From assembly GCA_963713955.1 (NCBI GenBank), contig OY970216.1, forward strand, positions 506,252-570,251: DNA of 64,000 bases, written 5' to 3'. The stretch comes from an uncultured bacterium. Lineage in GTDB: Bacteria; Patescibacteriota; Minisyncoccia; UBA6257; GWB1-50-10. How positions within the stretch are numbered: the first letter of the stretch is position 1; each line of letters starts with the position of its first letter. The notes beneath the pieces were generated by a model, which worked only from the letters and a program-made list of their open reading frames with translations, did no database searches and was not told the origin of the DNA. The position numbers were made by a program, and so were the translations under genes. Shown here piece by piece: positions 1 through 64,000 of the stretch.

Positions 1-1
1 G

Positions 2-181
2 AAACTTCCTCCTGAAGTGACGCTCGGCGGCGGCAAGGGAAACATCGATCATTACGTTGCGGTGGTGAAACCGGGGAGAATATTGTTTGAGGTGGACGGC
101 ATTCCGAAAGAAGCCGCTCACGAAGCTTTGAGAATTGCAGGCCATAAACTGCCGGTAAAAACCAAAATAGTGGAAAAATAA
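2..181 (+). CDS. rplP: 50S ribosomal protein L16, C-terminal part (truncated by window)
   Basis: Frame 2 reads ...[25 protein letters not shown]...[14 protein letters not shown]; precedes rpmC. Confidence 0.95.
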
Positions 182-313
182 TCCCTCACCCCTAAAGAAT
201 TTGGGAACCAAGGTAAAAACAATCATGAATCAAAATAATCAACCAGTCAGAAAAGGTCATAAAGATGGAGAATCTCGTTTCGCAGAGAACGTGATTCTTC
301 AAGGGTGAGGGAT
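181..313. repeat. Palindromic insertion between rplP and rpmC
   Basis: Ends ATCCCTCACCCCTAAAGAAT (181-200) and ATTCTTCAAGGGTGAGGGAT (294-313) are inverted repeats, 18/20 match. Confidence 0.75.
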
Positions 314-518
314 GGCCAAAAAGAATCCAAAAGATTTCACCAATAAACCCTTGATTGAACTCCAGAAGGAATTGAATGAGGGAAGGCAAAAACTCATCGA
401 TTTGAAATTTAACCTGGCCGCTGGTAAAGTGAAAAACATCAAAGAAGTCAAGAAAGTCAAGAAAACCATAGCGCAGCTTCTGACGGCCGCGAACGCGCAA
501 AAAAAAGAAATCAAATAA
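312..518 (+). CDS. rpmC: 50S ribosomal protein L29
   Basis: 68 aa, ELQKEL...LKFNLAAG...[16 protein letters not shown]; operon order. Confidence 0.93.
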
Positions 519-745
519 TGAGAAAATTAGAAGGAACAATCGTTTCCGATAAAATGCTGAAGACGAGGGTGGTCGAAGTGGAACGGACGAAACGGCATCC
601 TCGCTACCACAAATACTACCGGGTTACCGAGCGTTTCAAGGCACACGACGAGAACAACGAATATAAAGTCGGGGAAAAAGTGATTATCCAAGAAACCAGA
701 CCGTTAAGCAAAGACAAGAGATGGATCATAGTGGGTAAGATTTGA
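518..745 (+). CDS. rpsQ: 30S ribosomal protein S17
   Basis: [31 protein letters not shown]. Confidence 0.97.
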
Positions 746-746
746 C

Positions 747-1118
747 ATGATACAGGAACGTTCCATATTGAAAGTAGCCGATAACTCCGGCGCCAAAATA
801 GTGCGCTGTTTTAGAATTTTGGGCGGCAGTAAAAAAAGATATGCCCGCATTGGAGACGTCGTCATAGCTTCCGTGCAGATCGCGGAACCGAGGAAACAAA
901 TAAAGAAAAAAGACATAGTAAACGTACTAGTAGTGAGGCAAAAAGATCCTCTGAGGAGAAAAGACGGATCGTACATAAGATTCAACGATAATGCGGTCGT
1001 CATCATAGAAAAAGAAAAGAAGGAACCCAAGGCGACGAGGATCTTCGGGCCGATACCGAGGGAAATAAAGGAAAAAGGCTACGATACCATAGCTTCGCTC
1101 GCCGAAGAACTAGTATGA
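747..1118 (+). CDS. rplN: 50S ribosomal protein L14
   Basis: VADNSGAK, IRFNDNAVV, TRIFGPIPRE. Confidence 0.98.
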   Translation: MIQERSILKVADNSGAKIVRCFRILGGSKKRYARIGDVVIASVQIAEPRKQIKKKDIVNVLVVRQKDPLRRKDGSYIRFNDNAVVIIEKEKKEPKATRIFGPIPREIKEKGYDTIASLAEELV

Positions 1119-1420
1119 GGATAAAAAAAGGAGACACGGTAAAAATAATAAGCGGGAAGGATGCCGGTAAGATCGGCAAGGTTGTTACCGTTTATCCCAT
1201 GACAGAAAAGCTGATGGTGGAAGGATTGAATCTTTACAAAAAGCACGCCCGACCCAAGAGACAAAACGAAAAGGGAGAGATCGTCCAAGTGCCGAGACCA
1301 ATCAATGCCTCGAATACCATGGTCCTGTGCCCTTCTTGCCGCAAAGCGGCAAGGGTTGGATACCGGCAGAATGGGAACGAAAAAGAGAGGTATTGCAAGA
1401 AATGCAGGGCCGCTCTATAG
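1115..1420 (+). CDS. rplX: 50S ribosomal protein L24
   Basis: IKKGDTVKIISGKDAGKIGKV KOW motif; two CxxC motifs. Confidence 0.97.
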   Translation: MRIKKGDTVKIISGKDAGKIGKVVTVYPMTEKLMVEGLNLYKKHARPKRQNEKGEIVQVPRPINASNTMVLCPSCRKAARVGYRQNGNEKERYCKKCRAAL

Positions 1421-1429
1421 AAAATATCC

Positions 1430-1912
1430 ATGGATAAATCAATGAAACAAATAGAAAAGGTGGTAGTGGCGAGCGGCGTCGGCAGGCGCAGCCAAGAAGA
1501 GCATTTTGAAGACAAAACTCTCCCTGAAATAGAGAATGATCTTTCTCGGATAACTTCGCAGAAACCGTCACGGAGACCGGCGAGACAGTCGATTGCAGGT
1601 TTTAAGATAAGGGCCGGACAGATCGTGGGACTCAAGGTGACGTTGCGGGGCGCTCGCATGGAAGATTTCCTGAAAAAACTCGTGAACGCAGCCCTCCCGC
1701 GCGTAAAAGACTTCAGGGGATTGGAAATAAAAAACGTCGACGAGAGCGGCAATTTGAACATCGGTTTCAAGGATCAAACCGTTTTCCCCGAGATAGAGCT
1801 GGAGAAAACGAGAATAAATTTCGGCATGCAAGTTACCATCGTGCCCAAAACTAAAAATCGGGAGGCGGCGATTGATTTGTACCGGCACCTTGGGATACCA
1901 TTGAAAAAATAA
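1430..1912 (+). CDS. rplE: 50S ribosomal protein L5 (short N-terminus)
   Basis: [26 protein letters not shown]. Confidence 0.96.
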
Positions 1913-1914
1913 AC

Positions 1915-2100
1915 ATGGCAAAGACGTCGACATTCGAAAGATCCAGAAAGAAACCGAAATTTTCCACGAGGAAGGTCAATCGTTGTTTTCGGTGCGGACG
2001 GAAGAGGGGATATTTGCGGGATTTCAATCTTTGCAGAATTTGCTTCCGCGAACTGGCTAGCCGTGGAGAAATACCGGGAGTAAAAAAAGCCAGCTGGTAA
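1915..2100 (+). CDS. rpsN: 30S ribosomal protein S14, Zn-binding type
   Basis: RCFRCGR...CRICFRELA...[11 protein letters not shown]. Confidence 0.97.
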
Positions 2101-2101
2101 C

Positions 2102-2473
2102 ATGTACATCGATTTAATCATAAAAATAAAAAACGCGCAGAACGCCCGGAAAGAGACGCTGAAAACATCCTACTCAAAAATGGACAAGGCTGTTCTTGAC
2201 GTCTTGGAAAAGAGGGGGTTCATCAAGAACGTGGAAGTAAAAGGAAAGGGTTATAAAAAATACATAGAAATGAATCTTGAGGGGAAAAGAAAGATAAAAG
2301 GCGTAAAAATTTTAAGCAAGCCATCAGTTAAGACGTACAGCGGTTACAAGAAACTGAAGCCGGTAAAGAGTGGTTTCGGCATGACCATCATCTCGACGCC
2401 GAAAGGCATCATGACCGAGAGCGAGGCCAAAAAATTGGGAATCGGGGGAGAACTGCTGCTCGAGTTATGGTAA
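2102..2473 (+). CDS. rpsH: 30S ribosomal protein S8
   Basis: IKNAQ, SKPS, IISTPKGIMT, GIGGELL. Confidence 0.96.
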   Translation: MYIDLIIKIKNAQNARKETLKTSYSKMDKAVLDVLEKRGFIKNVEVKGKGYKKYIEMNLEGKRKIKGVKILSKPSVKTYSGYKKLKPVKSGFGMTIISTPKGIMTESEAKKLGIGGELLLELW

Positions 2474-2487
2474 CAAACTAAATAAAA

Positions 2488-3042
2488 ATGAGTAAAATAG
2501 GCAAACAACCGATCAAGATTCCCGACAACGTGAATGTTTCTTTGGGAGATTCTCGCGTGAGTGTCAAGGGACCAAAGGGAGAATTGAAAATTCCCCTCTT
2601 GAAGGACATCAGCGTGAACCTGGCTGACAAGACGCTGACTTTCTCAATCAACGCGAGAACCAAACAAAATAAGAGTAATTGGGGCACCCAAAGAGCGCTT
2701 ATTCAAAACGCCGTCAAAGGCGTGACCGTCGGATTCGAAAAAACGCTTCTCCTGGAGGGCGTGGGTTATCGGGTGACCAAGGAGGGAGAAAACCTCAATC
2801 TCAATCTCGGTCTTTCTCACCCGGTAAAATACGAAGCACCGGAAGGTATATCCTTCGAAGTCGAAAAAAGCTCAATCTTGAAGATAAAGGGAATAGACAA
2901 ATCCATAGTCGGAAAAGTCGCAGCAGAAATAAGGCAACTGAAAAAACCAGAACCCTATAAAGGGAAAGGGTTCCGGTATAGCGATGAAACCATAAGAAGG
3001 AAAACCGGAAAGAAAGCCGCGACAACTACAACTGCAAGCTAA
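2488..3042 (+). CDS. rplF: 50S ribosomal protein L6
   Basis: [25 protein letters not shown]. Confidence 0.98.
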
Positions 3043-3044
3043 GC

Positions 3045-3404
3045 ATGAAAAAAGAAAAACTGACGAACAAAAGGAGATCGAGGCAAGCAACGAGAACAAG
3101 AACCAAGATCAAGACCATCGGAGGCCGATTAAGACTTTCGGTTTTTAGGAGCAACAACGGCATCTACGCCCAAATAATAGACGACGCGACGGGGAAAACG
3201 GTCGTTTCTTCCTCTTCGCTGGAACTCAAGAAAGAAACCGGGCATAATAAGACTGACCTCGCGAAGATGGTAGGCAAGAAACTCGGAGAAAAAGCGATAG
3301 AAGCCGGAATCAAAGAAGTCGTTTTTGACAAGGGCAGATACAAGTACCACGGCCGCGTTAAAGCTTTGGCTCTCGGCGCGCGGGAAGGAGGTTTAATATT
3401 TTAA
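3045..3404 (+). CDS. rplR: 50S ribosomal protein L18
   Basis: [26 protein letters not shown]. Confidence 0.97.
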
Positions 3405-3406
3405 AT

Positions 3407-3919
3407 ATGAATCCACGCAATCAACGCGGTAACTCCCGCTTCAAGCCCAAAAAAAGCGAGTATCAGGAAAAGGTCCTGGAAATAAAAAGAGTGACCAGGG
3501 TTATGGCCGGCGGCAAAAGAATGAGCTTCAGGGCAATCGTCGTCATCGGCGACAAGAAAGGGAAAGTCGGCCTCGGGATCGGCAAAGGCCTGGATGTAGC
3601 CGCTTCCGTGGAAAAAGCAAAAAAACAAGCGCAGAAAAATCTCATTACGGTCAATATAAAAGACGGCCGCACGATACCCTATGAAATAGACAAGAAATAC
3701 GGAGCGGCGAAAGTCAGGATAAAGCCGGCGAAGGCCAATCACGGCCTTATCGCCGGCGGTTCCATGAGGTCCGTCTTGGAACTGGCAGGAGTGAAAGACG
3801 TATCGGCAAAAATCCTCGGGAGAACGACCAATAAACTCATGAATGCGCTCGCCACGTTGAAGGCCTTGCGCGACTTGGAGAAAATTGAAGAAAAGACGGA
3901 AGACGTCAAAGCAAACTAA
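3407..3919 (+). CDS. rpsE: 30S ribosomal protein S5
   Basis: RVTRVMAGGKRMSFRAIVVIGD, GLIAGG. Confidence 0.97.
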   Translation: MNPRNQRGNSRFKPKKSEYQEKVLEIKRVTRVMAGGKRMSFRAIVVIGDKKGKVGLGIGKGLDVAASVEKAKKQAQKNLITVNIKDGRTIPYEIDKKYGAAKVRIKPAKANHGLIAGGSMRSVLELAGVKDVSAKILGRTTNKLMNALATLKALRDLEKIEEKTEDVKAN

Positions 3920-3920
3920 A

Positions 3921-4346
3921 ATGCAGATTCATCAATTAAAACCCGAACACACGCCGAAAGAGAAAAAAAGAGTAGGGAGAGGCGGAAAAAGAGGGACCAC
4001 ATCGGGAAAAGGGCAAAAAGGACAAAAATCAAGAGCCGGACACCGGATAAGGCCGGCGGAGAGGGATTTGATACAACGATTACCGAAATTGAAGGGTGCC
4101 AAAAACAATCCGTCGTTCATCAATCCGGATAATTTTCTCATAAAAACCAGCGAGCTCGGCCGGTTTTCCGAAAACCAAAGGATAACGAAGGACATCCTCC
4201 TTAAAAAAGGATTCATAAAAAACAAAAGGCAACCGGTGAAAGTGCTCATGGACAAAGAACCGAATTCACCCTTCATGATCGAAGGTCTCAAACTTTCCCG
4301 CCAGGCGAGAGCCGCTATAGAGAAGGCGGGAGGAAAAATTGAATGA
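3921..4346 (+). CDS. rplO: 50S ribosomal protein L15
   Basis: RVGRGGKRGTTSGKGQKGQKSRAG; start chosen at ATG 3921. Confidence 0.95.
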   Translation: MQIHQLKPEHTPKEKKRVGRGGKRGTTSGKGQKGQKSRAGHRIRPAERDLIQRLPKLKGAKNNPSFINPDNFLIKTSELGRFSENQRITKDILLKKGFIKNKRQPVKVLMDKEPNSPFMIEGLKLSRQARAAIEKAGGKIE

Positions 4347-5614
4347 AAAAGTTCCTGCAACTTTTCAAGCTACCTGATTTGAGGAAGAAGGTTTTGAGCG
4401 TTATTTTCCTGCTTTTTGTTTTTAGACTCTTCGCCGCCATACCCATCCCCGGCATCAATCCCGCCGAGCTCCAGCAATTTCTTTCATCCAATCAGCTCTT
4501 CGGATTCTTAAACATCTTCTCCGGCGGAGGGCTCTCTAACCTGTCAATCATGATGCTCGGCGTGAGCCCCTACATAACGGCCACGATCATCATGCAGCTC
4601 CTCACGATAGTTTTTCCTCAACTCAAGAAAATCTACTACGAGGAGGGAGCGCAAGGCCAGGCGAAATTCAACAGGATATCGAGATATATAACGGTACCGC
4701 TCGCAATGCTTCAGGCGTACGGTTTTCTCAATCTCTTGATAGCTCAGAAAGTATTGAGTCATTTGCTTTTCCCCGAACTTATGGCAAACATCCTCGTCGT
4801 AACGGCGGGGAGCGTTTTCCTCATGTGGATAGGCGAATTGATATCCGAATACAAGATAGGCAATGGCGTATCGCTCATCATATTTGCAGGTATCATAAGT
4901 CGCCTTCCCCAAGAGGTGGGAACGATGTTTTTCAATTTCAACCCCGCGATGCTCCCGACATACATCGCGTTCGTGGTTCTCGCCATCATCGTCATCGCCG
5001 GCGTTACATTCATCAATGAAAGCGAAAGGAAAATACCCATTTCCTATGCCAAGCAGGTGAGGGGAATGAAAATGTACGGTGGAGCATCGACATATCTTCC
5101 CCTCAAAGTGAATCAAGCCGGTGTGATACCGATCATATTCGCCATTTCTCTCCTCTTGTTCCCGCAGTTTTTCGCCCAAGCGGCCGCCGTCATCTCGTCA
5201 AATCTATCCCTTACCCTAAACCGCTGGTCGAGTAATTTTTTCAACAACATACCGCTCTACAGCCTGGCTTATTTCGTCCTCGTGGTGCTTTTCACGTATT
5301 TCTACACCGCCATAACGTTCGATCCCGAAGAAATATCGAAAAATCTGCAGCGGAGCGGCGGGTTCATACCCGGTATACGACCGGGCGAAGCGACGACTTC
5401 CACGATCACGAGGATAATTCACCGCATAACCTTGTGGGGAGCTGTTTTTCTGGGGGTTGTGGCCATATTACCGAATATCACCCAGATGGCGACGGGCATA
5501 ACGTCTCTCACGATCGGCGGCACTGCGCTCTTGATCGTCGTCGCCGTCGCGCTTGAGGTGATGAAGGCCGTCGAATCCCAGCTCACCATCAGGGAGTATG
5601 AAGGGATCATGTAA
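4343..5614 (+). CDS. secY: Preprotein translocase SecY
   Basis: LGVSPYITATIIMQLL, IGNGVSLIIFAGI, GVIPIIFA, FIPGIRPG. Confidence 0.98.
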   Translation: MKKFLQLFKLPDLRKKVLSVIFLLFVFRLFAAIPIPGINPAELQQFLSSNQLFGFLNIFSGGGLSNLSIMMLGVSPYITATIIMQLLTIVFPQLKKIYYEEGAQGQAKFNRISRYITVPLAMLQAYGFLNLLIAQKVLSHLLFPELMANILVVTAGSVFLMWIGELISEYKIGNGVSLIIFAGIISRLPQEVGTMFFNFNPAMLPTYIAFVVLAIIVIAGVTFINESERKIPISYAKQVRGMKMYGGASTYLPLKVNQAGVIPIIFAISLLLFPQFFAQAAAVISSNLSLTLNRWSSNFFNNIPLYSLAYFVLVVLFTYFYTAITFDPEEISKNLQRSGGFIPGIRPGEATTSTITRIIHRITLWGAVFLGVVAILPNITQMATGITSLTIGGTALLIVVAVALEVMKAVESQLTIREYEGIM

Positions 5615-5632
5615 CTGCGAAGGAATATAACA

Positions 5633-6319
5633 ATGAATAAAAGTGCTGTCGTCATTTACGGTCCGCCGGGTTCGGGTAAGGGAACTCAAGCCGAACTTTT
5701 GGTGCGACAATACGGTTTTTTCCATTTCGACACCGGCCAATATCTCCGCCGCCTTTTGAACGATCCGCGAAACAAGCACAACAAGGAAATCCAAAAAGAA
5801 AAAAAACTGAATGACGAAGGAACTCTCAATACCCCGGCATTCGTCTTAAAGCGAGTCAAAAAGGAAACGTGCCGGATCGCTCGGATGGATTTGAGCATCG
5901 TCTACAGTGGATCGCCGCGGACGCTTTTCGAGGCTTTCGGCGACACGAAAAATGAAGGCTTGCTCGCCTTGCTGAAAAAAGAATACGGAGCGAAGAACGT
6001 TTTTATCGTCCGGCTTCTTGTGAGCCCCGCCGCTGCCGCCAAACGGAACGCCGGCCGGCTCATGTGCTCGGTTTGCGGCTTACCAATTCTTGCTGCTTCG
6101 CGGGCAAAGAATTGCTCCTTCTGCGGCGCGAGGGCTATGCGGAGGATCGATGACGATCCAAAAGTTTTTGCTCATCGCATCGATCAATATGAGAACCGCA
6201 CGTTTCCTATTTTGGCAAAAGCAGCGAAAGGAGGATACAAAATCAAAAAGGTGAACGGAGAGCCAGCGCCTTATCGCGTTCATAAAACCATAGCCGCGTA
6301 CCTCGAGAAAGCAAGATAA
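5633..6319 (+). CDS. adk: Adenylate kinase family protein
   Basis: GPPGSGKGTQA P-loop, CxxC/CxxC lid, position after secY. Confidence 0.85.
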   Translation: MNKSAVVIYGPPGSGKGTQAELLVRQYGFFHFDTGQYLRRLLNDPRNKHNKEIQKEKKLNDEGTLNTPAFVLKRVKKETCRIARMDLSIVYSGSPRTLFEAFGDTKNEGLLALLKKEYGAKNVFIVRLLVSPAAAAKRNAGRLMCSVCGLPILAASRAKNCSFCGARAMRRIDDDPKVFAHRIDQYENRTFPILAKAAKGGYKIKKVNGEPAPYRVHKTIAAYLEKAR

Positions 6320-7083
6320 TGATTTCTCTCAAAAGCGAGAAAGACATGGACGGCTTGCGCAAGTCGGGAAAAGTTCTCGTCGATATCCTTCTCAATTTGA
6401 AAAAAACCGCCGCAGAAGGAGTGAATCTCTTGAGCTTAGAAAGCAAAGCCCGCGAGATGCTGAAAGAAAGGGGCGCCTCTTCGGCATTCATGAACTACCG
6501 ACCGGAGGGCGCTGGGAAGCTGTATCCGGCTGCTCTCTGCACATCGCTCAATGACCAAATAGTCCACGGGATACCGTCGGATTACGATCTGAAGGAAGGG
6601 GATATTCTGAAGATAGACTTCGGCGTCGTTCTCGGCGGTTACGTGACCGATGCCGCTTTGACCATTGGGATAGGAAACATAAGCGAGAGGGCAAAACTCC
6701 TCATAAAAACGACGGAAGAGGCCTTAAATGAGGGCTTAGCGGCCGCCAGGACCCCGAAAGCAAGGCTGGGGGACGTGGGGTGGGCAATTGAGAACACAGC
6801 CGAGAAAGAAGGCTTCAGCGTCGTTGAGGGACTTACCGGACACGGCGTCGGCTTTAAGCTGCATGAGGACCCGATTGTTTACAACTACGGAAAAAAAGGG
6901 GAGGGGATACTTTTGAAAAAGGGACTGGTTTTGGCTATTGAACCGATGCTCTCCGCCGGCTCACCGCAATCGGTCCAGGCGAAGGACGACAGTTTTTATA
7001 CCAAGGACGGATCGCTCTCGGCTCACTTCGAAAAAACCGTCGCTGTCACGGAAAACGGCATCGAAATCCTGACCACGTTCTAG
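6319..7083 (+). CDS. map: Methionine aminopeptidase type I
   Basis: CTSLNDQIVHGIP, GHGVG..LHEDP, AIEPM, SAHFEKT. Confidence 0.96.
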   Translation: MISLKSEKDMDGLRKSGKVLVDILLNLKKTAAEGVNLLSLESKAREMLKERGASSAFMNYRPEGAGKLYPAALCTSLNDQIVHGIPSDYDLKEGDILKIDFGVVLGGYVTDAALTIGIGNISERAKLLIKTTEEALNEGLAAARTPKARLGDVGWAIENTAEKEGFSVVEGLTGHGVGFKLHEDPIVYNYGKKGEGILLKKGLVLAIEPMLSAGSPQSVQAKDDSFYTKDGSLSAHFEKTVAVTENGIEILTTF

Positions 7084-7085
7084 GA

Positions 7086-7287
7086 GCAGGTTGGAAGCAA
7101 TTTTCTCACTAAACCACTCAGCTCATAAAATCCTCCTCGCTCTTCGTCGGAATCAAGCCACGAAATATCGAACTCAACCTCGCTCCGCTCGGGATTCAAA
7201 CATCCGATATTTTGTTCATTCCTTCCTCAGGGCTCGGGAATTTTTGGACGAGCTTCATGAATCGTTCGGAAACTGTTTCCAACCTGC
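7086..7287. repeat. ~200 bp structured repeat, family A copy 1
   Basis: Terminal inverted repeats; core matches the reverse complement of 58746-58944. Confidence 0.85.
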
Positions 7288-7308
7288 ACAAAAGGGTATA
7301 ATACCTAT

Positions 7309-9090
7309 ATGGCCTCAAAAGAGGTGGTTTGCCAGAACTGCAAAAATCAGTTCGCGATCGAGCCGGAGGATTTTACATTTTACGAGAAAATCAAAGTCCC
7401 ACCGCCGACATTTTGTCCAACATGTAGGCTCCAGCGACGAATCGTTTGGAGGAATGAACGGAATCTTTACAGGCGGCCGGATGATATTACCGGCAAGATT
7501 GTTTTTTCTATGTTCTCCGAGGAAAAGAAAGTGAGAGTATGGGACAGGAACGAATGGTGGCAAGATACCTGGAATCCTCTTGATTATGGTCGAGAGTATG
7601 ATTTCAATAAAACCTTCTTCGCTCAATTTTTGTCTCTGTTCCTCAGCGTACCGCTCCCCAGTAGATGGGCGACAGATGTTATAAACAGTGATTATTGCAT
7701 GAATTGTGCCCATCTTAAGAATTGCTATCTGGTGTTTTATTCTAATTACGATGAAAATTGCTGCCATGGCATTGGCTTAAATGATTGCAAGGACTGCCTC
7801 GATAACGCTTATCTCACAAAGGGTGAGTTATGCTATGAAAGCTTTAAACTGGAAAGATGTTCTCGCCTTTTCTTCTCGTCCAATTGCGAAGATTGCGTTG
7901 ATGTTTATCTATCGAAGGATTGTATTGGATGCTCCGATTGTTTTGGTTGTGTGAATCTTAGAAACAAGCAATTTTATATATTCAATCAACCTTATTCCAA
8001 GGAGGACTACCACAGGAAGCTCAAGGAAGTAAATCTAGGATCATACTCTGATCTGAGCGTAACGGCAATAAAGGCGCACGAGTTTTGGCTCAGTTTCCCT
8101 GTTCCGGCGGGATACATACGTCATTCCTCTAATGTAAATGGTAACTATCTCTATAACTCAAGAGACACGTTGAATTCTTTCTTCATCAATGGCGGAGAGA
8201 ATCTAAAGAATTGTGCCTTCTTCCTCAATCCACCAATCAGAGATAGTTATGACTATACGATTTTCGGAAATAATTCGGAGTTGATATATGAGAGTACTGT
8301 CGTGGGAGAAGGATCAAGTAAGTTGAAATTTTGTATGGGATGCTGGCCGAATGCGATTGATTTCGAATACTGTATACAATGCAATTCTTCCTCCCACCTC
8401 TTCGGTTGTGTTGGGTTGCGTAGTAAGGAATACTGTATCCTGAACAAACAATACTCCAAGGAAGAATATGAAAAGCTCATTCCTCGGATCATCCAGCACA
8501 TGAATGATATGCCCTATAGCGATTCCCAAGGAAGGATATACAAGTATGGCGAGTTCTTCCCTCCTGACCTCTCTCCCTTCGCATACAATGAAACCATTGC
8601 CCAAGAATACTTTCCTCTCACGAGGGAAGAAGCAGAAAGGCAGGGATACAAGTGGAGGGAGGCCGAAGAAAAGAACTACCAAATCACCAAGGAATTCAAG
8701 GATTTACCCAATCACATCGGGGATGTTGACGATTCCATCCTCAAGGAAACCATAGCTTGCGCTCATAACCAGGAATGCAATGAACAGTGCACAAAGGCTT
8801 TCAAGATAATCCCTGAAGAATTAGCATTCTACCGACGTATGAATCTTCCCTTACCCAGATTATGTCCTAACTGTCGGCATTATGAGAGGTTGAAACAAAG
8901 GAATCCCCTTAAACTGTGGCATAGGAAATGCATGTGTGGAGGGAAGACGAGCGAGAATGGCGTATATGAAAACACTGTATCTCACAGCCACGGAGAAGGA
9001 AAGTGTCCCAATGAGTTTGAAACAAGCTATTCACCGGAGAGACATGAAATAGTATATTGTGAAAGTTGTTACCAGTCAGAGGTAGTTTGA
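7309..9090 (+). CDS. Cys-rich zinc-ribbon protein of the type common in CPR, function unknown
   Basis: CQNC..PPTFCPTCR, many CxxC repeats, C-terminal PRLCPNCRH and VYCESCYQ. Confidence 0.8.
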   Translation: MASKEVVCQNCKNQFAIEPEDFTFYEKIKVPPPTFCPTCRLQRRIVWRNERNLYRRPDDITGKIVFSMFSEEKKVRVWDRNEWWQDTWNPLDYGREYDFNKTFFAQFLSLFLSVPLPSRWATDVINSDYCMNCAHLKNCYLVFYSNYDENCCHGIGLNDCKDCLDNAYLTKGELCYESFKLERCSRLFFSSNCEDCVDVYLSKDCIGCSDCFGCVNLRNKQFYIFNQPYSKEDYHRKLKEVNLGSYSDLSVTAIKAHEFWLSFPVPAGYIRHSSNVNGNYLYNSRDTLNSFFINGGENLKNCAFFLNPPIRDSYDYTIFGNNSELIYESTVVGEGSSKLKFCMGCWPNAIDFEYCIQCNSSSHLFGCVGLRSKEYCILNKQYSKEEYEKLIPRIIQHMNDMPYSDSQGRIYKYGEFFPPDLSPFAYNETIAQEYFPLTREEAERQGYKWREAEEKNYQITKEFKDLPNHIGDVDDSILKETIACAHNQECNEQCTKAFKIIPEELAFYRRMNLPLPRLCPNCRHYERLKQRNPLKLWHRKCMCGGKTSENGVYENTVSHSHGEGKCPNEFETSYSPERHEIVYCESCYQSEVV

Positions 9091-9092
9091 CA

Positions 9093-9118
9093 GGGTGGTC
9101 TAACCGATTAGACCACCC
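9093..9118. repeat. Palindrome GGGTGGTCTAA-N4-TTAGACCACCC, family C
   Basis: Perfect 11-bp arms; further copies at 48392 and 48917. Confidence 0.8.
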
Positions 9119-9219
9119 CCAATTTTTCGAGAAGAAGGTTGAAGCACCTCTGAACGATTTACGAAATTCATATAAATAAAGATGGGGGGGCCTGGCGACT
9201 CCGAAATAAAGAAAGTGAG

Positions 9220-9288
9220 GCAGGCACTCCTTCCGAAGGCTAAGACTTGGGCGTCGCCCCGGAGACTGCCTGAGGAAGGAGTGCCTGC
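9220..9288. repeat. REP-like palindromic element, family B
   Basis: 15-bp perfect stem around core TAAGACTTGGGC..CGCCCCGGAG. Confidence 0.85.
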
Positions 9289-9300
9289 GAACAAAAAAGG

Positions 9301-11268
9301 TTAACCTTCTTCCTCTTCGGTCGCGGTGCCGGGTTTTTTCCAGCTTGACCAATCGCAATCCGGATATCGCGAGCAGCCGTAGAAAATCCTACCTTTCTTG
9401 GTTTTCTTCAATCGTATTTCGCCCTCGCCGCATTTCGGGCAAGGACCGAAAACCTCGCTCGGCTTCACGATCGATTTCGTGTTCTTGCATTCCGGAAAGC
9501 CGGAACAAGCGAGGAATTTGCCGAATCGCCCCATCTTGATCACCATCGACTTGCCGCATTTGTCGCACTTCTCGTCCGTCATTTGGGGAGCGAGCGATTC
9601 CTCTTTTTTCACGCTCTCGTATTTTTCTTTCAGCTCCTTGGAAAACGGCTCATAAAAATCGCCCAAAAGCTTCCGCCAGTTTTCTTTTCCCTCCGCTACC
9701 TCGTCCAACTCTTCTTCCATTTTTGCCGTGAACTGGATGTCCACGATTTTCGGGAAATTCTCCACGAGAACCCTATTAACCAATTCGCCGGTCTCAGTCG
9801 GTTCAAATCTCCGATCTTTGTTCTTCACCACGTAATTTCTGGTTTGAATCACAGAGATAATGGGAGCATAGGTCGAGGGTCGTCCGATGCCATAAGCTTC
9901 GAGGGTCTTAATGAGACTCGCTTCATTGTATCTCGCCGGCGGTTCGGTGAAGTGTTCCGTGGGCTCGAGTTTCACTAAGTCAACTTTATCTCCTTCCTTC
10001 AAAAACGGCAGCGTCTTTTCCTCGAACTCCTGCGGCCAAACCTTGAGGAAGCCGTCAAACTTCAGAGAAATGCCATTGGCCTTAAAGAGATATTCTTTGG
10101 CCGCAATTTCGACGCTCTCAGTGTCGAAAACGGCCTGCGGCATCTGGGAAGCGATGAATCTCCTCCAGATCAAATCGTAAAGCTTCCGTTCTTTTTCATC
10201 CTCGACAGATATCTCTTTGGATTGAAGCAGGGGATTGGTTGGCCTTATAGCCTCATGAGCTTCCTGCGCCAGCTTGGATTTGTTCTGAAATCTCCGCGGA
10301 GTTTCAATAAGATACTTTTCGCCAAATTCTTCTTTTATGAACTTCCTGCCTAAAACCAGAGATTCGGACGAAAGATTGACTGAGTCGGTTCTCATATAGG
10401 TTATGAAACCGTTTTCATAGAGACGCTGAGCGAACATCATTGTTTGCCGGGCACTGAATCTCAAACGGCGATTGGCTTCCTGCTGCATAGTACTCGTCGT
10501 AAAAGGCGGCAGGGGATTTCTTTTGTACTCTTTATTTTCGATTGACGCGGTCTTAAATTCCGCGCTTTTTAAGTCAGAGGTGATTTTGTCAACTTCTTCC
10601 TTACTTCTGATCCCCGGTTTTTCTATGGTTTTTCCGTCCACCTTGTAAAGAAATGCCTTGAATTCTTGCTGAGATTTTCTCTCTCGAAGCAGCGCGTCGA
10701 GCGTCCAGTAGGCTTCCGGCTTGAACTTCCTTATTTCTTCTTCACGCTCCGCCACAAGTCGCAGAGCGACGGATTGCACACGGCCTGCCGACAACCCCCG
10801 GAATATCTTTTTCCACAAAAACGGCGACAACTCATAGCCAACCAGTCGATCCAAAATTCTTCTGGCTTGCTGAGCGTCCACGAGGTTCATGTCGATCGTA
10901 CGCGGTTTCTCAAGCGCTTCCGCGAGAGCCCGTTCCGTTATTTCATGGAAAACGATGCGTTCCGCCTTGTCATCCAGTCCCAAAACCTGGGACAAATGCC
11001 AGGCGATGGCTTCTCCTTCGCGATCTTCATCGGATGCGAGGATCACGCTTTCCGATTTGGCGGCCAGTTTCTTCAGGGCCGTTACCAGCTTCTTCGACTT
11101 CATTGGAACTATATAGTGCGGTTCGAACTGATGCTCGAGGTCGATGCCAAGCTTGCTTTTGGGCAAATCTCGCACGTGGCCGAAAGAGGATTCCACGCGG
11201 AAATCCTTTCCCAAGAATTTAGTTATGGTTTTGGCCTTAGTGGGTGATTCCACGATTACCAACTTCAT
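9301..11268 (-). CDS. topA: DNA topoisomerase I
   Basis: VIVESPTKAKTI, DEDREGEAI, SAGRVQS, ITYMRTDS, C-terminal Zn ribbons. Confidence 0.98.
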   Translation of the reverse strand: MKLVIVESPTKAKTITKFLGKDFRVESSFGHVRDLPKSKLGIDLEHQFEPHYIVPMKSKKLVTALKKLAAKSESVILASDEDREGEAIAWHLSQVLGLDDKAERIVFHEITERALAEALEKPRTIDMNLVDAQQARRILDRLVGYELSPFLWKKIFRGLSAGRVQSVALRLVAEREEEIRKFKPEAYWTLDALLRERKSQQEFKAFLYKVDGKTIEKPGIRSKEEVDKITSDLKSAEFKTASIENKEYKRNPLPPFTTSTMQQEANRRLRFSARQTMMFAQRLYENGFITYMRTDSVNLSSESLVLGRKFIKEEFGEKYLIETPRRFQNKSKLAQEAHEAIRPTNPLLQSKEISVEDEKERKLYDLIWRRFIASQMPQAVFDTESVEIAAKEYLFKANGISLKFDGFLKVWPQEFEEKTLPFLKEGDKVDLVKLEPTEHFTEPPARYNEASLIKTLEAYGIGRPSTYAPIISVIQTRNYVVKNKDRRFEPTETGELVNRVLVENFPKIVDIQFTAKMEEELDEVAEGKENWRKLLGDFYEPFSKELKEKYESVKKEESLAPQMTDEKCDKCGKSMVIKMGRFGKFLACSGFPECKNTKSIVKPSEVFGPCPKCGEGEIRLKKTKKGRIFYGCSRYPDCDWSSWKKPGTATEEEEG

Positions 11269-12158
11269 AGAGTGTTCACTAACTTAAATCTTCCTTCCCT
11301 TTCATCGACTACCCCCGAAAGAATCAGGAATGTCAACTTCCGGCTTATGATATGAGTCTCAAGATGGGTTATTTCCGATAATTTGTCAATGGTGAGAGCG
11401 TCCGCCGAATCTCTGAGGGATGAAACGAGAAGCAATTCGTCCCCGTCGAAAAGCATTTGTCTCTGCCGGTTTTCCAGCAAGAGATAACCGAAGTTGCGGG
11501 CGGTTTCTTTCAGATCTTCCAGTATTTGTTCGATGTCGGAAACCAGTCGGGCTCCATTTCTCAAAAGAAGGTGTGACCCTATATAGTTAAGACTTCTCGC
11601 CGGACCCGGCATTACGAAAACTTCTCTTCCTTCTTCGGCGGCAAGTCTCGCGGTAACCAGTGCTCCCGAACGCTTGGGCGCTTCTATAACGATGGTCGCA
11701 AGGCTGAGACCGCTCACAATTCTATTCCTCTCTAAAAATCTCACCGGATAAGGGGGATCATCGGGAGGGTATTCAGAAATCACACACCCGCCATTTTCCA
11801 GTATTCCGGCTAGAAGTCTCTCATGCGCCCGAGGATAAACCGAGTTGAGTCCGTTCGCGAGAACCGCCACCGTCCTGCCTTTCCGCCGGACGACGCTCGC
11901 CTGAGCTGCTCCGTCTATGCCGAGAGCAAGTCCGCTCACGACTGTTATTCCTTCGCGCGCCAATCCCTCGGCAATTTCCCCGGCTAACATCCTCCCTTCC
12001 TCGGTGGCTTTCCGGGTACCGACAATGGCTACCATTACCTCTCCATCGGATGGCAAAATCCCCCGGTAAAAAAGGTTCGAGGGGGCATTTTTTGTCTCTC
12101 TGAGAAGCCGGGGATAGGACTTGTCTCCCAAAGAGACCGTTTTAATCTTCGCAGGCAT
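11265..12158 (-). CDS. dprA: DNA-protecting protein DprA
   Basis: AIVGTR, VSGLALGIDG, FLERNRIVSGLS, SGALVTA. Confidence 0.96.
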   Translation of the reverse strand: MPAKIKTVSLGDKSYPRLLRETKNAPSNLFYRGILPSDGEVMVAIVGTRKATEEGRMLAGEIAEGLAREGITVVSGLALGIDGAAQASVVRRKGRTVAVLANGLNSVYPRAHERLLAGILENGGCVISEYPPDDPPYPVRFLERNRIVSGLSLATIVIEAPKRSGALVTARLAAEEGREVFVMPGPARSLNYIGSHLLLRNGARLVSDIEQILEDLKETARNFGYLLLENRQRQMLFDGDELLLVSSLRDSADALTIDKLSEITHLETHIISRKLTFLILSGVVDEREGRFKLVNTL

Positions 12159-12193
12159 TAGTGTTATAATAAAACCGACCGATTTACGAGATA

Positions 12194-12718
12194 ATGAACA
12201 ATTTTAAGAAACGTTTGATCAACGAACTGGTTATAACTCTTATCATAATGATAGCACTTATCGGCGGCATTTTGTTTTTTAAGGGGAGTATCGAGACGTA
12301 TGCCGAGAGCATAACGGTCGCGAGAGCCCGGCTGGCGCACCTTTCGAGCGGAGTACTCGAGCTTTCCAATCTTCAATCCCAGTATAGCCAGGTGGCGAAC
12401 TATTTTAACGTCCTGAACGGCATCGTGCCTTCTTACTACGACCTCATAAATCTCAACAAAGACCTCCAATCGCTGGCTGCCGGTCAGAACCTGAGCTATT
12501 CTTTTTCGTTCGCCGGCGAAAATCCAAAGAGCACGAACGGGTTCGGTTCAGTAAACTTCAATCTTTCCGTGAGTTCCGCGAACTTGGATAGCTTGCTTTC
12601 GTTCTTGAACTCGCTCCAACACTTCAAATATCTGAGCGCCGTTGACGGCATTTCATTCAGCCCCCAAGCCGATAACACGGTCACCATGTCAGTGAGAGGC
12701 CGCGTATTCTACAAATAA
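12194..12718 (+). CDS. PilO-like type IV pilus assembly protein (putative)
   Basis: N-terminal TM, coiled coil, ferredoxin-like C-terminus (LLSFLNSLQ...IS). Confidence 0.55.
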   Translation: MNNFKKRLINELVITLIIMIALIGGILFFKGSIETYAESITVARARLAHLSSGVLELSNLQSQYSQVANYFNVLNGIVPSYYDLINLNKDLQSLAAGQNLSYSFSFAGENPKSTNGFGSVNFNLSVSSANLDSLLSFLNSLQHFKYLSAVDGISFSPQADNTVTMSVRGRVFYK

Positions 12719-12728
12719 TATCTGGACG

Positions 12729-12938
12729 ATGGAAAAAATAAAAAAGAAAAAATCGCGGAAACAGGAAATATTTTTGCTCATGGCTTTTGTGATGTTCGTC
12801 ATAACGCTCCTTTCCGCAATCTATCTTGTAACGTCTCTCGGGGAAAACATAGGAGAAACGCTGAAGCTTCCGCCGATCAATAATCAGAGTGCGCAATTTG
12901 ACATCCAGGGCTACCAAAAATTAGACTTAACCCAGTAA
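12729..12938 (+). CDS. Small single-TM hypothetical protein
   Basis: Basic N-terminus plus one TM helix. Confidence 0.6.
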   Translation: MEKIKKKKSRKQEIFLLMAFVMFVITLLSAIYLVTSLGENIGETLKLPPINNQSAQFDIQGYQKLDLTQ

Positions 12939-12940
12939 CG

Positions 12941-13021
12941 GGGAGCTCGGTAAGCCGAAAAAGTGTGCGCTCCGGGGCGCTAGCCCAAGTCTTACCCACT
13001 TTTTCGCCTTACCGAGCTCCC
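12941..13021. repeat. REP-like palindromic element, family B (reverse orientation)
   Basis: Near-identical to the reverse complement of 26075-26157. Confidence 0.88.
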
Positions 13022-13046
13022 TCAGAATAAGTAAAAAGGGAGGTCT

Positions 13047-13341
13047 GCGCATGTAGTTCAGTGGGTTGAAAGCAAATTGCTTTGCTTTCAACGGGCGAAT
13101 ACCTGTGTTAATTTATATATAGTAATTTCGCCCCGGAAGAACGCGTTCCTGATATCTTCGATATAACTGGTTCGCTCGTTCGAAATGAAAAATAATGGGC
13201 ATATAGTTCAGTGGTAGAACGCTGTCCTGATAAGACAGAGGTCCCAGGTTCAATCCCTGGTATGCCCACCCATTCTTTTTCATTTCTCGCTCGCTGCCAG
13301 TTATAAGACAGAGGTCGTAGGTTCGATTCCTACCATGCGCA
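13047..13341 (+). tRNA. Interrupted outer tRNA-Ile(GAT)-like gene with D-loop and anticodon-loop insertions, possibly degenerate
   Basis: Acceptor GCGCATG/CATGCGC perfect, T arm GTAGG-TTCGATT-CCTAC, D strands GTTC (13056) and GAAC (13139), CT-GAT-A at 13149-13154; anticodon stem CGTTC/GACAG has 2 mismatches. Confidence 0.6.
13197..13268 (+). tRNA. tRNA-Ile(GAT), nested inner copy
   Basis: Full cloverleaf: GGGCATA/TATGCCC, CTGTC-CT-GAT-AA-GACAG, CCAGG-TTCAATC-CCTGG. Confidence 0.95.
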
Positions 13342-13423
13342 CAAGCGAGTGAAATGGAAAAGTATTTTTACATTTCCGAGCGCAGTCGCATGGGAACCGA
13401 AAGGTCACCATACGCACCAATCA

Positions 13424-13495
13424 GGGCCCGTAGTTCAGTGGCAGAACGCCGCTTTTGCAAAGCGGAGGTCAGGAGTCCAATTCTCCTCGGGTCCA
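13424..13495 (+). tRNA. tRNA-Ala(TGC)
   Basis: Cloverleaf with G3:U70, CCGCT-TT-TGC-AA-AGCGG; T-loop reads TCC instead of TTC. Confidence 0.92.
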
Positions 13496-13610
13496 CCTTG
13501 AGTATGTGCTCAACTTGTGTTCGAAAAAGCCTCATGAATACTAGAATTTCTCGGCCAGACCTAGCTTTTCCAAGTTCAAGTCCTCGGGGTATTGATTAAG
13601 AGTAGAAAGT

Positions 13611-14279
13611 ATGGTAACCTTCCACAATATGGGGGGGTTCGAGGAAATCGGGGAAAATCTTGAGGGGCCGACAGCAAAGGAAGAAACAGCGGGTCTCAAC
13701 GAGAATAAAGTGGAGAGCGAAGGCGCAAAGACCCTAGAGGATTATTTGGAACGCTATAAGGAAGTCGTACTTTCGGCTGATTCCGATCCGGAAATGGACC
13801 CCATAAAAAAGATCATGGAGAAAGCGCCGAAAGAATTCCGAGGCAACCTTGCTGGCTGCACGCTCGATCTTAACATCTGGGGCAATCGTGGTCAGGAAAG
13901 GGAGAAGGAAGCAACAATAAGATACATTGATGGAGAGAAGAACATTAAGGAGTGCAGAATTAGGCTCGATGAAATTGAAGAGTACTCTAGAGATAAGGAT
14001 GCCAAGCCGGAGGCATTATGGGAGAGTGTTAGGAAAGAGCTAGAGAGATTGAGATTCTGGGGAGTAACCCACTCTTTTACGAGCAATTACCCTCTCGAGG
14101 GGTTTGGTGGAGTAAACTTCAGTGTGCTCAGGGGGACAGAGAACGAACGAAGGGATAAAAAATTCATGGATTTTCGCAACAAGCTCGACGCAGAGGTCGA
14201 CACCGCTTTAATCAACAAAGGGAAGAGGGTAAGAGAAGAAGCCCAAGAAAAAAGAAGGAAGAAGGAGTTTAGCTTCTGA
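13611..14279 (+). CDS. Hypothetical protein
   Basis: 222-aa charged ORF with no recognised motif. Confidence 0.7.
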   Translation: MVTFHNMGGFEEIGENLEGPTAKEETAGLNENKVESEGAKTLEDYLERYKEVVLSADSDPEMDPIKKIMEKAPKEFRGNLAGCTLDLNIWGNRGQEREKEATIRYIDGEKNIKECRIRLDEIEEYSRDKDAKPEALWESVRKELERLRFWGVTHSFTSNYPLEGFGGVNFSVLRGTENERRDKKFMDFRNKLDAEVDTALINKGKRVREEAQEKRRKKEFSF

Positions 14280-14424
14280 AATTGATCCCATCATTTCATT
14301 CTTGGAGAGGTTTTAGCCTGATTCCTCAAACCTAATCAGTCCGTTACTAGGAAGAAGGATGTTTTGCCTTCTTGATAAAATAGGTCCGAACAAATTCTAT
14401 TAGCTTCCACAAATCCGGTTCTCC

Positions 14425-14913
14425 CTACCTCTCCGCTATGTGTCCCGAGAGGGTATCGCCCAAAACGAGGAGCTCCGCTCGGTGTATTCCGAAATTTTTC
14501 GCTCCCGCGACCGTCGGCATCCACACGTCGACAAAATCGGTTTTCCGTTCGCTCATCCGATCCTCGACGGTGAATACTTTATCGCCGAAAAGCCGGGGGA
14601 TCTTGACCTTCGTACCAAAAGGAAGGGAATTAGAAGCCACAAAACCATCCTCGACGTACTTATTGGAGGCGGTTATGAAAGGGGTGTCGTCAGTCTCCCC
14701 CGGAACGCTGGCATACGCAGTAACCCAAACGTCCATGGAGCTAACCACCGGGAAGACAGCTTGCTGAGGTCCCTTATTTTGTGTCTCCACGGCAGCATTT
14801 GCCTTTTCGGCAATGTTGGAAGGCGAAAAGAGAATTTCGTTCATATTCAACATCTTGAGCGGGAGAAGCGTGAATGCCACTACTGCCAAGACTATTATTC
14901 TGCGGTTTTCCAT
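14425..14913 (-). CDS. 3D-domain (peptidoglycan-related) protein
   Basis: VTAYAS..ETDDTPFITAS, LPFGTKV, VEDRM...VDVWM; signal-like N-terminus. Confidence 0.85.
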   Translation of the reverse strand: MENRRIIVLAVVAFTLLPLKMLNMNEILFSPSNIAEKANAAVETQNKGPQQAVFPVVSSMDVWVTAYASVPGETDDTPFITASNKYVEDGFVASNSLPFGTKVKIPRLFGDKVFTVEDRMSERKTDFVDVWMPTVAGAKNFGIHRAELLVLGDTLSGHIAER

Positions 14914-14978
14914 AAAAAATGCCCCACTTAAGGGGTATAATGAACTATAAATTCTATCCTATCATAAATCGGAGAAAA

Positions 14979-15051
14979 GTCAACCCTGCTAGTACAAACT
15001 CGATTCCACTCCGTGCGTCAGCAAATCGAGTTTGTACTACGGGGTCAACCC
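14979..15051. repeat. 16-bp perfect hairpin flanked by 8-bp direct repeats
   Basis: TAGTACAAACTCGATT/AATCGAGTTTGTACTA, with GTCAACCC on both sides. Confidence 0.75.
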
Positions 15052-15097
15052 TTTGACGCTCCCCAGGATTAGGTAAATAGAGGTATAATTAAATGCA

Positions 15098-15850
15098 ATG
15101 ACGCTTCAAAACATAGATATAATCTACGAAAATAACGATTTCCTGGCTATAAATAAGCCAGCCGGGTGGACAGTCCACAGGCCCCGATCGACTGCCTCGG
15201 TCCGCCCTGACGACCTTTTCATAACCGACTGGCTCCTAGAACGCTACCCGGAGATAGAAGGCGTCGGAGACGATCCAGTCTTGAGGCCAGGAATCGTCCA
15301 CCGGCTCGATAAGAACACCTCCGGGGTACTCCTTATAGCCAAAAACCAGCCGACTTTCGAATATCTGAAGAGCTTATTCCAAGCCAGCCAGATTCAAAAG
15401 ACCTACCTAGCCCTTATTTACGGCAAACTGGTAGGGAAGGGGATCATAAATAAACCGATAGGGATAAAATCAGGAACTGTCAAAAGGAGCACCAATGCCC
15501 AGGATATGAAGATGCTGAAAGACGCCGTGACTGAATACCGGGTTCTTAAAGTACTTCAGGGAGGAAAATACACTCTTCTCGAAATCCACCCTAAAACAGG
15601 TAAGACTCATCAAATACGGGTTCACCTCGCAAGCATAGGCCATCCGGTAGTCGGGGATTCCCTCTACGGCAGAAAGAAGGAGGACATGAACCTATCGAGA
15701 CAGTTCCTCCATGCCCAAAGTCTTGAATTCACCTTCAAAGATGGCAGTCGGATAAAAATAGAAGCTGATCTTCCTTACGATCTTCAAGAGATACTCCAGA
15801 GTTTAGCCATGAGCGAAGAACCCCGGATTGATTCGATCGAATATGACTGA
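15098..15850 (+). CDS. RluA-family pseudouridine synthase
   Basis: INKPAG, GIVHRLDKNTSG, TGKTHQIRVH, HPVVGDSLYG. Confidence 0.95.
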   Translation: MTLQNIDIIYENNDFLAINKPAGWTVHRPRSTASVRPDDLFITDWLLERYPEIEGVGDDPVLRPGIVHRLDKNTSGVLLIAKNQPTFEYLKSLFQASQIQKTYLALIYGKLVGKGIINKPIGIKSGTVKRSTNAQDMKMLKDAVTEYRVLKVLQGGKYTLLEIHPKTGKTHQIRVHLASIGHPVVGDSLYGRKKEDMNLSRQFLHAQSLEFTFKDGSRIKIEADLPYDLQEILQSLAMSEEPRIDSIEYD

Positions 15851-15916
15851 CCCGAAGCCTCCTGAGCACCCGCTTGGCGCTCAGGAGGCTCAGTCTGTGT
15901 GATATAATAAATCAAC

Positions 15917-17119
15917 ATGAGATCCAGCTTCACCTTGATCGAGCTCCTTGTCGTGATAGCCATCTTGGCCGTCCTCGCGACCGCCGTCGTCCTGGTTTTG
16001 AACCCCTCCCAGTTATTGGCTCAAGGAAGAGATTCGACAAGGCTCTCTGATCTTTCCGCTCTGAATAGTGCCCTCTCCTTGTTCCAAGTTGATGCCTATA
16101 CCCAGTCCCTGGGGACTCCGAATACAGTCTATATATCTGTTCCTGACAATGCCTCCTCCTCCTGTGGTTCCTTAGGCCTCCCAACTCCTCCCCCAGGATG
16201 GGCCTATCACTGTGTTCCCGCCTCTTCTTCCACGAAGGTAGACGGAACAGGCTGGATTCCCGTGAATCTTACCCTCCTATCATCAGGATCCCCTTTATCC
16301 AAGCTCCCGATAGACCCTACGAATACCACTAGTTCTGGACTCTACTATACCTACGTATCAGGAGGCTCCTATGCCTTATCCAGTGCCTTGGAATCACAGA
16401 AATACCTTGTATCCACCGCATCCCAAGACCAAGGCTATGATCCTGGGAGGTATGAGATTGGTTCTGACCTTTCCCTTATTGCAAAGTCTGAAGGATTAGT
16501 AGGATGGTGGCCCCTCGATGGGGATGCGAGTGACCGATCAGGGAACAACAACAGTGGGACGTGGTACGGGACGAGTACAACTCGCTATGCTTCAGGCAAA
16601 GTTGGCCAGGCAGGACAATTCAATGGGGTGAGTGATTACATCGATGTGGGGAATGCCGCAAGTGTGAACATTAACGGCCCCTTCACAGTCGGGGCATGGG
16701 TTAACTTTCCAGATTATACTCATGCTGGTGGATTTGTAAGTAAATGCAGTGGGTATGGGACGGCTATGTCCTACACGTTAAGATTAAGCAACGATGCTCA
16801 TGTGTTTTTACAATCGTCGAACGGCACTGTTTTTAGCCCTTATAATACTTATAATGCAAGTGCCAATAACAACAACGCCTGGTTATACTTTGTGGGTGTT
16901 TTCGACGGTACCAAGAGTTATCTTTACCTAAATGGCAGTTTGGTGAATACCCAAACCGGTTTTCCGGTTCCTCAAATTATTTCTGGCGATCTTCTCATTG
17001 GGAGAGTGTACACTGGTGATACCACTTCCTGGTTCAGTGGTATGATCGATGATGCCCGCATCTATAATAGAGCCCTCTCAGCAGCTGAGATCCAAGCGAT
17101 ATATAACGCACAGAAATAA
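15917..17119 (+). CDS. Type IV pilin-like protein with C-terminal LamG domain
   Basis: FTLIELLVVIAIL N-methylation motif; GLVGWWPLDG...IDDARIYNRALS. Confidence 0.9.
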   Translation: MRSSFTLIELLVVIAILAVLATAVVLVLNPSQLLAQGRDSTRLSDLSALNSALSLFQVDAYTQSLGTPNTVYISVPDNASSSCGSLGLPTPPPGWAYHCVPASSSTKVDGTGWIPVNLTLLSSGSPLSKLPIDPTNTTSSGLYYTYVSGGSYALSSALESQKYLVSTASQDQGYDPGRYEIGSDLSLIAKSEGLVGWWPLDGDASDRSGNNNSGTWYGTSTTRYASGKVGQAGQFNGVSDYIDVGNAASVNINGPFTVGAWVNFPDYTHAGGFVSKCSGYGTAMSYTLRLSNDAHVFLQSSNGTVFSPYNTYNASANNNNAWLYFVGVFDGTKSYLYLNGSLVNTQTGFPVPQIISGDLLIGRVYTGDTTSWFSGMIDDARIYNRALSAAEIQAIYNAQK

Positions 17120-17285
17120 AGCTTAATTTCGAATTTTGAGTAAATTACTTAATTCATTAATTCTTGAATTCTCCGCCGATTGGCGGACGAAATTCATAAT
17201 TCTGTAATTCAAAATTCTAGCTACTTGTTACTAGTTACTCATCTTCATTTGACTAGGACAATAGAAAACGATAGTATATATTCCA

Positions 17286-17606
17286 ATGATTAACGAGGAA
17301 GTTCTAAAAAAAATCAAACCCGGCGCCCGCGTGCGGGTCTGGGAGCGGATCAAAGAAGGTGACAAGGAACGACAGTCGTCCTTCGAGGGATTGGTTATCG
17401 CGAGGAAGCATGGCAAGGAAGTCGGCGGTACTTTTACCGTGAGAGCTGTCCTGCACGAGGTGGGAGTAGAAAAGATATATCCCATAAATTCGCCGGCCAT
17501 CGCCAAGATCGAAGTTCTGTCATCGCCGAAGAAAGTACACCGCTCCAAGCTCTACTACGTACGTAATCTCTCGAGCAAACAATTGAAGGAAAAGCTGAAG
17601 ATATAA
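17286..17606 (+). CDS. rplS: 50S ribosomal protein L19
   Basis: IKEGDKERQSSFEG, FTVR, GVEK, RSKLYYVR. Confidence 0.96.
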   Translation: MINEEVLKKIKPGARVRVWERIKEGDKERQSSFEGLVIARKHGKEVGGTFTVRAVLHEVGVEKIYPINSPAIAKIEVLSSPKKVHRSKLYYVRNLSSKQLKEKLKI

Positions 17607-17620
17607 AAGAAGTTACCGGA

Positions 17621-17658
17621 AAACCCCGTCCGTTCGTGGACAGGCGGGGTCTTTGTTT
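17621..17658 (+). terminator. Probable intrinsic terminator after rplS
   Basis: ACCCCGTC...GGCGGGGT stem followed by T-rich run. Confidence 0.55.
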
Positions 17659-17703
17659 TACCCTCATCGGTATACGCTCCCACCTTGAGGTATAATAATA
17701 ACA

Positions 17704-18375
17704 ATGGGGAGGGGGATAAAACCGCAGGGGAAAGTTAAAATTAAATGGTCTCCTGCATTTGCCTACGTGATCGGGGTTATTACAACCGATGGCAACCTTT
17801 CTATTGATAAAAGACATATCAATATAACATCAAAGGATGAGGAGATGGTTAAAACGGTTGCGAAGTGCATTGATATCAAAAACAAGATTGGTCGTAAAGC
17901 AAGAGGCGGCGAGAAAGAAAAGAAATATTTCGTACTCCAATTCGGCGATGTTTTATTTTATAACTTTCTCCTCTCGATCGGCCTCACGCCGCATAAATCA
18001 AAGACGCTCCGTTCTATCGCCGTGCCTGATAAATACTTCTTCGATTTCTTGCGCGGGCATTTTGACGGTGACGGAACTTTTTATTCCTACTGGGATCTGC
18101 GCTGGAAATCAAGTTTTATGTTCTATACGGAATTTATTTCGGCCAGCAAGGCTCATATTGAATGGTTGCGGGAGAGAATATGCAACATCCTGAAAATACA
18201 CGGCCACATTACAAGAAGTGGGAATAACTCCGTGTATCAATTGAAATATGCCAAGGGGGAGTCATTGAAATTACTGGCTAAAATGTACTACAATAAGGAC
18301 GTAATTTGTTTAAGGAGGAAGAAAGATAAGGTAGAGAAAGCCCTAAAAACAGATTCAAACGCGCGGGTGTCGTAA
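17704..18375 (+). CDS. Free-standing LAGLIDADG endonuclease-like protein
   Basis: Two motifs, AYVIGVITTDG and DFLRGHFDGDG; stop codon lies inside tRNA-Leu. Confidence 0.85.
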   Translation: MGRGIKPQGKVKIKWSPAFAYVIGVITTDGNLSIDKRHINITSKDEEMVKTVAKCIDIKNKIGRKARGGEKEKKYFVLQFGDVLFYNFLLSIGLTPHKSKTLRSIAVPDKYFFDFLRGHFDGDGTFYSYWDLRWKSSFMFYTEFISASKAHIEWLRERICNILKIHGHITRSGNNSVYQLKYAKGESLKLLAKMYYNKDVICLRRKKDKVEKALKTDSNARVS

Positions 18376-18447
18376 CTGGTAGCCGAGCATCCTTGAGGTG
18401 GATGTGCCCGTAAGGGCGTGGAGGTTCGAGTCCTCTCCCGCGCACCA
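18361..18447 (+). tRNA. tRNA-Leu(GAG)
   Basis: CATCC-TT-GAG-GT-GGATG, long variable arm, encoded CCA. Confidence 0.95.
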
Positions 18448-18470
18448 GAATGCCGTGTTAATATATAAAC

Positions 18471-19013
18471 ATGGCCTATGAAATAGAAACGAAGGTTCTG
18501 GACATTGACGCCGAGAAGGTAAAGGAAAGATTAGTCTCATTAGGCGCTCAGAAAACACAGGAAACGATTTTACGGGTAGACTGGTATCGACCGAGGGGAG
18601 TGAAAGAAGGGGAAGATTCATGGTTTTTGCGTATCCGATCCAACAGCGAGGGGAAACACGAGGTCACATGGAAAGCGAAATCAGATATACTGGGCACTAC
18701 CAGAAAAAACAAAGAGATCAATTTTATGATTTCGGAACCGGAAAAGTTGGTCGATCTTTTTGAGGAACTTGGTCTTGAAAGGTACGCGCATCAAGATAAA
18801 GAGCGAACATCGTTTATCCTGAAGAATTGGCTATCTGAGATAGACCGCTACCCTAAAATGCCGACGTACCTCGAAATTGAAGGAGGGAGTGAAGAGCATG
18901 TGAAGGAAGCAATAACATTACTCGGCTTAGAAAAGGACCGGACGTGGGCTGAGGGTGAGCGGATTCTCATTCAAGACGTCTATGGACTGAACTGGTACGA
19001 TATGAGGTTCTAA
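18471..19013 (+). CDS. CYTH-domain protein
   Basis: EIETK motif, LRIR, YLEIEG. Confidence 0.88.
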   Translation: MAYEIETKVLDIDAEKVKERLVSLGAQKTQETILRVDWYRPRGVKEGEDSWFLRIRSNSEGKHEVTWKAKSDILGTTRKNKEINFMISEPEKLVDLFEELGLERYAHQDKERTSFILKNWLSEIDRYPKMPTYLEIEGGSEEHVKEAITLLGLEKDRTWAEGERILIQDVYGLNWYDMRF

Positions 19014-19080
19014 TTTCCACTACTACAAATCGTTTGAACGTCATCCAGTTCTGTACACCAAAGTTATATAATTGACTTAT

Positions 19081-19530
19081 ATGTCCGAAGAAAAAAAGAG
19101 GGTGGGTGCAGGATTTGGCGTGATTCTGGAACGTGACGGGAAAATTCTCCTCGGGATGCGCCATCCTGATCCCGATAAAGCCGACTCGGCATTCCGGAGC
19201 GCCGGGGAGTGGTCATTGCCGGGAGGGAAACTTGAGTGGGGAGAAACTCTGGAGGAGGGCGCGATCCGCGAGGTCAAAGAAGAAACCGGAATCACCATCA
19301 TCAATCCTCAGGTGATATCGGTGCACAATTGCAAAAATGAATATGCTCATTTCATGACGGTAGGACTTCTCACCCACAAGTGGGAAGGTGAAGCGAATGT
19401 TATGGAACCGGATGAGATAATAAAGTGGCAGTGGTTCGATCTTAATGATCTGCCATATCCTCGCTATTTTCCCAGCTTTGAAGTCATTGAAAATTACTTG
19501 AAAGGCAAGTTTTACATAAAACGGCTTTAG
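19081..19530 (+). CDS. NUDIX hydrolase
   Basis: GGKLEWGETLEEGAIREVKEETG. Confidence 0.93.
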   Translation: MSEEKKRVGAGFGVILERDGKILLGMRHPDPDKADSAFRSAGEWSLPGGKLEWGETLEEGAIREVKEETGITIINPQVISVHNCKNEYAHFMTVGLLTHKWEGEANVMEPDEIIKWQWFDLNDLPYPRYFPSFEVIENYLKGKFYIKRL

Positions 19531-19539
19531 GGAAAACAG

Positions 19540-20520
19540 ATGAAAACCGTCACTCTCCACAACAAAAAAGAATTTCTCCTCCGTCCAACCAAGCCCTTCC
19601 ATTTCGATTCTACCTTTTACAAACCAGGCCATTTTACAAGCAGCGACACGAAATGGGAGCCGGGGAGAAGATGGCAGACCATGTTGTGGCAAGGAGAAAG
19701 GCTTGGCTTGATTTACGAGGACGCTGGAACCAAATCAAAGCCCAAGGTCAGAGTCAAAGTGTTTTCCAAAAAGAAATTATCTCGGGAATTTATCGAGGGG
19801 CTTAAAAAAGAAATAATCTGGAGATTCAATCTGGATTTAGATTTAACCGGTTTCTACAAGGATGTTGGCAAAGATCCTATCCTGAAACCTGCCATCAAGA
19901 GATTCTACGGTCTTCGTCCGATGTCCTATTCCTCGCTTTACGAATATCTGATCATTGATATTGTGCTCCAAAATACCGTTGTCCGGCGAAGTATCAGCAT
20001 GCTCCAATCTCTTTTTGAAAACTATGGTGTCCTCCTTGAATATGATCATCAGAAATTCTGGGGCTACTGGGAACCGAAAGCCCTCGCGATGACGAAAGAG
20101 CAAGAACTGCGGGATCTGAAAGTGGGGTACCGGGCCAAGTCCTTTATCAGAGTTTCAAAGTCGTTCGCGAAGGGCGATATCGACGAGCTCGACTTGAGAA
20201 AAAAGAGCCCGGAAGGGCAGGAGAAAATCTTGCTCTCGCTCTACGGCATCGGGCCGGCGTCGGTGGGCTATCTCATGTTCGACTGCCTTCACCACTGGGA
20301 CTACCTGAAAAACATCTCGCCGTGGGAGCAGAAAATCTATACCCACATCTTTTTCAATAAAGACCACGAAAAGCACCTCGTACCGATCGAAAAGATGCTC
20401 AAAAGATTCGAGAGATGGGGCAAGTGGAAGGGGCTCGCCGTGAACTATGTTTGGGAGGAGATATGGTGGAAGCGGAGGAACGAGCACATCCCGTGGCTCG
20501 AGAAAGAAATAAGGCTATAA
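19540..20520 (+). CDS. HhH-GPD DNA glycosylase-like protein (AlkA/Ogg family)
   Basis: IVLQN, LKVGYRAK, LLSLYGIGP HhH motif. Confidence 0.75.
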   Translation: MKTVTLHNKKEFLLRPTKPFHFDSTFYKPGHFTSSDTKWEPGRRWQTMLWQGERLGLIYEDAGTKSKPKVRVKVFSKKKLSREFIEGLKKEIIWRFNLDLDLTGFYKDVGKDPILKPAIKRFYGLRPMSYSSLYEYLIIDIVLQNTVVRRSISMLQSLFENYGVLLEYDHQKFWGYWEPKALAMTKEQELRDLKVGYRAKSFIRVSKSFAKGDIDELDLRKKSPEGQEKILLSLYGIGPASVGYLMFDCLHHWDYLKNISPWEQKIYTHIFFNKDHEKHLVPIEKMLKRFERWGKWKGLAVNYVWEEIWWKRRNEHIPWLEKEIRL

Positions 20521-20522
20521 CC

Positions 20523-21005
20523 ATGATGATCCCACAGGACGAGTACTATAAAAACATACCGAAGAAAAGAATGGGCGCCGGAGTTCTCATCGCCGACGGG
20601 AACGACAGATTTTTATTCGTAAAACTGGCCTACAAAAATAACTGGTCAATACCGGGTGGAGTAATCGAAACCAACGAATCACCGAGGACAGCCGCGATAA
20701 GAGAAACAAAAGAAGAAGTACATATTGATCTCCAAGAGTGCATTTTCCTATGCCTCGATTACAAATCGGGTACGAGCGAAAACGGGGAGAGTCTGCAATT
20801 TATATTCTCCGGTGGTATTTTGAATGATAAGACGAAGGCCGATATAAAAGTTGACGGGGAGGAGATAGTGGAATGCAAATTTATGAAACTGGAAAAGGCC
20901 CTACCACTCCTTAGCGAAGGATTGAGGAAACGGTTGCCGAAATGCTTCGAGTCACTGAAAAGCCATAAAGTGATTTATCTAGAGGACGGCGAAGCTGTTC
21001 AATAA
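20523..21005 (+). CDS. NUDIX hydrolase
   Basis: PGGVIETNESPRTAAIRETKEE. Confidence 0.92.
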   Translation: MMIPQDEYYKNIPKKRMGAGVLIADGNDRFLFVKLAYKNNWSIPGGVIETNESPRTAAIRETKEEVHIDLQECIFLCLDYKSGTSENGESLQFIFSGGILNDKTKADIKVDGEEIVECKFMKLEKALPLLSEGLRKRLPKCFESLKSHKVIYLEDGEAVQ

Positions 21006-21007
21006 AA

Positions 21008-21859
21008 TCACCTCAATTTGAACTTCGTCGCACTCTGGAGAACCCTCGTCAAAAGATAGAGAAGAAAAACGGCGGTCGCGATGAAAAAGCTCACCGGGTA
21101 TGGTTCGTAGAAGGAAACGAAGAGACCAAACCAGGTGACCATGAGTGCGATCACAACCGAGGTCATCATGCCCCGGAACGGCCGCTTCGTGAGCCGAGTC
21201 GCAATCGCCGCCGGCGTCACCATGAGCGCGAAGATCAAAAGAACGCCGACCACCTGGACGGCAATGGATGTCGCGACCGCGACGAGGAGCATGAAAACGA
21301 CGCTGATGCCAGTTATGGAGAGTCCTTTTGCTTCCGCCACGTCCTCGTCGAGCGAAGAAAAGAGGAGTGGATGATATACTAGGGAAACGGCAAGGAGAAT
21401 CACGAAGCCGGCGACGAGCGTGATCGCGACGTTCGCGGCGCTGATTCCCAGGATCTCACCAAACAAAAGGGAATATGCTTCCGTCGCGTAGCCGCTGTAG
21501 AGACTAATGAAGAGAACGCCGAGGCCGAGCATGAACACGAGCACCGTGCCGATCTCGACATCCCGGCTTGCGGCTTTTCGGCCGAGGAGAGCCATAATGA
21601 CACCACCACCGCTCGTGAAAAGGAGAAGTCCAAAAACGGGATTGAGTCCCACGAGGACCGCGCCGGCCGCGCCGGCGAAGCCGATATGCGAGAGCGCGTG
21701 CGCCGCGAAGGATGATCTACGGAGAACCACGAAATAGCCGACGATGCCGGCTATGATCGCGACCACTGTGCCGGCCTCGAATGCATGGAGCATGAAATCA
21801 TACCCCAGCATCACTTTGAGGTCCTGAATGATATTGAAACTGAAAGCGACGGGGTTCAT
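21008..21859 (-). CDS. znuB: Zn/Mn ABC transporter permease
   Basis: HALSHIGFAG, VGVLLIFALMVTPA. Confidence 0.88.
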   Translation of the reverse strand: MNPVAFSFNIIQDLKVMLGYDFMLHAFEAGTVVAIIAGIVGYFVVLRRSSFAAHALSHIGFAGAAGAVLVGLNPVFGLLLFTSGGGVIMALLGRKAASRDVEIGTVLVFMLGLGVLFISLYSGYATEAYSLLFGEILGISAANVAITLVAGFVILLAVSLVYHPLLFSSLDEDVAEAKGLSITGISVVFMLLVAVATSIAVQVVGVLLIFALMVTPAAIATRLTKRPFRGMMTSVVIALMVTWFGLFVSFYEPYPVSFFIATAVFLLYLLTRVLQSATKFKLR

Positions 21860-22662
21860 AGTTCGTGAGTGTGATTGTGCCCGATTTCCTCGACCCCCAG
21901 AACCGCGACCCGGCCCTCGGGATTTTTCAAAACTTCGACAGGTGCTCCGTAAAGAGAAGTAAGAAAACTGGACGTCAAAATCTCATCGGGTTTCCCGATC
22001 GCCATCTTTTCATTGGCAACGTATATGATCTTGTCCAAGACGGTCAAAAGGGGATTGATATCATGAGCGATGAGGAGCGCGGTAATATTCCGGGACCTCG
22101 TGACATTACCGATAAGCTGTGTAAGTTCACCTTGTCGGCGTATGTCCAAACTCGCCATCGGTTCGTCGAGGAGAAGCAGATCGGGGTTGCCGACCAAAGC
22201 TTCGGCGAGGAAAACACGCTGCAACTCTCCACCCGAGAGGGATCCCAGCGGTTTATGCGATAACTCTTCTCCCCCCACGGCCTTCATGGCTTCGCGGGCT
22301 TTCTGGTATTCCCCCGGGGACGATGCGTGCGGACCCCACTTGTCGCCGCTCAAACCCAATCGGACCAGCTCTATCGCTTCGATATTCATTTCATTGTCGA
22401 TAGGGTGTTTTTGGGGGATATAACCAATGCGGGGATTGCCACACTTCGGTTTCTCACCCAAAATGGTGAGACTTCCGGATACCGGGCGCTTCAAACCCAA
22501 AAGCAACCGGAAAAGGGTTGTTTTCCCGGAGCCGTTGGGACCCACAACCGCCACGAATTCTCCCTGGCCGATCGAAAAATTGGCATTCTTCCAGACCGTT
22601 TTTCCATCGTATGCAGCCACAAGATCCATGGCTGTTATGACATTTCCCAATACCTTAATCAT
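21856..22662 (-). CDS. znuC: Zn/Mn ABC transporter ATPase
   Basis: GPNGSGKTT, LSGGELQR, LLLLDEP. Confidence 0.88.
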   Translation of the reverse strand: MIKVLGNVITAMDLVAAYDGKTVWKNANFSIGQGEFVAVVGPNGSGKTTLFRLLLGLKRPVSGSLTILGEKPKCGNPRIGYIPQKHPIDNEMNIEAIELVRLGLSGDKWGPHASSPGEYQKAREAMKAVGGEELSHKPLGSLSGGELQRVFLAEALVGNPDLLLLDEPMASLDIRRQGELTQLIGNVTRSRNITALLIAHDINPLLTVLDKIIYVANEKMAIGKPDEILTSSFLTSLYGAPVEVLKNPEGRVAVLGVEEIGHNHTHEL

Positions 22663-23579
22663 TTTGAAGATAGGGCACCTTCAATCGATGTAACTTCGGC
22701 ATTCATCCAATCCTCAAAGGAGAGGGTCGGCGGCTGTATCGTCTCAGTGATGCCAACGACAGGGATGCCTTTCGTGGCCGCAAGCTTCCTCACGTTATCT
22801 GTAAGCGGGGTAACCGTCTGTTCATTATAAACCAAAACACGCACGTTGCCGCTCGTGAGCTGGTTTTCAAATTTAACGATGCTCATGGGCGATGGATTAT
22901 TGCCTTCGGCAATCGCCTGGATGAAATCAAGAGGGGAAACTAAGTTGAGTCCAGATGCAGCGGCAAGATACGAAAATATGTCTTCAGTTGCGGCGACTTC
23001 CGTCCCGCCGAACCGGTTTTTGATCTCGGCAATCTTATTCTGGTAGGTCGCGAGCGACGATGTCAATTTCGCATATTGCGCGGCGTAATAGGCAGCATTT
23101 GCGGGATCAAGCTTCAAAAGATCGGCTTCCATTCGTTTCACTGTTTCGTTCACATAATCCGGATCGTACCAGAAGTGCGGATTGTCGCCCGGCTTTTTAC
23201 CCAAAAGATCAGCGACGTTCAAAATGAGACGTCGAGGGCTCGATTCGGCGCCGAGGAGTTTGTCCATCCAGCTGTCATAGCCGGCGCCGTTTTCTATGAC
23301 ATAGTCGGCCGTCGCGATGGCCCGGGCATTCGAAGCGTTGCTCTCATATTCGTGGGGGTCCGCATTTGGATTCGCCACAATACTCAAAACCTCGACATGC
23401 GAACCGCCGATCTCAGAAACCAAGCTGCCCCAGAAGTTTTCAGCCGCGACAACTTGGAGAACGCCGCTTTGACGAGCGGGTTCGGAAGAAACGGGATGCC
23501 TCACGGCAAGAACATAAGCGATAACGGCGATTATCACTACTCCAATCACCGGATAAAGTACTTTGAAAAGATTTTTCAT
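22659..23579 (-). CDS. znuA: Zn/Mn ABC transporter substrate-binding protein
   Basis: DPHEYE and NPHFW motifs; start could be 23603. Confidence 0.88.
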   Translation of the reverse strand: MKNLFKVLYPVIGVVIIAVIAYVLAVRHPVSSEPARQSGVLQVVAAENFWGSLVSEIGGSHVEVLSIVANPNADPHEYESNASNARAIATADYVIENGAGYDSWMDKLLGAESSPRRLILNVADLLGKKPGDNPHFWYDPDYVNETVKRMEADLLKLDPANAAYYAAQYAKLTSSLATYQNKIAEIKNRFGGTEVAATEDIFSYLAAASGLNLVSPLDFIQAIAEGNNPSPMSIVKFENQLTSGNVRVLVYNEQTVTPLTDNVRKLAATKGIPVVGITETIQPPTLSFEDWMNAEVTSIEGALSSK

Positions 23580-23617
23580 GTCTGCTTCCATGCTACCCAT
23601 CACTCAACCGAACGTCA

Positions 23618-23635
23618 AGTTATTTGCAAATAACT
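23618..23635. promoter_or_regulatory. 18-bp perfect palindrome, candidate metal-regulator operator
   Basis: AGTTATTTGCAAATAACT in the divergent znuA/EamA intergenic region. Confidence 0.55.
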
Positions 23636-23658
23636 CAATCACATTATAATGTGATGCC

Positions 23659-24561
23659 ATGTGGATACTTTTTGCGCTGGGCTCGCTCGTGTTTCAAGGA
23701 TTCGAGACGGTCATCGACAAAATCGCCATCGTCAAAGATAAGAACATCGACTCCCTCGCGGCATCGTTTTGGAGAGTGCTTATGTTTCTTCTCTGGTTCG
23801 TAGTCTTGGGATTGACCGGCTTCTTGGGTGTACTGAGAATAATTCTGCCCTGGCCCGTTGTCGTCTTCGCTCTGCTTTGGATAGGCGGTGCTCTTTTCTA
23901 CACATATCTTCTCAAAAACATCGAAGTGACCGGATCTTCGGCCTTGTCATACGCGTCGCCTTTCGTGTATCTCGTTATCGACACCTTCCTTTTCAAGGTG
24001 AACATGACCCCGTTCCAGATCCTCGGCATCATACTCTTGGCCGCTGGCGGGATGGCTTTCGTTCTCGAGCCTGGCAAATTGAAAATCCGTAGGGAATTTA
24101 CCTCAAAAATCTGGGGTATATTCCTGTATAATTTGGTTCTGGGAGTCGCGGAGTATTACGGTTTCAAGTACTTTCTCAATCACGCGTCTATGAACGAGGT
24201 CAGCTTCTTCGCGAGCACCTGGCTCTTAGTAACCGCCGGTTTCATGATTATCATTTCGGTGCGAAAGAAATGGGGGATCACGATGGAAACAGCACAAAAG
24301 AATCGATTCCTTGGTAAAGTAACCATTAGCAAAGGTTTGGATGCCGCCTGCTCTTGGCTGTGGCTCCACGCCATTTCAATGACGGCTGTTTCGAGAGTGG
24401 ATGCCGTGGGATCGCTCTATCCTCTCATACTCATCGGCGCGGTCTATCTCATACAGAACGTATTCGGTCTTAAAGCCGAAGAGGAATTTTCGAAGGGTTA
24501 TCTGGCATTGAAACTGATCGGCATCGCCCTCCTCTCGGTGGGAGGATTCTTAGCAGGATAG
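23659..24561 (+). CDS. EamA/DMT-family transporter
   Basis: About 10 TM helices with an internal duplication pattern. Confidence 0.7.
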   Translation: MWILFALGSLVFQGFETVIDKIAIVKDKNIDSLAASFWRVLMFLLWFVVLGLTGFLGVLRIILPWPVVVFALLWIGGALFYTYLLKNIEVTGSSALSYASPFVYLVIDTFLFKVNMTPFQILGIILLAAGGMAFVLEPGKLKIRREFTSKIWGIFLYNLVLGVAEYYGFKYFLNHASMNEVSFFASTWLLVTAGFMIIISVRKKWGITMETAQKNRFLGKVTISKGLDAACSWLWLHAISMTAVSRVDAVGSLYPLILIGAVYLIQNVFGLKAEEEFSKGYLALKLIGIALLSVGGFLAG

Positions 24562-24712
24562 ATGCTATACTGAAACTATGCTTCATAACCACAAAATAAA
24601 AACCTGGTCCGGATTCGTGAGGAAGGTTGTATCTCCCGGAGGATAGAGCGGAGGTTTTTAGTAGTCGCAACGTTCCGCTCTTCCGGGCGTTTTTTGTTTT
24701 TCCCACAAACCG

Positions 24713-25372
24713 ATGCAACAAACATTTCATCTGACCGAACGGTCACTCAAAAAACTCATCGTAGCACTTTCCCTATATCTTACGTCACTCTTCGCCGCCG
24801 ATACCCTGGGACTCAAAGTGATGCCATTTCTCTTTGGATCACATTTGTCGGTAGGCGTATTTTCCTTCCCCGTAGTATTCCTCATGACCGACGTCGTGGG
24901 AGAAGTTTACGGAAAAAGAGTTGCGAGGCTTTTCGTCTTCGCCGGCATTGTCGCGACGGCCCTTTTCATCGCATATTCCCTTCTTTCTCTCGCCCTGCCG
25001 TGGTCGGCCGACGGCGTGTGGGTGAAAAGCGGATACAACGACGTTTTCGGAATCTCGACGCGCATCGCCGTCGCGTCTCTCGCAGCATTCGCGATCGGTG
25101 AATATCAAGATGTCTTTTCTTTTTTCTTCCTGCGCAAGAGATGGAACGCGAAATTTTTCTGGCTCCGGTCGTTTCTCTCCGGTCTCTGGTCGCAGTTCCT
25201 TGACACAGTCATCTTCATGACCATCGCCTTCCTGGGTGTCTACTCGACGCCGCTTCTCATAAGCCTCATAATCTCCTGGTGGCTCTACAAAGTCGCGATG
25301 GGAACTCTCTATACACCGCTCCTCTACGCGGGCGTAAGACTCCTCAGAGAAAATGATAATAACACCCGTTAA
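24713..25372 (+). CDS. yhhQ: VUT/YhhQ-family transporter (queuosine precursor type)
   Basis: FPVVFLMTDVVGEVYG, RIAVASLAAF, SQFLDTVIF. Confidence 0.88.
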   Translation: MQQTFHLTERSLKKLIVALSLYLTSLFAADTLGLKVMPFLFGSHLSVGVFSFPVVFLMTDVVGEVYGKRVARLFVFAGIVATALFIAYSLLSLALPWSADGVWVKSGYNDVFGISTRIAVASLAAFAIGEYQDVFSFFFLRKRWNAKFFWLRSFLSGLWSQFLDTVIFMTIAFLGVYSTPLLISLIISWWLYKVAMGTLYTPLLYAGVRLLRENDNNTR

Positions 25373-26105
25373 AACGCGCATATTCAGAGAAGGCGAGGAT
25401 CTCATGTCTTTTATCGTGGATCACGTCAAAAAAGTTCCGGAACGATCAATAATAGTCGTGACGTCAAAAATCGTGGCGCTCTCGGAAAAAAGAACCGCGG
25501 TAAAAGAAAATCCGAAAACCAAAGAGAAGCTCATCCGTGAAGAAAGCGACTTGGCCATCCCGACGAAATACGTCTGGCTTACTCTCAAGAACGGCATGCT
25601 TATGGCTTCGGCCGGCATCGACGAATCGAACGCCGATGGGAAATTGATACTCCTCCCGCGGGACAGCTTTAAGTCCGCCCGGATTCTCCGGAAAGCTTTG
25701 CAACAAAAATACAGAGTGAAACGCCTCGGCATTTTAATCACCGACAGCAGAACAACGCCGCTCCGGGCCGGCGTTGGCGGCACGGCACTCGGCTACGCCG
25801 GTTTCGGTGGTATACGAGACTACCAGGGTAAACCAGATCTCTTCGGCCGGAAATTCAGGTTTTCGCGCACGAATCTGGCAGACGGCCTCGCCACGGCTGC
25901 AGTCCTTGAAATGGGAGAGGGAAAGGAACGGCAACCGCTCGCCGTCATAGAAAGGGCGCCGGTCGAATTCCACGAACGGACAAACCGCAAGGAACTTTCC
26001 ATAGATGTCCGGGACGACATGTATGCCCCGTTTTTCAAAAACGGAGAAAGTCCAATTACGAAACTCGCTCTCAAACGAGGGTCGGTAAGACGAAAAAGTG
26101 GGTAA
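25353..26105 (+). CDS. CofE-like gamma-glutamyl ligase
   Basis: VVTSKIVA, AGIDESN, ITDS..TPLRAG, DLFGR, MGEG.ERQP. Confidence 0.85.
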   Translation: MIITPVKTRIFREGEDLMSFIVDHVKKVPERSIIVVTSKIVALSEKRTAVKENPKTKEKLIREESDLAIPTKYVWLTLKNGMLMASAGIDESNADGKLILLPRDSFKSARILRKALQQKYRVKRLGILITDSRTTPLRAGVGGTALGYAGFGGIRDYQGKPDLFGRKFRFSRTNLADGLATAAVLEMGEGKERQPLAVIERAPVEFHERTNRKELSIDVRDDMYAPFFKNGESPITKLALKRGSVRRKSG

Positions 26106-26157
26106 GACTTGGGCTAGCGCCCCGGAGCGCACACTTTTTCGGCTTGCCGAGCCTCGT
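26075..26157. repeat. REP-like palindromic element, family B, overlapping the 3' end of the cofE-like gene
   Basis: Stem around TAAGACTTGGGCTAGCGCCCCGGAG; supplies the stop codon. Confidence 0.88.
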
Positions 26158-26174
26158 CGTGGTATAATGACTGC

Positions 26175-26648
26175 ATGAAACACTTAATACCCTTGATCAC
26201 CGCCGAGGCCCACTGCGACGTGCCTTGCGGAATTTATGATCCAACGCCGGCGAAAATTGCCGCAAAAACCGTCGCGCGCATGGTCGATCAAATCGAGGAT
26301 ACGCACCCGCCGAAAGACTGGAATGATGCCGTTGCGGTTTCGCTCTACATCCAGAGCATTTCCCGCCGGGTCGCCGTGAAGGAAGAGCACGCGGGAATTT
26401 GCAAGAAAGAGCTCTATACCCTCTGGTCCGACTTCTTCAAACCGGAACACCTTGCGAAATATCCAAACCTTCACGACATGTTCTGGAAAGCGACCAAGCT
26501 CTGCTCGAAAGACAAACAGAACATCAGTAAAGAAGATGCCACAGCGCTTGTCTCGGCCGTCGACGAAATTGCCAAGGTCTTCTACGAAATAAAAGGCAAT
26601 CCCGAACGGTACGATTCATATAAGGACGTGACGGACAAGTTGTACTAA
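26175..26648 (+). CDS. sodN: Nickel superoxide dismutase
   Basis: Ni-hook HCDVPCGIYDP after a short propeptide; LWSDFFKPEH. Confidence 0.95.
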   Translation: MKHLIPLITAEAHCDVPCGIYDPTPAKIAAKTVARMVDQIEDTHPPKDWNDAVAVSLYIQSISRRVAVKEEHAGICKKELYTLWSDFFKPEHLAKYPNLHDMFWKATKLCSKDKQNISKEDATALVSAVDEIAKVFYEIKGNPERYDSYKDVTDKLY

Positions 26649-26914
26649 TGTTTTTGTTTCGCGTTAAAGTGGAAGGTGAAAGTCTCTGGCCGGAATTAAT
26701 ACCCGGCAGGATCTACTGGGCTTCCGCTCTCCTGAAACCCCGAGTGGGGGACTATGTCGTCTTCAGAAATCCCCGAAACCAGGATCGGAACGTAGTCAAA
26801 AGAGTTGAAAAAATAGACGGCGACGCCTTGAAAGTCGGGGGGACCATAGAAAGATCGGCAAACTACGAAATAACCTCTAAAAACGTAATAGGGAAGCTGA
26901 TTTTTGGACCCTAA
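26648..26914 (+). CDS. sodX: Ni-SOD maturation protease (S26 family)
   Basis: VEGESLWP, GDYVVF, VKRV; coupled to sodN. Confidence 0.8.
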   Translation: MFLFRVKVEGESLWPELIPGRIYWASALLKPRVGDYVVFRNPRNQDRNVVKRVEKIDGDALKVGGTIERSANYEITSKNVIGKLIFGP

Positions 26915-26993
26915 AAAGGTTTGTATAAACGAGGTTCTTGTGGTAAAATGAAGGTATTATAAAGAGGCCACGAGCTTATTTTTTGTTGACCAA

Positions 26994-29900
26994 ATGGTAA
27001 AGATACAAATAAACAAAGGATCAAAAGAGCCCAAAAAAGAACCCAAGAAGAAACCGAAGGAGGAGCCAAGGAAAGAAGAAAAGCCGAAGGAAAAGGAGGT
27101 ATCGTACAGTGCCAAGAACATCTACGTTCTGGAGGGCCTCGAACCGGTCAGAAAACGTCCGGGCATGTACATCGGCTCCACCGGAGTCGACGGTCTCCAT
27201 CATTTGGTCTGGGAAGTGGTGGACAATTCCATCGACGAGGCGATGGGGGGATACGCCAAAAACATCACTATCGAACTCCTAAAAAACAACCGGGTTGCCG
27301 TAACCGATGATGGGCGTGGCATCCCCGTCGACATCCATTCTCAAACCAAGAAATCGGCCCTCGAAACTGTTATGACGACACTCCACGCCGGCGGAAAATT
27401 CGGCGGAGAATCATACAAAGTTTCCGGCGGTCTCCACGGCGTCGGCGTCTCAGTCGTAAACGCTCTCTCGACGTGGCTCCGCGTTGAGGTCTACCGCGAC
27501 AATGCTGTTTATTTCCAGGAATACAAACGGGGGAAACCGGAATTCTCCATGAAGAAAAACGGCAAATCAGCCCACACGGGCACAAAAGTCATCTTCGATG
27601 CCGATCCGGAAATTTTCCAAAAGATAGAGTACGACCGGAAAAGAATCATCGACCACTTGCGGCAACAGGCATACCTCACGAAAGGCGTGAGGATAAACAT
27701 AATCGACACGAGAGAAGATGAGCCGTTCAATTACAGTTTTTACTTCGACGGAGGATTGAAATCCTTTCTCGGTTATTTGGTCGACGGAGAAACGCCGATA
27801 CAGGACGAATTCTTTTACGTGCATAAAACTTACCAGGATATAGAGATTGAAGTTGCCATCACTTACATAAACGACCAGGAAGCCAAGGAGTTGAGCTTCG
27901 CCAACAATATTTATACCTCGGACGGCGGAATGCACCTGACCGGCCTCCGCAGCGCCATGACAAGGAGCTTGAATGACTACGCGAGGAAAGAAGAATACGT
28001 GAAGGAGGCGGACGAGAATCTGACGGGCGACGATATCAGGGAAGGTATAGTCTCGATAATATCCATAAAAATACACGAACCCCAGTTCGAAGGACAAACC
28101 AAAGCCCGGCTTGGAAACCCGGAAGCCAGGACCGCCGTTGAGTACGTAGTGAACGAAGCGCTCAAGGAATTCCTGGAGAAGCATCCGCAGGATGCCAAGA
28201 AAATAATCGAGAAAAACCTGATAGCCGCCAAGGCCCGGAAAGCCGCCAAAGCCGCGAAGGACACGGTCCTCCGGAAAGGCGCACTGGAGGGATTGACTTT
28301 ACCCGGCAAACTCGCCGATTGTTCTTCCCGCAAAGCCGAGGAGTCGGAGCTTTTCATAGTCGAAGGCGATTCGGCCGGTGGATGTTTCGACGGAAACACT
28401 AAGGTTGCTTTAACCGACGGACGAAATCTTAGTTTTAAAGAATTGATAAAGGAAGATAAACAAGGAAAGAAGAACTTCTGTTATACGATACAGAACGATG
28501 GCCATGTCGGCATCGCTCCGATATTGAATCCGAGAATCACCAAGAAAAATGCGAAAGTCATTAAAATCGTTCTGGATAGTAACGAGGAATTGACATGCAC
28601 GCCAGATCATAAATTCATGCTGGCCGACGGCACTTTTAAAGCAGCTCAAGAATTAAAGAAGACTGATTCGCTCATGCCGCTTTACCGGCAATATTCAAAA
28701 TTAGGGAAGAGAATCACGATCGAAGGATATGAGATGATTTTTGATCCATCGGAAAAACGATGGGTTTTCACTCATCTTCTTTCAGATCAATACAATCTGA
28801 AAAAAGATGTTTATAATCCGAGCGAAAGACCATATCGACACCACAAAGATTTTAATAAGCTGAATAATAATCCAGAAAACATTATCCGTATGTCAAAAGA
28901 AGAACATCTTGCCGTCCACAGGGAAATGGCGCATCTTACGCTTCAGCGACCCGATGTGCGGGAAAAACTAAAAGCATTGCACCGGAAACCTGAATTCAGG
29001 GAAAAGATTAGCCGAGCGATGATGAAAAAACACGAGGAGCTATCCGAGAGAGCCAGTAAGCAATGGGAATCGCCGGAATATCGTTCCTTCATGGCGAAAA
29101 AATTCATGGATTTCTATGAAAACAACGAAAATTACAGAATCAAAAACCGCGAATCACTTACGCAAGCCCAACGAAAATACTGGAGCAGCGAAGAAAACAG
29201 GAAATCGCAGGCTGAACGGGTAAAAATCTTCTTTGCGGAACATCCAGAAAGAATTCGGGAACTTTCATTGAGTGCCAGAAAACAGTGGAACAATGAAACG
29301 CTTCGGGAATGGAGAAAGGAAAAAACCAAAACACAGTGGACGAATGAATTCAGGGAAAAACGAAAAAGATCGTATGACGAAACGTATCTTGCAAAAGCAA
29401 TGCGAGCATTGCGCAATTTCTACGAACGTACCGGCACAGTTTCCGTTGAGGAATACGATTCGTTGCGCCAAAAGACCAACGATAAATCTCTATTGCGATT
29501 CGACACTCTTGTTGATAGGTTTTTCAACGGCAAAAAGGAACGTCTCATTGATGCCGTAATCCACTACAACCATAAGATAATTCGCATAGAACCGTTATCA
29601 AGGAAAATCGATGTTTATGACCTGGAGGTTCCTGAAACTCATAACTTCGCGCTCGCGGGCGGCATATTCGTGCATAACAGCGCCAAGCAGGGACGCGACC
29701 GGAGATTCCAGGCGATCCTTCCGCTCCGCGGCAAGATCATGAACGTGGAGAAATCGAGAATCGACAAGATGCTCGTGAATAAAGAGATCCGGTCGCTCGT
29801 GATCGCCCTCGGAACCGCCATATCGGAAAACTTCGACATCTCGAAACTCCGCTACCACAAGATCGTCATCATGACCGATGCCGACGTCGATGGCGCACAC

Positions 29901-30290
29901 ATCCGAACGCTCCTCCTCACTCTCTTCTACCGATATTTCCCGAAGATCATGGAAGGCGGTTACATCTACATCGCCCAGCCGCCACTCTATCGCGTCCAAA
30001 AGGGAAAAGAATTCCAATACGCCTACAGTGACGACGAGCGCGACAAACTGATAAAGAAGATGGGCGGCGAAGGAGTGAATATCCAGCGATACAAGGGCTT
30101 GGGAGAAATGAACCCCGAGCAACTGTGGGAAACCACCATGAACCCGGCGAGCCGTCTCATGAAACGGATAAACATCGAGGATGCGATCGAAGCGAACCGG
30201 ATGTTCGATATCCTGATGGGCGAGCTTGTGGAACCACGGAAGAATTTCATCCAGGCGAACGCCGTCTACGCGAAGAACATCGACATTTAA
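26994..30290 (+). CDS. gyrB: DNA gyrase subunit B containing an intein
   Basis: VRKRPGMYIGST, VEGDSAGG|intein|SAKQGRDR, MTDADVDG, QRYKGLGEM. Confidence 0.97.
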   Translation: MVKIQINKGSKEPKKEPKKKPKEEPRKEEKPKEKEVSYSAKNIYVLEGLEPVRKRPGMYIGSTGVDGLHHLVWEVVDNSIDEAMGGYAKNITIELLKNNRVAVTDDGRGIPVDIHSQTKKSALETVMTTLHAGGKFGGESYKVSGGLHGVGVSVVNALSTWLRVEVYRDNAVYFQEYKRGKPEFSMKKNGKSAHTGTKVIFDADPEIFQKIEYDRKRIIDHLRQQAYLTKGVRINIIDTREDEPFNYSFYFDGGLKSFLGYLVDGETPIQDEFFYVHKTYQDIEIEVAITYINDQEAKELSFANNIYTSDGGMHLTGLRSAMTRSLNDYARKEEYVKEADENLTGDDIREGIVSIISIKIHEPQFEGQTKARLGNPEARTAVEYVVNEALKEFLEKHPQDAKKIIEKNLIAAKARKAAKAAKDTVLRKGALEGLTLPGKLADCSSRKAEESELFIVEGDSAGGCFDGNTKVALTDGRNLSFKELIKEDKQGKKNFCYTIQNDGHVGIAPILNPRITKKNAKVIKIVLDSNEELTCTPDHKFMLADGTFKAAQELKKTDSLMPLYRQYSKLGKRITIEGYEMIFDPSEKRWVFTHLLSDQYNLKKDVYNPSERPYRHHKDFNKLNNNPENIIRMSKEEHLAVHREMAHLTLQRPDVREKLKALHRKPEFREKISRAMMKKHEELSERASKQWESPEYRSFMAKKFMDFYENNENYRIKNRESLTQAQRKYWSSEENRKSQAERVKIFFAEHPERIRELSLSARKQWNNETLREWRKEKTKTQWTNEFREKRKRSYDETYLAKAMRALRNFYERTGTVSVEEYDSLRQKTNDKSLLRFDTLVDRFFNGKKERLIDAVIHYNHKIIRIEPLSRKIDVYDLEVPETHNFALAGGIFVHNSAKQGRDRRFQAILPLRGKIMNVEKSRIDKMLVNKEIRSLVIALGTAISENFDISKLRYHKIVIMTDADVDGAHIRTLLLTLFYRYFPKIMEGGYIYIAQPPLYRVQKGKEFQYAYSDDERDKLIKKMGGEGVNIQRYKGLGEMNPEQLWETTMNPASRLMKRINIEDAIEANRMFDILMGELVEPRKNFIQANAVYAKNIDI
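28383..29678 (+). mobile_element. 432-aa intein with HNH-like endonuclease
   Basis: Starts CFDGNT, block B CTPDHKF, ends VYDLEV..THNF...VHN followed by Ser; internal HHKDFNKLNNNPEN. Confidence 0.95.
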
Positions 30291-30304
30291 ACACCTCTCA
30301 AAGT

Positions 30305-30340
30305 GACCCCCGGCTCTCGGAGAGAACCGGGGGTCTTTTG
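30305..30340 (+). terminator. Intrinsic terminator after gyrB
   Basis: GACCCCCGG...CCGGGGGTC followed by TTTT. Confidence 0.7.
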
Positions 30341-30377
30341 ATTGACAGGAAAGGAAATGCTTGATACTATGGGAACG

Positions 30378-30489
30378 TTCCGTAGATAGCAGGCATCCGC
30401 CGAAGAGGCGGAAGTAAGACCTGCCGAGGAAGAAGCTTCGCTGAAGTCGGGTCGATTCTTCTTAACGTCTGCGGCAACGCAGATTTTTT
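30378..30489 (+). ncRNA. L10 ribosomal protein leader with terminator
   Basis: CCGTAGATAGCAGG...CCTGCCGAGG signature upstream of rplJ; GTCTGCG-GCAA-CGCAGAT-T run. Confidence 0.75.
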
Positions 30490-30494
30490 GCTGT

Positions 30495-30992
30495 ATGAAA
30501 ACGAAAGCGCAAAAAAAGGAACAGATAGAAACGGGAACGAAAGAGCTTGAAAAAAGCGAAACCGTCGTCTTCACGGACTTTACCGGACTCACGGCCAATG
30601 ACTTGAACGGTTTCAGGCGATTGGTGAGAGAGATCGGCGGCGTCATGATCGTCATGAAGAAGCGACTTCTCACGTTGGCTCTGAAAGAAAAGGGGATAGA
30701 CTTCGATGCCAAAAAATTGAATGGGCAGGTCGGCGTCGTATTTTCGCCCAAGGATTCCGTCGAAACGGCCAACACCGTCTATAAGTTCGGCAAACCCTTC
30801 AAGACCAAAAAAATCTTCAATATTCTGGGAGGGTTCGATTTGAAAGACAAGAGATTCATGGAAAGCGCGGAAGTCGAGACGCTGGGGCAACTGCCTTCGC
30901 GGGAAGCGCTCCTCGGGCAACTGGCGTTCATGCTCACCGTCCCAATCAAGAAAGTCCTGTTCGTTTTGAACGAAAAAGCGAAACGAGGATGA
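30495..30992 (+). CDS. rplJ: 50S ribosomal protein L10
   Basis: [25 protein letters not shown]. Confidence 0.95.
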
Positions 30993-31015
30993 GGTCGTAC
31001 CATAAACCAAAAAAC

Positions 31016-31387
31016 ATGGAAAAATTCAACGATATCATAGAAAAAATAGAGGAGCTCTCGGTCGCGGAACTTTCCGAGCTCGTCAAAGCGCTCGAAGAGA
31101 AATTCGGCGTATCGGCGGCGGCAATGGCCGTTGCGGGACCGGGAAACGGCGGAAACGGAGCGGCAGCCGAGGAAAAGACATCCTGGGGCGTGATGCTCAA
31201 GACCACCGGTGATCAGAAAATCAATGTCATCAAGATCCTGCGAGAGGCGACCGGATTGGGGCTCAAAGAAGCCAAGGATATGGCCGACGCAGCTCCGAAA
31301 CTGGTCAAGGAAGGATTAAAGAAAGAGGAAGCCGAGGAACTCAAGAAAAAACTCGAGGAAGTCGGCGCCGTTGCGGAATTGCAATAG
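31016..31387 (+). CDS. rplL: 50S ribosomal protein L7/L12
   Basis: [29 protein letters not shown]. Confidence 0.97.
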
Positions 31388-31446
31388 AACAGACACAGAA
31401 ACAGCGCCTTGAAAAAAGCGCTGTTTTGTTTTAATTTAAGGATACC

Positions 31447-31518
31447 GGACAGTTAGCTCAGCGGTAGAGCACTGCATTCACATTGCAGGGGTCACAGGTT
31501 CGAACCCTGTACTGTCCA
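31447..31518 (+). tRNA. tRNA-Val(CAC)
   Basis: GGACAGT/ACTGTCC, CTGCA-TT-CAC-AT-TGCAG, GGTTCGAACC. Confidence 0.95.
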
Positions 31519-31522
31519 CTAT

Positions 31523-32578
31523 ATGTGGTTCAATAAACCAAAATTTGAAAGACCAGAACCGACGGTAATCGGGCCGGCTTCTGATGAGACAAAAGAGAGT
31601 GTAAAAAGACTTATTCTCGAAAGATTCGGGGAAAAGCATCTCGAACAACTATCGGAGGAAGACCGCGAAAAACTGGAATCCTCAGAGTTAAAAAAGGAGC
31701 CATACGAGAAATTGGTCATAGAGAGAGCCAATAAGATCACCAACGAACTTTTGCGGGATGCTGGCCAAAGTCCGTTTGAGATACCGGAAAGAAACATACA
31801 CGATATACCAAATCGATTATTCGAAAAACTAGAAGATGACGGTGATACGAGGGCGGTAACTTACTCTGACCAGCAATCTATTTTCATAAATTCTGATAAG
31901 ATCAGGAATCCAATCGATAGATCGGCAACAATACTACACGAAATGACCCATCTGAAAAGTTTTCTATCATTGGAAGTCCATGAAGACGACCTTTTCATCC
32001 ATCGAGCCGGACTCAAGGTTGCTCCGACAAGAAAAAAGAGGGAGGATTTGGGATACTATAATTCCTTTACCGGTTTAAACGAGGCTGTAGTAACAGAAAT
32101 GGAAAAAACATACCTAACCCAGTTGTTGGAATTCAATAAATTTATACGCAATGAGAAAGAATGGGAATCGTCAGAAGAAGCACTAAAGACAAAAGGAGAT
32201 ATAGCGAAGGAAAAAAACATGGATCCAGAAGAGATAATATGCCTGACTAAAATCGAGGGTGGTTATGAATATAAAATATTCCCTTATCCCGCCCAACGGA
32301 AAGTGCTACACCACACCGTGAATAAGATCTTCGAGGACAACCGCAAAAAATTTAAGTCTGAAAATGAAGTGATGAAACTCTTCTTTAACGCTCATTTCAA
32401 CGGACAATTGATAGAAATAGGAAGATTGATAGAAAAATCTTTCGGCGAAGGATCATTCAGAATAGTAGGGATGATGGATGACGACAGCAAATCGGCTAAC
32501 AGAGTAATGGACTATCTCAAGAAATATAAAAAGAAAAACCAAACTAACGCCGAGGAGTTAAAGGAGATAGGAAAGTAA
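31523..32578 (+). CDS. Hypothetical protein with HExxH zincin-like motif
   Basis: ILHEMTH followed by GLNEAVVTE. Confidence 0.65.
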   Translation: MWFNKPKFERPEPTVIGPASDETKESVKRLILERFGEKHLEQLSEEDREKLESSELKKEPYEKLVIERANKITNELLRDAGQSPFEIPERNIHDIPNRLFEKLEDDGDTRAVTYSDQQSIFINSDKIRNPIDRSATILHEMTHLKSFLSLEVHEDDLFIHRAGLKVAPTRKKREDLGYYNSFTGLNEAVVTEMEKTYLTQLLEFNKFIRNEKEWESSEEALKTKGDIAKEKNMDPEEIICLTKIEGGYEYKIFPYPAQRKVLHHTVNKIFEDNRKKFKSENEVMKLFFNAHFNGQLIEIGRLIEKSFGEGSFRIVGMMDDDSKSANRVMDYLKKYKKKNQTNAEELKEIGK

Positions 32579-32597
32579 ACAATTTTCGGGCAACTCA

Positions 32598-33041
32598 ATG
32601 AGAGAGAAAACAAGACTTATAGCGTGGGCGGGCATTATAGCCGGCATCATAATAATATTGCTCTTGGCCGGGGTGCTAATATTCGTCCCTCAAAACAATA
32701 AAACCAAGACTACGGCGCAAACGGGCACGGCTACAACATCGACCATACCGGATGTTAACATGATATATCCCACAGGCAGCGAGATGTGGACAATCGGGCA
32801 AACGTATACCATGAAGTGGAGCGGGGGAGCGCCGACCGTAAGTATCTTCCTTATTAACAAATGGGCGGAACAATTCGGAGCGTCCGTCAGCAGTTTTGAT
32901 AGGATCTACAACATTCCAAACAGGGGAATATATGATTACACCGTCCCTGCACACATCAATACCACTCACAACGAATATCAAATCTGCATAGAAGATGGAC
33001 CGAGATCCGCTTGCAGCGGCTATTTCTCAATCTCGAAATAG
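32598..33041 (+). CDS. Membrane-anchored protein with Thr-rich linker and beta-rich domain
   Basis: TM helix, TTAQTGTATT, YPTGSEMWTIGQTYTMKW. Confidence 0.65.
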   Translation: MREKTRLIAWAGIIAGIIIILLLAGVLIFVPQNNKTKTTAQTGTATTSTIPDVNMIYPTGSEMWTIGQTYTMKWSGGAPTVSIFLINKWAEQFGASVSSFDRIYNIPNRGIYDYTVPAHINTTHNEYQICIEDGPRSACSGYFSISK

Positions 33042-33067
33042 AACAATTCCAGAGTTATAATCAACTT

Positions 33068-33646
33068 ATGCAAAAAAGAGTGATTATCGTCCACGGCTGG
33101 GACGGAACCCCCGAAAAAGCCTGGTTCCCGTGGCTCAAGAAAGAACTGGAAGCGAAGGGATTTGAGGTCATCGTTCCCCAACTTCCCGATACCGGAAGGC
33201 CAAGGATATACAATTGGGTCCCGAAACTCGCAGAAGTCGCCGGCACGCCGAACGAAAATACGTATTTCGTCGGCCACAGTATGGGTAACCAGACGATAGC
33301 GCGGTACCTCGAATCGCTGCCGGAAGGAATCAAAGTCGGTGGAGCGGTATTTGTCGCCGGATTTTTCAAGCATATCACGAACGCCGACAACAACCAGGAT
33401 GAAACAGAAACAAGAAAACATTGGCTCGAAGCACCATTGGATTTGAACAAAGTGAGATCGCGTCTTTCAAAGAGCGTCGCCATATTCTCGGACGACGATC
33501 CGTACGTGCCGCTCGACAACCAAGACGATTTCAGGGATAGGCTGAATTCGAAGATCGTCATCGAACATGCGAAGGGACACTTCAGGAACAGCGACAAATG
33601 TCTCGAACTCCCGTCAGCTCTCGAAGCAGTAATGAGCTTGCAATGA
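33068..33646 (+). CDS. Alpha/beta hydrolase (YdeN/RBBP9 family)
   Basis: IVHGW, WFPWL, GHSMG, SDDDPYVP, GHF. Confidence 0.9.
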   Translation: MQKRVIIVHGWDGTPEKAWFPWLKKELEAKGFEVIVPQLPDTGRPRIYNWVPKLAEVAGTPNENTYFVGHSMGNQTIARYLESLPEGIKVGGAVFVAGFFKHITNADNNQDETETRKHWLEAPLDLNKVRSRLSKSVAIFSDDDPYVPLDNQDDFRDRLNSKIVIEHAKGHFRNSDKCLELPSALEAVMSLQ

Positions 33647-34407
33647 TCAAAGCGATTATCTTCGATCTCGACGGCACGGCAATCCCGATGCAGGAAAATG
33701 CCTTGCCGTCCAAACGACTCACATCGGATATCGCAAAAATAAACGATAGATTCATCGTCTCCGCGGCAACAGGGCGGTCAATACCAAAAGCAAGACCCAT
33801 CTTGAAAAATCTGAATCTCAAAGACCCTTGCATCATATACGGCGGCGCTCAAATCATAAATCCTCAAAGCGAGGAGGTTCTCTGGGAAAAAAGAATGTCG
33901 GAGAAGCAAGTCCAAGGCATCATCAATGCCTGCAAACCGTATTCTTACGAAATACTATTCAGTGATGAATCCCTTGGGGAAGGGGCGCCGGCAAGTCATA
34001 AAACCGCCGCCGGTCCCGAGTTGATCGTTTACATTATGACTATGCAAAAGGAGGATAGCGAAGTTGTTGCATCGGAATTGAAAAAAATAGATGACCTGGC
34101 GGTCCATGGAGCCGGATCCTGGACCGAAGGCCGCATAGATCTTCACATAACACATCGCGAAGCGAACAAAAAACACGCCATCAAGGAATGGCTGGAAATC
34201 ATAGGAGCAAAAAAAGAAGAGGTTGTCGGCGTGGGGGATAATGATAATGACTTACCGCTCCTCGAGATGGTAGGCTACAAGGTTGCCATGGGAAATGCCA
34301 CCGACGAACTGAAATCGATCGCCGACTATGTCGCTCCTTCCATTGAAGAAGACGGTCTCGCTCAAGCGATCGAAAAATTATTTCCAATCCCCAATAAAAT
34401 AACATAA
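33643..34407 (+). CDS. Cof-type HAD hydrolase
   Basis: FDLDGT, ATGR, GDNDND, AMGNA. Confidence 0.92.
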   Translation: MIKAIIFDLDGTAIPMQENALPSKRLTSDIAKINDRFIVSAATGRSIPKARPILKNLNLKDPCIIYGGAQIINPQSEEVLWEKRMSEKQVQGIINACKPYSYEILFSDESLGEGAPASHKTAAGPELIVYIMTMQKEDSEVVASELKKIDDLAVHGAGSWTEGRIDLHITHREANKKHAIKEWLEIIGAKKEEVVGVGDNDNDLPLLEMVGYKVAMGNATDELKSIADYVAPSIEEDGLAQAIEKLFPIPNKIT

Positions 34408-34444
34408 ATCCACTTGAGAGAGGATTTGGTTTTTTCCTGAGCGA

Positions 34445-34515
34445 GCCAAGCATTTCTCGCGAAGGCTAAGACTTGGGCGTCGCCCCGGAGACTGCCTGAG
34501 CGGGGAATGCTTGGC
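34445..34515. repeat. REP-like palindromic element, family B
   Basis: 41-nt core identical to 9234-9274 with a different closing stem. Confidence 0.88.
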
Positions 34516-34628
34516 GAGCGCGAATCCAAACCGAAAGTGGGAAAAGGCTAAAAGTCAACCTGTTGATAACTTCCACTGCAAACCTCAGATAAAACCTATC
34601 AAATCCGCCCCAGGGGCGGTTTTTTAAT

Positions 34629-34690
34629 GTTGGGAGTGGTGGTATAATGGTACATAAGAGTGGTGAGAAGTGGACAAGTCTGTGGATAAG
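34629..34690 (+). promoter_or_regulatory. mraZ promoter with GTGG repeats (candidate MraZ boxes)
   Basis: TATAAT plus GTGG units about 10 bp apart upstream of mraZ. Confidence 0.6.
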
Positions 34691-34723
34691 GCATCAATCT
34701 GGGGATAACTAAGGTTTTTTACT

Positions 34724-35155
34724 ATGATACTGGGAGAATTCAAACATAGCTTGGATATCAAAGGTCGCGTGGCTGTACCGGCCAAATTCAGGGAAAAAAT
34801 AGAGACCGGAGCCATCATTACGAGAGGCCTGGACAAATGCTTGTTCATGTTTGGGGCAAAGGAATGGGAAACGCTCGTACAAAAATTGACGTCGCTGCCA
34901 TTGGCTCAATCGAACTCTCGGGCGTTCGTGCGGTTGATGCTCGCCGGAGCATCGGACGTGACCTTCGACAATCAGGGAAGAATCTTGATCCCCGAATATC
35001 TGAGAAAATACGCCGGACTCAAAAAACAAGTCATTTTGACCGGCCTCTTTAATAGGATAGAAATCTGGGATTCGGAAAATTGGGAAACGTACAAGGCCAA
35101 GACCGAATCCTCGTCGGATGAGATAGCCGAAAAGTTAGGCGAGCTGGGGATATAA
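34724..35155 (+). CDS. mraZ: Transcriptional regulator MraZ
   Basis: LDIKGRVAVPAKFR, DNQGRILIP, RIEIWD. Confidence 0.96.
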   Translation: MILGEFKHSLDIKGRVAVPAKFREKIETGAIITRGLDKCLFMFGAKEWETLVQKLTSLPLAQSNSRAFVRLMLAGASDVTFDNQGRILIPEYLRKYAGLKKQVILTGLFNRIEIWDSENWETYKAKTESSSDEIAEKLGELGI

Positions 35156-35157
35156 CC

Positions 35158-36054
35158 ATGTCCCACGTTCCGGTTCTTTTAAAAGAAGCAATAGAAATTC
35201 TAAATCCGCAAAAAGGAGAGTTCTTTATCGACGGAACCTTGGGAGTCGGCGGACATGCGGAAGAAATATTGAAACGGATATCTCCCGGCGGAACGCTTCT
35301 CGCACTCGACTGGGATCCGGAGATGGTCGATGAAACCAAGAAGAGATTCGAGGGATTGGACTTGGGATCCCGGAAAATATTCGCGGAAGGGAATTATGCC
35401 GATCTGCCGAAGATACTCCTGCGAAACCATTTGCCAAAAGCCGACGGGCTGATTCTGGACTTGGGTTTCTCCTCGTGGCACTTGGAACGGTCAGGGAGAG
35501 GATTCAGCTTCGGTGCCGACGAGCCGCTTATCATGAAATACAACCCCCAGAGCGAATGGCTCACCGCTTCTGAAGCGGTAAACGGGCTCGACGAAAAAAG
35601 TCTGGCCAACGTAATTTACGAATACGGAGAAGAAAGAAACTCAAGGCGGATCGCCAAAGCGATCGTCGCGGCGAGGAAGAAAAAGAAAATCAGAACAGCC
35701 AGGGAACTTGCCGGGATCGTGAATTCCGCCTTCGGCGGAAAGAGAGGAAGGATAAACAACGCGACGAGAACTTTCCAGGCCCTCCGCATATACGTGAACG
35801 AGGAGCTGACCAATCTCGCAAAAGTCCTCGGCGAGACGGGAGAAATCCTGAGGCCGGGCGGACGAATGGGCGTCATAACCTTCCATTCGCTGGAGGATAA
35901 AACAGTAAAGGACGCTTTTAAATTGCTTCATCGAGAGGGAAAAACAGAGTTTTTAAACAAAAAAGTCATTAAACCGGGACGAGAAGAAGTGACAAGAAAT
36001 CCCAAGAGTCGCTCGGCGAAACTCCGGGCCGTAAAAATAAATAAAAATCCATGA
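35158..36054 (+). CDS. rsmH: 16S rRNA m4C1402 methyltransferase
   Basis: HVPVLL, DGTLGVGGH, TFQALRIYVNEEL, FHSLED, SRSAKLR. Confidence 0.97.
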   Translation: MSHVPVLLKEAIEILNPQKGEFFIDGTLGVGGHAEEILKRISPGGTLLALDWDPEMVDETKKRFEGLDLGSRKIFAEGNYADLPKILLRNHLPKADGLILDLGFSSWHLERSGRGFSFGADEPLIMKYNPQSEWLTASEAVNGLDEKSLANVIYEYGEERNSRRIAKAIVAARKKKKIRTARELAGIVNSAFGGKRGRINNATRTFQALRIYVNEELTNLAKVLGETGEILRPGGRMGVITFHSLEDKTVKDAFKLLHREGKTEFLNKKVIKPGREEVTRNPKSRSAKLRAVKINKNP

Positions 36055-36362
36055 GTATCATTAAGCCATCAATTTATGCACAGAACGCACGCTTCATAAT
36101 GTTCCTGCTTTCCTTTATACTTATGGCAGGTATTTCGTACATCCTGATGTACAATTCGCTGGTTAACGCGAGATACCAAGTAACGAACTTGAAAAGCCAG
36201 ATCACGGAAGCGGTGAATGTCAACAACAATCTCAAAAGCGAGGTGTTCAACATAACGTCCCCCCAATCGCTTAACTCGCTGGCCGTCAAATACAATCTGG
36301 TTCTCGATACCAAACCGGAATACTTGAGCGAAAAGCAATGGGTGTCAGATTCATCGTTTTAA
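36051..36362 (+). CDS. FtsL-like cell division protein
   Basis: TM plus coiled coil between rsmH and the PBP gene. Confidence 0.6.
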   Translation: MSIIKPSIYAQNARFIMFLLSFILMAGISYILMYNSLVNARYQVTNLKSQITEAVNVNNNLKSEVFNITSPQSLNSLAVKYNLVLDTKPEYLSEKQWVSDSSF

Positions 36363-37942
36363 CATGCATATTCGGAATACTCTTCGGCCTTTTGGGGTTC
36401 AACTTATATAAACTGCAGATAGACAAAGGGGCTTATTATCTCGAAAAAGTTCAGGCGAGAAGTGAAAACCTGGCTGAGCTTCAGCTTCGGAGAGGAGAAA
36501 TCCTCTTCACCGACAAATACGGCAATTCAATACCGGTGGCCATCAACAAGGATTACCCGGTCATCTATGCCGTTCCCAAAGAAATAAAGGATCCGAGCGA
36601 GGAGGCAAATACTTTGGCGCCCCTCATCGGTGCGAGTTCGACGGTTCTCGCCAAAATCCTCGACAATCCCGCGAGCCTTTTCCGAATGCTCGTTGAAAAA
36701 GCAAGCAGTACCGAGGTCAGCGCCGTCGAGGCCGCTAATCTGGAGGGCATCTATACCGACACGAAGCAGTACCGGTATTATCCCTTCGGAAGCTTGGCTG
36801 CTGAGGCCATAGGCTTCGTGGGGGTTAATCAGAGTACCACCGATCCCGTCGGTCTCTATGGCATCGAGCGGTATTACAATGCGACGCTCGATGCCGGCGA
36901 GAACGTGGAACTCACCATAGATCGGAATCTTCAGGCGCAGTCGGAGGATCTCATTCAAAACCTGGTTGCTGCGCAGAGCGCGGAGAGCGGAGCAGTGATC
37001 ATCGAAGACCCGAGAACCGGCGCGATACTCACCATGGCTCAATACCCGGCATTCGATCCCAACGATTACTCGAGTTCTAGCATCGCGAACTTTCTGAATT
37101 CCAACGTCCAGGCGACGTATGAACCCGGCTCCGTTTTCAAGCCAGTCACTATGTCTGTCGGCATCGAAAATCACGACTTCACCCCTGATTCCACGTATGA
37201 CGACAAGGGGTACGTGATTTTGAACGGCCACAAGATATTGAACTGGAATCTCAAGGCCTATGGACCGGGGACCACGATGACCATGGTCATCGAAAACTCG
37301 ATAAACACCGGGTCGGTCTGGGCGGAACAGCATATCGGAAGAAAGACCTTTTACGAGGGGGTTAAGAAATTCGGCTTCGGCGATCTCACGGGGATTGACC
37401 TGCCGAACGAAGTAAGCGGAAGTTTGGCCAACCTGGAAAACAAAAATGCCGAAGATGTCGATTACGCAACGGCTGCTTTCGGGCAGGGCGTGTCGGTAAC
37501 GCCGCTCCAGATGATAAATGCTTTTTCGGCAATCGCGAACGGCGGACTTTTCATGCGACCTTACGTCAATGCAAGCCTCAAACCGGAGGTTATGGGAAGA
37601 GTCATCAGCGAAGGTACGTCAAAGCAAGTGATCGGGATGATGCTCTCGGCCGTCAACGGCGCTAAGGTCGCAACCATACCACAATTCAACGTCGCCGGAA
37701 AAACCGGGACCGCGCAGATACCAGATCTCGTGCACGGCGGGTATCTATCGAATGAATACATTCATACTTTCATCGGTATGGTACCGGCTTCAAATCCCCA
37801 ATACGTCATCCTGATCAAGCTCGTGAAACCGAAATCGGAACTGGCTGCCGTCTCCGTCGTGCCAGCCTTCAAGCAACTGGCAACGTTCGTCCTGAACTAC
37901 GAAAATGTCCCGCCGGACAATTCTTTCTCTCCGAACAAATGA
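36338..37942 (+). CDS. ftsI: Class B penicillin-binding protein (FtsI-like)
   Basis: YEPGSVFK, SIN, KTGTAQ. Confidence 0.85.
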   Translation: MGVRFIVLTCIFGILFGLLGFNLYKLQIDKGAYYLEKVQARSENLAELQLRRGEILFTDKYGNSIPVAINKDYPVIYAVPKEIKDPSEEANTLAPLIGASSTVLAKILDNPASLFRMLVEKASSTEVSAVEAANLEGIYTDTKQYRYYPFGSLAAEAIGFVGVNQSTTDPVGLYGIERYYNATLDAGENVELTIDRNLQAQSEDLIQNLVAAQSAESGAVIIEDPRTGAILTMAQYPAFDPNDYSSSSIANFLNSNVQATYEPGSVFKPVTMSVGIENHDFTPDSTYDDKGYVILNGHKILNWNLKAYGPGTTMTMVIENSINTGSVWAEQHIGRKTFYEGVKKFGFGDLTGIDLPNEVSGSLANLENKNAEDVDYATAAFGQGVSVTPLQMINAFSAIANGGLFMRPYVNASLKPEVMGRVISEGTSKQVIGMMLSAVNGAKVATIPQFNVAGKTGTAQIPDLVHGGYLSNEYIHTFIGMVPASNPQYVILIKLVKPKSELAAVSVVPAFKQLATFVLNYENVPPDNSFSPNK

Positions 37943-39246
37943 AGGACGCCATGCTTAAAATTCTGGCTTTTATCCTTAAAAAAGAAGCCAAACTCATAAT
38001 CCTAAAATATAAGCCAACGATAGTCGGTGTAACCGGCAGCGTCGGAAAAACTTCAACTAAAACCGCGGTTGCCTCTGTTCTCAAGGGGGAGCGGAACGTA
38101 AGAACGGCTTCCAAAAATTTCAACAATGAATTCGGCCTTCCGGTCACCATTATCGGCGACTTTGACGACGTCGAAGGAGGTTCTTTTTGGATCAAAGTTC
38201 TCCTAAGGGGAGTTTCCCAGCTTATCATGAAAAAAACCGACTATCCGGAGATACTTGTTCTTGAATACGGCATAGACAGGCCCGGTGACATGGACTATCT
38301 TCTCGACGTCGCGAGGCCGGATGTCGGCATCATAACGGCCATCGGGGAAGTTCCCGTCCACGTCGAATTCTTCGAGGGGCCGCACGGCGTCGTCAAGGAA
38401 AAGAGCAAACTCATAGCCCGGTTGCCGTCGACTGGCTTCGCGATACTGAACTCCGACGACTCAAATTTTCCATTTCTCCGAGAGCAAACAAGAGGGCACG
38501 TCATAACCTACGGCTTCGGCGAAAATGCCGACGTGAGGATCACCAACTTTTCGACGCCGGTTGATGCGGAAAACGGTGAAAGCTCCGTCTCTTTCAAAAT
38601 AAACTACGGAGGAAGTGTCGTGCCGGTCAAAATGCAAAACATTGTCGGCAAGTCCGCTGCCTATGCCGGCGCCGCGGCAGCCGCTTCCGGACTCATATTC
38701 GGGATGAATCTCTCGAAAATCGCCGAAACTCTGGACAAATATCAAAACCCCAGTGGCCGTGAAAGAGTCATAAAAGGAATGGAAAACACGACCATCATAG
38801 ACGACTCGTACAATGCCTCGCCCAAGGCCATGGAAGAAGCGCTCGGGACGCTCAGAGTAATCAAGGCAAAAAGAAAGATAGCGGTCTTGGGGGACATGCT
38901 GGAACTCGGCAAGTATACCAAGGAAGCTCACGAGAAAATAGGAGACCTCGTGCCGAAATCAGCCGACGTGCTCGTAACCGTCGGATCGAGAGCGGAATTC
39001 ATATCCGAGGAAGCGGTCAGAAAGGGAATGCCTCCGAAATCGGTTTTTCACTTCGACAACATCGGCGACGCGGTAAGAGAGCTGAAAAATTTCGTCAAGA
39101 AAGGCGATCTTATACTCGTGAAAGGATCCCAATCCGTCAGGATGGAAAAGATAACTAAAGAATTAATGGCTGAACCCCTGAAAGCTAAAGACCTTTTGGT
39201 TAGGCAATCGGATGTCTGGCTTGCGAAACCAGGGATGTACGAATAA
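37939..39246 (+). CDS. murF: UDP-MurNAc-tripeptide D-Ala-D-Ala ligase
   Basis: TGSVGKTSTK, NNEFGLP, DDSYNASP, GDMLELG, LVKGS. Confidence 0.95.
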   Translation: MKDAMLKILAFILKKEAKLIILKYKPTIVGVTGSVGKTSTKTAVASVLKGERNVRTASKNFNNEFGLPVTIIGDFDDVEGGSFWIKVLLRGVSQLIMKKTDYPEILVLEYGIDRPGDMDYLLDVARPDVGIITAIGEVPVHVEFFEGPHGVVKEKSKLIARLPSTGFAILNSDDSNFPFLREQTRGHVITYGFGENADVRITNFSTPVDAENGESSVSFKINYGGSVVPVKMQNIVGKSAAYAGAAAAASGLIFGMNLSKIAETLDKYQNPSGRERVIKGMENTTIIDDSYNASPKAMEEALGTLRVIKAKRKIAVLGDMLELGKYTKEAHEKIGDLVPKSADVLVTVGSRAEFISEEAVRKGMPPKSVFHFDNIGDAVRELKNFVKKGDLILVKGSQSVRMEKITKELMAEPLKAKDLLVRQSDVWLAKPGMYE

Positions 39247-39248
39247 AC

Positions 39249-39283
39249 TAGGGACTAGGGTGCAGGGGATAGGGTATAGGGGA
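39249..39283 (+). repeat. Five-unit 7-mer tandem repeat (TAGGGNN)
   Basis: TAGGGAC TAGGGTG CAGGGGA TAGGGTA TAGGGGA. Confidence 0.75.
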
Positions 39284-39296
39284 AAAGCGAGAGAAT

Positions 39297-39371
39297 GGCC
39301 TCGTCGTCTAGTCCGGTCTAGGACACATGGTTCTCATCCATGTAACATGGGTTCGAATCCCGTCGAGGCTA
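39297..39371 (+). tRNA. tRNA-Glu(CTC)
   Basis: GGCCTCG/CGAGGCT, CATGG-TT-CTC-AT-CCATG, GGTTCGAATCC. Confidence 0.94.
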
Positions 39372-39387
39372 CTGATATAATGAAGTT

Positions 39388-39717
39388 ATGTTCAGAAAGA
39401 AATCGGCACTCATACTCATAGGCATAAACATCCTCTTTCTCGCCGTAAGCTTGGCCCTCGCGATTTCGGGAGCGGGGAAATTGACATATCCTTCGATCAT
39501 ACATTTCGACAAATGGAATGGCGTGAACTTCCTGGGAGACGAGAGCGATTTCTGGGGAATTTTCCTCACCGGCGTTGCTTTCACGCTCATGAATGCATTC
39601 CTGGCTCTCAAACTGTTTTATAAGGAAAGGGTGACGGCTTATCTCTTTCTCGCGGCCAACATTCTCATATCCATACTCCTCTTGATATTCTCGGCAACCG
39701 TGATCGGAAACAATTAA
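39388..39717 (+). CDS. Small three-TM membrane protein
   Basis: Hydrophobic, IIHFDKWNGVN loop. Confidence 0.7.
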   Translation: MFRKKSALILIGINILFLAVSLALAISGAGKLTYPSIIHFDKWNGVNFLGDESDFWGIFLTGVAFTLMNAFLALKLFYKERVTAYLFLAANILISILLLIFSATVIGNN

Positions 39718-39718
39718 C

Positions 39719-40756
39719 ATGACAACCATCTTGCTTATAGTTCTTATTATCTTGACGCTCGGCCTTCTGATAGCCATCTTTTCCCTGATGCGCAACTTGA
39801 AGAAGCCGAAAGAGAACGGCGAAGGACTGACGCTCCTCCAAAACCAAATGAACGAGATAACGAGGACTTTGGACAATAAACTTTCAGAATCAAACAGAGT
39901 TTTGCAAAGCCAGTTCGGCGAAAGCGCGAAAATCATCAGAGACGTGACTGAGCGTCTCACGAAGCTTGACGAGACCAATAAGCAGGTTATAAATTTCGCC
40001 GACCAGCTCCAATCTCTCCAGGATATCCTGAAAAATCCGAAACAACGGGGGATTTTAGGAGAATACTATTTGGAAACCCTTCTCAAGAACGTCCTGCCTC
40101 CGGGAAGCTACCAAATGCAATATCCGTTCAAGGACGGCACCATCGTCGACGCGGTCGTTTTTGTCAAAGACAAGATCATCTGCATCGACTCCAAATTTTC
40201 GCTCGAAAACTACAACCGCCTCATCGACGAAAAAGATCCTGCCGAACGGGAACGGCTGGAAAAATCGTTCAAAACCGACCTCAAAAACCGCATCGACGAG
40301 ACAAGCAAGTACGTCAAGCCGGACGAAGGGACCATGGACTTTGCGTTCATGTTTATACCCCACGAAGCGATTTACTATGATCTCCTTATCGCGCAAGTCG
40401 GCGCCGTCAAGGTGAATACACGCGACCTCATCGAATACGCCTTCAAGGACAAGCACGTCATCATCGTTTCGCCGACGTCGTTCCTCGCATATCTCCAAAC
40501 CGTTCTCCAAGGCTTGAAAGCGCTTCAGATAGAAGAGTCGGCGAAAGAAATACGCAAAAATGTGGAAACGTTGAGCCGGCACCTTCTTTCCTACGACGAA
40601 TTCGTCAAAAGATTGGGAGGAAGTCTCGAAACAACCGTCAAAACATACAACAACGCCTATAAGGAACTCGGAAAAATAAACAAAGACATGCTGCGCATCA
40701 CGGGAGAAGACGCAGGGATAGAACCTTTGGCCGTGGAACCCCCCGCGGAAGAATGA
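39719..40756 (+). CDS. rmuC: DNA recombination protein RmuC
   Basis: PKQRGILGE, IDSKFSL, TMDFAFMFIP, IVSPTS. Confidence 0.95.
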   Translation: MTTILLIVLIILTLGLLIAIFSLMRNLKKPKENGEGLTLLQNQMNEITRTLDNKLSESNRVLQSQFGESAKIIRDVTERLTKLDETNKQVINFADQLQSLQDILKNPKQRGILGEYYLETLLKNVLPPGSYQMQYPFKDGTIVDAVVFVKDKIICIDSKFSLENYNRLIDEKDPAERERLEKSFKTDLKNRIDETSKYVKPDEGTMDFAFMFIPHEAIYYDLLIAQVGAVKVNTRDLIEYAFKDKHVIIVSPTSFLAYLQTVLQGLKALQIEESAKEIRKNVETLSRHLLSYDEFVKRLGGSLETTVKTYNNAYKELGKINKDMLRITGEDAGIEPLAVEPPAEE

Positions 40757-41400
40757 CGATGGATCAAAAACTCCTCCTCGATCAGAAATGGAAGAAGCTC
40801 ATGAAACTCGCGGGCTATTTCAGATTCGTGCCGTTCCTCGACTTTGCCGTCGCGACCGGCTCGATGGCCGTGGGGAACGTGAAAGAGAGCTCCGATTTCG
40901 ACGCTTTAATCTCCGTGGAGAAGGGGAGAATATTCACCGTACGGTACATTATCAATTTCGTCTTCTCGCTCTTGGGGAAAAGGCGATTGGACGATCTGGA
41001 GGATTCAAGTCCGGACAAGCTCTGCTTCAATCATTTCGTGACCGAGGAAACCTGGAGGATAAAACCCATAAATTCCTTGAGTGTGACTATTTCCAGGAAT
41101 TGGGTGCCGCTCTGGGGAAACAAGGAAAAAATTAAAAAATTCTTAAAAATCAATTCCACCACTGAAGAAAACTTGGAGGGAAATCTCCTTGATCTCCGCT
41201 TCAGCGAAAAGCCGAAAAGCGTGGCGGCGAAGATAGCCGAAAAGGCGCTCGGGGGGAGGGGAGGCGACTTCCTGGAAAATAAAGTCATCGGTGTCATATC
41301 CAGAAAACGTCTCGGAAAATACCTGGCGGGCAAACCGAGAGGCGAGCGCGTAATCGTGAGCGAGAAAGAAATGGAATTCCATTTCAATCCAAAATTCTGA
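40753..41400 (+). CDS. Nucleotidyltransferase-fold hypothetical protein
   Basis: TGSMA...SDFD motif; DKLCFNHF. Confidence 0.6.
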   Translation: MTMDQKLLLDQKWKKLMKLAGYFRFVPFLDFAVATGSMAVGNVKESSDFDALISVEKGRIFTVRYIINFVFSLLGKRRLDDLEDSSPDKLCFNHFVTEETWRIKPINSLSVTISRNWVPLWGNKEKIKKFLKINSTTEENLEGNLLDLRFSEKPKSVAAKIAEKALGGRGGDFLENKVIGVISRKRLGKYLAGKPRGERVIVSEKEMEFHFNPKF

Positions 41401-41410
41401 ACAAGACAAC

Positions 41411-42016
41411 ATGTTTGCGCTCATATCAAATCTGGTCATTGAGATAATCAAGTACTTAGGCTATCCCGGCATCTTCCTTTTGATGACCTTGGAGAGCGTG
41501 AATATTCCCATCCCCTCTGAAATCATCATGCCTTTTTCCGGATTCCTGGCCCTCCAAGGCAACTTGAATTTTTGGCTTGTCGCACTCATGGGAACCTTGG
41601 GAAATATGGCTGGTGCGTTCCTATCGTATTTCCTCGCCGAATGGATATTGGAGATCAGGGGGAAATACAAGATACTTCAGGTCATCCTTTCCCACCGGCA
41701 CCTTGAAAAAACCGACGCGTGGTTCAAAAAATACGGCTCATACTCCATATTCTTCGGAAGGATCATTCCGATGGTCCGAACGTTCATATCCCTCCCGGCC
41801 GGCATCGCGAAGATGAATGCAATTAAGTTTACGTACCTCACGTTTCTCGGCTCTTTCCTCTGGTCGGCGTTTTTGACCTACATTGGATTTTTCCTCGGAA
41901 ACAACTGGACGATAATCCAAGAATATTTCAAAGAACTGGATTACGTGATACTCGTCGTCATCGCCGCCGCCCTGCTCTACTGGCTTATCGCAAGGAGAAA
42001 GAGAAAACGAACTTAA
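41411..42016 (+). CDS. DedA family membrane protein
   Basis: PIPSEIIMPFSG, GRIIPMVRTFISLPAG. Confidence 0.93.
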   Translation: MFALISNLVIEIIKYLGYPGIFLLMTLESVNIPIPSEIIMPFSGFLALQGNLNFWLVALMGTLGNMAGAFLSYFLAEWILEIRGKYKILQVILSHRHLEKTDAWFKKYGSYSIFFGRIIPMVRTFISLPAGIAKMNAIKFTYLTFLGSFLWSAFLTYIGFFLGNNWTIIQEYFKELDYVILVVIAAALLYWLIARRKRKRT

Positions 42017-42026
42017 TTTGTACGAA

Positions 42027-42108
42027 CGCCACCATATTCCGAAGAAGGCTTTTTTAGTGAGGAGGATTTATTCGAAAGAAAAACTCGCCGATGAGGGATA
42101 TGGCGGCG
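42027..42108. repeat. Short element with 14-nt imperfect terminal inverted repeats
   Basis: CGCCACCATATTCC ... GGGATATGGCGGCG. Confidence 0.55.
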
Positions 42109-42149
42109 GGAGAACCCCTTGCGTTTTTTCCCGAAGTATGCTATCATAA

Positions 42150-42258
42150 GTCGTGTGTGAGTGTTAGGCTTTCCCTGTTCTCAAGAGGCGACTCGCGAGG
42201 AAATCCAAGGAAAGCCCTCAATAGTTTCCAAGAGCCCCGCAAGGGGCTCTGGTTTTTT
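42150..42258 (+). ncRNA. Candidate small structured RNA with its own promoter and terminator
   Basis: TTGCGT-17-TATCAT promoter, GGCTTTCC/GGAAAGCC hairpin, AGAGCCCC-GCAA-GGGGCTCT-T6 terminator. Confidence 0.45.
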
Positions 42259-42438
42259 ATGGAAATGGCGTTATTCTTAATATGCAGCGGAAAAACCGGA
42301 GTCGGACTTTCTCTGCGGCCACGGTTGAGCACTCACACAACAAAAAACTAAGGAGGTCACCACCGCGGCCGCAGAGGCGGCCCGACCGGATATTGGAACA
42401 CCTCACGGCGTCCCGACATCCTAAGCGTTGACTAAAAA

Positions 42439-44946
42439 ATGGAAATCCTCACCAAGCTTTTCAAAGACAACAATCTCAAAAGATACGAGCGCACCGCCGA
42501 GAAAATCAATTCGCTTGAACCGGAAATTGAACGCCTGAACGCGGAAGAACTCAAGGAAGAAATGCTGAAGCTGAAAGAAGAGTTGAGAAACGGGAAAAAA
42601 CCGGATGACATCCTGCCGCGCTCTTTCGCCCTTACGAGGGAAGCGGCAAAAAGAACCCTGAAGCAGAGGCATTTCGACGTTCAGATGGTGGGCGGCATGG
42701 CTCTCCACGAGGGAAAAATCGCCGAAATGAGGACCGGCGAAGGCAAAACGCTTGCGGCGACGCTCCCCACGGCCCTCAACGCCGCGACGGGGAGGGGTGC
42801 CCACGTGATAACCGTGAACGATTACCTTGCCAAGAGAGACACGGTCTGGATGGGGCAGATATACTACGCGTTGGGCTTCACGATCGCGTGCTTAGTCCAC
42901 GACGCGGCCTACGTCTACGACCCGTCGTTCGTGGGAGAAGAAAACCTGGACAAGGAACGGGACGCCATCGGCGGCTTCAAGGTCGTCGAAAAGTTTCTCC
43001 GGCCCGTCTCCCGAAAAGAAGCTTACGCTTCGGACATCACCTACGGCACCAACCACGAATTCGGCTTTGACTACCTGCGGGACAATCTGGCCGTCCGACT
43101 CGAAGACAAGGTACAAAGGGATTTTCATTACGCGATCATAGACGAAGTGGACAGCATCTTGATAGACGAGGCGAGAACGCCTCTGATCATCGCCGGCCCC
43201 GACCAAGAGTCGAGCGAATACTACCGGGTTTTCGCCCGCATTGTCTCAAACCTCGAGGAAGAAACCGATTACACCGTCGACGAGAAATTGAGGGCCGTGT
43301 CGATAACCGAACCCGGCATAGAAAAGACGGAAAAACTGGCCAACGTCCAAAACATCTACGCGCCGGAGAATCTGCGTCTTGTCCATTTTCTCCAGGAAAG
43401 CCTCAAAGCCAAAGCGCTCTTCAAGCGGGACAAGGATTACATCGTCAAAAACGGGGAAGTCGTGATCGTCGACGAATTCACCGGCCGGATGCTCATGGGG
43501 AGGAGGTATTCCGGGGGGCTCCACCAAGCCATAGAGGCCAAAGAAGGAGTGAATGTGCGGCAAGAAGACCGAACATACGCCCAGATCACCATCCAGAACT
43601 ATTTCCGCCTTTATGAAAAAATAGCGGGCATGACCGGGACGGCCGAGACTTCCGCCGAAGAATTCAACAAAGTTTACAACCTGGACGTCGTGACGATCCC
43701 CACCAACAAAAAGATGATACGGGAAGATCTGCCTGATGCAATCTATAAAACAAAAAAAGCGAAATATGAAGCGATCGTCAGAGAGATAAAGGAACAAAAA
43801 GAAAAAGGCAGGCCGATTCTCGTCGGAACGACGTCAATAGCCAACAATGAGATCATTTCTTCTTATCTCGCGAAAGCCGGGATACCACACGAGGTCCTGA
43901 ACGCCAAAAACCACGAACGCGAGGGAATGATCATTGCGCAGGCGGGGCGCGCGGGCGCCGTGACCGTCGCGACCAACATGGCCGGCCGCGGCGTCGACAT
44001 CGTCCTCGGAGGCAATCCGCCCGACCCCGATGAAGCGGAAAGAATAAAAGCAGCCGGCGGGCTCCTCGTCGTCGGAACCGAACGGCACGAGGCGAGGAGG
44101 ATTGACAACCAACTTCGCGGGCGCGCCGGGAGGCAGGGAGATCCCGGCTCGACGGAATTTTTCCTCTCCCTCGAAGACGATCTCATGCGCATCTTCGGAG
44201 GCGACCGGATCAAGCACCTCATGGAAACTCTGAACTTCCCGGAAGACGTTCCCATCCAATCCAAAACGGTCATGAGGGCGATCAACCAAGCTCAGGTCAA
44301 AGTCGAGGGAGCAAACTTCGACATCCGGAAGCATCTCCTAGATTTCGACGATGTATTGAACAAACAGAGAGCGGCAATTTACAACAAAAGGACCAAAATA
44401 CTGGAAGCGGGGGACAAGAATGAAATATTGTCAATTGTGAGGGAAATGATCGGTAATTTTGTTTCCGAAAACGTGGCCGCTCTGAAAAACAAATTGGAAT
44501 TGAATCCGGAGGAAAAAGAACAAACCGAAAAACAGATAAGCGAGTTGGAGAACAAAGCGTCAAAAATCCCGGAAAGCATCGACCAACTCAAATCCACGGT
44601 GATAGCCCAGCAAATCGTGAGGATGATGGATGCGCTCTGGATCGATCACTTGGAAAACCTCGAAGGATTGAGGGAGTCGGTGAACATCCGCGCTTACGGA
44701 CAGCACGATCCGCTCATCGAGTACCGTCGGGAAGCCTACCTCCAGTTCCAAGAGTTCAACAAGGCTCTCGAATCATTGGTGTATGGCACGGTATTCCAGA
44801 TTTTCGACATGGACCTCGGCAAAATGTTCGTGCCCCAAAACGCCGCGCCGCGCGAGACTCCGCCGCCGGAATTCAAGAACATCGGCAGGAATGACCCCTG
44901 CTGGTGCGGGAGCGGTTTGAAATACAAAAAATGCCACGGAAAATAA
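42439..44946 (+). CDS. secA: Preprotein translocase SecA
   Basis: MRTGEGKT, DEVDSILIDEAR, ATNMAGRG, SEC-C motif GRNDPCWCGSG. Confidence 0.98.
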   Translation: MEILTKLFKDNNLKRYERTAEKINSLEPEIERLNAEELKEEMLKLKEELRNGKKPDDILPRSFALTREAAKRTLKQRHFDVQMVGGMALHEGKIAEMRTGEGKTLAATLPTALNAATGRGAHVITVNDYLAKRDTVWMGQIYYALGFTIACLVHDAAYVYDPSFVGEENLDKERDAIGGFKVVEKFLRPVSRKEAYASDITYGTNHEFGFDYLRDNLAVRLEDKVQRDFHYAIIDEVDSILIDEARTPLIIAGPDQESSEYYRVFARIVSNLEEETDYTVDEKLRAVSITEPGIEKTEKLANVQNIYAPENLRLVHFLQESLKAKALFKRDKDYIVKNGEVVIVDEFTGRMLMGRRYSGGLHQAIEAKEGVNVRQEDRTYAQITIQNYFRLYEKIAGMTGTAETSAEEFNKVYNLDVVTIPTNKKMIREDLPDAIYKTKKAKYEAIVREIKEQKEKGRPILVGTTSIANNEIISSYLAKAGIPHEVLNAKNHEREGMIIAQAGRAGAVTVATNMAGRGVDIVLGGNPPDPDEAERIKAAGGLLVVGTERHEARRIDNQLRGRAGRQGDPGSTEFFLSLEDDLMRIFGGDRIKHLMETLNFPEDVPIQSKTVMRAINQAQVKVEGANFDIRKHLLDFDDVLNKQRAAIYNKRTKILEAGDKNEILSIVREMIGNFVSENVAALKNKLELNPEEKEQTEKQISELENKASKIPESIDQLKSTVIAQQIVRMMDALWIDHLENLEGLRESVNIRAYGQHDPLIEYRREAYLQFQEFNKALESLVYGTVFQIFDMDLGKMFVPQNAAPRETPPPEFKNIGRNDPCWCGSGLKYKKCHGK

Positions 44947-45584
44947 GCGAACTATACGATAAATACAAAATACCGACGTCACTCCGGACGCACATGATAA
45001 GAGTCGCCGGCGTCGCTTCGATCATCTGCCGGAACTTCAAAGGACCCATCGAAACGGACGAGATCATATCAGCGTGCCTTTTGCACGACATGGGAAACAT
45101 CATCAAATTCAACTTGGACGCCCTTCCAGAACTTCTGGAACCAGAAGGGAAGGGTTACTGGTCCCTCATCCAGAAGGACTTTATAGCCCGGTACGGTAAC
45201 GACGAACACAAGGCGACTCTCGCGATCGCGAAGGAAGCGGAGATCTCCGACCGGGTGTACAATTTGATAAAATCTTTCGGGTTCGGAAAAGCGTGCGAAC
45301 GGGCCGAGGACGACGACTTCCCGAAGAAAATATGCAATTATTCCGACCAACGAGTCGGGCCGTTCGGCGTTTTATCACTCAAAGAAAGGATACGGGAAGG
45401 AAGCAACCGATTCATTGCGTCAGGCAGAAAGCCGCCCGAAGACGAAAGGTCGTTCGAAGAATCGGTATCCTGCTTGGGAAATCTCGAGAAACAGGTTTTT
45501 GACCGATGTTCCCTGAAACCCGAGGATATCACCGACTCATTGGTGGAAACCGAGACAAAAAACATCCAAGCATTCTGGATGTAA
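44931..45584 (+). CDS. HD-domain protein
   Basis: THMIRVA, CLLHDMGN, YSDQR. Confidence 0.8.
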   Translation: MPRKISELYDKYKIPTSLRTHMIRVAGVASIICRNFKGPIETDEIISACLLHDMGNIIKFNLDALPELLEPEGKGYWSLIQKDFIARYGNDEHKATLAIAKEAEISDRVYNLIKSFGFGKACERAEDDDFPKKICNYSDQRVGPFGVLSLKERIREGSNRFIASGRKPPEDERSFEESVSCLGNLEKQVFDRCSLKPEDITDSLVETETKNIQAFWM

Positions 45585-45648
45585 AAACAATGACAAGAAT
45601 TCTGCCCCTGGTGGGGCAACTTGAATAAGCACAAAAAGCGGAGGTAAG

Positions 45649-46110
45649 ATGAAAAACGTGGACACAGACAAAAAATATCCAAGGGTCGGCGCGGGAGCGA
45701 TGATTTTGAAAGACGGGAAGGTGCTCCTCGGAAAAAGACACGACGACCCCGAAAAGGCATCGAGCGCTCTCCACGGGGAAGGTACGTGGACGATGCCCGG
45801 CGGGAAAATCGATTTTCAGGAAAAAATCGACGATGGCATCCTCCGCGAGGTGTTCGAAGAAACCGGTGTCAGGATAAAAAAAGAAGATTTGAAACTCTTA
45901 AGCGTCACGAACGACATCGTCAAAGACGCTCATTTCGTGACGATCGGGTTTCTCTGCGAGAAATTCGAAGGAGAACCCCGCGCGATGGAACCCGATGAAA
46001 TCGTCGAATGGCGATGGTTTCCGATAAACGGCCTTCCCGCGCCGATGTACCCCACGAGCAAAAAAATGATCGAACATTACCTTGCAAAGAAGATTTACAT
46101 AACATCATGA
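45649..46110 (+). CDS. NUDIX hydrolase (paralog of 19081)
   Basis: PGGK...REVFEETG; MEPDEI. Confidence 0.92.
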   Translation: MKNVDTDKKYPRVGAGAMILKDGKVLLGKRHDDPEKASSALHGEGTWTMPGGKIDFQEKIDDGILREVFEETGVRIKKEDLKLLSVTNDIVKDAHFVTIGFLCEKFEGEPRAMEPDEIVEWRWFPINGLPAPMYPTSKKMIEHYLAKKIYITS

Positions 46111-46586
46111 GCCCTCCGCGCATGAAAAAACTGCTCACCCTTTGCATAATATACGAACACCCCCGGATACTCCTTGGCATGAAAAAACGGGGGTTCGGCA
46201 AGGGGAGGTGGAATGGCTTCGGCGGGAAGGTGGAAAAGGGAGAAACAATAGAAGAAGCGGCAAAACGAGAACTAACCGAGGAAGTTGGCGTTATGCCCCA
46301 TTCTCTCGAGAAGCGCGGCATCATCGAATTCGAATTCAAGGACAATCCCGAGATTCTAGAGATGCATATTTTCTGCGTAAACGGTTTCGCCGGGACGCCG
46401 AAAGAAAGCGACGAGATGAAACCCCAGTGGTTTGACGTAAGCGAGATTCCCTTCGATTCAATGTGGTCGGATGACAAATATTGGCTGCCATCGTTTCTGA
46501 ACGACAAAAAATTCAAAGGTAAATTTTTCTTCGACGTCTCCGAAAATGTCATCGACAAAGAATTTGACGAAGTCGAGAATTTATGA
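46107..46586 (+). CDS. MTH1/MutT-like 8-oxo-dGTPase
   Basis: LLGMKKRGFGKGRWNGFGGKVEKGE..REL.EE; MWSDD..WLP. Confidence 0.9.
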   Translation: MSPPRMKKLLTLCIIYEHPRILLGMKKRGFGKGRWNGFGGKVEKGETIEEAAKRELTEEVGVMPHSLEKRGIIEFEFKDNPEILEMHIFCVNGFAGTPKESDEMKPQWFDVSEIPFDSMWSDDKYWLPSFLNDKKFKGKFFFDVSENVIDKEFDEVENL

Positions 46587-47044
46587 AACCCAAGAGATTC
46601 AAACCCAAACGAGGACAAGTTGACTATCGCCACATCCACTGGGCGCCAGTCATAAACTGTGTATTGAAATGCGGCGACAAGATTCTCTTGGTCCACCGGA
46701 ACAAGAACATGAACTTGTACCCCGGATACTGGAGCGGCATCTCGGGATTTCTCGACGACGACAAAAGCCTCGAAGAGAAAGTCGCCGAGGAAGTAAAGGA
46801 GGAATTGGGCATCGACAAGAAAAAGATAGTGAAAATAAAACTGGGAGAAATATTCGACCAGGAAGACCCCGCAAACAAAAAGACCTGGATTGTCCATCCC
46901 GTATTTGTGGAAATCAAGCCGGGTGAGATAAAATTGAATTGGGAAGCCGAAGGTTATCGATGGATCAAGCCAAGAGAAGCACAAAAACTGAAACTGATAC
47001 CGAATTTCGACAAAGTTCTCGAAAAACTATCACAATGGCTGTGA
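46583..47044 (+). CDS. NUDIX-fold protein
   Basis: YPGYWSGISG...EEVKEELG; LNWE. Confidence 0.8.
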   Translation: MKPKRFKPKRGQVDYRHIHWAPVINCVLKCGDKILLVHRNKNMNLYPGYWSGISGFLDDDKSLEEKVAEEVKEELGIDKKKIVKIKLGEIFDQEDPANKKTWIVHPVFVEIKPGEIKLNWEAEGYRWIKPREAQKLKLIPNFDKVLEKLSQWL

Positions 47045-47580
47045 AAAAAAGAAAATCAAAGAAAAAGAAGCTGGTCGTCGTCGCCGTGAGCGGTGGCTTC
47101 GACCCGCTCCACATCGGTCATACCCGACTTTTCCGCCACGCGCGAACGTTAGGCGACAAGCTAGTCGTTATTCTCAACAATGACCACTGGCTCCGTAAGA
47201 AGAGAGGATTTGTGTTCATGTCGGAGCATGAAAGAAAGGAAGTCATTGAGGCGCTCCGCGATGTTGATCGTGTTATCCTCACGAAACACCCAAGGAACCC
47301 GAAAGGTCCCGAAGATATGAGCGTTAGTCGCGAACTTCGGAAACTCATGCCGGACATCTTCGTAAACGGCGGAGACCGGAACGAAAAAGACGCAGCAAAC
47401 CCCGCCTCATCGCTTTACCACGACGTCAATACCTGCAGGGCGCTCGGAATCAAAATGATATTCAATGTCGGCCACGGGGGCAAGATACAATCAAGCTCGT
47501 GGCTCCTCGCCGAATACGCGGATAACCTGCACCGCCAATCAAAGGCTGAACGGAGAAAAAAATGGAAGAAAAAGAAGTAA
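47035..47580 (+). CDS. Cytidylyltransferase family protein
   Basis: SGGFDPLHIGH, ERKE, NGGDR, KIQSSS. Confidence 0.88.
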   Translation: MAVKKRKSKKKKLVVVAVSGGFDPLHIGHTRLFRHARTLGDKLVVILNNDHWLRKKRGFVFMSEHERKEVIEALRDVDRVILTKHPRNPKGPEDMSVSRELRKLMPDIFVNGGDRNEKDAANPASSLYHDVNTCRALGIKMIFNVGHGGKIQSSSWLLAEYADNLHRQSKAERRKKWKKKK

Positions 47581-48137
47581 AGTTCCTCAACATTGACAAG
47601 GAGGAGTTGGAGAAAAAGCTTGAGGAAATCGGCGCTCGAAAAGCAGGGGATTATTTTTACAAGAGGATAGTTTTCGATTACCCCGATTTCCGCTTGAACA
47701 AAAGCGGTGCATGGATCCGTCTCCGCGACGAGGGGGACAGAATAACGTTGTCGTTCAAGCAGAGACTCGGCATAAAATCGGATAAGGGCGACGACGAGGG
47801 GATGAAAGAGATCGAGGTCGTCGTCGACGACTTCGACAAAACCGCTACGCTTCTTTCCGAGCTTGGATTCATCGAAAAGCACTATGCCGAGAACAAGAGA
47901 ACCCGCTGGGAGAAGGACGGCGTGGAATTCGACATTGACACCTGGCCGGCTCTGGAACCCTACCTTGAAATAGAATCATCGACATGGGAAAAAGTGGAGG
48001 AAGCGATCAGTTGGTTGGGGTTGAATCCCGCGGACAAAAGAATATTCTCCGCGAACCAAATTTACAAAATGAAGGGTATTAACGTGATCGACTATGTCCA
48101 CTTCGGCTTCGATAAACTTGTAAAAAGAGAGAAATGA
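47562..48137 (+). CDS. CYTH-domain protein
   Basis: EKEVKF, WIRLRDEG, YLEIES. Confidence 0.88.
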   Translation: MEEKEVKFLNIDKEELEKKLEEIGARKAGDYFYKRIVFDYPDFRLNKSGAWIRLRDEGDRITLSFKQRLGIKSDKGDDEGMKEIEVVVDDFDKTATLLSELGFIEKHYAENKRTRWEKDGVEFDIDTWPALEPYLEIESSTWEKVEEAISWLGLNPADKRIFSANQIYKMKGINVIDYVHFGFDKLVKREK

Positions 48138-48385
48138 TTGGAGAAGCAAAAAATTTGAAAACCGGGAGATACAAACACTACAAAGGCGACATCGTTGAGG
48201 TCACCGGAATCTCACTTCACAGTGAAACATTGGAAGAATTCGTGACTTACAAACACATCACCGGCAAACGAGCAGGCGAACCGCACTTCTGGGTCCGCCC
48301 GCTCAAAATGTTCCTGGAAAGCGTAAAAATCAACGGAGAAACAATTCCGCGCTTCAAATACCTCGGCAAACTCATCAGCAAATAG
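48134..48385 (+). CDS. DUF1653-like protein
   Basis: GRYKHYKG, HSETLE, WVRPLKMF, PRF. Confidence 0.88.
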   Translation: MIGEAKNLKTGRYKHYKGDIVEVTGISLHSETLEEFVTYKHITGKRAGEPHFWVRPLKMFLESVKINGETIPRFKYLGKLISK

Positions 48386-48391
48386 CGCTGA

Positions 48392-48423
48392 GGAGGGTGG
48401 TCTAACGCATTAGACCACCCTCC
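48392..48423. repeat. Palindrome, family C
   Basis: GGAGGGTGGTCTAA-CGCA-TTAGACCACCCTCC. Confidence 0.8.
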
Positions 48424-48428
48424 CATAA

Positions 48429-48531
48429 ATCCCGTTAGAAGCTCACAGGGGGTATTCAACTCCGTGTTCACTATGGAGACTAAGCATTCATCCCCGCGGC
48501 TTGCCGCGGGGTTTTCTGCTTCTAACGGGAT
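48429..48531. mobile_element. MITE-like element with 14-bp TIRs and an internal GC hairpin
   Basis: ATCCCGTTAGAAGC/GCTTCTAACGGGAT; internal CCCCGCGGC-TT-GCCGCGGGG. Confidence 0.55.
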
Positions 48532-48535
48532 AAAA

Positions 48536-48910
48536 CTACCCATTTAAGAAATCCCACCGATGACTTCCATAACCGGGAAGTCTTCTTTTTTGGGGCGCTC
48601 TATCGGGATAATGTTGAGGATAATGCTGGACAGGAACGTTGCTTTTCTTCAGGCCGCGCTTGACGAAAACAACAGTCATTTTAGAGACGTCGGCTTTTTT
48701 GCTTGTTTCTCTCAAACTTTCCCCTTTCCTCAGGAAGTAAATGGTGGCCAATCTTTTTTCAAGAAGATTAATCTCGTTTTCCGTTAAAAATCTCCGAAGC
48801 AAATCAGCCGGTTCATCATACTCATTGATTTTCTTAACTTCACGCCGAAAAACATCCCAAATGTCTTCTTTCAGTTTTTGATCCAGATGTTTTTTACTGC
48901 TTCTCGGCAT
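48536..48910 (-). CDS. TrpR/YerC-like HTH protein
   Basis: FLTENEINLLEKRL...L.KGES.RE.S...VSKMTV..VKRGL. Confidence 0.75.
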   Translation of the reverse strand: MPRSSKKHLDQKLKEDIWDVFRREVKKINEYDEPADLLRRFLTENEINLLEKRLATIYFLRKGESLRETSKKADVSKMTVVFVKRGLKKSNVPVQHYPQHYPDRAPQKRRLPGYGSHRWDFLNG

Positions 48911-48916
48911 ATACAA

Positions 48917-48941
48917 GGGTGGTCTAACACATTGTACCACC
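48917..48941. promoter_or_regulatory. Imperfect family C palindrome 6 bp upstream of the TrpR-like start
   Basis: GGGTGGTCTAA-CACA-TTGTACCACC. Confidence 0.6.
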
Positions 48942-48984
48942 TTTGATAACCTCCCGAAAGCGACATATAATTTATGATACTTGA

Positions 48985-49953
48985 ATGAAAAAATCACTGG
49001 TAATCGCTCTGCCATTAATCTTTATTTTGGGGATAAGTTATTACTTCTTTCTTGCCGCACCGCAAGCGAACGAGGCGCCTGAAAGATTCGTCGTTTCGCT
49101 GGGAGAGAGTAAATCCCAAGCGGTACGGGATTTGTCCAATCAAGGATTCGTGAAAAGTGAGATGGGGATCGGCCTGGCATTGCTTCTCGAGGGAAACTCG
49201 GCCATAAATCCCGGCGGATACAAGATTTCGAAGAGTACGAACGCTTTCCAAGTAGCCTCGGTCTTGAGCCAGCCGCCGTACATGGAATGGGTGGCAGTCC
49301 CGGAAGGATTAAGAAAGGAAGAGATCGCTGATCTTTTGGAGAATTCGCTCGGCTGGAATGATGACACCAAAAACCAGTTCCTGAATGCCTACCAAACGCT
49401 CGGCGGAAAGGACTACCAAGAGGGAGTCTACTTCCCGAGCACTTATCTTTTACCGATTGATGAAAACGGAGAGCAAATCGCCGAGCGTTTCATAACTCAG
49501 TTCAACGAAAGCTTCGCGCCGTTCGCCTCGGAAGCGGCTGCTCAAAACGTAAAATGGACCACGGCCCTCAAGATTGCTTCCATAATACAAAGGGAAGCGG
49601 CTGGAACAAGCGATATGGCGCTCATATCCGGAATAATCTGGAACCGCTTACTCAAGAATATGCCGCTCGACATAGACGCGACAGTCGAATACGCGAGAGG
49701 GAACGCCGGGAACGGCTACTGGGCGCCGCTTTCTGTTTCAGATCTCAAAATCGACTCGCCGTATAACACGTACCTCCACGCCGGACTTCCGCCGACGCCG
49801 ATCGCAAATCCGGGGATCGCCGCCATAAGCGCGGCACTCCATCCCGCGACGACCCCCTGCCTCTACTACCTCCACGATCCAAGCAAGATCATTCACTGCG
49901 CCAACACGTACGCGGAGCAGGAATTGAACGTCCAAAAATACCTGAAGCAATGA
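48985..49953 (+). CDS. mltG: Endolytic transglycosylase MltG
   Basis: VPEG, EGVYFPSTY, ASIIQREA, IDAT, SPYNTY..GLPPTPIANPG. Confidence 0.94.
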   Translation: MKKSLVIALPLIFILGISYYFFLAAPQANEAPERFVVSLGESKSQAVRDLSNQGFVKSEMGIGLALLLEGNSAINPGGYKISKSTNAFQVASVLSQPPYMEWVAVPEGLRKEEIADLLENSLGWNDDTKNQFLNAYQTLGGKDYQEGVYFPSTYLLPIDENGEQIAERFITQFNESFAPFASEAAAQNVKWTTALKIASIIQREAAGTSDMALISGIIWNRLLKNMPLDIDATVEYARGNAGNGYWAPLSVSDLKIDSPYNTYLHAGLPPTPIANPGIAAISAALHPATTPCLYYLHDPSKIIHCANTYAEQELNVQKYLKQ

Positions 49954-50903
49954 ACCGCGATCGAGAAATAATAAAACACATCTTTGGAAAAGGTACCCAC
50001 GTCACAAGCATAAAGACGATCCGACATCACGGTTCGAGCAGGATAGCTGTCGCGCGAATAACCCACCCGACCGCGACGCTCGTTCTCAAATCCTACGCAG
50101 AAAGCAAGATCACTCATCGTGAATTCGGGAATCTCCTGAACGCGAATTCGATCCCCGGCGTAAAAACGCCAAAGTGTTTCGGATATCACCAAGATACCAT
50201 CGTAGAAGAGTACCTAAGAGGAAAGATTTTCCAGAACATCATCAACGCGAATCCTCGTAAACACTTGGATGATTTGTTTGTTCGATCCATTGAGAATCTT
50301 GCGGAAATACACTCTTCGTTCTCGAAGATCAAAGACAAGAAAGCCGTGAGGAACATATTCGACAGAAAACGCGCCGAAGAGCGCATCGAGGAATCCTTGC
50401 GAATGATCCGGGAGGAAGGATTCGAATCCTACGAAAAACTGGTCGGTATTATCAACCCCTCGTGGCAAAAAGCGCTCGCCGCCGTGGATGTGGAAAAGTT
50501 AGTCAAGAATCTCGGTGTGACGTCGAGGAATTTTGTCTTGGGTCACGGCGACTATAAGCCGAACAACCTGATTTTCACAAAAGATGGGTTGATCTACACG
50601 CTGGATTGGCTCAATATGTCAAAATCGCAACCCTGGTACGATCTGGCATATCTCCTTGTAAGCGTCCCGTGGAAGCGGAAGGAAATCTTCGTCGATGCCT
50701 ACCTGAAAAACATGAAGAAAAGGGGATTCCTGAAAAACGTAAGAGGCAAGGAGGCATACATTCTCTTCAAGAGCGGAGCCATTTTTCAAGAAATCATACG
50801 AGCAAGATCCAATTCCCACCGAATGGAATCAGTGAAAAACCGGCACAACATAAGCCAATTCAAAGCCGCCATGGACGGTCTTTGTGAAATTTTACTGGAT
50901 TAA
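49950..50903 (+). CDS. APH/choline-kinase-like phosphotransferase
   Basis: HGDYKPNN, LDW, YDLAY. Confidence 0.8.
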   Translation: MNRDREIIKHIFGKGTHVTSIKTIRHHGSSRIAVARITHPTATLVLKSYAESKITHREFGNLLNANSIPGVKTPKCFGYHQDTIVEEYLRGKIFQNIINANPRKHLDDLFVRSIENLAEIHSSFSKIKDKKAVRNIFDRKRAEERIEESLRMIREEGFESYEKLVGIINPSWQKALAAVDVEKLVKNLGVTSRNFVLGHGDYKPNNLIFTKDGLIYTLDWLNMSKSQPWYDLAYLLVSVPWKRKEIFVDAYLKNMKKRGFLKNVRGKEAYILFKSGAIFQEIIRARSNSHRMESVKNRHNISQFKAAMDGLCEILLD

Positions 50904-51017
50904 GCATGAAAAATCGTGCTAAAATAGGCGGAAGACCGGGTAATCCGGCATATCGAACTCAAGCAACATTCCGATACCGCCAGTATTTGAAAGTTAAAAA
51001 GATCAAAGCAAAAAATC

Positions 51018-51692
51018 ATGAACGGTAAATTGTATGTCGTGGGAACCCCCATCGGCAATCTCAAGGATATAACGGAGAGAGGAATCGAGACGCTCCAAGG
51101 CGCCGATTTGATATTGGCGGAAGATACGCGCGTCACCGGGAGACTTTTAAACCATCTCGGCCTCAAAAAACCGGTGTGGCGGTACGACGAGTACGCGGAC
51201 AACCGCCTCTACGAAAGAATCCTGGAATTTCTGGGATCGGGAAAGAATATAGCCGTCGTGACCGATGCCGGCACGCCGAGCATCGCCGATCCCGGCTCGA
51301 AACTCGTCGCATTCGTAAGAGAGAGGCTCCCGGACATAAAAATAGTGCCGATCCCGGGACCCTCGGCCATCATAGCGGCCCTCTCCGTTTCCGGCTTGAA
51401 TGCCGACCGATTCACGTTCGCAGGATATCCCCCGCACAAAAAAGGCAGACAAACATTTTTCAAGGAAATCAAAGAGATGAAGACAAGACCTGTCGTGATA
51501 TATGAGTCGCCGCACCGGTTGCAAAAAACGCTGGGCGATCTCAAAAAAATATGCGAGTGCGGCGATTCAATAACCATAGCCAAGGAGCTCACGAAAATCC
51601 ACGAAGAAATTTGGAACGGCACTGCTGAAGAGGCACAAAGACATTTTGAAAAAAAGAGAGGTAAGGGAGAGTTCGTGATCATCATACCGTAA
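51018..51692 (+). CDS. rsmI: 16S rRNA Cm1402 methyltransferase
   Basis: VGTPIGNLKDIT, AEDTR, DAGTP.IADPG, YESPHR, KELTKIHEE. Confidence 0.96.
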   Translation: MNGKLYVVGTPIGNLKDITERGIETLQGADLILAEDTRVTGRLLNHLGLKKPVWRYDEYADNRLYERILEFLGSGKNIAVVTDAGTPSIADPGSKLVAFVRERLPDIKIVPIPGPSAIIAALSVSGLNADRFTFAGYPPHKKGRQTFFKEIKEMKTRPVVIYESPHRLQKTLGDLKKICECGDSITIAKELTKIHEEIWNGTAEEAQRHFEKKRGKGEFVIIIP

Positions 51693-52291
51693 TGGCTTAC
51701 CGGGGGAAAAGAATATTGGATCTCGTCGTGGCAATTCCAACGTCAATCCTGACGGCTCTCTTGACTCCCTTCGTAGGGCTCGCAATAACGCTGGAAGACG
51801 GCTTCCCGATATTCATGAGACTAGACAGAATAAGCGAAGGGAAAGTGATAAAGGTCTGGAAATTCCGATCCATGGTCAAAGGCGCTCCCGATATGAAGAA
51901 GGAGCTGGAAAAACTCAACGAAAGAAAAGACGGACCTCTCTTCAAGATAAAAAACGATCCGAGATTGACGGAAACGGGCAAGATCTTGAGAAAATTCAGA
52001 ATCGATGAGTTTCCCCAGGCGTGGAACGTCCTCTCGGGCGAGATTTCTCTCGTGGGGCCGCGGCCGCACGAACCGAAAGAAATAACGGCATACCCGCCCG
52101 AATTCAAGAAGCTCTCGACGGCAAAGGCAGGCCTCACGGGACTGTCACAGGTAAGCGGCGCCTCAAAGCTGCCGTTCCGGGAGGAGGTGTCGCTTGATCT
52201 CTATTACGTAGAAAACGAATCCTTCCCAATGGACCTCAAAATACTCTGGAAAACGATCGTGATTTTTCTCTCCGATCCGACCGGAGTCTAG
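51692..52291 (+). CDS. Bacterial sugar (polyprenyl phosphoglycosyl) transferase
   Basis: KFRSM, NDPRLT, RIDEFPQ, SLVGPRP. Confidence 0.92.
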   Translation: MAYRGKRILDLVVAIPTSILTALLTPFVGLAITLEDGFPIFMRLDRISEGKVIKVWKFRSMVKGAPDMKKELEKLNERKDGPLFKIKNDPRLTETGKILRKFRIDEFPQAWNVLSGEISLVGPRPHEPKEITAYPPEFKKLSTAKAGLTGLSQVSGASKLPFREEVSLDLYYVENESFPMDLKILWKTIVIFLSDPTGV

Positions 52292-52339
52292 TTACCAGTT
52301 ACTTGTTACTGATTGCTGTTCCGCTGTAGAATTGAACTA

Positions 52340-53437
52340 ATGAAAGTGGCGATTTTGCACGATTATTTGAACCAATTCGGGGGGGCGGAGAGGGTCGTAA
52401 AGGTATTCCTCGAAATGTTTCCCGACGCCGACCTTTATACGCTCCTCTACGACGAGAAGAAAACCAGCGGCCTTTTTTCCAAAAACATAAAGAAAACGAG
52501 TTTCCTGGACAACGCCTTCGTGAGAAAACATCACCGGATGTTTATCCCGCTTATGCCTTTGGCAAGCCGTCTTTTGACTTCCCGGGAAGAGTACGATCTC
52601 ATCATTTCCTCTTCCGCCGGCTACGGAAAGGGGATCAACGTCCGCGGGCAATATCACATCGACTACTGCCACACGCCCTTGCGGTACGCGTGGGAGATAG
52701 ATTACCTCAAAAACTTATCCATATCCCCCAAAAGACTCTCCAACGTAGTAGCGTATCCCATAGCGGAGTGGCTTCGGAATTGGGACAAGAAAGCCTCCTC
52801 CCGGGTGAATCTTTTCATAGCCAACTCGAACTTCATAGCCGAAAAGATAAGATCGTACTACGAGCGGGACGCCGTGGTCGTAAATCCGCCGGTAAATCTC
52901 AAAACCTTCTTTCCCGAAAACGTCCCGACTAAAAAGGACTACTATCTCATGGTCGGCAGGCTTCTTTACTACAAGGGATTCGACATAGGCATAACGGCCT
53001 TTAACCATCTCCGGAAATCGCTCAAAATCGTCGGCCGCGGTCCGGAACTCAAAAAGCTACAAAAAATGGTTCGATCTCCTTCCATCGAATTCGTAACCGG
53101 TGCGAGCGACAGCGATCTCCGAGCACTCTACTCGGGGGCAAGAGCTCTCATATTCCCGCAGATAGAAGACTTCGGCCTGGTCGCGGCGGAGGCCCAAGCC
53201 TGCGGCACGCCCGTCATCGCCTATGACAAAGGGGGAATCCGGGACATCGTCACAAACAAAAAAACCGGACTGTTTTTTGAAGAGCAAACTCCCGAGGCTA
53301 TCCGGGAAGCGATCAGAGATTTTGAAAACATGCATTTTTCAAGACAACTCATAGCAAAATCAGCCGAAAGATTCTCGAGGGAAAATTTCATAAAAAACTT
53401 CCTCAGCGTTCTCAACGAGTATGGAATAAAGTTTTAG
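52340..53437 (+). CDS. Glycosyltransferase family 4
   Basis: HDYLNQFGGAERV, CHTPLRYAW, EDFGLVAAEAQACG. Confidence 0.92.
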   Translation: MKVAILHDYLNQFGGAERVVKVFLEMFPDADLYTLLYDEKKTSGLFSKNIKKTSFLDNAFVRKHHRMFIPLMPLASRLLTSREEYDLIISSSAGYGKGINVRGQYHIDYCHTPLRYAWEIDYLKNLSISPKRLSNVVAYPIAEWLRNWDKKASSRVNLFIANSNFIAEKIRSYYERDAVVVNPPVNLKTFFPENVPTKKDYYLMVGRLLYYKGFDIGITAFNHLRKSLKIVGRGPELKKLQKMVRSPSIEFVTGASDSDLRALYSGARALIFPQIEDFGLVAAEAQACGTPVIAYDKGGIRDIVTNKKTGLFFEEQTPEAIREAIRDFENMHFSRQLIAKSAERFSRENFIKNFLSVLNEYGIKF

Positions 53438-53441
53438 CTTC

Positions 53442-54584
53442 ATGAGGATATTCGTGGACATCCGCCCCCTCTCCGCAAAAATCATTTCCGGCATCCCGGA
53501 ATACACCAGATTTTTGGTGAAGGGCCTCACGGAAAATTATCCGAACGAAGAATATTTGTTCTTTGCGAACAAATTCGGCAAGCAAACGGATCCCTTCCTT
53601 CCGGACAAAAGCCCGTCGGGGAGAATCGTAGATTACGGGATACCCAACAAGATATGGGACGCAACCAATCGTTTCTTGAATCTGCCGAAGATAGACAAGC
53701 TTGTCAAGGCCGATGTGTACCTCAGTTCCCACATAGACATCTTATCGTTCAAGAACCCCCAAAAGCACGTCATGACCATCCACGATCTCTCCTTCGTTTT
53801 CTACAAAGAACTCTTCACCTGGGAAAAAAACTTCTGGCACTGGCGGCAGAACTACGAAAAGCAAATCAGGGAAGCGGGCCGGATCGTGGCCGTGTCGGAA
53901 TTCACGCGACAAACTATCATGGACCACTTCCGCGTCGACGGAAGAAAGGTTATCCGCATCTACCCGGGCGTGAATCCATTCTACCAAAGGCTCGCACGGA
54001 ACGACGAAAATCTCGCGAAGTTTCGGAAAGACAAAAACCTCGATCGTCCTTTCATTCTCCACGTGGGAACGCTCGAACCGCGCAAGAACGCCATCGGGGT
54101 TATCAGAGCCTTCAACCTCATCAAGGAGAAAAAGCAATTCAGCGAATTGAAATTGGTGCTCGTAGGCGCCCGAGGGTGGCTCTTCGAGAAGGTGCTCTCC
54201 GAAGCCGAACGCTCGCCCGTAAGAGAAGACATTTTGTTTTGGGGGAGAGCCACGGAACAAGAACTCCTCTCTCTTTACAACCTCGCATCCGCGTTCGTTT
54301 ACCCGTCTTTCTTCGAGGGTTTCGCTTTTCCCTGCCTCGAAGCCCAAACTTGCGGCACGCCCGTCGTCGCTTCCGACCGGGGACCCCTGCCCGAAGTTCT
54401 CGGGAAAAGCGCCATCACCGTAAACCCGTGGAAAGTCCACGAGATTAAGATGGCAATGGAAACCGTTTTATCGCACAATAAGAAAAGGGAAGAGCTCTCG
54501 GAAGCCGGTCTCAAAAACGCGAAAAGATTCAGCTGGACCGAGACGGTCCGAAAAATCATGGAAACCCTTAAAGAAACGCTCTGA
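53442..54584 (+). CDS. Glycosyltransferase family 4
   Basis: TIHDL, GTLEPRKN, YPSFFEGFAFPCLEA. Confidence 0.92.
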   Translation: MRIFVDIRPLSAKIISGIPEYTRFLVKGLTENYPNEEYLFFANKFGKQTDPFLPDKSPSGRIVDYGIPNKIWDATNRFLNLPKIDKLVKADVYLSSHIDILSFKNPQKHVMTIHDLSFVFYKELFTWEKNFWHWRQNYEKQIREAGRIVAVSEFTRQTIMDHFRVDGRKVIRIYPGVNPFYQRLARNDENLAKFRKDKNLDRPFILHVGTLEPRKNAIGVIRAFNLIKEKKQFSELKLVLVGARGWLFEKVLSEAERSPVREDILFWGRATEQELLSLYNLASAFVYPSFFEGFAFPCLEAQTCGTPVVASDRGPLPEVLGKSAITVNPWKVHEIKMAMETVLSHNKKREELSEAGLKNAKRFSWTETVRKIMETLKETL

Positions 54585-54587
54585 TTT

Positions 54588-56696
54588 ATGTCCAAAAAAA
54601 CGGTTCCCAAAAACAACATAGACCCGATCATCGTTGACATCAAAAAACCCAATTTCAACTACGAGCATCTCCGCAAATTCGAGACGGTAAACCTGACCAA
54701 GATTCCCCAAAAAAACGGGAGCCCGATCGCGATCGTAAGGAAGGTGCTCTTGTGGACGTTCCTCGTCGGCATGGCGGGAATCTTGTCTCTCGCGGCGGTA
54801 ACCTTTGCAAACATACGACAGATGAAATCGACTATCTCCCAGAGCGGATCTGAGATAGCCCAGAATTTCAATTCTTCCGTCGGCGCCCTCAAGAATTTAG
54901 AGCCGGCAGCGGCCGCGTCGTACCTGGAACAAAACTCGAAATCGCTCGCTAACATCAACGACCTGGTCCAAAAAAGTTTCGGGCAAACGCTCCTCGACAC
55001 CGTGAGCAACGTCGTGCCGATATTCAAACAATCATTCGGGTTGATAGGCCAGGTGTCGGATCTGAATCTCAAATTCCTGGAACTCACGAATACGCTGAGT
55101 GACCTGCAGAAAAACGGCTTCGCATACTTCACGAGCAACGGACCGGCGCTCATCACTTCACTTCAAAAAATCCATACTACCGTCCAAGACCTCAACGCCG
55201 ACGCCGAAAGCATAAAAAACGCGACGTCGTATCTCAAAAACATGTCTAGCTTTTTCAGCAATCTGGACCAGGGCGTGGGTAATCAGTATCTCAAATACAG
55301 TTCCGAACTCTACGGCTGGGATAACGTGCTCGTGAGTCTCACGGATTTCTTGAATTCGCCGACGCCGCGACACCTCATCGTAACGTTCCAGAATCCCTCC
55401 GAAATAAGGCCCGGCGGCGGGTTCATCGGGAGCTACGCGGACATTTCCATTCAAAACGGGCAGATGCAAAACATGGACGTCCGGGACATCTACGATCCGG
55501 ACGGGCAGCTCACTCTCAAAATAGTGCCGCCGGAAGAGCTGCAGGCCACGACGCCGAACTGGGGTGCCAGGGACTCAAACTGGTTCTTTGATTTTCCGAC
55601 GTCGGCCAAGACAACCCTTAACTTCTTGAACGCCTCGAAGATGTACTCGGAGAAGGGCATAACGTTCGACGCTCTCATAGCCATAAACGTGAACGTGGTG
55701 AACTCTCTTCTTGATGCGACGGGGCCGATAAATGTACCGGGATACGGGATCGTAAATTCCTCCAATCTCCTGGAAGAAGTCCAAAAAGAAACCGAAACCG
55801 GCGCAGATAAGGCAGCCGGCCAACCCAAAAAGATATTGCAGGTATTGGCCCCCCTTCTCGAGGAAAAGCTCAAGAACCTCACCCCGGAAGGAAGCAACAC
55901 TCTCATAAACGCAATGGAGAGCCGTCTGAACGACAAGGATATCATGATGTATGCAACCGATCCGGTCATAGAAAGTTTTCTTGACTCCAACGACCTCGAT
56001 GGATCGGTGTACCAGTTGCCCGAAGGTTTCTGGGGGAATTACCTCGCTGTCGTGAACGCCAACGTCGCCGGAGGGAAAAGCGACGCCTTCATCGACGAAT
56101 CGGTGAACGCCAAAATAGACATGGACACGAACGGCAATACGTTTTCGGACGTGACCGTTACGAGAACCCATAACGGTAACACGCAACAGGATCCCTGGTG
56201 GAAGGCTAAGAACAATGATTTCCTTCAAGTATTCACGGAACCGAATTCCAGCCTCGTCGACGTCGCGGGAAACGACGTAAGACCGAAGTACAATACGCTC
56301 GACTATGCAAATTCCAATTACGCCATCAACCCCGATCTCGCCGCAATCGAGGACGGGGAGGTATTCCTTTCCAACTTCAACGCTTGGCAGAGGGAAGAAT
56401 TCGGTAAAAACGTTTTCGGAACATGGCTCGTCACCAATGCCGGGGAAAGCAAGACGCTTACGATAAGATACCAATCCCATTACAACAGCGTGAAAGCGCT
56501 GCTTCCGGGACAAACTTACACCTTCGTTTTCGAAAGGCAGTCCGGCGTTCAAAACTCGCTTGATTTGACCATAAACGCACCCTTCAAATATTATTGGGTG
56601 GAATCCAACTCGCCGGTATTCACGTATCACACCGACGATCCGGACAAAAGAATAACCATAACCCTGACGCTGGGGTATGAGAATACAAACCAATAA
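54588..56696 (+). CDS. DUF4012-like membrane-anchored protein
   Basis: FQNPSEIRPGGGFIGSY, RDSNWFFDFPTSA, NVAGGKSD. Confidence 0.8.
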   Translation: MSKKTVPKNNIDPIIVDIKKPNFNYEHLRKFETVNLTKIPQKNGSPIAIVRKVLLWTFLVGMAGILSLAAVTFANIRQMKSTISQSGSEIAQNFNSSVGALKNLEPAAAASYLEQNSKSLANINDLVQKSFGQTLLDTVSNVVPIFKQSFGLIGQVSDLNLKFLELTNTLSDLQKNGFAYFTSNGPALITSLQKIHTTVQDLNADAESIKNATSYLKNMSSFFSNLDQGVGNQYLKYSSELYGWDNVLVSLTDFLNSPTPRHLIVTFQNPSEIRPGGGFIGSYADISIQNGQMQNMDVRDIYDPDGQLTLKIVPPEELQATTPNWGARDSNWFFDFPTSAKTTLNFLNASKMYSEKGITFDALIAINVNVVNSLLDATGPINVPGYGIVNSSNLLEEVQKETETGADKAAGQPKKILQVLAPLLEEKLKNLTPEGSNTLINAMESRLNDKDIMMYATDPVIESFLDSNDLDGSVYQLPEGFWGNYLAVVNANVAGGKSDAFIDESVNAKIDMDTNGNTFSDVTVTRTHNGNTQQDPWWKAKNNDFLQVFTEPNSSLVDVAGNDVRPKYNTLDYANSNYAINPDLAAIEDGEVFLSNFNAWQREEFGKNVFGTWLVTNAGESKTLTIRYQSHYNSVKALLPGQTYTFVFERQSGVQNSLDLTINAPFKYYWVESNSPVFTYHTDDPDKRITITLTLGYENTNQ

Positions 56697-56785
56697 TGAA
56701 CCAAAAAGACATAAGAAATTTTTGCATTATCGCCCAAATCGACGTCGCGACTCGCTATACAGCAAGTCGCTCCCACGAATTATAA
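56696..56785 (+). pseudogene. Duplicated lepA N-terminus (29-codon ORF)
   Basis: MNQKDIRNFCIIAQID versus LepA MDIKNIRNFCIIAHID. Confidence 0.75.
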
Positions 56786-56797
56786 CTTTAATCAAAT

Positions 56798-58726
56798 ATG
56801 GATATAAAAAATATCAGGAATTTTTGCATTATCGCGCACATTGACCACGGGAAAAGCACGCTCGCCGATCGTTTCTTGGAAATTACCGGAACGGTGGACG
56901 CACGACACATGCACGCCCAGTACCTCGACCAGCTTGAGCTTGAAAGGGAAAGAGGAATAACCATAAAAATGGCCCCCGTTCGCATGTCTTATACCCTAAA
57001 CGCTACTCCCTATACCCTCAACCTGATTGACACGCCGGGTCACTCCGACTTTTCATACGAGGTTTCCCGCGCTCTCCAAGCCGTCGAGGGGGGCATCCTT
57101 CTCGTTGACGCGACGCAAGGTATCCAAGCCCAGACGTTATCGAACTTCCGATCGGCCAAAAACGCCGGCCTCACCTTGATCGGCGCCATAAACAAAATCG
57201 ACGTTTTCAAGGATAAAAACGATCCTATCCTCGTCGAATTGAAAAAAGAAACAGCAAATCTCATCGGAACCGACGAAAAAGAAATATTCATGGTGTCGGC
57301 GAAAACCGGCGAAGGCGTCAAAGAGCTTCTCGACGCAGTTATCTCCCATATACCATCACCTAAAGGCACACGCCATTTGTTTGAGAGAAGTGTCTCGGAG
57401 GCCGAGCGGGCACGGTTGCCCGGAGGGCAGAGCGAGGCCGAGAGTCAAGCGGGTGAGCGAGACGCTGGCGAGCGAAACCCCGTCTTCTCGAAAACAAATG
57501 ACGTGGGACGCGCTCTCATTTTCGATTCCTTCTACGACGACCACAAGGGTATCGTGACTTCCGTTCGAGTATTCGATGGAAAATTCCAGAGAGAAGACGC
57601 AGTCGTCCTGGCAGTCAATAACACCGACTTCAAGATAAAAGAAGTTGGATATTTCACGCCCCAGATCAAACCGGGAGAAAGTATCGGAGCCGGCGAGATC
57701 GGGTATATCGCGACGGGCATCAAAGACACGAGCAAAGTGAAAATCGGCGATACTATCATTAATTCGAAATTTGAAATTCGAAATTTGAAATTACTGGCAT
57801 TGCCAGGATATAGGGAGCCGAATCCCGTGGTCTTCGTTTCCTTCTACCCCGAAGACGCGAACGACCACGACAGCCTCAAAAAGGGATTAGAGAGACTCCA
57901 CCTGAACGACTCGTCCCTGAAAATCGAGCTGGACCAAAACGAAATACTGGGGCGCGGTTTCAAAGTCGGATTTCTCGGGAAACTCCACTTCGAGATAACG
58001 GCAGAGCGTCTGGAACGGGAATTCAACGTGAGAGTCGTAAGCACGTTCCCTTCGGTCATCTACAAAATCAAATCAAAGGGACATATGAGTTTCATAACCA
58101 AACCCGAAGATCTGCCGGAAGGAGTGGAGGAAATATGGGAACCAACGGTTAACATCAATATTCTTACTCCTCCCGACTACTTGCGAAACATCTTGCCGTT
58201 CCAGAGAACCTTTCGCATGGAGGGTCTCACGACGAAAACGGTCGGCACGGCGATCGAAATCGACGCCGTAATGCCGCTTTCGGAATTGATAAGCGACTTC
58301 GACGATCAGCTGAAATCGGCGACGTCGGGCTACGCTTCATTCAGTTACGAGTTTAAAGATTACGAGAAGGCAGACATCGTGAAAGTCGACAGTTTCGTCG
58401 CGGGAGAGATCGTGCCCGGTCTCTCCCGGTTCTTCCCGCGGGAGACAGTCGAGCGGGAGGCGCGGAAGATGGTCGAGAAACTGAAAATCACCCTTCCCAA
58501 GCAGCAATTTGCCCAAGCGATACAAGCAAAAATAAGCGGTAAGGTTATAGCGAGGGAAGACGTCCCCGCTTTGCGGAAAGAGCTCGGCAACTTCGGGAAA
58601 AACGGCGGCGACCGGACGAGAAAAATGAAACTCTGGGCTAAGCAGAAAAGGGGAAAGGAAAAACTGAAGGAGATGGGGAGGGTCAGAATCGCACCGGAGA
58701 TTTTCAAGGAACTCATCAAGAAATAG
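56798..58726 (+). CDS. lepA: Elongation factor 4 with in-frame repeat insertions
   Basis: AHIDHGKSTLAD, ERERGITIK, DTPGH, NKID, GFLGKLH. Confidence 0.96.
   Translation: MDIKNIRNFCIIAHIDHGKSTLADRFLEITGTVDARHMHAQYLDQLELERERGITIKMAPVRMSYTLNATPYTLNLIDTPGHSDFSYEVSRALQAVEGGILLVDATQGIQAQTLSNFRSAKNAGLTLIGAINKIDVFKDKNDPILVELKKETANLIGTDEKEIFMVSAKTGEGVKELLDAVISHIPSPKGTRHLFERSVSEAERARLPGGQSEAESQAGERDAGERNPVFSKTNDVGRALIFDSFYDDHKGIVTSVRVFDGKFQREDAVVLAVNNTDFKIKEVGYFTPQIKPGESIGAGEIGYIATGIKDTSKVKIGDTIINSKFEIRNLKLLALPGYREPNPVVFVSFYPEDANDHDSLKKGLERLHLNDSSLKIELDQNEILGRGFKVGFLGKLHFEITAERLEREFNVRVVSTFPSVIYKIKSKGHMSFITKPEDLPEGVEEIWEPTVNINILTPPDYLRNILPFQRTFRMEGLTTKTVGTAIEIDAVMPLSELISDFDDQLKSATSGYASFSYEFKDYEKADIVKVDSFVAGEIVPGLSRFFPRETVEREARKMVEKLKITLPKQQFAQAIQAKISGKVIAREDVPALRKELGNFGKNGGDRTRKMKLWAKQKRGKEKLKEMGRVRIAPEIFKELIKK
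57369..57505. repeat. In-frame palindromic insertion in lepA
   Basis: 22-nt terminal inverted repeats (3 mismatches) bounding a ~45-aa non-LepA segment. Confidence 0.8.
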
Positions 58727-58745
58727 GCCAAGGCGAGAGTTACCT

Positions 58746-58944
58746 TTTGAGAAGCAAAAATGCCCTTGAACGATTTGCCCGAGGTTGTTTCAAAATCCCT
58801 GAGCTCTGAGAAAGGAATGAGCAAAATATCGCTGTTTGAGTCCCTTCAGGTCGAGTTCGATATTTTGCGGCTTGATTCCAACGAAGAGTGAGGAGGATTT
58901 TGATAACCGAGGGTTTTAGTGAGAGGGCACTTTTACTTCTCAAA
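58746..58944. repeat. ~200 bp structured repeat, family A copy 2 (inverted)
   Basis: TIR TTTGAGAAG...CTTCTCAAA; core homologous to 7103-7270. Confidence 0.85.
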
Positions 58945-58967
58945 TAAAAAAGATAGAATAGGGGGTA

Positions 58968-59270
58968 ATGAAGTACTGGAAGGGAATCGTCTTTTTGGTA
59001 GTCTTCGGCGTCGTCGGCTGGGGGCTCGTAAGTTTGTATAGTTCCAGAAACGAAGCGGTCCAGAAAGCGGCGACGCTGAAGGGTAATCTCGATAAGGTTC
59101 AATCGGAGAACCAAGCTTTGGCATCGCAGCTCGAATACTTCCAAAAACCGGAAAATCTTCTCAAGGAACTGAAGGAGCAGACAACCTATAAAAACCCCGG
59201 GGAAAAAGTTATAATAGTCGTGCCCGGCGTAACAAGCACAACGAGCACGACATCCGCCAAAAGCCCATAA
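58968..59270 (+). CDS. FtsB/DivIC-like protein
   Basis: TM, coiled coil, Y..PGEKVIIV. Confidence 0.7.
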   Translation: MKYWKGIVFLVVFGVVGWGLVSLYSSRNEAVQKAATLKGNLDKVQSENQALASQLEYFQKPENLLKELKEQTTYKNPGEKVIIVVPGVTSTTSTTSAKSP

Positions 59271-59327
59271 GGGCATTTAGGCGGACCCGCCACAATGCGA
59301 AGCTTTGGGCGGGACAAGCGCACCAAA

Positions 59328-59606
59328 ATGTTCTATACCTATATCCTTCTGTGTTCAAGTAGTAAGACACCGAGAAAAATATTCTACGTCGGATCATCCG
59401 ATGACCTGAAAAGAAGATTCGACGAGCATAGAAGAGGTAAGGTGAAAACTACGAAAATATTTGATAAGATATTTTTGGTGTATTACGAAGCTTGCAGGAA
59501 TAAGACCGATGCCAGAAAAAGAGAGTTGCAGCTAAAAACCGGGTTCGGCAGAGGATACATCAACAAAAGGATAGCGACAGATCTAAGTAGGGCGGGATTC
59601 GTATAG
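59328..59606 (+). CDS. Small GIY-YIG nuclease
   Basis: YTYIL...FYVG...DLKRRFDEH, YYEA, ARKRELQLK. Confidence 0.9.
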   Translation: MFYTYILLCSSSKTPRKIFYVGSSDDLKRRFDEHRRGKVKTTKIFDKIFLVYYEACRNKTDARKRELQLKTGFGRGYINKRIATDLSRAGFV

Positions 59607-59805
59607 TGGCAGTACGCTTGCTTCCCAAGCCCCGTACAATAACAACGATCAAAGTTACTTGCGAGCATGGTTTAGTGGCAGAATGCGACCTTCCCAAGGT
59701 TGAGACGGGGGTTCGATTCCCCCTACTCGCACAAATTATCACAAGCAATCGTTGTTATTGTAACAGGGCAAGCAAGACGCACCGGTTCGATCCCGGTATC
59801 CCGCA
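59592..59805 (+). tRNA. Outer tRNA-Gly(CCC) interrupted in the anticodon loop by a 143-nt insertion
   Basis: Joining 59592-59627 to 59771-59805 gives a canonical 71-nt cloverleaf: GCGGGAT/ATCCCGC, CTTGC-TT-CCC-AA-GCAAG, ACCGG-TTCGATC-CCGGT. Confidence 0.85.
59661..59731 (+). tRNA. tRNA-Gly(CCC), nested inner copy
   Basis: GCGAGCA/TACTCGC (one C:A mismatch), CGACC-TT-CCC-AA-GGTTG, GGGGG-TTCGATT-CCCCC. Confidence 0.88.
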
Positions 59806-59830
59806 TCAAAGTTGACTAATTAGTACGATC

Positions 59831-60316
59831 ATGAACGATCTAGATTTACTGAAGCGAGATTTACTATTGGAAACACAAAGGTGTATAGATCTTTTTAATT
59901 CCCAAGTTTTCACTAACCATCAAATTTTCACCCAATCCGCTTTTATCGAAATTTTGATCCGTTTAAATGACATCCTCCAAGTGTTAAGCGAAAAGAGTAG
60001 CAGGATAATCTGGCGAGACGATGTCCAAATTAACGACCGCATCAAGGATATCACAGACTTGGTAAATAATTTACGTAACGCTGCTTGTCACATTGATAGT
60101 CCAGAAAACTACATAAGCAATTCTAAGGTGAAGTTTGTTTTCAATACTTTTACTGGAAAATGCCCAAACGCATTTGAGATTGGAGAGAATATTTCGTTAG
60201 GCAACGAATACGAAGATGATGCAGCTTTTTATTATGGAGATAAAAGGATTTATCTAAGCAGACATATTAAACGACTCTTAGAGGAATTACCCGACAAAAT
60301 TAAAAATCTAGGATAA
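59831..60316 (+). CDS. Hypothetical protein (AT-rich)
   Basis: 161-aa ORF containing LRNAACH, an RxxxxH motif reminiscent of HEPN. Confidence 0.7.
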   Translation: MNDLDLLKRDLLLETQRCIDLFNSQVFTNHQIFTQSAFIEILIRLNDILQVLSEKSSRIIWRDDVQINDRIKDITDLVNNLRNAACHIDSPENYISNSKVKFVFNTFTGKCPNAFEIGENISLGNEYEDDAAFYYGDKRIYLSRHIKRLLEELPDKIKNLG

Positions 60317-60498
60317 GTTTCCTTCTTCCACCGTTCCTTATTTTATCAACTTGCTCTTGAAAAAAGTTCTAACGTCATTCACTAGGGTTGTTGACTATAT
60401 AGTCCACCTCTGAAAAGAGGTGATATTTCTTATTCAAAACTAGTATTAGGCTAGTAATCCCTGTCTAAATTGCTTCTCCCGTCAACTTTACCCTCCTT

Positions 60499-60783
60499 AT
60501 GGACATGCCTCATGGTCCGTACCATGATCGTATGGACTATCAAAGATATAGGAGCATACCCAACAAGCTCAGAGATTACCGTAAAGCCAGGAATCTAACT
60601 CAGGAACAGGTAGCCTCAGCCCTCAACCTCAAGAACAAAACCCTCATAGCGAGATGGGAGAGACAAAGGTCTATACCAAATCTCATTACTGCCTTCCGGC
60701 TTTCTGCTCTGTATCAGGTTTCGGTGGATGAACTGTTCCATGAAACAGCAGACAAAGTCAGGGAGGAGATAAAAAGGGGATAA
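60499..60783 (+). other. XRE-family HTH regulator
   Basis: LRDYRKARNLTQEQVA...IARWE...P...LSALYQVSVDELF. Confidence 0.88.
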
Positions 60784-60873
60784 GCGCCTCCAACCTTTCA
60801 GATCATGCCGTAGCCGATTGGCCTGACCCCCATATATTAGACACAAAGGTCGAAGTCAATATACCCTTGTGTC

Positions 60874-61131
60874 ATGAAGAAAACATATCGCACCGCTCCC
60901 GAGGTGAAGGAGCAGATATTGAAGAGAATCAAGGAGGAAGGGATCCCGGTCGTCCAGGCCGCCAAGGAACACGGTCTGAATCCCGCCACCATATACAACT
61001 GGCTGGGAAGGGGCGTGAAAGGCACCCCCACGATCGGTGAACTCGTCCGCCTCAAGCGCCAGAACGAAGAGCTCCTCGCCCTCGTGGGCGAGCTCACCCT
61101 GGCCTCCTCACGCACTCAAAAAAAGCGTTGA
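60874..61131 (+). CDS. IS3 transposase OrfA
   Basis: HTH ...AAKEHGLNPATIYNW; A7G slippery run at the end. Confidence 0.9.
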   Translation: MKKTYRTAPEVKEQILKRIKEEGIPVVQAAKEHGLNPATIYNWLGRGVKGTPTIGELVRLKRQNEELLALVGELTLASSRTQKKR

Positions 61132-61937
61132 TCAAAAAGCAGAAGAAGACGAAGTGGGAACTTGCCCGTGAACTCGGCCTCTCCCGCGCCTCCCTCTACT
61201 ATGTCTCGAAACAATCGCCCAAGGATTGGTCGCTCAAGGAAAGGATCATATCAGTCTTGAGAGACCATCCTTCATACGGCTTCAGAAGAGTGGCTTTGGA
61301 GCTCAAGATCAACAAAAAAAGAGCCCAACGGGTGATGAGGCTCTTCGGGATGAAGGCATATCGGAGAAGGGGCAGAAGGCCAAGGAAAACGGGCTTCTCG
61401 AGTATCCTGTATCCCAATCTCCTTCAGAAGAACTTCCCCAAAGGATTGAACGATATCTGGGTGGCGGACTTCACGTACATCCCGTACCAAGGGAAGTTCC
61501 TGTATCTCGCCACCGTGATGGATTTGTTTGCGAGGGAGATCGTGGGCTGGGCCGTGATGAATACCCACTCGGTGCCTCTGGTCCTCCAGGCACTCTTCTC
61601 CGCGGCGGAACATCATCCGAGACCCAACATCTTCCACTCGGACAACGGAAGGGAGTATGGCTCAAGGATCTTCACCGGAGCTCTTTTGAACCTCGGCGTC
61701 AGGATATCGAGATCGAGGAAGTCATCGCCATGGGAGAACGGCTACCAGGAGTCCTTCTACTCCCAGTTCAAGGTGGATCTGGGCGATCCGGAGAGGTTCA
61801 AATCGCTGGGAGAGCTGGTCTACGAGATCCATCGCCTGGTCTGGGACTACAACCACCGGAGAATCCACTCCGCCCTCAGGATGCCGCCTGCACTGTTCTC
61901 GAATCGCTACCAGAAACTTGTCGAAAAAGTGTCTTAA
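61128..61937 (+). CDS. IS3 transposase OrfB (DDE)
   Basis: WVADFTYI, HSDNGREY, ENGYQESF, YNHRRIHSAL. Confidence 0.93.
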   Translation: MIKKQKKTKWELARELGLSRASLYYVSKQSPKDWSLKERIISVLRDHPSYGFRRVALELKINKKRAQRVMRLFGMKAYRRRGRRPRKTGFSSILYPNLLQKNFPKGLNDIWVADFTYIPYQGKFLYLATVMDLFAREIVGWAVMNTHSVPLVLQALFSAAEHHPRPNIFHSDNGREYGSRIFTGALLNLGVRISRSRKSSPWENGYQESFYSQFKVDLGDPERFKSLGELVYEIHRLVWDYNHRRIHSALRMPPALFSNRYQKLVEKVS

Positions 61938-62042
61938 CTTTGGGGGTCTTTACAATGGGGCGATGAAGCGATTTCGATCAATGTTGGTTTTGACGAAAAC
62001 GGAAAACCGATATTCCTCTCCGAAGAGATAGGAGGAGGCGCA

Positions 62043-62441
62043 TTGAGAGTGATAGACAAGAACCTCGATGGTGCACCCGAAAGAATAATAATTAATAGTG
62101 ACGAGGCGTCTCTAAACCGCTCTTTCGAAAACAGCAGTCTTACCCTCAACCCGATGGAGGAGATAGTCGAACAAAATGAACTCACGCCTAATGAAGCGAG
62201 GGAAAACATCAAGGTATTCGACATAATGAGGGGGCAAGACCTCGAAACTCTCCTAAAAGGCAAAGATATTACAGCTCTACTGAGGGGCTTCGATCTAAGA
62301 ACCGGGATCAAAAAAGAAATCGCCGAAGATCCTAATGATGGAAAATCGGTTGATTTGGTGGGGGGTTTTACTTCCTATTACCAAAGAATCTTGACTGCAG
62401 GCTTAAGCACTCTGGAAAAAGAGGCAGAAGCAGATAAATAA
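62043..62441 (+). CDS. Hypothetical protein, possibly 5'-truncated by the IS
   Basis: 132-aa ORF immediately after the IS; start uncertain. Confidence 0.45.
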   Translation: MRVIDKNLDGAPERIIINSDEASLNRSFENSSLTLNPMEEIVEQNELTPNEARENIKVFDIMRGQDLETLLKGKDITALLRGFDLRTGIKKEIAEDPNDGKSVDLVGGFTSYYQRILTAGLSTLEKEAEADK

Positions 62442-62486
62442 TCCCGATTTGCACCCGAATTAATAAAAGGGTACGCTAAACGCGTA

Positions 62487-64000
62487 ATGTTCCAGTTGAT
62501 TTCTAAAAATAAACCTGCCGGTGATCAGCCGCAGGCGATTGAAAAACTGGTTTCCGGTCTCAAGAAGGGATACGAGAACCAGACGCTTTTGGGGGTTACG
62601 GGATCCGGGAAAACCTTTTCGATTGCCTGCGTAATCCAGGAAATTCAAAAGCCAACGCTCGTCATAGCGCATAACAAAACCCTGGCCGCCCAGCTCACGA
62701 ACGAACTCCGGGAACTTTTCCCGCATAATTCCGTGAATTATTTCGTTTCCTATTACGATTACTACCAGCCGGAAGCGTATATCCCGACAACTGACACATA
62801 CATTGGTAAGGAAGCGATGATCAACGACGAAATCGATAAGCTGCGCCACGCCGCGACGGCGGCGCTTTTGACCCGGAAGGATGTGATCGTGGTAGCTTCA
62901 GTCTCCTGCATCTACGGTCTCGGGACACCCGAAGTCTATGCCGAAAACATCATGAAACTCGAGCCGGGAACGAGGATCAATCGTCACGAACTCATCAAAA
63001 AACTCGTGGAATTGCAGTTCTCGAGAACTACCGCAGATCTCAAACGAGGCACGTTCCGCGTGAGAGGCGACAACTGGGAGATCATGCCGCCGGGCATCGA
63101 GAATATCTACAACCTCGAACTCAAAAATGGGATCATTGAGAAAATCTACGAAGTGAATCCCGTAGAGGGTTTCAAGCCGGGATCGACGCCGACTGTCCCG
63201 AAGGTCTACATCGCGCCGGCAAAACATTTTATCACTCCGCCCGAGGACCGCGACCGGGCGCTCAAAGCCATCGAGATTGAACTCAAGGAGCAACTCAAAA
63301 GATTCGAGAAAGAAAATAAACCGCTCGAGGCCGAGCGGCTTGAAAGAAGAACCAAAGCCGACATGGCGATGATCCGGGAAGTCGGTTACTGCAACGGCAT
63401 AGAAAACTATTCGCGGCACCTCTCGGGAAGAAAAGCTGGGGAGCCGCCAGACACCCTCCTCGATTATTTCCCTTCCGATTTCCTCACCGTCATCGACGAA
63501 TCGCACGTGACGATCCCGCAACTCGAGGGGATGTACCACGGCGATGCCTCACGCAAGCGAACGCTTATCGAATACGGTTTCCGCTTGCCGTCGGCCGCTG
63601 ACAACCGACCCTTGCGATTTGAGGAATTCAAAAAAAAGATTCACCAATCCATTTTCATGTCCGCGACGCCGGGACTCTACGAAATCAAAATGTCCGCCGA
63701 AAGCGCCAGACATTTTGCGCGGACTAACGCGGACAAAACGCAGACCGGCGCGGAAAAAGGTGTCCGCGACCTTCAGCGTAAGATCGGCGACTATCTGCGA
63801 CTACCCGGGGTAGTAGAGCAGATCATTCGGCCGACCGGCCTTGTGGATCCTAAAATCACCATCCGGCCGGTCAGGGGACAGATCCAGGACCTGATACCGA
63901 GGATAGAAGACAGAGTCGCCAAAAAGGAACGGGTCTTGGTTACGACATTGACCAAGCGGATGGCCGAGGATTTGAGTGCATACCTCGAAGAAAGGAAGAC
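62487..64000 (+). CDS. uvrB: Excinuclease ABC subunit B (partial, runs off window)
   Basis: PAGDQPQAI, LGVTGSGKTF, YFVSYYDYYQPEAY, IDESH, SATPG, EQIIRPTGL. Confidence 0.97.
   Translation, partial: MFQLISKNKPAGDQPQAIEKLVSGLKKGYENQTLLGVTGSGKTFSIACVIQEIQKPTLVIAHNKTLAAQLTNELRELFPHNSVNYFVSYYDYYQPEAYIPTTDTYIGKEAMINDEIDKLRHAATAALLTRKDVIVVASVSCIYGLGTPEVYAENIMKLEPGTRINRHELIKKLVELQFSRTTADLKRGTFRVRGDNWEIMPPGIENIYNLELKNGIIEKIYEVNPVEGFKPGSTPTVPKVYIAPAKHFITPPEDRDRALKAIEIELKEQLKRFEKENKPLEAERLERRTKADMAMIREVGYCNGIENYSRHLSGRKAGEPPDTLLDYFPSDFLTVIDESHVTIPQLEGMYHGDASRKRTLIEYGFRLPSAADNRPLRFEEFKKKIHQSIFMSATPGLYEIKMSAESARHFARTNADKTQTGAEKGVRDLQRKIGDYLRLPGVVEQIIRPTGLVDPKITIRPVRGQIQDLIPRIEDRVAKKERVLVTTLTKRMAEDLSAYLEERK

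What the first reader, a model, noticed from the sequence alone, without database searches (positions are those of the whole stretch)
13047..13341. Second nested locus: tRNA-Ile(GAT) inside an interrupted tRNA-Ile(GAT)
Seen: same architecture as the Gly locus. The outer 5' part ends CT-GAT-A (13149-13154). The insert is closed by TATAACTGG/CCAGTTATA and by GAAATGAAAAA/TTTTTCATTTC, and it encloses an intact tRNA-Ile(GAT) (13197-13268). The outer 3' half has a perfect T arm and an acceptor strand that pairs 7/7 with 13047-13053. The outer anticodon stem has 2 mismatches, and its 3' strand (ATAAGACAGAGGTC) is identical to the inner copy, suggesting conversion or recombination. Inference: two unrelated isotypes 46 kb apart, each nesting a same-anticodon copy at the same position, point to a recurring mechanism rather than an accident.
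Basis: partly seen in the sequence, partly recalled or inferred. Interest (0 to 1): 0.88.

Follow-up and report, generated by a model that had tools for sequence, protein, structure and literature searches.

The report
tRNA gene nested inside tRNA gene
The only working isoleucine tRNA gene of this tiny bacterium sits inside the broken shell of an older copy of the same gene, one of many such Russian-doll tRNA genes in this bacterial group, apparently left by mobile DNA that lands in tRNA genes and brings a spare.

Summary
Window 13047-13341 is a tRNA-Ile(GAT) shell cut twice. A 72-nt two-hairpin insert lies in its D-loop. A 151-nt insert with inverted-repeat arms lies in its anticodon loop and holds the genome's only intact tRNA-Ile(GAT).

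It is not an accident or an assembly error. This 805-kb single-contig genome, which looks like a Candidate Phyla Radiation (CPR) bacterium, has four nests: Ile, Gly, Lys and Thr. Independent relatives carry the same architecture, up to three layers deep. The shell type of this genome is the intact inner gene in a congener.

A second arm family (CCCCGYAC...GTRCGGGG plus CAAG) carries cognate tRNAs for at least 11 amino acids across CPR lineages. It lies in either orientation, also exists empty, and also brackets small GIY-YIG nuclease genes, once inside a 16S rRNA gene.

Best reading: these are DNA-level insertion cassettes that hit tRNA genes and survive because they carry a spare copy. The old gene becomes a decaying relic and is not spliced; no EndA or RtcB was found. 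The nuclease link and the origin of the cargo are inferred, and no expression data exist.

I found no report of this in the searched literature.

The parts
12898..12927 (+). Promoter-like site (TTGACA, 18 nt, TAGACT) in the end of the 69-aa upstream ORF (12729-12938). It is the likely start of the transcript that runs through the shell, the inner tRNA-Ile and tRNA-Ala.
   Evidence: Consensus scan gave 10 of 12 matches. The same stretch is conserved upstream of the Ile locus in G001, G002, G004, G005 and G041. Function is not shown.
13047..13064 (+). Shell tRNA-Ile, positions 1 to about 19: acceptor 5' strand GCGCATG, TA, D-stem GTTC, D-loop AGTGG.
   Evidence: Read. Found by the acceptor/T-arm scan. 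It is 18/18 identical to the intact tRNA-Ile of G002.
13065..13136 (+). D-loop insert of the shell, made of two hairpins. One has a 12-bp stem (GTTGAAAGCAAA / TTTGCTTTCAAC). The other is GGGCGAA...TTTCGCCC around an A+T-rich loop. The ends are ambiguous by GG.
   Evidence: Sequence; both hairpins appear in the MFE. It is single copy in G000. Homologous inserts sit at the same D-loop place in Ile and Ala shells of G001, G002, G004, G005, G006 and G041, with compensatory stem changes read by eye.
13137..13154 (+). Shell tRNA-Ile, positions about 20-37: AA, D-stem GAAC, G, anticodon-stem 5' strand CGTTC, loop CTGATA (anticodon GAT).
   Evidence: It is identical to G002's intact tRNA-Ile apart from the first A of the leading AA (TA in G002).
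13155..13196 (+). Left arm of the cargo insert ('A-type'). Stem strands lie at 13162-13170 and 13182-13192, followed by a 4-nt leader TAAT.
   Evidence: Single copy in G000. The same junction occurs in 3 of 96 family genomes: G000, G004 and G013.
13197..13268 (+). Inner tRNA-Ile(GAT). It is the only intact tRNA-Ile(GAU) gene of the genome. No CCA is encoded.
   Evidence: ARAGORN and Rfam at 75 bits. The whole-genome census found 46 tRNAs with one Ile(GAT).
13269..13305 (+). Right arm of the cargo insert. Stem strands lie at 13276-13286 and 13297-13305.
   Evidence: Against G013 there is one compensatory change (G-C to A-T) in the inner stem.
13306..13341 (+). Shell tRNA-Ile, positions 38-73: A, anticodon-stem 3' strand GACAG (2 mismatches to CGTTC), AGGTC, T arm, acceptor 3' strand CATGCGC, discriminator A.
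   Evidence: Of these 36 nt, 34 match G002's intact gene, which has GAACG where this shell has GACAG.
13350..13377 (+). Cargo-less hairpin resembling the inner stem of the A-type arms (GAAATGGAAAA ... TTTTTACATTTC), 9 nt behind the shell.
   Evidence: Read. Metagenome contigs of other organisms join the two A-type arm strands with only 6-17 letters between them (table 5/5c), which is a weak hint.
13424..13497 (+). tRNA-Ala(TGC), the downstream partner of the Ile locus. It is not nested here, but is nested in an Ala shell in G004 and preceded by an Ala shell 5' half in G005, G006 and G041.
59328..59606 (+). Small GIY-YIG nuclease ORF (92 aa). Its stop codon lies inside the first 15 nt of the Gly shell.
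   Evidence: Pfam PF01541 at 50.5 bits; sequence.
59592..59629 (+). Gly(CCC) shell, 5' part, through G39.
59630..59772 (+). Cargo insert of the CCCC-type (CCCCGTAC ... AGGGCAAG) holding the only intact tRNA-Gly(CCC), at 59661-59732.
   Evidence: Homologous arms occur in G013, G057, G181 and L176. The arms are 17/20 identical to arms that bracket a GIY-YIG ORF in G017.
59773..59805 (+). Gly(CCC) shell, 3' part. After exact removal of 59630-59772, ARAGORN calls the shell a tRNA-Gly(CCC).
   Evidence: fold z -5.4.

Best explanation
What it is. The locus is a true nested gene. A former resident tRNA-Ile(GAU) gene, the shell, was split in its anticodon loop by a 151-nt DNA insert. The inverted-repeat arms of that insert enclose a complete second tRNA-Ile(GAU). 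The shell was also hit by a two-hairpin insert in its D-loop.

How it works today (inferred).
- Only the inner gene works.
- It is transcribed by read-through from upstream.
- The arms pair into a helix that isolates the inner cloverleaf from the homologous shell halves.
- RNase P, 3' trimming and CCA addition release the tRNA.
- The shell is not spliced and decays.

How it arose (inferred).
- The nest belongs to a class of small hairpin-armed insertion cassettes common in CPR bacteria.
- These cassettes land in genes for structured RNA, with a cargo of a tRNA, a small GIY-YIG nuclease gene, or nothing.
- In a single-copy essential tRNA gene, only a cassette that brings a cognate tRNA can survive.
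- A nest on imported DNA can also be copied into any cognate tRNA gene. It would do so by recombination or double-strand-break repair, using the shell halves as homology arms.
- That would explain the cognate rule, chimeric shells, half nests and repeated rounds (Russian dolls).
- The associated GIY-YIG nucleases are the candidate driver.

Status of each step.
- Shown: anatomy, recurrence, turnover between relatives, both orientations, redundancy of interrupted copies, shared arms with GIY-YIG elements.
- Inferred: that the shell is unspliced, how the inner tRNA matures, the recombination route, and the role of the nuclease.
For: 1. Anatomy and fold.

2. The inner copy is the only intact Ile(GAT) among 46 tRNAs.

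3. Turnover at the syntenic locus.
- G000's shell type is the intact inner gene of congener G002, which itself lies in another shell.
- G004 has three layers.
- G013, of another genus, has the same arms plus cargo (88% identical over 201 nt) in a different shell.
- The A-type junction occurs in only 3 of 96 family genomes.

4. There are four nests in G000: Ile, Gly, Lys and Thr.

5. Survey of the CCCC-type arm family.
- In the order: 17 pattern hits in 16 of 401 genomes, against 2 for the reversed control. Nine of the 17 hold a tRNA.
- In the global scan: 9 of 122 hits hold a tRNA.
- All of these tRNAs lie in cognate shells.

6. DNA-level signs.
- Of 20 nests, 13 have CAAG on the 3' side and 7 have CTTG on the 5' side, while the cargo always points the same way as the shell.
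- No target duplication is seen.
- In 13 of 20, the base pair before the CCCC end reads [C/G]A.
- Empty hairpins of the same family sit in shells and between genes.

7. Shells are dispensable.
- Only 6 of 20 are intact after one exact excision.
- Others carry a second hairpin, deletions, or lack one half.
- In G310 the hairpin-interrupted Leu(CAA) has an intact copy elsewhere.

8. No EndA, RtcB or Rnl-type ligase was found in a 99.8%-complete genome.

9. GIY-YIG link.
- 3 of the 4 small GIY-YIG ORFs of G000 end 33-41 nt before a tRNA gene or nest.
- The fourth is bracketed by CCCC-type arms.
- Among 27 loci in G000 and 30 relatives (one of the 27 is G000's own), 10 lie within about 200 nt of a same-strand tRNA.
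- tRNA fragments lie on the far side of the ORF (18/18 in L230).
- Four ORFs are bracketed by the same kind of arms, one of them inside a 16S rRNA gene.
Against: - Several shells are pristine although their arms have diverged a lot between genomes. RNAalifold on 4 Gly nests finds compensatory changes in the shell stems as well (24 of 60 pairs). This fits selection on the shell as well as repeated fresh insertion.
- The Ile nest itself has no nuclease gene, and its arms are unrelated to the CCCC family. Its link to GIY-YIG elements is therefore by analogy only.
- Only 2 of about 23 nest loci have a GIY-YIG gene within about 200 nt.
- How a tRNA gets between the arms is unexplained.
- G000 has three 2H/LigT-like ORFs, so some RNA-joining capacity cannot be excluded.
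- No RNA or read data could be obtained.
- The RNase P RNA match is below Rfam's threshold (40 bits).
Confidence: 0.6

Rival explanations
1. RNA-level intron. The whole nest is transcribed and both inserts are removed from the shell by an unknown bacterial cleavage-and-ligation system. One transcript would then give two tRNA-Ile(GAU) molecules, the inner one released from the excised intron.
For: - Exact removal of the insert restores a tRNA with the same anticodon in 6 of 20 CCCC-type nests, and in more after removal of a second hairpin.
- Shell stems covary.
- The whole-nest folds are strong.
- There are three LigT-like 2H ORFs.
- The lineage tolerates a conserved 199-nt intron in its only tRNA-Thr(GGT).
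Against: - The element is asymmetric (four extra bases, CAAG) and lies in both orientations relative to the tRNA (13 versus 7). One RNA enzyme would therefore have to cut two different geometries and sequences.
- No EndA, RtcB or Rnl-type ligase was found.
- I saw no bulge-helix-bulge at the junctions, by reading.
- The Ile shell has 2 stem mismatches. Its relatives have a 1-nt stem deletion or lack a half.
- Interrupted copies are always accompanied by an intact one.
Confidence: 0.1
2. Purely local rearrangement. Nests arise in place by duplication and repair at hairpins, for example a break at a palindrome repaired by copying the intact allele. No horizontally moving cassette or nuclease would be involved.
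For: - The Lys shell of G000 is 100% identical to its inner copy over positions 26-65.
- A non-tRNA nest (L054) also has a cargo that repeats the interrupted sequence.
- The cargo always points the way the shell does.
Against: - The same arms plus cargo sit in different shells in different genera (G000, G013, G004).
- Inner and shell copies usually differ by many compensated stem changes.
- The arm ends are conserved from Saccharibacteria to Parcubacteria-type lineages.
- The same kind of arms bracket nuclease genes.
Confidence: 0.15
3. Assembly artefact: collapsed or chimeric reads of two tRNA-Ile genes.
For: No read set holding this genome could be laid. The best public runs hold only 4-6% of the sampled words.
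Against: - The same architecture, with diverged sequence, is present in at least 15 independently assembled genomes.
- The arms are complementary, and the shell halves pair 7/7 and match an intact gene in G002.
- The genome is one 805-kb contig.
Confidence: 0.02

Closest known systems
Insertion sequences in rRNA genes of CPR bacteria, non-intron type encoding GIY-YIG (Brown et al. 2015 as cited in, and Tsurumaki et al. J Bacteriol 2024, PMC11270868; I read passages found by term search only)
   Same: - The host group is the same.
- Small inserts lie in genes for structured RNA and are neither group I nor group II introns.
- Some encode GIY-YIG proteins.
- Here an element with CCC-type inverted-repeat arms and a GIY-YIG ORF lies inside the 16S rRNA gene of G015.
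- Arms of that kind also enclose tRNAs in the nests.
   Different: - The paper's main text contains the word tRNA 0 times.
- rRNA can tolerate such inserts, being fragmented or processed. A tRNA cannot, and here the insert carries a complete spare copy of its target.
[quoted passage not shown]
Group I introns with homing endonucleases in bacterial tRNA anticodon loops
   Same: - The insertion lies in the anticodon loop of a tRNA gene.
- Distribution is patchy, with occupied and empty alleles among relatives.
- A cycle of invasion, decay and re-invasion is seen.
- Exon sequence beside the insert shows co-conversion.
   Different: - No ribozyme is present. The insert is 151 nt, of which 72 are a tRNA, and there is no Rfam intron match at E up to 5.
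- Host function is kept by a spare gene, not by splicing.
Archaeal tRNA introns (bulge-helix-bulge), multiple or ectopic introns, and split or permuted tRNAs
   Same: - Inserts lie at many positions, including the D-loop, 26/27 and the anticodon loop.
- Several inserts can occur per gene.
- Helices hold the two gene halves together.
- Related inserts occur in different tRNAs.
   Different: - This is a bacterium.
- No EndA or RtcB was found.
- I saw no bulge-helix-bulge by reading.
- The element lies in both orientations.
- The insert holds a second cognate tRNA.
Integrative elements that target tRNA genes and carry a replacement piece of the gene; free-standing phage homing endonucleases in tRNA clusters (T4 SegB; PMC2988022 and PMC13096335 seen as search listings and abstracts only)
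   Same: - A mobile element interrupts a tRNA gene yet leaves a working gene, because it brings the replacement sequence.
- GIY-YIG genes sit beside tRNA genes and can promote inheritance of the neighbouring tRNA region.
   Different: - No integrase was found and there is no large element.
- The replacement is a whole tRNA, or in GIY-YIG modules the first 17-18 nt, placed between inverted-repeat arms inside the old gene.
- Both halves of the old gene stay.
REP-like elements and IS200/IS605-type hairpin elements (Y1/HUH transposases); MITEs
   Same: - The CCCC-type unit is a G+C-rich hairpin plus a fixed tetranucleotide.
- It inserts without target duplication and occurs in both orientations.
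- G000 has one Y1_Tnp ORF.
   Different: - The elements are not multicopy. The Ile and Gly arms are single copy in G000, and the end motifs are not enriched in the genome (88 and 84 occurrences against about 98 expected).
- No link to the Y1 ORF was found.
- A cargo inside the hairpin loop is not a REP feature.

Membership tests
Archaeal/eukaryal-type enzymatic tRNA intron | Splicing endonuclease (EndA, PF01974) encoded | tested here: not met
   0 matches in G000 (99.8% complete). The control search hit 4 archaea.
Archaeal/eukaryal-type enzymatic tRNA intron | RtcB-type tRNA ligase encoded | tested here: not met
   0 matches for PF01139 and 0 for PF09414. Three weak-to-moderate 2H/LigT-like matches exist (27-31 bits).
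Archaeal/eukaryal-type enzymatic tRNA intron | Bulge-helix-bulge motif at both junctions | tested here: not met
   By reading, the junctions abut a continuous helix without two 3-nt bulges 4 bp apart. No dedicated BHB program was run.
Group I intron in tRNA | Ribozyme core detectable and of sufficient size | tested here: not met
   No Intron_gpI match in window 12900-13600 at E up to 5. The non-tRNA part of the insert is 79 nt.
Homing-endonuclease-driven mobile insertion | Occupied and unoccupied alleles of the same conserved target among relatives | tested here: met
   The G000 shell type is uninterrupted in G002. c-type Ile is uninterrupted in G005, G006 and G041, but is a shell in G002 and G013. 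Gly(CCC) is plain in G002 and G006, a half nest in G004 and a full nest in G000.
Homing-endonuclease-driven mobile insertion | Endonuclease gene inside or beside the insert | tested here: inconclusive
   There is none in or beside the Ile nest. A GIY-YIG ORF abuts the Gly shell, and GIY-YIG ORFs with the same kind of arms exist. Only 2 of about 23 nest loci have one within about 200 nt.
Homing-endonuclease-driven mobile insertion | The nuclease cuts the uninterrupted target | not testable with these tools
   Needs protein and a cleavage assay.
Integrase-mediated integration into a tRNA gene | Large element with an integrase, bounded by a direct repeat of the tRNA 3' part | tested here: not met
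   The insert is 151 nt with no ORF. Both halves of the old gene flank a whole new gene.
MITE / REP multicopy repeat | Many near-identical copies in the genome | tested here: not met
   The Ile arms, the D-loop insert and the Gly arms are single copy in G000. The CCCC end motifs are not enriched.
CPR rRNA-gene insertion of the GIY-YIG type | Same element family found in an rRNA gene | tested here: inconclusive
   Met for the CCCC-type family: the G015 element lies inside a 16S rRNA gene. Not shown for the A-type arms of the Ile nest.

The most novel reading that the evidence does not exclude
This is a previously undescribed class of selfish element, which could be called 'spare-part homing'. 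Tiny inverted-repeat-armed cassettes are driven by minimal (about 90 aa) GIY-YIG nucleases. They invade essential structured-RNA genes of CPR bacteria. Instead of splicing, they carry a working copy of the gene they destroy. As a result, tRNA genes are serially overwritten and pile up as Russian dolls, and tRNA alleles spread horizontally on universal homology arms.
Probability: 0.35. Interest if true: 0.9.

Novelty: new variant of a known kind. Interest (0 to 1): 0.82.

Why it matters
If right, essential single-copy tRNA genes in the largest uncultured bacterial radiation are repeatedly overwritten by mobile DNA that pays for the damage with a spare gene. That would be a third way, besides splicing and tolerance of fragmentation, for a selfish insert to live in an essential RNA gene.

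- It gives a concrete, testable set of candidate tRNA-gene-specific nucleases.
- It would help explain the odd inserts long known in CPR rRNA genes.
- It offers a natural marker of horizontal exchange between CPR lineages.
- It warns that tRNA annotation in these genomes miscalls shells. ARAGORN called part of the Thr shell 'tRNA-Arg(gcg)', and it called the hairpin-interrupted Leu(CAA) gene of G310 from a start after its hairpin.

Tried and rejected
- Expression and read support. No RNA holder was listed, and the best DNA runs hold 4-6% of the sampled words. Laying 4 runs gave only contigs of other organisms on the tRNAs, the D-loop insert and the arms, with no piece spanning the nest. Nothing can be said on expression or on the source reads.
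- Earlier findings of this scan were not open.
- Rfam gave nothing but tRNA in 12900-13600. It gave no family for the non-tRNA cargo elements. It gave no group I match for the 199-nt Thr(GGT) intron.
- Promoter inside the D-loop insert. I saw a conserved TG-n-TAAnTT by eye, but the consensus scan did not call it. I dropped it as a claim.
- DNA-uptake-sequence idea for the CCCC ends. Rejected, because the motifs occur 88 and 84 times against about 98 expected.
- Y1/RAYT-like ORF as the mobilising enzyme. No flanking inverted repeats were found, and none of the 7 CCCC-type units listed in G000 lies near the ORF. No support.
- Brute-force second excision. ARAGORN accepts too many variants, so I use it only as a loose indication.
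- Inverted repeats around the GIY-YIG-plus-tRNA modules of G000 (Ala, Gly, Asn). None were found beyond 9 nt.
- Thr nest in relatives. It was not found whole in 40 genomes. Its shell anticodon arm could not be read.
- A possible Leu shell fragment upstream of the LAGLIDADG ORF matched 9/9 nt only, with shuffle p about 0.2. Not claimed.
- Literature searches found no report of a tRNA nested in a cognate tRNA in bacteria. Supplements were not seen and may hold insert tables.
Full report
OBSERVATION

ARAGORN and Rfam call an intact tRNA-Ile(GAT) at 13197-13268. The following lie around it.
- A left arm at 13155-13196 and a right arm at 13269-13305. They are complementary in two blocks: 13162-13170 with 13297-13305, and 13182-13192 with 13276-13286.
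- Outside the arms, the two halves of a second tRNA-Ile(GAT). The acceptor GCGCATG/CATGCGC pairs 7/7 and the T arm is perfect. The anticodon loop is CTGATA|A. The anticodon stem CGTTC/GACAG has two mismatches.

About 72 nt (13065-13136), folding as two hairpins, lie in the D-loop.

The 295 nt fold at -110.8 kcal/mol, with z -7.4 against 200 shuffles. The junction is ambiguous by a repeated ATA, so it can be written as 35/36 to 37/38.

GENOME CONTEXT

The window lies in an 804,691-bp single-contig genome rated 99.8% complete. I take it for a CPR (Patescibacteria) bacterium. That rests on its size, its gene content (topoisomerase I, DprA, pilin-like ORFs) and its nearest named relatives. This is an inference, not a classification.

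ARAGORN finds 46 tRNAs, one per anticodon for nearly all boxes. The inner Ile(GAT), Gly(CCC), Lys(TTT) and Thr(TGT) are each the only intact copy.

My scan looked for an acceptor strand plus D-arm start that pairs with a distant T arm plus acceptor. It found the Ile shell (295 nt), the Gly shell (214 nt) and a Thr shell (261 nt around Thr(TGT), G000:736202-736462, minus strand). It also found an intron-bearing Thr(GGT) and one likely chance hit.

Reading a CCCC-type unit found showed a fourth nest.
- Lys(TTT) lies inside a Lys shell at G000:275462-275697, minus strand.
- Here the cargo insert is in the D-loop, and an empty hairpin is in the D-stem.

RELATIVES, ILE LOCUS

The locus is syntenic in the genus, with the same small upstream ORF.
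- G002: a shell (GGGCGCG type, with the same kind of D-loop insert) is cut at 35/36 by a different insert, the B-type. Its arms are CCCCGCACCGAAAATT... / ...AATTTTGGTGTAGGGCAGG.
- That insert holds an intact tRNA-Ile nearly identical to G000's shell. Identity is 18/18, then 17 of 18, then 34 of 36. Its anticodon stem CGTTC/GAACG is perfect.
- G004: three layers. A 5'-truncated shell plus an A-type left arm encloses a shell with a D-loop insert and a B-type insert. That in turn encloses an intact Ile. It is followed by an Ala(TGC) nested in an Ala shell.
- G001: a shell with a B-type insert around an Ile gene, cut by the contig end.
- G013 (another genus): the A-type arms and cargo (88% identical to G000) sit in yet another shell, which has no D-loop insert.
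- G005, G006, G041: the GGGCGCG-type Ile stands alone, intact and inverted. An Ala shell 5' half with the D-loop insert precedes an intact Ala, with no 3' shell.
- The A-type junction occurs in 3 of 96 genomes of the family.

Hence the resident gene of one genome is the relic of another. The same cassette occurs in different shells, and layers accumulate.

The two mismatches in G000's shell are exactly the two bases by which it differs from G002's intact gene.

A SECOND, WIDESPREAD ARM FAMILY

The Gly nest of the window (59592-59805) uses arms that begin CCCCGTAC and end ...GGGCAAG.
- Homologous Gly nests occur in G013 (there Gly(TCC) in Gly(TCC)), in G057 (another family), in G181 and in L176.
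- The Ile B-type arms share the same ends.

The pattern CCCCGYAC-N(95-125)-CGGGGCARG matched 17 times in 16 of 401 genomes of the order, against 2 for the reversed control. Nine of the 17 hold a tRNA.

A capped scan of one genome per species stopped at 120 loci, with many chance hits in high-G+C genomes. It gave 9 of 122 matches with a tRNA, one of them a duplicate of G392. The records are labelled Saccharibacteria, Giovannonibacteria, Doudnabacteria and others.

Cargo tRNAs seen are Ile, Gly, Glu (TTC and CTC), Ser, Ala (TGC and CGC), Leu, Val, Met, Arg, Asp and Lys. Wherever I could read the shell's anticodon, it equals the cargo's. After exact excision, ARAGORN agreed in 6 of 6 shells that it recognised, apart from G392, whose loop carries 2 extra T and was called Lys.

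One match (L054) has a non-tRNA cargo that repeats the interrupted flanking sequence. It had no Rfam family.

DNA OR RNA?

Five observations bear on this.

(a) Orientation.
- The unit is a hairpin plus four bases, and it is asymmetric.
- In 13 of 20 nests it reads CCCC...GGGG-CA(A/G)G. In 7 it is reversed, reading C(C/T)TG-CCCC...GGGG.
- The cargo nevertheless always points the way the shell does.
- A DNA insertion can lie either way. A single RNA-cutting activity would have to recognise two different sequences and cut geometries.

(b) Junctions.
- In the element's own orientation, the flank before CCCC ends in CA or GA in 13 of 20. There is no target duplication.

(c) Empty units.
- Empty hairpins of the family lie in shells (for example G092 at 26/27, the G310 Leu shells, the G000 Lys shell) and between genes in G000.

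(d) State of the shells.
- Shells are in every state. 6 of 20 are intact after one exact excision.
- Several more are intact after removal of a second hairpin (lenient test).
- Others carry deletions or mismatches.
- Half nests exist: G004 Gly lacks the 5' shell, and the Ala loci of G005, G006 and G041 lack the 3' shell.
- In G310 an interrupted Leu(CAA) is matched by an intact copy elsewhere.

(e) Enzymes.
- G000 has no EndA, RtcB or Rnl-type ligase.

Against this stand two facts. Several shells are pristine, and shell stems covary among four Gly nests (24 of 60 pairs compensated). G000 also has three LigT-like 2H ORFs. I read the pristine shells as fresh insertions, but that is an inference.

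THE NUCLEASE LINK

G000 has four small GIY-YIG ORFs.
- One abuts the Gly shell. Its stop codon lies inside the shell.
- One ends 33 nt before tRNA-Asn and lies about 140 nt from the Lys shell.
- One ends 41 nt before tRNA-Ala(CGC), with an Ala fragment (15 of 17 bases identical to positions 1-17) upstream of the ORF.
- One is bracketed by a 21-bp inverted repeat with CCCC-type ends (19/21 complementary). That repeat resembles the empty hairpin at G000:735172.

Among 27 small GIY-YIG loci taken from G000 and 30 relatives:
- 4 have a same-strand tRNA 33-47 nt downstream, 5 have one 76-102 nt upstream, and 1 has one at 205 nt. The other 17 have none within the locus.
- Fragments of the neighbouring tRNA lie on the far side of the ORF: L230 18/18 of positions 1-18, L235 positions 10-25, L217 positions 18-34, L225 positions 55-72.
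- Seven ORFs are bracketed by exact inverted repeats of 11 nt or more, against 2 of 24 in a displaced control.
- Four of those have CCC-type ends. One arm is 17/20 identical to the Gly-nest arm of this window. One such element lies inside a 16S rRNA gene.

So tRNA-cargo, nuclease-cargo and empty units are one family. That family overlaps the non-intron, GIY-YIG-type inserts already reported in CPR rRNA genes (PMC11270868, passages only; tRNA is not mentioned there).

For the Ile nest the link is by analogy. Its arms are of another sequence family, and there is no nuclease gene beside it.

MECHANISM

Present function (inferred).
- Transcription probably starts from the conserved promoter-like site at 12898-12927.
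- The arm helices insulate the inner cloverleaf.
- RNase P (a full-length but sub-threshold RNA match), perhaps RNase III (two genes), 3' trimming and CCA addition give the tRNA.

Origin (inferred).
- A double-strand break or recombination in a resident tRNA gene is repaired from a nest on incoming or sister DNA.
- Each broken end can pair either with the donor's shell half or with its inner half.
- That predicts exactly the four arrangements seen: full nest, 5'-half nest, 3'-half nest and plain replacement. It also predicts chimeric shells and the cognate rule.

How the first tRNA came to lie between the arms is not explained.

COMPARISON AND NOVELTY

The nest resembles homing introns in logic and CPR rRNA inserts in kind. 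It fails the tests for BHB introns, group I introns, integrase-type integration and multicopy MITE/REP.

Six literature searches found no description of a tRNA nested in a cognate tRNA gene in bacteria. I therefore file it as a new variant of a known kind (mobile insertion in RNA genes). The bolder reading is a new class, 'spare-part homing'.

LIMITS

- No expression or read data could be obtained.
- Surveys used strict motifs and capped scans, so all counts are lower bounds.
- Relatives are not independent.
- The nuclease activity, the recombination route and the unspliced state of the shell are inferred.

Noticed in passing
window 12946-13026 (core 12950-13021): A long palindromic repeat lies just upstream of the shell. 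It is present in at least 10 near-identical copies (93-98%) in G000, and at 88-100% in other genera (G004, G027, G028, G036 and others).
   Followed up: partly
G000:735505-735777, minus strand (outside the window; L041:206-478): The only tRNA-Thr(GGT) carries a 199-nt intron in the anticodon loop. The intron is conserved at 70-74% in G005, G009, G010, G013 and G014, and is absent in G052. There was no Rfam group I match. If it is not a group I intron, it bears on whether this lineage can splice tRNAs.
   Followed up: partly
window 17704-18375 and 18361-18447: A LAGLIDADG endonuclease ORF (Pfam) ends inside the first bases of tRNA-Leu(GAG). A 9/9 match to the Leu anticodon loop lies just upstream of the ORF, but it is not significant.
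   Followed up: partly
G000:275462-275697 (minus) and G000:736202-736462 (minus), outside the window: Two further nests. Lys(TTT) lies in the D-loop of a Lys shell that is 100% identical to it over positions 26-65 but has a different acceptor stem. Thr(TGT) lies in a Thr-like shell whose anticodon arm is unreadable and whose left flank holds hairpins like those upstream of the GIY-YIG ORF at G000:338082.
   Followed up: partly
G000:275836-276042, 338082-338294, 565579-565803, 651459-651665; relatives' loci L208-L235: Small GIY-YIG ORFs (about 80-140 aa, 1-15 matches per genome, 15 in G011; these counts include the large UvrC-size frames) are strongly linked to tRNA genes. Ten of 27 lie within about 200 nt on the same strand.
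   Followed up: yes
L054 (G181:C6, element at 1501-1632): A CCCC-type element has a cargo that repeats the interrupted flanking sequence of an unknown, helix-closed small RNA-like region. No Rfam family was found. This is a nest in a non-tRNA gene.
   Followed up: partly
G000:190461-190533 (minus) and 148426-148498: ARAGORN calls a tRNA with anticodon CTA (printed as 'Pyl') and a tRNA-Ile(TAT). Only two CAT tRNAs are found. This hints at possible amber-reading and unusual AUA decoding.
   Followed up: no
G000:35626-36045, 596267-596638, 658969-659394: There are three 2H phosphoesterase / LigT-like ORFs in an 805-kb genome (27-31 bits), one of them with an in-frame TGA.
   Followed up: no
G000:675476-675948: The RNase P RNA candidate matches the bacterial model end to end, but at only 40 bits, and it is 473 nt long against a 367-position model. 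It may itself carry inserts.
   Followed up: no
window 13498-13520; G000:276148-276170; G000:338407-338430: A similar short hairpin (TTGAGTA..TACTCAA-like) follows tRNA-Ala(TGC), tRNA-Asn and tRNA-Ala(CGC). It may be a shared terminator or processing signal.
   Followed up: no

What the first reader, a model, noticed from the sequence alone, without database searches (positions are those of the whole stretch)
59592..59805. A complete tRNA-Gly(CCC) nested inside the anticodon loop of another tRNA-Gly(CCC)
Seen: removing 59628-59770 leaves a fully paired 71-nt tRNA-Gly(CCC). The 143-nt insert lies just 3' of the anticodon (37/38; the exact junction is ambiguous because CAAGC flanks it on both sides). 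It is closed by a perfect 15-bp stem (59635-59649/59748-59762) plus GCCC/GGGC, and its loop is a second tRNA with the same anticodon but different stems, so it is not a recent tandem duplication. Established: bacterial tRNA introns are normally self-splicing group I/II, and 37/38 is the archaeal/eukaryotic intron site. This insert is too small for a ribozyme and fits a bulge-helix-bulge only poorly. Inference: (a) an unusual splicing route giving two isodecoders from one transcript; (b) an element that disrupts a tRNA and carries its own replacement; or (c) protection of the anticodon loop or integration site. Novelty needs a literature check.
Basis: partly seen in the sequence, partly recalled or inferred. 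Interest (0 to 1): 0.93.

Follow-up and report, generated by a model that had tools for sequence, protein, structure and literature searches.

The report
Transfer RNA gene nested inside another
A small mobile piece of palindromic DNA that carries its own working glycine tRNA gene has jumped into the middle of the cell's glycine tRNA gene, so it breaks the gene and replaces it at once, and in related bacteria this has happened up to three times over, like Russian dolls.

Summary
Window 59592-59805 holds a complete tRNA-Gly(CCC) (59661-59732) inside a 139-nt palindromic insert (59630-59768) that splits a second tRNA-Gly(CCC). The insert is flanked by a 4-nt repeat, CAAG.

It is best read as DNA, not as an intron. 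The insert's ends (CCCCGYAC...GTRCGGGG, then CAAG) recur at 15 or more places in the same 0.8-Mb genome. Two copies have clean empty sites in sister genomes that lack exactly the element plus 4 nt.

I found 19 further nested tRNA-Gly loci in related genomes and metagenomes, including a three-deep nest. A tRNA-Lys nest lies in this genome. Removing the element plus one repeat restores a valid outer tRNA in 12 of 20 loci. In 8 of 20 the outer copy is damaged or half-lost. The innermost tRNA is always called.

No EndA or RtcB was found in this genome or in five other hosts, and no ribozyme family matches.

Best reading (0.75): a small non-autonomous insertion cassette disrupts the tRNA gene and supplies a replacement. 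The outer halves are relics. The transposase is unknown and no RNA data exist. My paper searches found no report of this.

The parts
59592..59629 (+). Outer tRNA-Gly(CCC), 5' part (positions 1-38 plus G39). Its last four bases, CAAG (59626-59629), are the left copy of the flanking repeat.
   Evidence: It resembles this genome's own tRNA-Gly(GCC) (23 of 24 nt) and the uninterrupted tRNA-Gly(CCC) genes of relatives.
59630..59768 (+). Inserted palindromic cassette, 139 nt, running from CCCCGTAC... to ...ACAGGG.
   Evidence: The same ends occur at 15 or more other places in the genome, and homologous cassettes occur in other genomes.
59630..59649 (+). Left arm (terminal inverted repeat). 59635-59649 pairs perfectly with 59748-59762.
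   Evidence: Arm pairs covary among 8 cassettes.
59650..59660 (+). 5' spacer between the left arm and the inner tRNA.
   Evidence: Related spacers (..GAGC..CTT) occur in other cassettes.
59661..59732 (+). Inner tRNA-Gly(CCC), the cassette's cargo and presumably the working gene. It has one C6.A67 mismatch.
   Evidence: ARAGORN; Rfam RF00005, 60.9 bits. It is of the type found uninterrupted at this syntenic locus in sister genomes G002, G005 and G006.
59733..59747 (+). 3' spacer holding the conserved ..CAAGCA motif.
59748..59768 (+). Right arm (terminal inverted repeat).
59769..59772 (+). Right copy of the 4-nt flanking repeat CAAG (target-site duplication, or an element-borne end that mimics one).
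   Evidence: Clean 4-nt duplications appear at other copies when compared with empty sites.
59773..59805 (+). Outer tRNA-Gly(CCC), 3' part (rest of the anticodon stem, variable loop, T arm, acceptor 3' strand, discriminator).
59295..59606 (+). Small GIY-YIG nuclease gene whose 3' end overlaps the first 15 nt of the outer tRNA. It is a neighbour, not shown to be part of the element.
   Evidence: Pfam PF01541, E = 3.8e-13. Such genes sit directly upstream of tRNA genes in 10 of 30 loci fetched from relatives, but not at nested loci L002, L011 and L024.
58968..59270 (+). DivIC-like gene. It marks the conserved LepA-DivIC-tRNA-Gly(CCC) synteny.
   Evidence: Pfam PF04977; tblastn across loci.

Best explanation
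The 139-nt insert is a small non-autonomous, MITE-like palindromic DNA insertion element. It has terminal inverted repeats beginning CCCCGYAC and makes, or mimics, a 4-nt duplication. Its cargo is a complete tRNA-Gly gene. It has landed in the sequence CCAAG that every tRNA-Gly gene carries at the 3' side of its anticodon loop (anticodon NCC, A37, A38, G39). That splits the resident gene into two dead halves. The cargo tRNA, cut out of the long transcript by the ordinary 5' and 3' tRNA processing enzymes, takes over decoding, so the insertion costs the cell nothing. Because the cargo itself carries CCAAG, it can be invaded again, which gives double and triple nests. The outer halves then decay. 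The match of anticodons needs no special targeting. A cassette that lands in a tRNA gene it cannot replace would be lost by selection. Gene conversion between the homologous inner and outer copies can also make them alike.

Shown: the element family, its ends, the duplication, empty versus filled sites, serial nesting, the decay series, and the absence of known splicing enzymes.

Inferred: that only the inner tRNA is functional, that selection explains the anticodon match, that the long stem is needed (as a single-stranded DNA hairpin in transposition, or as an RNA helix that lets the inner tRNA fold apart from its look-alike flanks), and that an enzyme supplied in trans moves it. That enzyme was not identified.
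For: (1) A family exists. The own genome holds 15 or more hairpins with base CCCCGYAC...GTRCGGGG. Most are followed by CAAG and often preceded by CCAAG. Their loops range from 4 nt to about 100 nt.

(2) Empty sites. Sister genome G004 lacks exactly 105 nt at the copy G000:327104-327204, which is the 101-nt element plus 4 nt; the flanks read TTGA[element]TTGA against a single TTCA. A G005 copy of a repeat family lacks exactly 35 nt, which is the 31-nt hairpin plus one CAAG.

(3) tRNA-Lys. In the same genus, G002 and G005 have an uninterrupted tRNA-Lys(UUU). G000 and G004 have that gene broken in its D loop by two such hairpins, the second of which carries a whole tRNA-Lys. The outer D-arm 3' strand is destroyed.

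(4) Recurrence at tRNA-Gly. There are 19 further nested loci, always at the same site. They include TCC-in-TCC nests (L002, L056), a tandem pair of elements each followed by CAAG (L041), and a three-deep nest with CCAAG|CCCCGCACC...GGTGCGGGG|CAAG at each level (L075).

(5) Excision. Removing the element plus one repeat restores an ARAGORN-valid tRNA-Gly in 12 of 20 loci.

(6) Decay. 8 of 20 outer copies are damaged. They carry extra GC-rich hairpins (L047, L056, L243), a decayed acceptor strand (L047), a replaced 5' part (L233, against its intact sister L238), an unresolved odd anticodon loop (L055), or a missing half (L005, L024, L041). L234 and L236, counted among the 12 restored, also carry orphan or truncated outermost layers. 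The innermost tRNA is called by ARAGORN in 20 of 20.

(7) Synteny. LepA-DivIC-tRNA-Gly(CCC) is conserved, and most relatives have a plain gene there. Within the genus the roles swap: the window's inner type is the outer in G008, and the window's outer type is the inner there.

(8) No known splicing route. No EndA and no RtcB in the 99.8%-complete single-contig genome, nor in 5 other host genomes. No Rfam family other than tRNA matches at E up to 10.
Against: No transposase has been tied to the element. No longer element with the same ends was found in this genome or in the fetched loci.

Copies share only about 8-12 terminal nt, while the rest of the arms differ between copies yet stay complementary. 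There are compensatory changes at 6 arm pairs among 8 cassettes. That is unusual for a cut-and-paste element recognised as double-stranded DNA, and it points to a hairpin that is itself selected.

The right-hand CAAG is kept at some copies whose left flank is not CAAG, so it may be part of the element rather than a true duplication. The tRNA-Lys inserts show no clean duplication.

Twelve of 20 outer copies, including two stacked layers in L075, can still be restored, and the window's outer has no mismatch while its inner has one. That fits recent insertion but would also fit selection on the outer copy.

tRNA-Gly(CCC) may be dispensable where tRNA-Gly(UCC) exists (my recall; both are present). 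That weakens the 'essential gene' part of the argument for CCC nests.

How the cargo was first captured is unexplained. There are no RNA data.
Confidence: 0.75

Rival explanations
1. RNA-level intron. The whole unit is transcribed, the inner tRNA is released, and the outer halves, held together by the long stem, are cut and ligated by an unknown bacterial pathway. One transcript would then yield two (or three) tRNA-Gly molecules.
For: The insert sits in the anticodon loop next to the archaeal/eukaryal intron site, and a 15-bp stem brings the halves together. 12 of 20 outer copies are restorable, including both outer layers of the triple nest. The arms covary. The hairpin base plus the following C and A resembles an acceptor-stem minihelix that RNase P and RNase Z might recognise (my inference; untested).
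Against: No EndA and no RtcB in 6 of 6 host genomes searched. There is no bulge-helix-bulge: the fold gives a 5-nt bulge on one strand, a 4-bp helix and small 1-nt bulges. No Rfam ribozyme or intron family matches at E up to 10. None of the six equivalent cut positions has U before the 5' junction, as group I introns need. 8 of 20 outer copies are broken in ways no splicing could mend. The same hairpins are DNA insertions with empty sites elsewhere, one of them in coding-looking sequence.
Confidence: 0.07
2. Homing rather than transposition. The neighbouring small GIY-YIG nuclease (or one like it) cuts cassette-free tRNA genes, and repair from a cassette-bearing allele copies the cassette in, as with free-standing homing endonucleases.
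For: A GIY-YIG gene overlaps the 5' end of the outer tRNA in the window. Another lies next to the nested tRNA-Lys locus, and a third lies 41 nt upstream of tRNA-Ala. Homologues have a tRNA gene starting -9 to +89 nt downstream in 10 of 30 loci from relatives, far above the roughly 0.6% I estimate by chance. From recall: phage T4 SegB is a GIY-YIG homing endonuclease in a tRNA gene cluster.
Against: Nested loci L002, L011 and L024 (3 kb each) have no GIY-YIG gene. In G008 and G037 the DivIC gene directly precedes the nest. The tRNAs beside GIY-YIG genes are of many kinds and mostly not nested. Homing does not explain 4-nt duplications at unrelated sites. These 90-aa proteins have no DNA-binding domain that Pfam sees.
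Confidence: 0.1
3. Local rearrangement. The nests arise by duplication and fold-back repair at a fragile palindrome in the tRNA gene, with no mobile element involved.
For: In G011 the outer and inner copies are identical and the arms lack the CCCCG motif. The inner tRNA-Lys is identical to the resident gene except in its acceptor stem.
Against: Cassettes in different families and orders share a backbone (ends, spacers, the ..CAAGCA motif) while their host tRNAs differ. The same ends occur at non-tRNA sites with empty-site controls. In the window, inner and outer are only 68% identical.
Confidence: 0.06
4. Assembly artefact.
For: Repeated tRNA-like sequence can mislead assemblers. No public reads spanning the junctions could be laid.
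Against: The same architecture, with different sequences, appears in independent genomes and metagenome contigs. The genome is a single 804,691-bp contig.
Confidence: 0.02

Closest known systems
Miniature inverted-repeat transposable elements and palindromic insertion elements of reduced genomes, such as Rickettsia palindromic elements (recalled, not read here)
   Same: Short (about 30-150 nt), no coding capacity, terminal inverted repeats, short flanking duplication, many copies, and insertion into genes and RNA genes. One copy here is a 105-nt (35-codon) insertion in coding-looking sequence.
   Different: The cargo is a complete working tRNA gene of the very kind that is disrupted. Copies share only the terminal 8-12 nt, while the arms covary. 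No partner transposase was found.
Integrative elements that target tRNA genes and restore them (tyrosine-integrase islands and prophages; recalled)
   Same: They use a conserved tRNA gene as a landing site and leave a working tRNA behind. Some cross over in the anticodon loop.
   Different: Those elements carry an integrase and only the 3' part of the tRNA, giving direct repeats at the two ends of a large element. Here a whole tRNA sits inside a 139-nt palindrome, no integrase is in the element, and the old gene is left as two halves around it.
Archaeal tRNA introns, transposed introns and split or tri-split tRNAs (Fujishima et al., as cited in PMC10714607; I saw passages only)
   Same: Inserts in or near the anticodon loop, related inserts at several tRNA positions, and complementary leaders that bring halves together.
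   Different: Those depend on a bulge-helix-bulge, EndA and RtcB. None of the three is found here. No archaeal intron known to me holds a tRNA.
Group I introns in bacterial tRNA anticodon loops (bioRxiv 10.1101/2020.01.27.920355; abstract seen in the listing)
   Same: Bacterial tRNA genes interrupted in the anticodon loop. This very genome has a tRNA-Thr(GGT) with a 199-nt intron of that look.
   Different: The Gly insert has no Rfam group I match at E up to 10, no U before the 5' junction, and its non-tRNA part is only about 67 nt.
Synthetic 'cleave and rescue' selfish elements (recalled)
   Same: Disrupt a needed gene and supply a replacement copy from within the element.
   Different: Those are engineered, use a nuclease, and recode the rescue copy to be immune. 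Here the rescue copy keeps the target site and is re-invaded.

Membership tests
Archaeal/eukaryal protein-spliced tRNA intron | Bulge-helix-bulge (3-nt bulge, 4-bp helix, 3-nt bulge) at the exon-intron junctions | tested here: not met
   The fold of 59592-59805 gives an extended anticodon stem, a 5-nt bulge holding the anticodon on the 5' strand, a 4-bp helix and small 1-nt bulges.
Archaeal/eukaryal protein-spliced tRNA intron | Splicing endonuclease EndA encoded in the genome | tested here: not met
   PF01974: 0 matches at E up to 1 in the own genome and 0 of 5 other hosts of nests. The control rang in archaea.
Archaeal/eukaryal protein-spliced tRNA intron | RtcB-type ligase encoded in the genome | tested here: not met
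   PF01139: 0 matches in the own genome and 0 of 5 other hosts. Other ligase families were not searched.
Group I self-splicing intron | Catalytic core recognisable by the Rfam model RF00028 | tested here: not met
   No match at E up to 10 in window 59400-60000.
Group I self-splicing intron | U at the end of the 5' exon and G at the end of the intron | tested here: not met
   The six equivalent junctions are preceded by C, C, A, A, G or C.
MITE-like non-autonomous DNA transposon | Terminal inverted repeats | tested here: met
   59630-59649 against 59748-59768. Twenty-two of 30 terminal positions align between the arms, with a 15-bp perfect core.
MITE-like non-autonomous DNA transposon | Short target-site duplication, shown by filled and empty sites | tested here: met
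   CAAG stands on both sides in the window. Gaps of 105 nt (101 + 4) and 35 nt (31 + 4) appear against sister genomes. Caveat: the right-hand CAAG persists at some copies whose left flank differs.
MITE-like non-autonomous DNA transposon | Several copies in one genome | tested here: met
   Fifteen or more copies with these ends, plus a 6-copy sister family with ends CCCCGTAGG....
MITE-like non-autonomous DNA transposon | A partner autonomous element with the same ends and a transposase | tested here: not met
   None at 0.6-6 kb spacing in the own genome or in the fetched loci. The Y1-type gene at G000:774733-775509 has no such hairpins beside it. The IS3-family pair at 60874-61937 has no detectable inverted repeats.
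tRNA-targeting integrative element | Integrase gene within the element, and a partial tRNA copy as direct repeat at its far end | tested here: not met
   The element is 139 nt with no ORF of its own. The only tyrosine recombinase found lies 433 kb away.
Free-standing homing endonuclease cassette | Nuclease gene consistently linked to the mobile segment | tested here: not met
   Linked in the window, but absent from L002, L011 and L024 and from the DivIC-adjacent nests in G008 and G037.

The most novel reading that the evidence does not exclude
This is a lineage of selfish 'disrupt-and-replace' cassettes. They are tiny palindromic elements specialised on the anticodon loop of tRNA-Gly (a sister form sits in tRNA-Lys). 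They can colonise single-copy tRNA genes because they bring a working copy with them. They re-invade their own cargo to build Russian-doll genes, and in doing so they swap tRNA alleles between related ultra-small bacteria. As far as I know, that would be a natural counterpart of engineered cleave-and-rescue elements and a third way, besides splicing and 3'-end restoration, for mobile DNA to live inside a tRNA gene.
Probability: 0.55. Interest if true: 0.85.

Novelty: new variant of a known kind. Interest (0 to 1): 0.8.

Why it matters
Mobile DNA usually survives inside essential RNA genes in one of two ways: it splices itself out, or it rebuilds the part of the gene it displaced. Here the evidence points to a third way, which is to bring a whole spare gene.

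That would explain how tRNA genes in very small genomes can be replaced horizontally, allele by allele. Within one genus the two tRNA-Gly(CCC) types swap the roles of host and cargo.

It also matters for annotation. tRNA finders report only the innermost gene and miss the shells, and a nested gene can be mistaken for an intron-bearing one.

The covarying, bulged hairpin with a conserved 8-12-nt base hints at an unknown enzyme that reads a folded strand. Finding that enzyme would be of interest for site-specific insertion.

If the outer copies turned out to be spliced after all, that would be a new bacterial RNA-splicing route.

Tried and rejected
- **Archaeal-type splicing.** EndA and RtcB searches were blank. 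Other RNA ligase families were not searched.
- **Ribozymes and introns.** Rfam at gathering score and at E up to 10 gave only the inner tRNA. Rfam on four other hairpin loci found rRNA, tRNA and weak group I hits in the 23S gene, but nothing for the hairpins.
- **Expression.** No RNA holder was listed for window 58900-60400. The two DNA runs, laid as contigs, covered only short tRNA-like pieces from other organisms and bridged no junction. Nothing can be said on expression or on the assembly from these.
- **Exhaustive deletion scan.** A brute-force scan with ARAGORN gave many spurious 'outer tRNAs' of other identities. I dropped it in favour of excision at the repeat.
- **Exact 15-mer elsewhere.** One arm's 15-mer at G000:35588-35602 has no partner or context, and I took it as chance.
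- **Autonomous partner.** None found. The IS3 pair downstream has no inverted repeats. The Y1 transposase-like gene has no motif hairpins nearby.
- **Element at G000:39344-39417.** Relatives lack it, but the region is too variable for clean ends.
- **Whole-collection scans.** The metagenome scan gave 19 stretches, of which 10 were nests and 9 were chance or coding matches.
- **Phylum sample.** 0 of 400 other genomes carry the 15-mer junction, so the CCCCGYA form is confined to a narrower group.
- **Promoter and terminator scan.** Nothing above shuffles.
- **Literature.** Searches and passages of PMC10714607 gave no report of a tRNA nested in a bacterial tRNA gene or of tRNA-carrying palindromic elements. 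One search failed. Supplements were not open, and subscription journals are not covered, so 'not in print' holds only for these searches.
Full report
**What is there**

Window 59592-59805 reads, from 5' to 3', as follows:
- the first 38 nt of a tRNA-Gly(CCC), through its complete anticodon loop and the first base of the 3' stem strand;
- a 139-nt insert (59630-59768);
- the remaining 33 nt of that tRNA.

The insert begins CCCCGTAC and ends ACAGGG. Its two ends pair over a perfect 15-bp stem (59635-59649 with 59748-59762) plus a 4-bp helix at the base. Its middle is a second tRNA-Gly(CCC) at 59661-59732. CAAG stands directly before and directly after the insert.

Deleting 143 nt in silico leaves a 71-nt sequence that ARAGORN calls tRNA-Gly(CCC), with no mismatch in its stems. 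The whole unit folds far better than shuffles (z = -5.4, 0 of 200 shuffles as good). The two tRNAs are 68% identical. The inner one has a C6.A67 mismatch.

**The genome**

The window lies in a single 804,691-bp contig of 49.8% G+C, rated 99.8% complete. Public records of some related loci are named Parcubacteria and Falkowbacteria, so I take it to be a member of the Patescibacteria. That is an inference.

ARAGORN finds 47 tRNA genes. One of each glycine anticodon (UCC, GCC, CCC) is present, the CCC one being the inner gene.

**The insert's ends are a genome-wide motif**

A 13-nt pattern spanning the left junction occurs five times in this genome and 0 times in the reversed-sequence control. 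A relaxed search finds 15 or more hairpins whose base is CCCCGYAC...GTRCGGGG. Most are followed by CAAG and often preceded by CCAAG. Their loops range from a tetraloop to about 100 nt of unrelated sequence. A sister family with ends CCCCGTAGGACAAC... has six copies.

**These are DNA insertions**

Two copies have clean empty sites in sister genomes.
- At G000:327104-327204, sister genome G004 lacks exactly 105 nt, the 101-nt element plus 4 nt. G000 reads TTGA-element-TTGA where G004 has a single TTCA, within well-conserved flanks.
- A repeat family present four times in G000 carries a 31-nt hairpin of this kind. A copy in G005 lacks exactly 35 nt, the hairpin plus one CAAG.

**A second nested tRNA in the same genome**

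At G000:275520-275641, such a hairpin has a whole tRNA-Lys(UUU) in its loop. Around it lie the pieces of another tRNA-Lys, which is broken in its D loop by this element and by a second, cargo-less hairpin.

Same-genus genomes G002 and G005 have that outer gene uninterrupted. G004 shares the nested state. G006 has a hairpin relic upstream of an intact gene.

In G000 and G004 the 3' strand of the outer D arm is no longer recognisable, so the outer gene is a pseudogene. The inner gene is identical to the resident type except in its acceptor stem.

**Nested tRNA-Gly elsewhere**

A BLAST of the 214-nt unit against 60 relatives, followed by reading the hits, gave nests or partial nests in seven genomes: G013, G057, G004, G037, G008, G011 and G052. 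Other searches added more:
- a pattern search of 400 genomes of the order added G388;
- a metagenome scan gave 10 nests among 19 stretches.

After removing duplicates, that makes 19 loci besides the window. All are inserted at the same place.

Two are UCC-in-UCC (L002, L056). L041 has two elements in tandem, each followed by CAAG. L075, in a Falkowbacteria record, is three tRNA-Gly(CCC) genes deep, with CCAAG|CCCCGCACC...GGTGCGGGG|CAAG at both levels and all three tRNAs fully paired.

A 15-nt junction pattern was found in 0 of 400 other genomes sampled across the phylum, so this form is confined to a narrower group.

**State of the outer copies**

| State of the outer copy after excision | Loci | Count |
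|---|---|---|
| ARAGORN-valid after removing the element plus one repeat | window, L002, L011, L075, L076, L166, L234, L236, L238, L241, L242, L244 | 12 |
| Needs a further GC-rich hairpin removed | L056 (then valid); L047 (3' acceptor strand no longer pairs) | 2 |
| Not restored | L233, L243, L055 | 3 |
| One side missing | L005 (no 5' part), L024 and L041 (no right arm or 3' part) | 3 |

These counts rest. L234 and L236 also carry orphan or truncated pieces of a further, outermost layer. L233 and L238 are sister loci with the same cassette; the outer 5' part is intact in L238 and partly replaced by a hairpin in L233. The innermost tRNA is called in 20 of 20 loci.

This is a decay series. It is what one expects if only the inner gene is needed.

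**Synteny and turnover**

LepA, a DivIC-like gene and tRNA-Gly(CCC) are neighbours across the family and beyond. In same-genus genomes G002, G005 and G006 the gene there is uninterrupted and of the window's inner type. Other relatives have an uninterrupted gene of the window's outer type.

In G008, same genus and same locus, the window's inner type is the broken outer shell and the window's outer type is the cargo. The two alleles thus replace each other by successive invasions.

**One cassette lineage**

Eight nested units align well over the arms, the spacers (a ..GAGC..CTT piece before the tRNA, a ..CAAGCA piece after it) and, in most, a one-base bulge in the right arm. RNAalifold recovers both cloverleaves and the arm helix. 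Twenty-seven of 67 pairs show compensatory changes, six of them in the arms.

Covariation in the outer stems is uninformative, because each outer copy was a working host gene before it was hit. Covariation in the arms says that pairing itself is kept, either as a DNA hairpin or as an RNA helix.

**Against splicing**

- PF01974 (EndA) and PF01139 (RtcB) find nothing in this genome or in five other hosts of nests, while the controls ring.
- The junctions do not form a bulge-helix-bulge.
- No Rfam family but tRNA matches at E up to 10.
- No possible 5' junction follows a U.
- By contrast, this genome's tRNA-Thr(GGT) has a 199-nt intron with U before and G at the end, as group I introns have.

**The neighbouring GIY-YIG gene**

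A 90-100-aa GIY-YIG protein gene overlaps the start of the outer tRNA. Three of the four small GIY-YIG genes in this genome stand directly upstream of tRNA genes. In relatives, 10 of 30 fetched homologues have a tRNA gene starting within -9 to +89 nt downstream.

The link to tRNA genes is real, but it is general. Nests in L002, L011, L024, G008 and G037 have no such neighbour. I therefore treat the gene as a separate resident of tRNA loci and keep homing as a rival explanation.

**Mechanism proposed**

A non-autonomous palindromic element, moved by an enzyme not yet identified, inserts at CCAAG. Every tRNA-Gly gene offers that sequence at the 3' side of its anticodon loop. A cargo-less copy there would kill the gene. 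A copy carrying tRNA-Gly of the same anticodon is neutral, so only such insertions are seen. Gene conversion between inner and outer copies can adapt the cargo to its host: they are identical in G011 and nearly so for tRNA-Lys. The cargo keeps the target site and can be hit again.

What is shown and what is inferred is set out under Best explanation.

Open points:
- the enzyme that moves the element;
- how the cargo was first captured;
- whether the right-hand CAAG is a true duplication or part of the element;
- why so many outer shells are still perfect;
- whether tRNA-Gly(CCC) is needed at all when tRNA-Gly(UCC) is present.

**Literature**

Five answered searches and passages of one meeting report turned up archaeal intron transposition, split tRNAs, group I introns in bacterial tRNAs and introns in rRNA genes of this group of bacteria. 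None reported a tRNA nested in a bacterial tRNA gene or a tRNA-carrying palindromic element. Supplements and subscription journals were out of reach.

Noticed in passing
G000:C1:735505-735777 (minus strand; outside the window): tRNA-Thr(GGT) with a 199-nt intron after the anticodon. The 5' exon ends in T and the intron ends in G, as in group I introns. Rfam also gives weak group I hits inside the 23S rRNA gene nearby.
   Followed up: partly
G000:C1:44780-44990, 493770-493960, 729100-729260 (-), 735100-735260 (-): A roughly 110-nt repeat family. It has a variable, covarying outer helix around a conserved core (CTCAGGCAGTCTCC...), each copy carrying the 31-nt hairpin. Two copies flank the rRNA operon. 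Same-genus genomes have up to 13 matches, without the hairpin in the G005 copy I aligned (two G005 copies by their match coordinates). Rfam has no match.
   Followed up: partly
G000:C1:2980, 65353, 95277, 249925, 449680, 763230: Six 123-142-nt palindromic elements with about 20-nt conserved ends (CCCCGTAGGACAACTTCGAA...) but very different interiors. Each is flanked by ATG on the left and TATG on the right, as if inserted at start codons.
   Followed up: partly
window 59295-59606; G000:C1:275836-276042 and 338082-338294; loci L199-L227: Small GIY-YIG nuclease genes sit immediately upstream of tRNA genes of many kinds: 10 of 30 loci in relatives and 3 of 4 in this genome.
   Followed up: partly
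L047, L056, L233, L243; G000:C1:~729215 (-): Short GC-rich palindromes (CCTGCC...GGCAGG type) are inserted into relic tRNA halves and into one copy of the repeat family. They look like a further class of tiny insertion elements.
   Followed up: no
G000:C1:190461-190533 (-) and 148426-148498: ARAGORN calls a tRNA with anticodon CTA (it would read the stop codon TAG) and a tRNA-Ile(TAT). Neither was examined.
   Followed up: no
L193-L196 (G002, G004, G005, G006), upstream of tRNA-Lys: Sister genomes seem to have a tRNA gene with a long insert after CTGT in its anticodon loop, possibly an intron-bearing tRNA-Asn. At that place G000 has an intron-less tRNA-Asn preceded by a GIY-YIG gene.
   Followed up: no
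window 60874-61937: IS3-family transposase pair (HTH_Tnp_1, then rve) about 1 kb downstream of the nest, with no detectable terminal inverted repeats.
   Followed up: partly
G000:C1:327104-327204: One hairpin element is a 105-nt (35-codon) insertion in sequence that is conserved like a coding region in sister genomes. It may be an in-frame insertion in a protein gene.
   Followed up: no
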